From a virus, in IMG/VR virus record IMGVR_UViG_3300045988_104897, positions 1 to 16,409 of that record: a stretch of 16,409 nucleotides of DNA, one strand, 5' to 3'. Positions 1 to 16,409 of the stretch are shown here, one piece after another. The notes below the pieces were generated by a model. It worked only from the letters and a program-made list of their open reading frames with translations. It searched no databases and was not told the DNA's origin. A program made the translations under genes and the position numbers. Position 1 is the first letter of the stretch. Each line of letters starts with the position of its first letter.

Positions 1-5
1 AGCCC

Positions 6-255
6 ACTCCAGCGCAATAAATTACTGTCCACTCCAGCGCAATAAATTACTGCCCGCCCCAGCACAATAAAATCCAGCACACTCCAGCACAGTAAAATCC
101 AGCCCACTCCAGCGCAATAAATTACTGTCCACTCCAGCGCAATAAATTACTGCCCACTCCAGCACAATAAATTACTGTCCACTCCAGCACAATAAAATAC
201 TGCCCACTCCAGCGCAATAAATTACTGCCCACCACAGCCCAATAAAATACTGCAC
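6..255. repeat. Ten head-to-tail 25-bp tandem repeats (iteron-like array), consensus ACTCCAGCRCAATAAAWTACTGYCC
   Basis: Units lie at 6-30, 31-55, 56-80, 81-105, 106-130, 131-155, 156-180, 181-205, 206-230 and 231-255 with no spacers. Positions 1-55 are repeated exactly at 101-155. The array continues in degenerate form to 292. Confidence 0.9.
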
Positions 256-262
256 AGCCCAA

Positions 263-320
263 CGCAATAAATTAATGCGCAATAAATTAATGAACTGATA
301 ATGAACTGATAATGAACTGA
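263..320. repeat. Short tandem repeats: CGCAATAAATTAATG x2 (263-292), then AACTGATAATG x2 plus a partial copy (293-320)
   Basis: Read directly: cgcaataaattaatg cgcaataaattaatg aactgataatg aactgataatg aactga. The mirror copy is at 16090-16147. Confidence 0.85.
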
Positions 321-372
321 AACACATAGCATTTGCCAATGAATAAAATCCAAACAAATTAATCCAAAGCAC

Positions 373-401
373 TAGACATAATCGCCAATGGCTGGTATAT
401 T
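373..401 (+). promoter_or_regulatory. ITR-borne early promoter, left copy: -35 TAGACA, 17-bp spacer, extended -10 TGgTATATT
   Basis: TAGACA at 373-378, TG at 393-394, TATATT at 396-401. SD AAGGAG at 431-436 lies 9 nt upstream of the ATG at 446. Confidence 0.6.
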
Positions 402-445
402 GTAATTGTTCGGAAGGGAACGGAAGATATAAGGAGATTGGGAAG

Positions 446-763
446 ATGTACATTTGCAAGAAATTTACTGCTGAAGATATTGAAAGAATGAATGCAGATA
501 AACGCTGCATCTACAAGGGACAGAGCTATGTAGTAACTAGGTATAGCGTAGATGTTACTAGTGGCATACCCGTGGTCTTTAAAGAAGAAGATATTGCGGC
601 ATTTGGTTTGCCGGCCGATGCCGAGGCATGTTGCATTAGCACATATGCGAACGAACTGGATATTGAGCACGGCATACAATATTTCTATAAAGTTCGGCGT
701 GTAAGAGTATGCGCCTTAAACACCGAACTTGATGGATTGCTAAACATGTACAATAAGGAGTAG
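446..763 (+). CDS. Hypothetical early protein, 105 aa, left arm
   Basis: The ATG falls on the first base after the ITR. SD AAGGAG sits 9 nt upstream inside the ITR. I recognise no motif. Confidence 0.65.
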   Translation: MYICKKFTAEDIERMNADKRCIYKGQSYVVTRYSVDVTSGIPVVFKEEDIAAFGLPADAEACCISTYANELDIEHGIQYFYKVRRVRVCALNTELDGLLNMYNKE

Positions 764-765
764 TA

Positions 766-876
766 ATGCGTATGTATAAGCCTGCTTATATTGTAACTTG
801 CGCCTCTGGTAACGAGTTTGTAGTTAAGCAGTTATACAGTTTTGATGATAAGGTGGAGCAATGGAAAAGCAAATAA
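766..876 (+). CDS. Hypothetical small protein, 36 aa (not in ORF track)
   Basis: AAGGAG at 755-760, 5-nt spacer, ATG at 766. Hand translation: MRMYKPAYIVTCASGNEFVVKQLYSFDDKVEQWKSK, stop TAA at 874-876. It overlaps the next ORF by 16 nt. Confidence 0.35.
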   Translation: MRMYKPAYIVTCASGNEFVVKQLYSFDDKVEQWKSK

Positions 877-1040
877 TAGCGGCGGTATCAATTACCGTAA
901 TTTGCCTCCTGCTAATGGCCCTTGGCTGGTATGTAGGTGGCATTGTAGGCGGCCTAATTTGGTGCGCTGCCCTCCCCTGCGGAATGATCGGAATTGGTTG
1001 GCTGCTAAGCCTGTTAATTAATATAGATGAGTGGTTTTAA
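861..1040 (+). CDS. Small predicted two-pass membrane protein, 59 aa (not in ORF track)
   Basis: Hand translation: MEKQIIAAVSITVICLLLMALGWYVGGIVGGLIWCAALPCGMIGIGWLLSLLINIDEWF. There are two hydrophobic stretches. A GGTGGAG SD-like sequence lies just upstream. The TAA at 1038-1040 abuts the next ATG at 1042. Confidence 0.5.
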   Translation: MEKQIIAAVSITVICLLLMALGWYVGGIVGGLIWCAALPCGMIGIGWLLSLLINIDEWF

Positions 1041-1041
1041 A

Positions 1042-1314
1042 ATGCAGAATGTTTGGAAGCACGCAGAAAGCACGATCTATTTAATTTGTGAATACGTTAA
1101 TAACGGTAATTACGAATTCACCGCAAAACCAGCAGACTTAGACGGCGTAGAAGCCGCAAAAGTGCTAATGAAACTTTCTAAGCATTTGCGAGCCATCGGC
1201 TTAACCGACAGGGCCATTTTTAGAGTAATGCCAAAAATCCTAGCAGAAGCGCCAGGCTGGCGTTTAGCTAATCAAAAGGTTTGGAACTCTAGCGATGATC
1301 GATTGAGGTATTAA
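1042..1314 (+). CDS. Hypothetical early protein, 90 aa
   Basis: ORF-track ORF 1027-1314. I prefer the internal ATG at 1042 (GAGTGG SD-like about 7 nt upstream, 1 nt after the preceding stop). The ATG at 1027 has no SD. Confidence 0.55.
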   Translation: MQNVWKHAESTIYLICEYVNNGNYEFTAKPADLDGVEAAKVLMKLSKHLRAIGLTDRAIFRVMPKILAEAPGWRLANQKVWNSSDDRLRY

Positions 1315-1330
1315 CATGATTACATTACCA

Positions 1331-2371
1331 CTAGCGCAAACCAAGCATTCGAAGCATCTTTAAAAAACCCTCACGCGCGGCGTTGTTCTCAAACCGAACA
1401 ACGCCGTTTCCGTATAATCTGCCAATTTGCCGCGCAAACTTACCCGCCGATTCAACAAGGTACATATTTGGCCTATGATCCTCGGTAGTTAGAGAATACA
1501 CTAAGCCGCCTTTAGGCGCTTTACGATTGACATAAAACAAGCCGTTTGAATTGTCAAGCCAAACTGCATACACATTTCCGCAATATTTGAATCCATAACG
1601 ATATTTTGCATTCGCGGTTTTCTTAGCAATGAACAAATCATTTGAAGCCGCGAACTCATTGTCAATCATGACTTTTTCCAGCGCCGTACCAGCAATAACC
1701 TTGCCCACCAGCGTATCACGTTCGCTTTGCGCAAATGCAGCATCTTTAATGTGATGAAGTAACACTGTTTTATTGTTGTGCCAGGAATAGCCAGGCTTAG
1801 GCTCATCGGTAATGCCAAGCCACAAAAACGCTGGATTGACGAGATCAACGGCGTTTGAAAGTAAATACAATTGGCAATCGTCGCGTTTACGTCCAATAGT
1901 TTTCCACAATTTAAAAAGCTTGCCCATATCGTCATACAGATAACCAGGAGGCGTTTTTACTTCTCGAATGTATTCATCAAAAATTAGCCGCTTAACGCGT
2001 GGGTATGCGGTGCCTTTGTAAGTGCCTTGCTTGCTTAATGCAAAGAAGTGGCAACACACGCGCCAATCTGGTTTATCCTTGCCAGACGGTTTTTTAGCAA
2101 TGTAGCCGTGTTCTTTGTCAGTCTTAAAAATGTAGCCAGGGAATTCCTCATGCTCTACTAGATCGTCAAAAAAGTTTGCAGCCGCTTTTTTAAGCTCGGT
2201 TTCGTAACGGCGAATCCAGCCGAATTCTTTACCGCTTTTGATAAATTCCTTTACTCCTTGATACGTGAAACTATATGTTTTACCAATAGAATTACCACCA
2301 ACGGCAATGGTCATGGGCGCGTTATACGATAACGTCTTTTCCATATATTTTTGCAAATAAAAATCAGCCAT
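1331..2371 (-). CDS. DNA encapsidation (packaging) ATPase, phi29 gp16-like
   Basis: Walker A GGNSIGKTYS, Walker B LIFDEYIRE, and LLSNAVDLVNPAF (phi29 CLSNAVSVVNPYF). The C-terminal YSLTTED...VRFENN pattern also resembles phi29 gp16. It is the last gene of the late operon. Confidence 0.92.
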   Translation of the reverse strand: MADFYLQKYMEKTLSYNAPMTIAVGGNSIGKTYSFTYQGVKEFIKSGKEFGWIRRYETELKKAAANFFDDLVEHEEFPGYIFKTDKEHGYIAKKPSGKDKPDWRVCCHFFALSKQGTYKGTAYPRVKRLIFDEYIREVKTPPGYLYDDMGKLFKLWKTIGRKRDDCQLYLLSNAVDLVNPAFLWLGITDEPKPGYSWHNNKTVLLHHIKDAAFAQSERDTLVGKVIAGTALEKVMIDNEFAASNDLFIAKKTANAKYRYGFKYCGNVYAVWLDNSNGLFYVNRKAPKGGLVYSLTTEDHRPNMYLVESAGKFARQIGRLYGNGVVRFENNAAREGFLKMLRMLGLR

Positions 2372-3663
2372 TATAGATAACGCCTAATCCACCAAGTACA
2401 TTTGTTCGATAAATAATTAGATGGGTCGGTTTTCAGCCATGGCCCTTTTGGATGGCTGCCGCCGCCGTGGCCCATGATCTGGCCATTGCCAACGTATAAT
2501 TCAACATGCCCAACACCTGATTCATCCGTTGAACCGCCCCATGATATTAGCACCAAGTCAGCTAATTGCATCTGATTAAACGGAAGATTTTTGCCTTTAC
2601 CATGCGTAATTAGCGTTCCTTTGCTGCTCATGTCACCAGTCCAGGTGCCAACATTAATGCCAGTAATTTGCTTATAAGCCGCGTAGATAGTAGAGCTACA
2701 ATCGCCAACGCCGCTGTTTACTGGATCAAGCCGCCCAGCTCCCTGGCTGTATTGAAATTTGCCTTCCCACGACTTATATAATTCAACAACTTTGCGAGCG
2801 GCATCGCTGCCCGTGTCGTTGCCCTGGTCAGTAGTAGCATTATCGGTGCTGTTGGGGTGTCCATTAACATTTGCAGAAGGCGCCCAAATATTGGGGCCCA
2901 TTTTTTGGCAAGCCAAGCCATTTTCAAAGCCTGAAAGCCCAAAAATAATGAGCTGGTTATTAACTAGTTGGCAATAGCTAACCTGGCTTGCTTGCTGCTC
3001 TGATTGTGTGGGCGAATCCCCTCCCGATTCAACGCCGCCAACCTGCCCGAAGTCAGGCGGCGCACTCTCGCCGTCCCAATCTTTAAGCATGTCATAAGTC
3101 GTGTTATAGCGGTTTTTGTACTTACCCAAAACGCCATTATTCAATACGGTATTACGCATTGTTTCAAGCGTAGCATTACCGCCGCACGCTCTAAGCACCT
3201 GCCCCGCGCTGCGTGGGCTCTGGTGATACATGCAAGCCGCGAATACAAGCGTTTGAGGCCTATCCTGCGATAGTCCGAACTTCTCCAGCGCGGGCACATA
3301 TTCATTTTGGAATTGATCGAACCATTTTTGCTGCTGCGTTTTGTGGTTCGCGTCACGCTTTGCGAACTCAACCCAGGCGTTAGCTTCGCTATCGGTAAGG
3401 TATCGGGAAGTCCACCAATTCCAGCTGTCCCCGTGCGCGTCAACATCTGCATCAAGCTGAGGGGCCGCTGCTTTAAAAGCAGCGTACCCCTCGGGATCGC
3501 CAGTTCGCAACATTTTTAGCAGGTTTGACGCATTTTGCCCGTATTCCTGCATCATGCCAATAGTAATAGGATCGACCCGGTAGACTGCGCCCCAATTGTG
3601 TTCGCTCTCTACCTGCCCAATTACATACATTGCGTAAAGTGATGTGTTCGCAAGGTTTGGCAT
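2371..3663 (-). CDS. Tail-associated peptidoglycan hydrolase: N-terminal lysozyme/transglycosylase-like domain plus C-terminal NlpC/P60 cysteine peptidase (phi29 gp13 position)
   Basis: N-terminal GQVESEHNW (candidate catalytic Glu). C-terminal GDCSSTIYAAY ... GHVELYVG ... MGHGG, a Cys/His/His NlpC-P60 pattern. A Gly/Ser/Gln-rich linker separates them. It sits between the fibre gene and the ATPase. Confidence 0.75.
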   Translation of the reverse strand: MPNLANTSLYAMYVIGQVESEHNWGAVYRVDPITIGMMQEYGQNASNLLKMLRTGDPEGYAAFKAAAPQLDADVDAHGDSWNWWTSRYLTDSEANAWVEFAKRDANHKTQQQKWFDQFQNEYVPALEKFGLSQDRPQTLVFAACMYHQSPRSAGQVLRACGGNATLETMRNTVLNNGVLGKYKNRYNTTYDMLKDWDGESAPPDFGQVGGVESGGDSPTQSEQQASQVSYCQLVNNQLIIFGLSGFENGLACQKMGPNIWAPSANVNGHPNSTDNATTDQGNDTGSDAARKVVELYKSWEGKFQYSQGAGRLDPVNSGVGDCSSTIYAAYKQITGINVGTWTGDMSSKGTLITHGKGKNLPFNQMQLADLVLISWGGSTDESGVGHVELYVGNGQIMGHGGGSHPKGPWLKTDPSNYLSNKCTWWIRRYL

Positions 3664-4442
3664 TACGCGGGATTAATTGGCGTCGGTGCAATTGGCGCCG
3701 GTGCATCGCCAAGGTCGGCGTTTACGTAAAGGCAAGCAGGATATATTTGTAGATAGATTGTGTTTGTCGAGGTTGTAATAGATGTTGCGGTGGTTAGCCC
3801 GAGATATAAATTACCATCACTGCCAACAGCAGCAGATGACTGGCCGATGTGCTCCCAAACGTTTGAAAGCTTATCCCACGCGCCAGGGCCGCCTGCTGAA
3901 ATTTCAAAATATTTTTTAGCGAGCGCACCGCCGCAATCTACCTTGTAACCGTATTTACTATCGCTGCCTGGGATAGCGGATAGATTAAGAGTACCGTCAA
4001 CACAACGGATATACCCGTAGAATTTAAATAGCGTTGAATTAGCGTTAAGCAGTACAGTTATTTGCACGTTTGCATTTCCTGGCTGCGTTTGGTTTGCGAT
4101 TTGCTTAAAATTAAAAAGATTGGCAATAGTGGCGTTTGCATTGCCAGCGTTAGCCAGCGCCGTATTTGCCGTGCCATTTGCAGCAGTGGCGGCAGATTGT
4201 GCAGATGCCGCGGCGGCGTTTGCGGCTTCGGCGGTTCCTTTAGCGGTTTCAGCAGTTTCGGCGGCAGTGTTTGCAGTAGAAGCGGCATTGTTAGCCGTTG
4301 TGCGAATACTTGCAAGATCGCTAGCATTTGCAAACGTTCCCATCGCAGAATCTACTGCCGTAGCAAGGCTATTCATGTCATTTACAATAGAAATAGGTGA
4401 AGCGCCGTTAATCAGCGGAAGATTAAAATTAGGTGTAGGCAT
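3663..4442 (-). CDS. Putative tail fibre / receptor-binding protein, 259 aa
   Basis: N-terminal PNFNLPLINGASPISIVNDMNSLATAVD, a roughly 70-aa Ala/Thr/Asn-rich low-complexity region (candidate coiled-coil stalk), then a beta-rich C-terminal domain. It lies in the tail module, with AAGGAG 8 nt upstream. Confidence 0.55.
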   Translation of the reverse strand: MPTPNFNLPLINGASPISIVNDMNSLATAVDSAMGTFANASDLASIRTTANNAASTANTAAETAETAKGTAEAANAAAASAQSAATAANGTANTALANAGNANATIANLFNFKQIANQTQPGNANVQITVLLNANSTLFKFYGYIRCVDGTLNLSAIPGSDSKYGYKVDCGGALAKKYFEISAGGPGAWDKLSNVWEHIGQSSAAVGSDGNLYLGLTTATSITTSTNTIYLQIYPACLYVNADLGDAPAPIAPTPINPA

Positions 4443-5269
4443 TATAAATTCTCCTTATAACCAAGAACGCCGTTCGCGTCCATTTCACCGTAGGTATTAA
4501 AAATAGTAGGCGAATAATCATAACCCGGTTCAACATCTTTAATTGCACCAGAGGGGGTTATTGCGCAGTTCAAAGCGTCATTAAACATTGAAATAAGCGA
4601 TGCATCTTTCTTAGCCTTTTCGCACGCGTTTTTAATAACGAAACGCCCATAAAAGTCAAGCGAGAAATAGCAAATTTCATCAGTAGTCGCGAATTCAGCC
4701 GTAACCATTCGCCCGTTAGCATCAGGCGCGGGGGCGGGGTAAAGAGTTGCGCCCTCGGTCATTGCGCCATCACGGTTTTCAAAAGAACCATACGTCAGCG
4801 CGTCCAGATCATCATACGTGAGGTATTGCGATGTCTGCGCCGTGCCGTGCGCGGTTGCTTCGCCAATTCCTAAATGGTCAATGTCCGCATAGGTAGCAGC
4901 ATACGGGCGCGCCGCGTCAAAAATTTGACGGAATGCAACCTGGTGATAATCATATGAGCCGGTAACGGGATTATGCACGAGGAACAGACCAGCGGTAATA
5001 TTCTTAATTTGTTCTTGCAGGCGGGAATCTCCAGCTTCCCAACCGCTTCGCAAGCCGTTAATCTGGCCTTGCAAATCATCATCAAGCGCGCTAATAGCTT
5101 TATTCAATTCTTCATCATTAATTCCAGAATCATTTACAGCCATTAGCGCCTGGAGCAGCCAATTTATTTGGTCCTCTAAGCGGATCGCCCTTTTCCAGGA
5201 AGGTGGCAATGGATATTGAAACCCTTTATAAGCAAAGTCTAAACCTGCTAGACCGTCAAATACAGCCAT
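4442..5269 (-). CDS. Structural protein, putative tail/neck appendage component, 275 aa
   Basis: ORF 4442-5290. I prefer the ATG at 5269 (GAGGGA 7 nt upstream, 1 nt after the collar stop). The ATG triplet at 5284-5290 has no SD. Function is inferred from position only. Confidence 0.45.
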   Translation of the reverse strand: MAVFDGLAGLDFAYKGFQYPLPPSWKRAIRLEDQINWLLQALMAVNDSGINDEELNKAISALDDDLQGQINGLRSGWEAGDSRLQEQIKNITAGLFLVHNPVTGSYDYHQVAFRQIFDAARPYAATYADIDHLGIGEATAHGTAQTSQYLTYDDLDALTYGSFENRDGAMTEGATLYPAPAPDANGRMVTAEFATTDEICYFSLDFYGRFVIKNACEKAKKDASLISMFNDALNCAITPSGAIKDVEPGYDYSPTIFNTYGEMDANGVLGYKENL

Positions 5270-5270
5270 A

Positions 5271-5843
5271 TTAAAATCCCTCATCATCATAGAGTTGATT
5301 AAACAATGGCTCTAAGCCATTAAAAACTAGGTATAGTGCATTGTTAACACCAGTGAGCCACTTTGTCAACACTTCGGCGGCTTGCCCCTGCGTTCCTTTA
5401 TGCGTGCTAGTGCTTTTTCCCTGGTCGGTTCCCTGCCCCGTATTATCGGTAAGGTTAGTAGCGTAATCCTTAGCGCCTGACAATTGCGCCTGCGGTGTAG
5501 CGCTGAAAATCTGCCGCGCGCTGCTGTTCGATTCAGACGAACTAATGATCGTATCCTCGGTGCTATATGTCGCCATAATGTCTAACTTTTCATCAGCAAG
5601 AGCGGCAAAAATAGGATTAATTACGGGCATCATCTCGCGCATACGCCTATTTAGATAAGCAACGAATAGTGCCGGGGTATCTTGTGCAATTTTTCTAAAT
5701 TCGAAATGATCATAGATTTTGTTTTGAAGTTCCTCGCGTTCCGATTCATCCCATATAGGGTAAGGCCGCGCCGCGTCCCATAGGTCGTTTCCGTACAAAT
5801 GTACGACATCGCGCAACGTGGGGGTATCGTCTGTTATTAGCAT
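5271..5843 (-). CDS. Putative lower collar / head-tail adaptor protein, 190 aa
   Basis: It lies immediately downstream of the portal, as phi29 gene 11 does. I see no convincing motif match to phi29 gp11. The central region is Ser/Thr/Gln/Gly-rich. Confidence 0.5.
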   Translation of the reverse strand: MLITDDTPTLRDVVHLYGNDLWDAARPYPIWDESEREELQNKIYDHFEFRKIAQDTPALFVAYLNRRMREMMPVINPIFAALADEKLDIMATYSTEDTIISSSESNSSARQIFSATPQAQLSGAKDYATNLTDNTGQGTDQGKSTSTHKGTQGQAAEVLTKWLTGVNNALYLVFNGLEPLFNQLYDDEGF

Positions 5844-5846
5844 TGT

Positions 5847-6830
5847 TTATTCACCATCAATATCTTTATTAGGCATTACTTCAGGAGCTTCGGCTTCGCG
5901 CAAATGCGGGACTGACCACGATACGTCAATAGGAGCGTCAAGGTATTCGGCAAAAACGACGTTTGCAACCTTGCAAAATTCCTTTCGACACTTAAGACGC
6001 GAATTACGCATTAACATAACTTGCTCATTGTTCGATAAAACTTCTTGAGTGTTAACGCGCTCTCGCTTGTCGGTGTTGGCATTGTCAGCACCTAAAAACG
6101 TGATAGCTTCATCTAGTATTCGCTTCTTTGTGTCAAGCAGTTTATCAGCAACAAACGGTGCGCTAGTGTTTAGTACCTCATAGTTTACAATGTCAGTCAT
6201 TCCGCTGTTCTGGCTGATAAACTGCTTATTGTTTTTCAGGTCTTTGATAATGCCCCTTTTAGTTGCCTTTGCTTCTTCTGGCCCTGTAATGATCCAGGGC
6301 GTTTTTTGTGCGCCAACATTAATATCAATTGTTCGGTCAATTGCCGCCAATCGCTTAGCGTAATTATTGATAAAGCCACATAAAGGCGTGCGCATCATAT
6401 TATCGAAAAGCATCACGGCATCGCGTGGCATCACCTCGTTTTCAGCGTTGATCCAAAAATTACAATGTCGCTGCCAATATTGCCCAGCTGGAGAAAACAG
6501 GCTGATTTTATTAGGGTTGTAAAACATGTTCACGTTTTCAGCTGGTGCCGCCTGCGCGAAAAGCACGCCCTCGGACTCGGTAAAAAGCGCGCCCATTCCG
6601 TAATAGAGCATAATATATTCAATTGCACGGGGATCAATTCCAGCGGGGACGTTTTCCCATGTAAATCCAGCAATTGCAATGTTTTCTAGATACGTACGCC
6701 AAAAACGATACTGCAATTGATCATATGCCTGTGTGCTGTCTAGCAGCTCGCGAACGTGCTTTTTGCCTAGCATCAACTCTGATTCATCAATCCAAACGGA
6801 TTGCGCATAGTCTGGTAATGCCGTGCTCAT
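5847..6830 (-). CDS. Portal (upper collar/connector) protein, phi29 gp10-like
   Basis: NVGAQKTPWII (phi29 NQNAQKTPVLI). APFVADKLLDTKKRILDEAITFLGADNANTDKRERVNTQEVLSNNEQ (phi29 [47 protein letters not shown]). Confidence 0.92.
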   Translation of the reverse strand: MSTALPDYAQSVWIDESELMLGKKHVRELLDSTQAYDQLQYRFWRTYLENIAIAGFTWENVPAGIDPRAIEYIMLYYGMGALFTESEGVLFAQAAPAENVNMFYNPNKISLFSPAGQYWQRHCNFWINAENEVMPRDAVMLFDNMMRTPLCGFINNYAKRLAAIDRTIDINVGAQKTPWIITGPEEAKATKRGIIKDLKNNKQFISQNSGMTDIVNYEVLNTSAPFVADKLLDTKKRILDEAITFLGADNANTDKRERVNTQEVLSNNEQVMLMRNSRLKCRKEFCKVANVVFAEYLDAPIDVSWSVPHLREAEAPEVMPNKDIDGE

Positions 6831-8890
6831 TATTTCACCTCTCTATCGTAGCCATAAATTCCTTGTATAGGTGCATTATCAGCGCCATAGGTACGGCCTA
6901 TATCGCCGGGGTTTCGCCACACGGTAACGCCTTTTTCAAAAATGCCGCGAATAGCGTTTTTAACGCCTTCATCAGCAGTAGAGCAGATAATAGACGTATC
7001 GAGCATCTTCCAATATGTGTATTTTTCCATACACATAAAGTCTTTTTGCGGCACCAGATATTGGCGGATCGCATATCCGTATTTCAAAAAGTAATTACCC
7101 ACAATTTCCTGCATCTGGGTAGTAATCGTTTTATAGCGAATCTGCACGATCATCATACCATTTGACAGATTGAAACCGTCTCCAGCCATTTGCCCCGACT
7201 GGCTAGGCTGCGTAAGTGCGGCATCCTGAACCGTTGCATCAATTCCAGCTATGGCGTTCTGATAATCGCCCTTAGCTGACCAGTCTGATAGGTTTTTGTT
7301 CTGATCGGCAAACTGCCCAGCTAGTTGCTGGTTATTTTGGAACTGCAAATTAGATGCTACTAAATTAGTAGCTCCACCAGCAACGCCCATCACAACACCT
7401 GCGGGGTTTCCAGCCATACCGCTAGACAATGCAGACAATCCCATGTTAATGCCCTGCTGTATGTTGCTAATATCCTGGTTAGCCTGGTTATTAGCTAGCT
7501 GTTGTTGTGCCTGGTCATACGTCAATTGATTACCCGCTAAGCTTTTTTGCTGTGACCAGCCGGCGGCGTTATAGCTAAATTGGCGGCGGTTGGTGGTGCT
7601 TGCAAGGTAATTAACATACTCGTCATTGACGATTGACATTTGCGGGAAGTCTTGAAACCAGATTGCCGTATCGAGCCAATACCCATAATTAACTTCATGC
7701 GTTTTCTCGGAATATTGCCCATGGGTGTAGTCCATCGTATAATAGCCAGCTTTTCCGTAACCAGAATCTCCCACCGCTTCACCGTAATGCGCAGGGAAAA
7801 AAGCAATTTTCTGGTATGGCGGTGCAGCGCAAGCCATTTGCTTTAACGTCAATTTTTTATCATTGACCATTTCAGGCTTTAGCAATAAGGAATTACCTTG
7901 GTAATTAACAATTTCAATAACAGCGTAAGGGAAGCATTTTAACTTATCTACGAATTTAAAATCAGCGTTAGTAAGTCTGCCAAGCTGCTCTAGAATTGGC
8001 TCTTCCGAAGTAAAATACACGCCTTCATCGGGCGTATCGCCTAAAAAGTGCGCATCAATGCCATTTAGTGACACGCTTGGGCCATCAGTCAAAACGGTTT
8101 TTGGAAATGCCGAAATTGAAACGATTCCTTTTGCTACCCAAGGAGCGTCACGAACCTTCTTCATGAAATCTAAATAATTCCACGATTCAATTGCATAAAC
8201 ATTGCAGCCGCTTGCTAGACCGTCAGTCATTTGTCCATCAGCGGTTTTTAGCGATGGATTATCGCGAGTGCCCCAATCGGATGCAAGGTCGGTATTGCTT
8301 TGTATGATAACAGCCCATTTTTTGGCGCTCAAATCGAACATTTCAGCGCGCGAAATTGTGTACTCGCTGCCGACGTCCAGCCCTTCGCTTGCAACGCCAA
8401 ATATGCGCATTGTCTCTGCCGCGTTGTATTTGCCCGATTCAAGCCGGTTATGCATTGCAGCCATTGCCAAATGCCCACGCTCAACAAAGCAAACTCCCAA
8501 ACGGAACTGCCATAAATAAGTCTGGAAAACATCGAGCTGCAAAGTAAGCGCCGTAGTGGAAGGGTTCAGCATAGCCGCACCCTCGATAAAGTAGTAAAAG
8601 CGTGGCGGCGTTACGTCGTCGGGATCATCGGTTTTAGGATTATCGACGATTAAATAATTGTAGGTATAAGCCTTGTAGAAAGGCACATCAATATTGATAG
8701 GCTCATTCGGCTTCAAATACGTGTAATTATCTAAAACAATTGATTCACTTTTAAGCGAATCGAAATATTCAGTTCGTTTCTCAGGTGACTCAAAGGACAC
8801 AACATCCTTATATGAATCGTCCCACGCCACCCTGCAAAGGGTGACGCGGGACTGAATCGCCCAACTAAACGGTGTTACGCTAGTTGGCAT
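6830..8890 (-). CDS. Tail knob / distal tail tube protein, phi29 gp9-like
   Basis: LDVFQTYLWQFRLGVCFVERGH (phi29 [22 protein letters not shown]). C-terminal YFLKYGYAIRQ...GIFEKGVTVWRNPGDIG (phi29 FFHKYGYKINR...TIFDNGITLWHTDNIG). I chose the start at ATG 8890 (AAGGAG 10 nt upstream) over the GTG at 8899. Confidence 0.9.
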   Translation of the reverse strand: MPTSVTPFSWAIQSRVTLCRVAWDDSYKDVVSFESPEKRTEYFDSLKSESIVLDNYTYLKPNEPINIDVPFYKAYTYNYLIVDNPKTDDPDDVTPPRFYYFIEGAAMLNPSTTALTLQLDVFQTYLWQFRLGVCFVERGHLAMAAMHNRLESGKYNAAETMRIFGVASEGLDVGSEYTISRAEMFDLSAKKWAVIIQSNTDLASDWGTRDNPSLKTADGQMTDGLASGCNVYAIESWNYLDFMKKVRDAPWVAKGIVSISAFPKTVLTDGPSVSLNGIDAHFLGDTPDEGVYFTSEEPILEQLGRLTNADFKFVDKLKCFPYAVIEIVNYQGNSLLLKPEMVNDKKLTLKQMACAAPPYQKIAFFPAHYGEAVGDSGYGKAGYYTMDYTHGQYSEKTHEVNYGYWLDTAIWFQDFPQMSIVNDEYVNYLASTTNRRQFSYNAAGWSQQKSLAGNQLTYDQAQQQLANNQANQDISNIQQGINMGLSALSSGMAGNPAGVVMGVAGGATNLVASNLQFQNNQQLAGQFADQNKNLSDWSAKGDYQNAIAGIDATVQDAALTQPSQSGQMAGDGFNLSNGMMIVQIRYKTITTQMQEIVGNYFLKYGYAIRQYLVPQKDFMCMEKYTYWKMLDTSIICSTADEGVKNAIRGIFEKGVTVWRNPGDIGRTYGADNAPIQGIYGYDREVK

Positions 8891-8904
8891 GTATAACACT
8901 CTCC

Positions 8905-10287
8905 TTAGGCTTTAGCAGCAAGGACAATATTAGCAGACTTTCTGTTATCGGCATTGGAAATTGCCGTAACTGTGATACCGGTATACTTGCTATTTTCGGA
9001 AACGTGCAAAACTCCCATTCGGTCGATATACGTACCAGTGTCTGGGAGTACAACATTCCAAACACCTATCCTCGCGTCGGCTGCCGTCTGACCAGTGATA
9101 ATAGTATAGGCTCGACCATCGGTAGAAGTATCGGAATAGGTTACCACGGTATCAAGCGCAATTTCTGCACCAGGCTCAATAACCTCGCTTCCTTCAACCG
9201 GATCATGCAAATTAACTTCAACCTTGGTAACCGTGCGAGTAGGTGCCGCCGTGATATTGCTCTCCTCAACCGTAGACAGAAGCAAGGCATTACGCATTGG
9301 CGAAGCAGAGTACACGCCCCAATGGTGATAGTAATAATCAAGGTCAAGCGTTGCAGGATTGTAAATAGAAGCACTCTTAATTTTGGTATCGGTGCACACA
9401 TAAAAATCGCGATCTATTAGAGCAACATCGGTACCGGGGATATTAAAATCATCAATTACGACGGTGCGATCTGCAATAAAGTTTGCTTTATCCATGTTGA
9501 AAGCAGCTGCCAAAACAGAAACATCGAAATTTGCAAAGAAACGCGGCGTACCTGCGAGCACCAGATCATCAGAAGTTACCTGCATACCAGCGTTGTTGTA
9601 CTTGGTATTGTAAAAGTTTTTCATCTGCAAATAATGCTCACGAAGAACTGCCGCAATGGTTTCACCAGCAACGCGCTTTTCATCAACACTAATGCCACCT
9701 GCGAACATGTCAGGAACGCGAATAGTCGCCATTCCCTCGCCGTCATGAACCTTGCGCAAAATATCGCGCATGATCAAATATTCGTCGTTCTCGTCGGACT
9801 GCTGAGGAAGAGCAAGCAAGCCATTGATAAATGCGGAAAGTTGCCCATCCTGAACGAAAGCCTCTTCCAGCATATCCTCATTCAATCGCAAATCGTAACG
9901 GTCACGGCGATTTACGGAATGATAAATGACCTTAACGTCTGGCTTTTCGGCACCAAAAACGTTGGTATCGTTCGGATCATACGCCTTAGCCTTAATGAGG
10001 TTTGCGCCAATTTCCTGAACAACACCGCCATAGGCCATTGCGCCAGTTTTAAATGGCTTCAATCGATTTTCAAATGAATTGGTGCGGAAAAGAGTGAGGC
10101 CGATACGCTGCACAAGCACCTGAATGAATTCATTCCAGAGCAGCGAATTGTCCTGCAAAAGCGCAAGCGTTTTAGTGAGGTTGTTATCGGTAGTCTCGGG
10201 AATTCGCGCGCGGTACTGCTCAGATGCATTGTTTCGCACGGCGTTAATAATTGCGGCATTGTTTGCCGCTACCTTACTAGCTGCCAT
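8905..10287 (-). CDS. Major capsid protein, phi29 gp8-like (HK97 fold) with a C-terminal Ig-like (BIG2-type) domain
   Basis: IINAVRNNASEQYRARIP (phi29 IVNAIRNSQGDNFKSYVP), FIQVLVQRIGLTLFR, DVSVLAAAFNMDKANFIADRTVVIDDF (phi29 [26 protein letters not shown]) and YYYHHWGVYSAS. The C-terminal roughly 110 aa form a beta-rich Ig-like tail. Confidence 0.93.
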   Translation of the reverse strand: MAASKVAANNAAIINAVRNNASEQYRARIPETTDNNLTKTLALLQDNSLLWNEFIQVLVQRIGLTLFRTNSFENRLKPFKTGAMAYGGVVQEIGANLIKAKAYDPNDTNVFGAEKPDVKVIYHSVNRRDRYDLRLNEDMLEEAFVQDGQLSAFINGLLALPQQSDENDEYLIMRDILRKVHDGEGMATIRVPDMFAGGISVDEKRVAGETIAAVLREHYLQMKNFYNTKYNNAGMQVTSDDLVLAGTPRFFANFDVSVLAAAFNMDKANFIADRTVVIDDFNIPGTDVALIDRDFYVCTDTKIKSASIYNPATLDLDYYYHHWGVYSASPMRNALLLSTVEESNITAAPTRTVTKVEVNLHDPVEGSEVIEPGAEIALDTVVTYSDTSTDGRAYTIITGQTAADARIGVWNVVLPDTGTYIDRMGVLHVSENSKYTGITVTAISNADNRKSANIVLAAKA

Positions 10288-10289
10288 AA

Positions 10290-10583
10290 TTAATTCTCCT
10301 TATCTGCAAACAAATCATCAATAGATTTCTCTGCAATTTCTTCCTGCGATTCTTCACCCTCTTCGCCCTCGTCAGCAGCGGGAGCGGTTGCGGCGACCAG
10401 CAATTCATAGTTACGCGCGGCGGTTTCCTGATACTTGCGCTCAGCTTCGTCAAGCTTTTCCTCAAGCTCGGAAAGTCGCGCCTGCATTCCTGCCGAAAGA
10501 TCGGCAACGCCTTGGGATACACCGTTACGCCATTCTGACAAATCATCAATTTCGTCCATTGCCAAAAGCTCATCTAGCGTCAT
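10290..10583 (-). CDS. Scaffolding protein, phi29 gp7-like: 97 aa, acidic, coiled-coil
   Basis: It lies directly upstream of the capsid gene and is Glu/Asp/Leu-rich and helical. Its size matches phi29 gp7 (98 aa). AAGGAGG sits 7 nt upstream of the ATG. Confidence 0.7.
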   Translation of the reverse strand: MTLDELLAMDEIDDLSEWRNGVSQGVADLSAGMQARLSELEEKLDEAERKYQETAARNYELLVAATAPAADEGEEGEESQEEIAEKSIDDLFADKEN

Positions 10584-10597
10584 TGGTTTTCCTCCTT

Positions 10598-10642
10598 AAT
10601 AAAATAACCCCTGGTCTATAGCCTTATAGGCATGACCAGGGG
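10598..10642 (-). terminator. Intrinsic terminator-like hairpin, - strand: CCCCUGGUC...GACCAGGGG followed by UUAUUUUAUU
   Basis: A 9-bp GC-rich stem (10608-10616 with 10634-10642) encloses an inner GCCU/AGGC helix. The U-rich tract at 10598-10607 runs straight into the scaffold SD. Confidence 0.6.
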
Positions 10643-10770
10643 TTTAAAGGTCAAGCGCGGCAATTCCGCGAACGCTGATTAAAAAGCCTTGCACTGCTCG
10701 CTATGTAAGGATACCTCACGGTATTGCATTCCTTAATAACTACTTACCAGCGCAGGGGGTGCGCACGCTT
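10598..10770 (-). ncRNA. Candidate structured RNA of roughly 170 nt (pRNA-like packaging RNA, or leader/attenuator of the late operon)
   Basis: Non-coding gap between endolysin and scaffold. The predicted TSS is near 10770 and the terminator ends near 10600. Stem-loops: 10750-10764 (C5 loop), 10707-10734 (GUGA loop plus outer AAGG/CCUU), 10656-10670 (AAUUG loop) and 10608-10642. Confidence 0.3.
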
Positions 10771-10776
10771 AATTGC

Positions 10777-10805
10777 TTTATAGCACTAACCGAGCAATTT
10801 TGCAA
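10777..10805 (-). promoter_or_regulatory. Candidate promoter, - strand: -35 TTGCAA, 17-bp spacer, extended -10 TGcTATAAA, overlapping the endolysin stop codon
   Basis: The - strand reads TTGCAAaattgctcggttagTGcTATAAA. The -35 is at 10800-10805, TG at 10784-10785 and the -10 at 10777-10782. It has the same extended -10 architecture as the ITR promoter. Confidence 0.5.
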
Positions 10806-11826
10806 ACGTTTTTTTACCCGCGATACCATCAACGCTAAGACCGTGATCGGCCTGGTACTGGCGAACTGCCGAATCGGTGCCGCTGCCAAAGATACCATCA
10901 AAACCGTTAGTATCGTAATTATTACAGATAAGTACACCTTGCAAAACCTTGGTAATGTTTCCTCGCGCTCCCTTGCGAACATTTACGCAGGCCGCGCGCG
11001 TTTTTGGTCCCCAAATGCCATCAACAGCAAGGCCCTTGCCGAACTGTTTATTCAGCTCGCTTTGCAAAACTTTGAGTAAAGCGCGCTTAGTGTTTGGTCC
11101 GTAAATTCCGTCTTGCGCTGATCCCGCCCATGCTTGCACGTTCGCAACATCGCAATTGGCGGGGGCGGTCGGCTTAGGCGTTGGCGTTGGCTCGGGCGTT
11201 ACTGGCGCGCCACTTCCTGCCGCAATCTTTCCCCATGCTTCGCGGTTAAGCTGTGCATAATTGCGATCGGTCGCGCCATTAGACGAGGAATATTGCCAAA
11301 TAGTCCACGTTTTCCACGGGTCTGTACCGTATCTAAAGCTCGGCATATCCCACGAATTGCGGTAATCGGGATAACCAGCCAGCCACAAGCCGCAAGCATC
11401 GGCGCAGTTTGCCGCCTGGCTTCGCCCAGAAGCTTGTACGTAAATCAAGCACCAAACGCCCGTCAATTCGTGGATTTTGTCAACAAAGCGGCGGCACCAG
11501 TTCGAATCTCCCCATGCTTTGTTCTGTATAGATTCCCAATCAAGGCAGGGTATACCATGCCCAAAATACCCTCGGCACTGCACATAGAAAAATTCAGCTT
11601 CTGCAATAGGATCGTTACCGCCTGCATAGTGGTAAAATCCCCACAGTTTGCCGTCAGCTTTGCAGCGGTTAATAATAGCGTCGCACTGCCTATGCACATA
11701 CGTAACGCCTTGCGTTGCTTTTACAATGACAAAATCAGAATCACGGTAGCATGATTCCGTGTTCGCCTTAAATTCCGACCCGTTAAAATTGTCATGGCTC
11801 GATACGTCAATGCCTTTAATCATCAT
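10786..11826 (-). CDS. Endolysin: GH25 muramidase plus C-terminal PG_binding_1 repeats
   Basis: GH25 pattern KGIDVSSHD, FVIVKATQG, GFYHY, LWLAGY. A Pro/Thr linker (PVTPEPTPTPKPT) follows. Then come repeats DGIYGPNTKRAL, VDGIWGPKTRAA, FDGIFGSGTDSAVRQYQ and VDGIAGKKTFAKL. AGGAG sits 7 nt upstream. Confidence 0.9.
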   Translation of the reverse strand: MMIKGIDVSSHDNFNGSEFKANTESCYRDSDFVIVKATQGVTYVHRQCDAIINRCKADGKLWGFYHYAGGNDPIAEAEFFYVQCRGYFGHGIPCLDWESIQNKAWGDSNWCRRFVDKIHELTGVWCLIYVQASGRSQAANCADACGLWLAGYPDYRNSWDMPSFRYGTDPWKTWTIWQYSSSNGATDRNYAQLNREAWGKIAAGSGAPVTPEPTPTPKPTAPANCDVANVQAWAGSAQDGIYGPNTKRALLKVLQSELNKQFGKGLAVDGIWGPKTRAACVNVRKGARGNITKVLQGVLICNNYDTNGFDGIFGSGTDSAVRQYQADHGLSVDGIAGKKTFAKLLG

Positions 11827-12181
11827 TTTTTGACTCCTTTAACTTCAAAAGTGCTGCTAGTGGCGAATCGCTCAATTCGGGCGATAGAGTACACAAATTC
11901 TCAAAAATTGAAATTGCTTCGGTGATAATCACGTACACGCAAACGCCGCCAAAAACCGCACTAAAAGACGTTGGCAAAAGCTCATAATTAACCGCCAATT
12001 GACAACCATAACCAAGCGCCATTGCACCGATAAATCCCGCCTTATGCCATAGACCCAGGCGCATTTTTGTACTGCATAATTCCTTATTTTTGACCGCTTT
12101 AATCACGCCTGATAGATAATCACCCACGATAAAACATAGGCAAAAAACGGCAGCGATTCCGTCACTACCCAAAATATCCAT
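11816..12181 (-). CDS. Holin (phage_holin_4_1 / LL-H type)
   Basis: 121 aa with three hydrophobic segments. The DYLSGVIKAVKNKELCSTKMRLGLWHK motif is typical of this holin family, and the C-terminus is charged. It overlaps the endolysin start by 11 nt. Confidence 0.8.
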   Translation of the reverse strand: MDILGSDGIAAVFCLCFIVGDYLSGVIKAVKNKELCSTKMRLGLWHKAGFIGAMALGYGCQLAVNYELLPTSFSAVFGGVCVYVIITEAISIFENLCTLSPELSDSPLAALLKLKESKNDD

Positions 12182-12190
12182 TCTGTCCTC

Positions 12191-13936
12191 TTATCTAATC
12201 GAAAATGGCCTTGGCACAAGTATAACGCCGCCTTTAACTGCTTGCGGTACGATTTTCCACTTCGATTTATCATGGTAAACCTCGGGCACGTTTTCGCATT
12301 TTTCAAAATCTGTGGTAAATCCAGGGTGAAAATCCTCAATACACATAATCTGTTTAAGCGGATCAACCATTCCCGCACAGGTGTACTCCCATGGTTTGAC
12401 GATCAAATTACCGTTTTTGTCGTGTGTGTACTCTGCTTCTGCGTATGTTTTAGCGCGCAAGCAAACGCAGTCGGCAAAAGCTGCTTCTAAATCCCAATAA
12501 CCTAGTTTTTTAGAATCAATCAAAATATCGCTTGATATTTCTGAACCAATAAAATGAATTGAGTCGGTGTCAGAATAGATAAAGCGATCGCCAAACTTTA
12601 GCGCCGTGCGAATGGTATAATCACGCGCCCAGGCAGTAACAAAAATTCCGACTGGCAAATACACGGGCCTACGCTCGGTTTCCTCCCCCATCACGTAATG
12701 CACAATACCATCAGAATCAAGGCGCGGCACCTTGCCACGTACTTTAATTTTTTGCGCGTATTTTCCATAAGCGTTATTTAACCACAGTTTCCAATTCATG
12801 CGCTCACCGGGGCTTTTAGCGTTCATCTTGCCAACCATGCCAGCATCAACGTATTCCTTGAATAGACCAGTAACGCCGCGAAAATAATACGTATCGCCGT
12901 ACGCTATTACGTCTACCTCGTAGCATTCATTTATCAGTGCCCAATCTACATTGGTAAGCATCATAGTAATAGGATCGTCTATATCGGTTTGGTATTCGCG
13001 ATCGCTAAAAAATAGGCTGCCCTTAACCTGGATACACGGCAATTTGCCGTTTTTCAAATGCGCTGAAAAGGTTATTTCACTGATCCAAAGCGGGTAATTT
13101 TCGCTTTTAATTGGCTTTCCTGGATGCAAAAGCGGCTTACCTACTGGCAAGCATCTATCATGCATAACAAAAGGATAAAGCGAATTTACGTCAATTCGCC
13201 CGCCCTCCCCTAGGTGCTTATTTACATGCGCGGGGTTTGCGTATACGTAACCACCTCGATACGCTTTTCGAAGTATTGAATCTAGCTCGGGGTCAAGCTC
13301 GGGAAACTTAACGCGCCATTGGCGTTTACCGAATAGATCCTTTAGCGCGGCTAAACAGTCTGCGCCAGTGGTTAATTTAGCGCCTAATTCAAAGCGATGA
13401 TCGAGCGCTTTAGCCAGGATCAAAACATCGCGGCGCAAATAGTCCAATTCAAGCGCGGTTAAAATATGCCCTGGCTCACGGTATTCGTTATAGTCTATCT
13501 CGCCTTTAGTCATTGGCAAACCGTAAGCATCCGCAACATTTGCGAGCGTCATAGGCAGTTTTTTATAACTGTCTGCGATTTCAAAAGTAGAACATTCGGT
13601 CGTAATTTGCATATGGTAGAACTTGCCTAAGCTATCCATAAGCAAAGTAAATTCTCCCGCGCCTGGCTCGCGCGCCTCGACGTGTATAAAACCAGTTGTG
13701 AGCAGCCATGAAATAATAAATTTACTATCAAATCCAGCGTTGTGAAACCAATAGCGGCCTGGATGATCGAACGCCCATGCCATAAATGATTCTATGCTAG
13801 TGCCATATTCAAATAGATCATCTGTGTTGGCACCAACTGGGGCAACTCCCCATGCCCATACAGGATTTGCAGCACAACCCTCTGCGCTAGTGTTGGTTTC
13901 AAAATCGGCCGAATATTCAATAACAGGCTTTTTCAT
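12191..13936 (-). CDS. Protein-primed family-B DNA polymerase, phi29 gp2-like
   Basis: ExoI YSADFETNT (phi29 YSCDFETTT), ExoII FHNAGFDSKFIISWL, ExoIII YLRRDVLILAKAL. Motif A DVNSLYPFVM, motif B KLWLNNAYGKYA, motif C YSDTDSIHF, and the C-terminal CAGM. Confidence 0.97.
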   Translation of the reverse strand: MKKPVIEYSADFETNTSAEGCAANPVWAWGVAPVGANTDDLFEYGTSIESFMAWAFDHPGRYWFHNAGFDSKFIISWLLTTGFIHVEAREPGAGEFTLLMDSLGKFYHMQITTECSTFEIADSYKKLPMTLANVADAYGLPMTKGEIDYNEYREPGHILTALELDYLRRDVLILAKALDHRFELGAKLTTGADCLAALKDLFGKRQWRVKFPELDPELDSILRKAYRGGYVYANPAHVNKHLGEGGRIDVNSLYPFVMHDRCLPVGKPLLHPGKPIKSENYPLWISEITFSAHLKNGKLPCIQVKGSLFFSDREYQTDIDDPITMMLTNVDWALINECYEVDVIAYGDTYYFRGVTGLFKEYVDAGMVGKMNAKSPGERMNWKLWLNNAYGKYAQKIKVRGKVPRLDSDGIVHYVMGEETERRPVYLPVGIFVTAWARDYTIRTALKFGDRFIYSDTDSIHFIGSEISSDILIDSKKLGYWDLEAAFADCVCLRAKTYAEAEYTHDKNGNLIVKPWEYTCAGMVDPLKQIMCIEDFHPGFTTDFEKCENVPEVYHDKSKWKIVPQAVKGGVILVPRPFSIR

Positions 13937-14742
13937 TTGCCGATGAATTGCAAAAGTTCTTTTAACGCTGTTTCAGATGCAGTCGATTCACCAGCGCTAG
14001 GGGAGCGATGGCCCTCTTCATACTCTGTTTGATACTGCCATGTATCGACCAATACCCCAAAATCAGTGTAAAAATGAAGGTATGACATTTCATCAGCTGA
14101 CAATTTTGAAAGCCTCTTCAAAAGTGATTCGTCTATATCATTGTCTCTTAGCTTATTAATAACGGCTTGCTTGTATTGCAAAAGCCTATCAGTATCAAGC
14201 GAGGAAGTAAGGCGCGATTTGATTTTCTCGTAGCTTGATTTTGCGCCTGGTTTAAATTCCGTCTCACGAATTACGGGCTTGATAGCGCTAAAACGCCCGT
14301 CGTCTATAGCGTATTCCATCGGCGATTCAATAAAATCAATGTTACGTACTTGCGATTCGGGGATTTTATTTAAAACAGTTTCGCGAATGCTTTTAAGTCG
14401 AGCGGCATTTTCAGCCCGAATAACGTTCAATTCGGCTTCTTCCAAGCGGCGTTGCCATAATTCAGTGCTCATTATGGGCGTTCCCTCGCGCTGAATTACT
14501 ACCTCGATACCTTTGTTAAAGGTATATGCGTTTTCACGGGCGTTAAATTCGCGAAGCTTCTGCGCATACTGGCGTTTTTCAACCGCGCTCATTCCTTTTA
14601 GCTCGGCTGCTGGAATTACTGGATTAAAAGCGGCTGAAATTTGCGCATTAATTGCACCTTTCTTGCGCAAGCGGTATAATTTGTTTCGGGCATTCTTTTG
14701 CAAGCGCGACACTTCTTTGTCTAACTCGGTTCGCTTCTTCAT
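13933..14742 (-). CDS. Terminal protein (replication primer), phi29 gp3-like, 269 aa
   Basis: It lies directly upstream of the polymerase with an ATGA stop/start overlap. The N-terminus is basic: VSRLQKNARNKLYRLRKKG (phi29 YARLVKNTKAKIARTKKKYG). Its size matches phi29 TP (266 aa). I chose the start at ATG 14742 (AGGAGG upstream) over the SD-less ATG at 14781. Confidence 0.75.
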   Translation of the reverse strand: MKKRTELDKEVSRLQKNARNKLYRLRKKGAINAQISAAFNPVIPAAELKGMSAVEKRQYAQKLREFNARENAYTFNKGIEVVIQREGTPIMSTELWQRRLEEAELNVIRAENAARLKSIRETVLNKIPESQVRNIDFIESPMEYAIDDGRFSAIKPVIRETEFKPGAKSSYEKIKSRLTSSLDTDRLLQYKQAVINKLRDNDIDESLLKRLSKLSADEMSYLHFYTDFGVLVDTWQYQTEYEEGHRSPSAGESTASETALKELLQFIGK

Positions 14743-14784
14743 TGCCCCTCCTAATCTCCTGCCCCTCCTAGTGAGGGGCATTCT

Positions 14785-14814
14785 TTTAACAAAAGGGCGG
14801 CATTTCTGCCGCCC
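14785..14814 (-). terminator. Intrinsic terminator after the SSB gene: GGGCGGCA-GAAA-UGCCGCCC followed by UUUUGUU
   Basis: An 8-bp GC stem (14795-14802 with 14807-14814) with a GAAA tetraloop on the - strand transcript. The U-tract is at 14785-14794. It sits between SSB and the terminal protein gene. Confidence 0.75.
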
Positions 14815-14831
14815 TTAAAGTTTACCGCAAT

Positions 14832-15257
14832 TTAGCCGATAAGTTTAAAAGTAAGCATGGATCCAAGACGAACCTTACGGTTAATAATCTCGATCGTTGC
14901 GGGGTTATCCGCATCAATAACGGGGCGAATTGTCTTCAAACGCTGCAACGCCTGGTAAAGGCCAACCGACTGCGCTTCATACGTTGCACCGTCTGCGTCG
15001 GTAATTACAATATGCGGGCGGTTTTCCAGTTCACCAGTAAGCTGGTTTACTGCTTCTATAGGCTCAACAAGCCAGGCAATCATGACAATGGTTTTGCCCG
15101 CAAAGTCCGAAAGCTTGTAATCAGATGCAACACCGGCATTGAAGGCCGCAATCTGGCCTGCTTCGGTAGACAGATCGTAAGATGCAGCAAACCCATAATT
15201 TGCGTTACCGGTAGCAATCTCGGTTACTTCTGCGTTTGCAATCTCCGTGTTTTCCAT
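14832..15257 (-). CDS. Single-stranded DNA-binding protein, phi29 gp5-like
   Basis: MENTEI... (phi29 gp5 MENTNI...), STEAGQIAAFNA (phi29 TLEGQIKIFNA), ITDADGATYEAQS (phi29 IFAADGSLYSAIS) and C-terminal RLGSMLTFKLI (phi29 KGNVFFSLQL). AAGGAG sits 9 nt upstream. Matches are from memory of the gp5 sequence. Confidence 0.65.
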   Translation of the reverse strand: MENTEIANAEVTEIATGNANYGFAASYDLSTEAGQIAAFNAGVASDYKLSDFAGKTIVMIAWLVEPIEAVNQLTGELENRPHIVITDADGATYEAQSVGLYQALQRLKTIRPVIDADNPATIEIINRKVRLGSMLTFKLIG

Positions 15258-15282
15258 TTTTCATTTCTCCTTAATCTTGAAA

Positions 15283-15540
15283 CTAGTCAATTTCCTTGCT
15301 GTCATAGCATTTGGCAGATGAATAGAATTCATCCAACGGCATAACATACACCTTGCTTACCTGCTTGGGGCGCTGAATTGAAATATCTTCACCAAACTCT
15401 TTTGCAGCTAGATTGAAGATACGCGCCATGCCAGCGGCAGCAGGATATTCACGCGTGGCGATCTTTTTACCATTGCGGCAAATGTCGCAAGTGGTAACGT
15501 TTTTAGTACGCCAAACATGTTTAGCCTTGGTTACATGCAA
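15283..15540 (-). CDS. Candidate dsDNA-binding, histone-like early protein (phi29 p6-like), 85 aa, TTG start
   Basis: It lies immediately upstream of SSB, matching phi29 gene order 6-5. It has the strongest SD in the genome (AAGGAGGTGA, 6-nt spacer) before the TTG at 15540. Weak resemblances to p6: RTKNVTTCDI versus TKTTVNVAKM, and KVYVMPLDEFYSSA versus EVYELPVEKFLEVA. Confidence 0.4.
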   Translation of the reverse strand: MHVTKAKHVWRTKNVTTCDICRNGKKIATREYPAAAGMARIFNLAAKEFGEDISIQRPKQVSKVYVMPLDEFYSSAKCYDSKEID

Positions 15541-15749
15541 TTTTGGTCACCTCCTTTTGCTAACTCGGTGCTTTCCAAGTCTTCTATCTCACACGCGAGC
15601 CAGTCTAGCAAATCGCGCATAGAGTCTAAATAGCATCTACCAACGTAGTTAGCGCCGTTATCGGCCTCGACGGCTATTTTGTAACAATGCAGTTCTTTGC
15701 TGTAGTTAACTGATACTGTTATTATTCTTCCAACAGATCGCCTAGACAT
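15531..15749 (-). CDS. Hypothetical early protein, 72 aa
   Basis: GAGGAG sits 8 nt upstream of the ATG at 15749. It overlaps the upstream ORF by 28 nt and the downstream ORF by 10 nt. I recognise no motif. Confidence 0.55.
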   Translation of the reverse strand: MSRRSVGRIITVSVNYSKELHCYKIAVEADNGANYVGRCYLDSMRDLLDWLACEIEDLESTELAKGGDQNCM

Positions 15750-15916
15750 TGTCTATTCTCCTCGGTATCAAACTTTTTGTTAAGTTCGATTAAATCATCA
15801 CTAAAATTAGATAGCTTATAGCAACGTTTTTTCTGGTCATATTCGACATGCTGAAACATAATACGCATCAAGTCATATGTGTATTCATCAACAATCGCGT
15901 TTATTTCTTTAGCCAT
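15722..15916 (-). CDS. Hypothetical acidic early protein, 64 aa, first gene of the right arm
   Basis: ORF 15722-15925. I prefer the ATG at 15916 (weak AGAAGAG SD-like sequence 8 nt upstream) over the GTG at 15925. The protein is rich in Asp/Glu. Confidence 0.5.
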   Translation of the reverse strand: MAKEINAIVDEYTYDLMRIMFQHVEYDQKKRCYKLSNFSDDLIELNKKFDTEENRQCLGDLLEE

Positions 15917-16008
15917 AATTACCACTCTTCTATAAAGCGTACACCGTCAACTTCAATAATGAAGCTTCCCAATCTCCTTATATCTTCCGTTCCCTTCCGA
16001 ACAATTAC

Positions 16009-16037
16009 AATATACCAGCCATTGGCGATTATGTCTA
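16009..16037 (-). promoter_or_regulatory. ITR-borne early promoter, right copy, firing inward on the - strand
   Basis: Exact mirror of 373-401: -10 at 16009-16014 and -35 at 16032-16037. It points into the - strand early operon. Confidence 0.6.
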
Positions 16038-16154
16038 GTGCTTTGGATTAATTTGTTTGGATTTTATTCATTGGCAAATGCTATGTGTTTCAGTTCATTA
16101 TCAGTTCATTATCAGTTCATTAATTTATTGCGCATTAATTTATTGCGTTGGGCT

Positions 16155-16404
16155 GTGCAGTATTTTATTGGGCTGTGGTGGGCAGTAATTTATTGCGCTG
16201 GAGTGGGCAGTATTTTATTGTGCTGGAGTGGACAGTAATTTATTGTGCTGGAGTGGGCAGTAATTTATTGCGCTGGAGTGGACAGTAATTTATTGCGCTG
16301 GAGTGGGCTGGATTTTACTGTGCTGGAGTGTGCTGGATTTTATTGTGCTGGGGCGGGCAGTAATTTATTGCGCTGGAGTGGACAGTAATTTATTGCGCTG
16401 GAGT
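16155..16404. repeat. Mirror copy of the 25-bp tandem array in the right ITR
   Basis: Reverse complement of 6-255, for example ggacagtaatttattgcgctggagt units at the right end. Confidence 0.9.
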
Positions 16405-16409
16405 GGGCT

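Follow-up and report, generated by a model that had tools for sequence, protein, structure and literature searches.

A tandem array of 25-bp units occupies the outer part of both inverted terminal repeats (ITRs) of a phi29-like phage genome, and we give about an even chance to the reading that it is a sequence-encoded, optional, and rapidly evolving platform for a nucleoprotein complex of the phage's own p6-like protein, by analogy with phage phi29. A landing pad for this protein is the most plausible role because the phage encodes a distant relative of phi29 p6. A platform of this kind had been proposed in a sequence-only reading of the same DNA, and that interpretation is partly supported, by the p6 homologue, by the position of the array, and by the phased terminal repeats found across the clade.

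The Phage and Its Relatives

The whole stretch of DNA that was analysed, referred to as the window (16,409 bp), comprises nearly all of the genome of a phi29-like podophage. Searches of Pfam and PHROGs identified a gp16-type packaging ATPase, a connector, a tail knob, and a Phi29-type major capsid protein, together with a GH25 endolysin, a holin, a protein-primed family B DNA polymerase (PolB), and a phi29-type single-stranded DNA-binding protein (SSB); this gene content bears out the earlier assignment to the phi29-like phages. The gene order resembles that of Actinomyces phage Av-1. The putative terminal protein (TP), placed by its position, gave no match in Pfam or PHROGs. Megablast returned no close deposited phage, and the polymerase of the window has about 39% identity to its best cultured counterparts. 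Relatives of the phage are abundant in human-gut metagenomes. Their host signal is contradictory, since the bins that hold them belong to Bacteroidaceae, Clostridiales, Bacilli, and others. The 25-bp unit of the window was sought in IMG/VR and was absent, and the contigs found by exact-protein look-ups for more ends all stop short of the genome ends.

The largest internal noncoding gap of the window (10574-10785, 212 nt, minus strand) has a predicted fold of −71.8 kcal/mol (z −3.5), in which a branched domain of about 130 nt precedes a strong hairpin and a U-tract. The gap may encode a small RNA, perhaps the packaging RNA (pRNA). Rfam detected no pRNA anywhere within the window and gave no match inside the ITR, and a known RNA family or pRNA in the ITR was rejected on these grounds. 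The early genes that adjoin the ITRs switch ends between the window (446-1314) and its relative L001 (282-733), and the polymerase-proximal end of L001 carries homologues of the 105-aa and 59-aa ORFs of the window's left end.

Table 1: Coordinates of the terminal and replication features of the window.
Feature	Position	Strand	Basis or remark
Left ITR as assembled	1..445	+	100% reverse-complementary to 15965-16409
Ten 25-bp units in strict register, core CAATAAAWT	6..255	+	Preceded by a partial unit (1-5)
Innermost unit (256-280) overlapping 15-bp x2 repeat CGCAATAAATTAATG (263-292)	256..292	+	
11-bp x3 repeat TAATGAACTGA, holding the TGAAC pentamer	288..320	+	Mirror at 16090-16122
Conserved inner ITR	321..445	+	Identical in five sister assemblies; highly conserved in relatives
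Predicted sigma-70-type early promoter, TAGACA-17-TATATT, extended TG	373-401	+	Promoter-like sequence
Ribosome-binding site (RBS) AAGGAG	431-436	+	Followed by ATG at 446
Protein-primed family B DNA polymerase	12191..13936	-	PF03175, E 1.4e-48; phrog_1907, E 8.5e-126
Putative terminal protein	13933..14781	-	Position only: between SSB and polymerase genes, as in Av-1
Phi29-type single-stranded DNA-binding protein	14832..15257	-	PF17427, E 4.3e-7; phrog_6243
85-aa early gene, TTG start, candidate array binder	15283..15540	-	Remote homologue of phi29 protein p6; just upstream of SSB gene
Right ITR	15965..16409	-	Inner boundary at GGGAAG microhomology in a decayed small ORF
Mirror of predicted promoter	16009-16037	-	
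Mirror of innermost unit and 15-bp x2 repeat	16118..16154	-	
Mirror copy of the ten 25-bp units	16155..16404	-	Tandem Repeats Finder, core count

Anatomy of the Terminal Array

Tandem Repeats Finder described the left end as a period of 25 with 11.1 copies and 85% matches (2-278), followed by the 15-bp and 11-bp repeats, and the right end mirrors all three. The degenerate core CARTAAAWT occurs 12 times per end, with a spacing of exactly 25 bp from position 15 to 265 and then of 15 bp to 280. It is matched 27 times in the window against 1.9 expected, a count that none of 200 shuffles reached. Within 6..255 the autocorrelation at lag 25 is 0.82. The periodogram of A/T versus G/C letters (W/S) gives z 35 at 25 bp and z 11 at the 12.5-bp harmonic, the latter only modestly above what a single block would produce, as the unit holds one main A/T block and not two. 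The strand that ends 5′ is A+C-rich; the window unit contains both A and T, and its strand purity is below that of the ends of relatives.

The array recognised in the sequence-only reading is thus real, on the strength of the repeat finder, the excess of cores, and five sister assemblies described below. Its count of 12 cores per end, one of them CAGTAAA, was confirmed. The ten units of 6-255 keep the perfect register ascribed to them; they are not identical, and units 3, 4, and 10 depart from the consensus that had been given. The two degenerate units placed at 256-277 and 278-292 have to be replaced by one full 25-nt unit (256-280) that overlaps the 15-bp repeat. The element at 256..292 corresponds to a single-copy boundary element of the relatives.

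Contig End and Genome Terminus

Positions 1-55 recur at 101-155, with a match of exactly 55 nt. A de Bruijn assembler run at k=55 leaves just such an exact 55-nt self-overlap where it meets a repeat loop, and the contigs of two unrelated relatives (L001 and L014) likewise stop at an exact 55-nt self-overlap within their arrays. Since its terminal 55-mer recurs in this way, the contig end of the window is an assembler limit and not the genome terminus. The recurrence had been seen in the sequence-only reading and taken as a 100-bp higher-order duplication; the match holds, whereas the duplication is at least partly an assembly boundary. The same reading had observed that the window starts mid-unit, with the tail AGCCC, and had cautioned that terminus and copy number may be limited by the assembly, which the self-overlap bears out. 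The figures of 60% of the ITR and of 12 copies are lower bounds for this reason.

The loop signature could also suggest that the array itself is a misassembled or chimeric contig end. This has a nearly negligible probability: the same units, in the 25-bp register of the window, adjoin an identical inner ITR in five more assemblies, which were obtained from different samples and with different assemblers, and an array whose unit family recurs in five independent assemblies beside the same sequence is not an artefact. All five of these assemblies also end inside the array.

The actual end of these genomes is indicated by contigs of different subclades that start with GTGTAG, namely L098 (reverse complement, 1-40), L031 (1-40), and L015 (1-40), while L033 (1-45) begins with GTAG; in each of them a short motif with a C-run follows. 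This start, which the window lacks, probably represents the true, protein-linked terminus of the clade together with its minimal origin. In the relatives that reach it, the arrays start about 45 nt from the end. The 25-bp units are not the kind of repeat (a terminal reiteration of 1-4 nt) that serves sliding-back or jumping-back. Truncation of contig ends at assembler k-mer loops across the clade implies that database entries give only lower bounds for ITR lengths and termini.

Inner ITR and Early Promoter

Outward of about position 320 the sequence is lineage-specific, unlike the conserved segment 321-445. The latter contains the only promoter-like site within 1-1400, a predicted promoter about 80 bp inside of the array. 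Judged from the sequence, each end would therefore carry an early promoter firing inward with the array upstream of it. The array lies between the unassembled terminus and this predicted promoter, in an order like that of the phi29 right end, which lends support to the platform proposed in the sequence-only reading.

Just inside the right ITR, 15919-15969 (minus strand) reads GSFIIEVDGVRFIEEW*. It is the decayed remnant, with start and middle gone, of an early gene of about 80 aa that is intact in L008 and L161. The location of the ITR junction at the GGGAAG microhomology within this decayed ORF points to a recent copying of one end onto the other.

Variation among Sister Strains and Close Relatives

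The sister set comprises six assemblies, the window included, which share an identical inner ITR; the five others come from other samples and assemblers (k119, k141, SPAdes, JGI). Sister strains have an identical 105-aa ORF as well, and keep the 25-bp register. They differ in unit variants and unit order, and have one or two copies of the 15-mer and two of the 11-mer, of which the window has three. With these differences in order and copy number across six assemblies, the array can be described as a strain-variable ITR minisatellite. Over the 40 units of the window lineage, the core CAATAAAWT is almost invariant, with variation only at the W position and in one G substitution, while 13 of the 16 flank positions vary.

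Relatives whose polymerase is 91-94% identical to that of the window carry a 39-bp array (L001), a 45-bp array (L009), a 75-bp duplication (L159), or no array (L007/L098 and L156), and the 39-, 45-, and 75-bp units are unrelated in sequence to the window unit. All of them have a single-copy element, CACAAC..CAATAAAAYAATG, at the boundary between array and inner ITR, and from a comparison of sequences the window and L001 arrays look like amplifications of different halves of this one element. The p6-like protein of these relatives is 91-96% identical to that of the window. Because a nearly identical protein coexists with arrays of 39, 45, or 75 bp or with none, the array is optional and dispensable. 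A sequence-specific recognition by the 85-aa protein can be dismissed, as the protein is conserved to this degree while the arrays differ.

The ITRs are 100% identical within each genome, and their length in relatives varies between 257 bp and at least 700 bp (L001/L091, L009/L092, L007/L095, L045/L103); that of L001 duplicates two early genes at both ends. The spread of ITR lengths, the differing arrays, and the GGGAAG junction in the decayed ORF together indicate that the ends are often remodelled and rehomogenised.

Such turnover is what would be expected of a neutral terminal minisatellite, that is, a weakly constrained origin-promoter region with no function beyond spacing, in which slippage, unequal recombination, or out-of-register ITR pairing amplifies a sequence and ITR homogenisation copies it to both ends. 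This explanation is a serious rival to the platform model, and we regard it as rather unlikely. It accounts for the way in which strains that share the inner ITR vary in the order and number of their units, for the unrelated or missing units of close relatives, for the apparent origin of two arrays from halves of one boundary element, for perfect ITRs of variable length, and for the location of an ITR boundary within a decayed ORF, at a microhomology of 6 bp. A nearly invariant core beside variable flanks is not expected from neutral slippage, nor are the recurrent unit lengths, the A/T phasing of unrelated sequences, and the strong strand bias that are described below for the clade.

The conserved core could alternatively mark a reiterated operator, in which the CAATAAAWT and/or TGAAC repeats are bound by a different, sequence-specific factor that controls the ITR promoters, either the variable 72-aa product of 15531-15749 or a host protein. 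In line with this possibility, a single CAATAAAA element is found at the corresponding place in array-free relatives, and the 72-aa ORF varies (44-83% identity) among relatives with different arrays. We consider an operator improbable. Pfam, PHROGs, and PDB sequence searches found no DNA-binding domain in the small ORFs, and sites spaced at 25 bp are out of the helical phase in which operators are usually bound cooperatively. The motifs that also bear on this explanation are treated with the clade-wide data.

The p6-Like Protein

Phi29 p6 is the textbook example of a low-specificity protein that builds an origin-activating and promoter-silencing superhelix. The 85-aa product of 15283-15540, which the sequence-only reading had singled out as the first candidate for binding the array, is a remote homologue of p6. 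Pfam and PDB sequence searches found no match for it, and found nothing for the other small ORFs. Its AF2 model has a pLDDT of 81, and in a Foldseek search of 350,542 PDB chains the only match below 1e-3 was phi29 p6 (8pw4_A; E 4.5e-4, probability 1.00, TM 0.45, 83 columns, 18% identity). With hhalign, the family of the 85-aa protein aligned to the p6 family alignment (probability 79%, E 1.6e-5) through the segment VY.MP.(D/E).F...A, and an alignment to just the single sequence of phi29 p6 was weak. Both the p6 HMM and that of the 85-aa ORF match identical ORFs of 75-127 aa upstream of the SSB gene in about 45 relatives, and an HMM bridged through p6 and these intermediates aligned residues 7-79 of the 85-aa ORF (21 bits, E 1.4e-8). 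The gene position agrees, since the window order of p6-like protein, SSB, putative TP, and PolB is that of phi29 genes 6-5-(4)-3-2. By remote homology, the genome therefore encodes a p6-family double-stranded DNA-binding protein.

Almost all metagenomic relatives have a detectable p6-family protein (75-127 aa) encoded upstream of their SSB (L010-L075, about 10-1500 nt; L105, 8292-8582). In L116, a 57-aa early ORF (21-194) just upstream of the p6-like gene has a precomputed Pfam match to AcrIC5, an anti-CRISPR family.

Phasing across the Clade

Many ends of the wider clade carry tandem arrays of unrelated sequence, with periods of 13, 15, 25-27, 39, 45, 52-54, 63-67, and 75 bp. A period common to all arrays can be rejected on these values. 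A quantisation at multiples of about 13 bp is suggestive, an idea formed after seeing the data. Units of about 25-27 bp arose independently in the window, the L014 group, L033/L193, L183, and L192.

In the W/S periodogram, the best period lies at 12-13.75 bp with z of at least 5 in 15 of the 26 terminal regions chosen to represent lineages, which are unrelated in sequence and include ends without a tandem repeat; a peak in this range was obtained in 3.7% of 215 internal 200-bp windows. Later metagenome and genome scans for A+C-rich ends without sequence shared with earlier loci gave four ends, all of which show the 12-13.75-bp phasing, two of them new (L176 and L237) and two already contained in the first set (L183 and L193). 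No lineage peaks at 10.5 bp. The phi29 left end, treated in the same way as the clade, peaks at 12.0 bp.

The nearest relatives are an exception. L009, L159, and L156 lie near 15 bp, L001 has a peak only at 8 bp, and L098 has no significant period, so that the 12/24-bp periodic pattern that favours p6 binding is present in the window and the clade and is not found in L001, L009, L156, and L159. As these relatives have a nearly identical p6-like protein, any requirement for phasing must be loose. With this exception, the likeness between a 25-bp periodicity and p6, first drawn in the sequence-only reading, holds clade-wide through the A/T phasing and the recurrent units. That reading had also called for a comparison with related genomes and had named a lack of phased terminal repeats in them as evidence against a platform; related genomes carry such repeats, and this objection does not arise, whereas the array as such is not conserved.

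Strand Bias and Terminal Motifs

In every contig of the wider clade that reaches the outer end, the strand ending 5′ is A+C-rich, with 2-11% G. The bias was seen in about 25 related contigs, over their initial 100-400 nt (e.g., L009, L027, L036, L040, and L041), and over 1-292 of the window, and in the most extreme cases G makes up only 2-4%. Its polarity is that of the CA/GT asymmetry of eukaryotic telomeres; it is mild in phi29 and absent in Av-1. The platform model leaves this bias unexplained. Deamination of the displaced strand predicts a skew of the opposite sign and was discarded as its source. G-quadruplexes were set aside as well, there being too few G-runs on the G-strand of the window.

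The bias is part of what makes conceivable a buffer for end maintenance or an aid to panhandle formation, in which a hairpin-free displaced strand lets the ITR copies pair quickly in any register, so that the duplex origin is regenerated and damaged ends are repaired. The A+C-rich 5′ strand is a clade-wide trait, the ITRs are long, perfect, and variable in length, and the array varies as register slippage would produce. We hold this explanation to be highly improbable. Replication of the phi29 type needs no panhandle, the window unit with both A and T is less strand-pure than its relatives, the phasing at about 13 and 25 bp is left unexplained, and the model is purely inferential.

Among short motifs, no k-mer is common to the lineages beyond the expectation from composition other than the core CAAATAAT, which occurs in five lineages against 0.3 expected and is similar to CAATAAAWT. 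A Chi-like or anti-nuclease motif on the G+T strand was rejected, since no 6-8-mer apart from this one is shared. Protein-capped ends make such a motif unlikely a priori. The pentamer TGAAC/GTTCA occurs 38 times in the terminal noncoding regions of the clade, where 4.9 are expected and where none of 500 shuffles gave more than 14. Its sites include the window (288-320, in the core of the 11-bp repeat), L033 (45-170), L193 (51-145), L027 (166-230), L036 (148-160), and L009 (1-300); other lineages have it inside their 13- and 25-bp units, some of them as TGAAC-N3-GTTCA palindromes. TGAAC/GTTCA may be a sequence-specific site. Both motifs speak for an operator, while the absence of any further shared k-mer speaks against it.

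Proposed Role of the Array

We infer binding, wrapping, origin activation, and promoter repression by the p6-like protein from the analogy with phi29. The array would be a fast-evolving tandem amplification of an A/T-cored element, situated between the unassembled protein-capped terminus and the conserved early promoter and kept identical at both ends by ITR homogenisation. It would offer the 85-aa protein a sequence-encoded, high-density track for nucleation and positioning. On this track the protein would polymerise along A/T patches that recur at 25 bp (two 12.5-bp steps), and the polymer would wrap the DNA into a superhelix. Wrapping would help to open the nearby end for TP-primed initiation and would occlude the ITR promoter. 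Such occlusion would amount to negative feedback, because the right-hand ITR promoter is positioned, as far as its location indicates, to drive the operon that contains the p6-like gene.

A broader reading, which we put forward tentatively and hold to be possible and short of probable, is that phi29-like phages of the gut as a group hard-wire the binding track of a p6-family organiser into their DNA ends. Such tracks would consist of A/T patches phased at about 12.5-13.5 bp, often in tandem units of about 25 bp, with a CA-rich 5′ strand, and would turn over as fast as minisatellites with the phasing kept. If this is true, it would be a telomere-like, protein-templated end structure for protein-primed replicons, so far undescribed. 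The literature searched contains no description of such arrays in phi29-like phages, in line with the sequence-only reading, which named none. A phage family that spells out the p6 pattern would provide a comparative and experimental series, with units of 13, 25-27, 39, 52, and 64-65 bp and array-free relatives, in which the way that phasing sets nucleation could be tested. The p6 family would also extend well beyond Salasmaviridae, and a route to better artificial origins for phi29-type amplification systems may be opened.

Comparison with Known Systems

The array resembles the iterons of plasmid and phage origins in its phased direct repeats adjoining an origin, with a conserved core and variable flanks. 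The term, applied to the array in the sequence-only reading, does not hold in its strict sense. Origin iterons need a Rep-type initiator, whereas the window replicates by protein priming from its ends; its replication genes are PolB, a putative TP, SSB, and the p6-like protein, with no cognate sequence-specific initiator among them. Nor is the repeat conserved among related replicons, close relatives having unrelated 39-, 45-, and 75-bp units or none. The candidate binder belongs to a family described as low in sequence specificity, unlike an iteron-binding Rep.

Tandem-repeat blocks in poxvirus ITRs (telomere-adjacent minisatellites) are similar in that they lie between the terminus and the first genes and vary in copy number and order between strains. 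Poxvirus termini are hairpins and not protein-capped, and their units and mechanism of replication are unrelated to those of the window phage. Adenovirus shares with the window a protein-primed linear genome whose ITRs are kept identical, through panhandle formation or strand switching, and can change in length; its ITRs hold defined factor-binding sites and not long phased arrays.

The closest system is phi29. The nucleator of its p6 complex has, to our knowledge, been described so far only as a “bendability pattern.” It has been reported that each p6 dimer takes up 24 bp, that its two monomers are centred 12 bp apart, that p6 wraps the DNA in a right-handed superhelix, and that it is displaced by the minor-groove ligand distamycin A (PMC10899789). 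Nucleation takes place at 62-125 from the right end and at 46-68 from the left end, and p6 activates initiation and shuts off the early promoter C2 (PMC10899789). In the phi29 record, C2 lies about 125-160 bp from the right end and reads inward.

The p6 complex of phi29 (PDB 8PW2/8PW4) and the window share a protein-primed linear genome in which a p6-family gene precedes that of the SSB. At the phi29 right end the order is terminus, p6 nucleation region, and inward early promoter C2, and the array is the candidate for the second of these in the same order. The 25-bp unit is comparable to the 24-bp repeat of the p6 dimer, and its A/T patches fit the displacement of p6 by distamycin A. The differences are equally clear. 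Phi29 has no tandem repeat, and p6 recognises a diffuse bendability pattern in ends whose ITR is 6 bp long, whereas the window has an explicit, hypervariable tandem array inside a 445-bp ITR, and has close relatives without an array. The p6-like protein is only remotely similar to phi29 p6, and is a candidate for binding the array.

A parallel is also found in the laboratory. The 24-bp unit of the phi29 left-end recognition region has been used as a concatemer to model the p6 complex (PMC10899789, its refs 27 and 86), and on concatemeric DNA p6 prefers asymmetric dimer sites (PMC10899789). These concatemers and the window array are both head-to-tail repeats of an asymmetric unit of about 24-25 bp with A/T patches. 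The former were built from phi29 left-end sequence, while the latter is natural, of a different sequence, and has a period of 25 bp.

Follow-up and report, generated by a model that had tools for sequence, protein, structure and literature searches.

A conserved non-coding unit precedes the structural genes

Does the only sizeable non-coding stretch inside a small phage genome give rise to a discrete RNA akin to the prohead RNA (pRNA) of phi29, or to a leader whose terminator holds back the structural genes? The question is posed by positions 10584-10785 of a 16,409-nt window (the whole stretch of DNA analyzed here), for which the initial annotation had offered both readings and whose standing as the sole such internal stretch was borne out by the ORF map. 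The window is a complete phi29-like phage genome (16.4 kb, 445-bp ITRs) with phi29-type genes for Phi29_MCP, the gp10 connector, the gp16 ATPase, the gp9 tail knob and a protein-primed type B polymerase. The gp10-type portal and gp16-type ATPase recognized beforehand were recovered as a connector (5847..6830, minus strand) matching PF05352 (E = 4.8e-43) and the PDB portals 7pv2 and 1h5w, and a 346-aa packaging ATPase (1331..2371, minus strand) matching PF05894 over residues 10-334 (E = 4.3e-52); PF25622 was also matched in the window (E = 7.6e-77). The whole genome had no megablast match among GenBank phages, and the closest cultured-phage MCPs found by tblastn were only 28-36% identical. Among GTDB genome contigs, the sole match was a phage contig from the bin of a Bacteroidaceae MAG; such binning is no evidence of a host.

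At one end, the gap abuts the start of the scaffold gene, the first of the structural operon (10581..10597, minus strand; SD AAGGAGG at 10591-10597, ATG at 10581-10583), downstream of which lie Phi29_MCP, the tail knob, the connector and gp16. At the other end, the promoter proposed earlier is present: a -35-like hexamer TTGCAA (10800..10805, minus strand), a 17-nt spacer and an extended -10 element TGcTATAAA (10777..10785, minus strand), overlapping the endolysin stop TAG (10786-10788). Taken alone, such a match is not above chance, because a generic promoter scan returned 32 sites against 31.3 expected, with the gap promoter not among the sites listed. What supports the promoter is that every lineage has a -10-like hexamer at a constant distance from helix P1 (described below), extended by TG in lineages A, B, C and L311; in A, D, E1, E2 and F, the -10 is preceded at a distance of 17 nt by TTGCAA, TTGAAT, TTGACA or TTGCGG. 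Transcription would start at about 10770-10776 and end within a U-tract, giving a predicted RNA of ~173-179 nt (10598..10776, minus strand).

Approximately 45 gut-metagenome relatives, drawn from IMG/VR, ENA, Logan and GTDB and forming 13 sequence-divergent lineages (47-94% MCP identity), keep this unit at the equivalent place. Across lineages the gap measures ~130-260 nt and the distance from -10 to SD ~170-186 nt, though the sequence is largely unalignable between them; among close relatives the RNA stretch is 87-94% identical and better kept than the neighbouring 3' end of the endolysin gene. A small ORF inside the gap was considered and rejected, as none is common to the relatives and the stem substitutions are compensatory. 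In more distant relatives (L012-L044 and L138-L142; 23-39% MCP identity), the element was not demonstrable, and other gene orders or leader folds were seen.

A predicted three-way junction is supported by covariation

The gap folds with a predicted energy of -71.8 kcal/mol (z = -3.79), beating 200 of 200 shuffles. In most lineages the MFE fold, or one no more than 0.6 kcal/mol off, independently yields a shared architecture. In it, a bulged closing helix joins the 5' and 3' ends and leads to a three-way junction, from which a long arm and a short hairpin emanate; the arm has a 7-nt bulge on its 5' side and a 4-bp tip capped by a tetraloop. A linker and a 3' hairpin follow. In the window phage (all RNA features on the minus strand), the 5' strand of P1 in the MFE structure (UUAAGCGUG, a bulged C at 10763, then GCA; 10760..10772) pairs with UGC and CGCGCUUGA (10651..10662), and a closing helix of this type, with a 1-nt pyrimidine bulge on its 5' strand, is formed from differing sequences in all lineages. 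The 5' strand of P2 (GCGCUGGU followed by AAG; 10743..10753, MFE) pairs with UUU, a bulged A (10680) and AUCAGCGU (10672..10683). Its AAG/UUU pairing occurs as A-U, G-U and G-C variants within lineage A and shows compensatory changes in lineage C, and lineages A, B, C, D and F all keep the UU(G/U)-A motif of the 3' strand.

The helices open into a three-way junction through the dinucleotide UA (10741..10742), which the alignment and segment table place within a conserved (R)AG-UA-G motif; AGUAG, a single-stranded junction motif, shows almost no variation in MAFFT alignment A3. The P3 arm (10700..10740) combines an outer helix, GUUAU-UAAGG / CCUUA-C-AUAGC, with an inner 4-bp helix, UACC/GGUA, and carries the 7-nt 5' bulge AAUGCAA (10724..10730), a GUGA tetraloop (10716-10719) and a 1-nt 3' bulge, a design common to every lineage and accompanied by compensatory changes within lineages A, C and E2. 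The P4 hairpin, GAGC-AGUGCAAG-GCUU in the MFE structure (10684..10699, loop 10688-10695), underwent a compensatory A-U to G-C change in L009, L123 and L203. A single-stranded linker, CCUUUAA in the window (10644..10650, unpaired in the MFE) and 6-14 nt long in all lineages, leads to the long 3' hairpin (10607..10643; ACCCCUGGUC...GACCAGGGGU, with an upper GCC/GGC helix), a domain-II-like terminator stem that is structurally conserved in all lineages with many compensatory changes. The hairpin is followed, as annotated initially, by a U-tract, UAUUUUAUU (10598..10606); this tract abuts the SD. Stem and U-tract occur together in the window, L047, L048, L050, the E2 lineage and L309-L311; the tract is present in most lineages, weak in L116 and L118, and absent in L010 and L051.

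The four local hairpins drawn in the initial annotation were thus half right. The hairpin at 10707-10734, whose outer helix is AAGG/CCUU and whose tetraloop is GUGA, is real and shows compensatory changes, and the 3' hairpin also stands. In contrast, the bases of the one at 10750-10764 sit in the long-range P1 and P2 of the MFE, an arrangement recurring in every lineage, and this local hairpin is broken in L009; those of the one at 10656-10670 likewise sit in P1 (10772-10760/10662-10651) and P2 (10753-10743/10683-10672), with no equivalent hairpin in other lineages. That earlier structure had neither the P4 hairpin (10699-10684) nor the three-way junction.

Covariation across related genomes, named at the outset as a check, supports the helices through compensatory changes. 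Within lineages, where the alignment is unambiguous, we counted 23 compensatory pair types, 18 wobble-compatible ones and 12 breaks. MAFFT alignments across lineages (A2 and A3) were inaccurate beyond the AGUAG and GCC-UUGC-GGC anchors, and segments were therefore aligned by hand, with N replacing gaps, to give alignment A5. In A5, which leans towards structure by construction, 98.5% of cells are paired, compared with 67.7% after shuffling and 33-45% with slid partners; both sides change in 35 of 44 pairs, and helices 3-5 are 97-100% paired. G-U or U-G makes up 195 of the 1664 paired cells, which fixes the strand of the RNA. Two other candidates were discarded: an AAGCCCC/GGGGCUU pairing in lineages C and D, superseded by P1, P2 and P4, which explain the same covariation, and a hammerhead or other ribozyme, for which the junction strands misfit and Rfam was negative.

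The P3 bulge and the P4 loop covary

In the window, UGCA of the 7-nt bulge can pair with UGCA of the P4 loop. The two elements are Watson-Crick complementary over 3-6 bp in 13 of 13 lineages, with a mean run of 3.92 for cognate combinations versus 2.35 for non-cognate ones, and none of 200,000 permutations reached the observed sum. Six lineages retrieved after the hypothesis had been fixed (L203 and L308-L312) again displayed complementarity, through the pairs UUGCGA/UCGCAA, GCAU/AUGC, GUCCA/UGGAC, AGUCA/UGACU and GUCGA/UCGGC. At the level of sequence comparison, the bulge and the P4 loop are thereby shown to covary and to pair with each other. We infer that this pairing takes place between RNA molecules rather than within one, on the model of pRNA, where the CE/D loop-loop pairing is important (PMC12670572, PMC5066667); it could instead be an intramolecular tertiary contact.

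Likeness to phi29 prohead RNA

In topology, the predicted fold of the gap RNA maps one-to-one onto the phi29 consensus of Rfam RF00044. On phi29, this model describes a bulged A helix, a 1-nt junction, the C helix, a 9-nt 5' bulge, a 4-bp E hairpin, the 3' strand of C, UUU, the D hairpin and the 3' strand of A, with a CE/D complementarity of 4 bp. The phi29 pRNA comprises a 117-nt domain I, a 13-nt linker and domain II (PMC5066667) and, at 174 nt, falls in the same size class as the ~175-nt gap RNA. In both RNAs, domain I is closed by a bulged helix between its 5' and 3' ends and contains a three-way junction with two arms, one of which has a large 5' bulge below a 4-bp hairpin, while the other is a short hairpin; a single-stranded linker and a 3' hairpin domain complete each RNA. 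They also share Watson-Crick complementarity between the bulge and the loop of the short arm (3-6 bp here, 4 bp in phi29), a sigma-A-type promoter of their own, and a genome encoding a gp10 connector and a gp16 ATPase. The arm proportions are only suggestive (outer P3 ~8-10 bp and P4 4-7 bp, versus 9 bp for the C helix and 6 bp for the D helix of phi29). By this correspondence, the 7-nt bulge would be the counterpart of the CE/right-hand loop of pRNA, and the P4 loop that of the D/left-hand loop.

The two RNAs differ in several respects. The junction strands are UA/0/0 plus a bulged A in the gap RNA and U/UUU/0 in phi29, and the E-like tip bears a tetraloop instead of a 6-nt loop. The gap RNA is internal and leads the structural operon, whereas that of phi29 is an early unit at the genome end; the pRNAs of GA-1 and Karezi are internal too (PMC9965433). 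The hosts would be uncultured gut bacteria, as opposed to Bacillus for phi29, GA-1, DLc1 and their relatives. If the RNA is a pRNA, the connector is its expected docking partner, and in phi29 an RKR basic patch of the connector N-terminus binds pRNA, as PMC9965433 relates with reference to its ref. 51. Unlike this protein, the connector of the gut phage begins with MSTALPDYAQSVWIDESELMLGKKHVRELLD, which is not basic and lacks the RKR patch, the only comparable stretch being KKHVR at residues 22-26.

Covariance models did not connect the two RNAs. RF00044 gave no match in the window (gathering threshold 100 bits; E <= 5 for the whole window and E <= 10 for 10400-11000) or in 11 family loci at E <= 10, while phi29 itself, the positive control, scored 145 bits. 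Our own model R1, built from the N-padded A5, found nothing on the phi29 pRNA, recovered only lineage E2 at full length and detected none among ~120 distant phi29-like loci; the model is poor, and these negatives say little. Homology to pRNA is therefore not demonstrated, since RF00044 and R1 yielded no match in either direction. Across all families of Rfam 15, no match in the window reached the gathering threshold, and permissive thresholds applied to the window and 11 relatives returned nothing beyond a terminator look-alike, the sole sub-threshold match, in which the 3' hairpin scored 25.5 bits against the RybB terminator, below the 40-bit threshold. A search of the whole window found no pRNA candidate elsewhere, in agreement with the initial remark that no pRNA-like locus is evident near either genome end.

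The first of the two initial readings, a discrete pRNA-like RNA, accordingly gains from the topology, the covarying pairing (a hallmark of pRNA) and the motor genes, but half of its structure was wrong and no covariance model links it to pRNA. The leader position, as in cis-regulatory elements, counts against a pRNA, as do the absent RF00044 match and the connector without RKR. Whether the gap RNA is a counterpart of pRNA made as a late-operon leader is, in our judgment, evenly balanced. Around a conserved unit with a conserved secondary structure, a covarying bulge-loop pairing and phi29-type motor genes, binding to the prohead and a role in packaging are what the analogy with phi29 suggests.

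Alternative roles of the gap RNA

That the RNA acts only in cis, as a late-operon leader whose bulge-loop pairing is an intramolecular tertiary contact, seems rather unlikely to us, yet this reading draws on the unvarying position of the element directly 5' of the scaffold SD in all lineages. Such a leader might act on the polymerase or a phage factor so that terminators are read through (in the manner of HK022 put and Bacillus EAR), might be gated by a protein antiterminator as in the lambda pR'-6S-tR' arrangement, or might stabilize the mRNA or tune scaffold translation. The SD, for its part, is left unsequestered, which counts against a cis-acting leader. In lineage C and L312, where the upstream gene is on the opposite strand, the gap promoter must also drive the structural genes, which suits a leader. 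The terminator-like hairpin and U-tract of the window and most lineages are also in its favor, but L010 and L051 lack the tract, so that a terminator gate is no family-wide feature; moreover, no conserved antiterminator pairing was found, the similarities between the 5' strand of the hairpin and upstream sequence being lineage-specific. The second initial reading, a terminator-gated leader, is neither favored nor discounted on these grounds: the RNA does form the 5' leader of the late operon, the U-tract is patchy, and no conserved alternative pairing was found. A cis-acting leader agrees with the missing covariance-model link to pRNA and with the unpatched connector, whereas no cis-regulatory or antitermination family was matched in Rfam. 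A terminator gate alone would need neither a three-way junction nor a conserved tertiary pairing, and chance would have to account for the one-to-one agreement with pRNA in topology and in loop-loop complementarity.

Known leaders resemble the gap RNA in part. The lambda late leader runs from pR' through 6S RNA to tR' and is read through by Q, and it shares with the gap unit a constitutive-looking promoter, an RNA of ~170-190 nt and a strong intrinsic terminator directly before the late or structural genes. Unlike the gap RNA, however, 6S RNA has neither a conserved elaborate fold nor a covarying tertiary pairing; no qut-like site was identified in the window, and the U-tract is absent in two lineages. 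The put and EAR elements are likewise structured RNAs that open a long operon and precede terminators, and EAR has a tertiary pseudoknot. Nevertheless, put consists of two stem-loops, in contrast to a three-way junction closed by 5'/3' pairing, and no Rfam 15 model, including any for antitermination elements, matches the gap RNA.

We find it improbable that the gap RNA is a trans-acting small RNA unrelated to packaging, one that regulates mRNAs of the host or the phage, for instance, or sequesters a host protein, and that arises through termination at the 3' hairpin. The promoter-to-terminator unit is of the right size, and the structure is strongly conserved together with the single-stranded AGUAG junction motif, but the exposed loops vary between lineages and covary with each other, when a shared target would require their conservation; no target complementarity was identified, and the pRNA-like topology would be left unexplained. 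It is hardly credible that the locus is simply a promoter, a spacer and a terminator without function of its own, with the structure arising by chance or as an artefact of hand alignment. In generic scans, promoter- and terminator-like matches are indeed as common as in shuffled sequence, and the cross-lineage alignment was fitted to the structure. Nonetheless, the gap is better conserved than the flanking end of the endolysin gene, compensatory changes are seen within lineages, which align unambiguously, MFE folding recovers the architecture independently in diverged lineages, the bulge-loop complementarity was confirmed out of sample, and the length stays constant despite sequence turnover.

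A model for synthesis and function

Under the reading that we favor, a pRNA counterpart made as a late-operon leader, an RNA of ~175 nt would be transcribed from the minus strand, starting at the extended -10 promoter that overlaps the endolysin stop. In domain I (~10772-10651), P1 and P2 close the 5' and 3' ends and open into the junction with the P3 and P4 arms. Pairing of the bulge of one molecule with the P4 loop of another could assemble a ring on the prohead connector, with the closing helix as the docking site for the gp16 ATPase during DNA packaging. In the window phage, the 3' hairpin of domain II may double as an intrinsic terminator, such that the RNA ends just before the scaffold SD. 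Since the structural operon has this RNA as its 5' leader, termination at the hairpin would release the RNA, and read-through would yield the late mRNA. L010 and L051 have no U-tract, and release of a discrete RNA in these lineages would therefore need a putative processing step.

Implications for phi29-like packaging motors

To our knowledge, no pRNA has been established for the phi29 relatives of Streptococcus, Staphylococcus, Clostridium and Actinobacteria, nor for gut picoviruses. According to reviews, only phi29 and its relatives among Bacillus phages have a pRNA (PMC5066667, PMC11476376), and a structure-based search published in 2025 again found Bacillus-phage pRNAs only (PMC12670572). 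We give somewhat less than even weight to the possibility that the gap RNA is the first prohead or packaging RNA outside Bacillus phages, representing a sequence-unrelated, structurally equivalent class of pRNA carried by uncultured human-gut phi29-like phages as a late-operon 5' leader. Were this true, one transcription unit would supply both the RNA of the packaging motor and the structural proteins, and an RNA adaptor would be an ancestral, general feature of gp16/gp10-type motors, not an oddity of Bacillus phages. If the element is a cis-acting leader instead, it would represent a new class of structured leaders for phage late operons.

A well-supported candidate such as this makes the docking of a short gp16 ATPase on the portal directly testable in other phi29-like phages, with 13 natural kissing-loop variants available for swap experiments. 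It would also offer RNA nanotechnology a second, independent three-way junction scaffold, and its topology together with the loop-loop covariation provides a search template for other clades.

Conserved non-coding gap upstream of the scaffold gene

A complete linear genome makes up the 16,409-bp window, and its minus strand codes for a phi29-type protein set: a protein-primed type B DNA polymerase (12191-13936), a holin (11816-12181), an endolysin with GH25 and PG_binding_1 domains (10786-11826), a 97-aa scaffold-like protein (10290-10583), Phi29_MCP (8905-10287), the gp9 tail knob (6830-8899), the gp10 connector (5847-6830), and the gp16 ATPase (1331-2371). A whole-genome search found no close relative among GenBank phages, and the best MCP matches were 28-36% identical. 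Genes are tightly packed, and our ORF map bore out that 10584-10785 is the sole sizeable internal non-coding stretch. The strong hairpin with a U-tract reported in the initial annotation was also found in the sequence, at 10643-10607, followed by UAUUUUAUU (10606-10598) and adjoining the scaffold SD. The promoter-like TTGCAA-17-TGcTATAAA lies where it had been placed, overlapping the endolysin stop codon (10805-10777), but the genome holds 32 consensus matches against 31.3 expected, so that the match alone is no better than chance. The gap folds at -71.8 kcal/mol, beating 200 of 200 shuffles (z = -3.79).

Relatives were gathered by MCP search from IMG/VR, a metagenome collection, GTDB genomes, and a protein collection with contig look-up, yielding about 45 contigs (MCP identity of 47-94%) from metagenomes of the human gut and further gut-type assemblies, which sort into 13 lineages by element sequence. 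All have a non-coding gap of ~130-260 nt immediately 5' of the scaffold gene. Close relatives share 87-94% identity over the gap, which is more conserved than the neighboring endolysin 3' end; between lineages, the -10 hexamer and the SD remain ~170-186 nt apart although the element sequence is nearly unalignable. Every lineage has a -10-like hexamer at the same spacing to the first helix, in many cases with a TG extension or preceded, 17 nt away, by a TTGnnn -35. The gene on the far side of the gap differs, being a GH25, Amidase_2, or Amidase_3+SH3 lysin, or, in lineage C and contig L312, a small divergent gene. In these last cases the promoter must also serve the structural operon, which makes the RNA the 5' leader of the late genes.

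In lineage C (contig L116, ~3400-3465) and L312 (148-441), the opposite-strand small gene begins directly 5' of the RNA promoter, and the structural operon receives no co-directional transcription from upstream. Among the relatives the lysin is swapped (GH25+PG_binding_1, Amidase_2+PG_binding, or Amidase_3+SH3; positions 1-520 in L307-L312, 10786-11826 in the window) while the RNA unit stays fixed, marking the RNA promoter as a recombination boundary. In contig L203, the MCP gene (2992-4351) is split by a frameshift, probably an assembly error, into 2992-3315 and 3320-4351; this contig was binned into a Bacteroidaceae MAG, which is not to be taken as a host assignment.

A shared secondary structure supported by compensatory changes

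When the lineages were folded separately, most of them gave one architecture, which was the MFE fold itself or lay no more than 0.6 kcal/mol above it. The closing helix P1, in whose 5' strand a single pyrimidine bulges out, is followed by an internal loop, helix P2, and a three-way junction, whose 5' side is (R)AG-UA-G and whose 3' side is UU(G/U)-A in most lineages. P3 comprises an outer helix of 4-10 bp, a 7-nt 5' bulge, an inner helix of 4 bp, a tetraloop (GUGA, UUGC, UUAC, GAAA, or UAGC), and a 1-nt 3' bulge. P4, a hairpin of 4-7 bp, follows directly, and then P2 and P1 are completed by their 3' strands; a linker of 6-14 nt leads to the long 3' hairpin, the last part of the RNA. In the window, the previously proposed hairpin at 10707-10734 is correct, and another at 10699-10684 had been overlooked. 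The local hairpins suggested at 10750-10764 and 10656-10670 were rejected, as they are missing from the MFE, which pairs their bases in long-range helices that bring the 5' and 3' portions of the RNA together.

A segment alignment was made by hand from this architecture. Within lineages, where alignment is unambiguous, the variable base pairs fell into 23 types that are compensatory and 18 that are wobble-compatible, against 12 breaks, with domain I (P1 to P4) holding 13 of the 23 compensatory types. In a hand-made core alignment across lineages, 98.5% of cells were paired, versus 67.7% when shuffled and 33-45% with slid partners, and 35 of its 44 pairs change on both sides; all these values are biased in favor of the structure to which the alignment was fitted. 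Wobble pairs (G-U or U-G) fill 195 of the 1664 paired cells, and since these would be mismatches on the other strand, the minus strand is the functional one.

In lineage E2, GGCUAUUGGUGA, the P3 3' strand (3585-3600 in contig L053), differs little from GGGCUAUUGGUA (3660-3672), which forms the 5' strand of the 3' hairpin, so that the P3 strand could alternatively pair with the hairpin 3' strand. The window's lineage has a weaker analogue in GCGCUGGU and CCCCUGGUC (10746-10753 versus 10634-10642); the similarity seen in E2 is not conserved across lineages.

Covariation of the P3 bulge and the P4 loop

Every lineage shows complementarity between the P4 loop and the 7-nt bulge of P3. The bulge/loop segments are UGCA/UGCA in the window, GGC/GCC in L010, CAGC/GCUG in lineage C, CGCC/GGCG in L048, GGCA/UGCC in L050, GACAA/UUGUC in E2, and UGC/GCA in L051. 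For the first seven lineages, cognate pairs outscored permuted pairs (p about 0.002). Contigs L203 and L307-L312 were fetched later and parsed with a template fixed beforehand; these out-of-sample cases gave UUGCGA/UCGCAA (L203), UGCGA/UCGCA (L307), UGC/GCA (L308; UUGC/GCAA counting the loop-closing A), GCAU/AUGC (L309), GUCCA/UGGAC (L310), AGUCA/UGACU (L311), and GUCGA/UCGGC (L312). Over 13 lineages, the mean Watson-Crick run was 3.92 for cognate and 2.35 for non-cognate pairs, and none of 200,000 permutations reached the observed sum by run length or duplex energy; hand-set segment boundaries leave some freedom in these values, a concern limited by the out-of-sample cases. Lineage E2 is internally mixed: its loop is invariant, and in 4 of 13 sequences one of the five pairs is disrupted by a U. 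For domain I of L307, L310, and L311, the bulge-loop complementarity is so strong that the MFE uses it as a nested helix and sacrifices the P3 outer helix and P4, which hints at two competing folds.

Resemblance to the phi29 packaging RNA

The phi29 pRNA has 174 nt, with a domain I of 117 nt, a linker of 13 nt, and domain II, and its family has only ~12% of sequence in common while structure is conserved (PMC5066667). The consensus of its Rfam family, RF00044, scores 145 bits on phi29 and places there an A helix with bulges, a 1-nt junction, a C helix, a 9-nt 5' bulge, a 4-bp E hairpin, the C 3' strand, UUU, the D hairpin, and the A 3' strand; four bases of the CE bulge are complementary to the D loop. 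Our element maps onto this RNA one-to-one in order, proportions, and loop-loop complementarity, and differs in its junction strands, tetraloop tip, and genomic place. Place is not defining, because the pRNAs of GA-1 and Karezi also lie internally (PMC9965433). RF00044 matched neither the window nor 11 family loci at any threshold, and a covariance model built from our core alignment, weakened by its N-padding, found nothing on phi29; common descent with pRNA is thus not demonstrated. The window connector, whose N-terminus MSTALPDYAQSVWIDESELMLGKKHVRELLD is net acidic, also lacks the RKR patch of phi29 gp10. In the literature searched, pRNA is described in Bacillus phages only (PMC11476376, PMC12670572). 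One large-scale catalogue of structured RNAs from viruses has unnamed candidates 5' of Podovirus_gp16 and capsid genes, with no pRNA link (PMC10690425); these could include our family.

We conclude that the unit exists and is both conserved and structured, and that chance or artifact is highly improbable. The initial proposal of a pRNA-like RNA, despite a fold that was only half right and the missing RF00044 match, is the best-supported reading, given the one-to-one topology and covarying loops, and we put the chances that the element is a pRNA counterpart at about even. The main rival, a purely cis-acting leader serving antitermination, gating, or stabilization with an intramolecular tertiary contact, fits the invariant position before the scaffold SD; as the U-tract is not conserved, no alternative helix is conserved, and the SD is free, no specific switch is indicated, and we regard this explanation as rather unlikely. 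Less probable still is another trans-acting role, since the exposed loops covary mutually and keep no sequence for a common target.

As a pRNA counterpart, the element would pair bulge to loop between molecules to form a ring on the portal, with P1/P2 docking gp16. The RNA would stop at the 3' hairpin, where transcription may terminate if there is a U-tract, as there is in the window, whereas elsewhere the end would presumably be made by processing; read-through would yield the late mRNA, thereby coupling the supply of motor RNA to that of structural proteins. Such an RNA would be a new variant of the known pRNA kind; otherwise, the element would still be a new structured late-operon leader.

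Distant relatives and genome ends

The element was not demonstrated in more distant phi29-like contigs (MCP identity of 23-39%), in which gene orders or leader folds differ. Other structured regions lie 5' of the scaffold gene in L138, L141, and L142 (~2466-2646), L139 (156-300), and L140 (217-382), all with MCP identity of 33-39%. L138 and L141 have a separate extended -10 promoter just ~45 nt from the scaffold start, and an ACAGUAG motif occurs in L140 along with a bulged hairpin.

The inverted terminal repeats of the window (1-445 and 15965-16409), perfect and 445 bp each, greatly exceed the 6-bp repeat of phi29 (PMC11476376) in length and repetitiveness; a 25-bp unit occurs 11 times (2-278) and TAATGAACTGA three times (288-320). 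Within these terminal repeats the genome has its best promoter-like sites (TAGACA-17-TATATT with TG), at 373-401 (plus strand) and 16037-16009 (minus strand), which point inward and are probably the early promoters of both genome ends. At the left end, three small plus-strand ORFs (446-763, 842/861-1040, and 1027-1314) are convergent with the end of the gp16 gene (1331).
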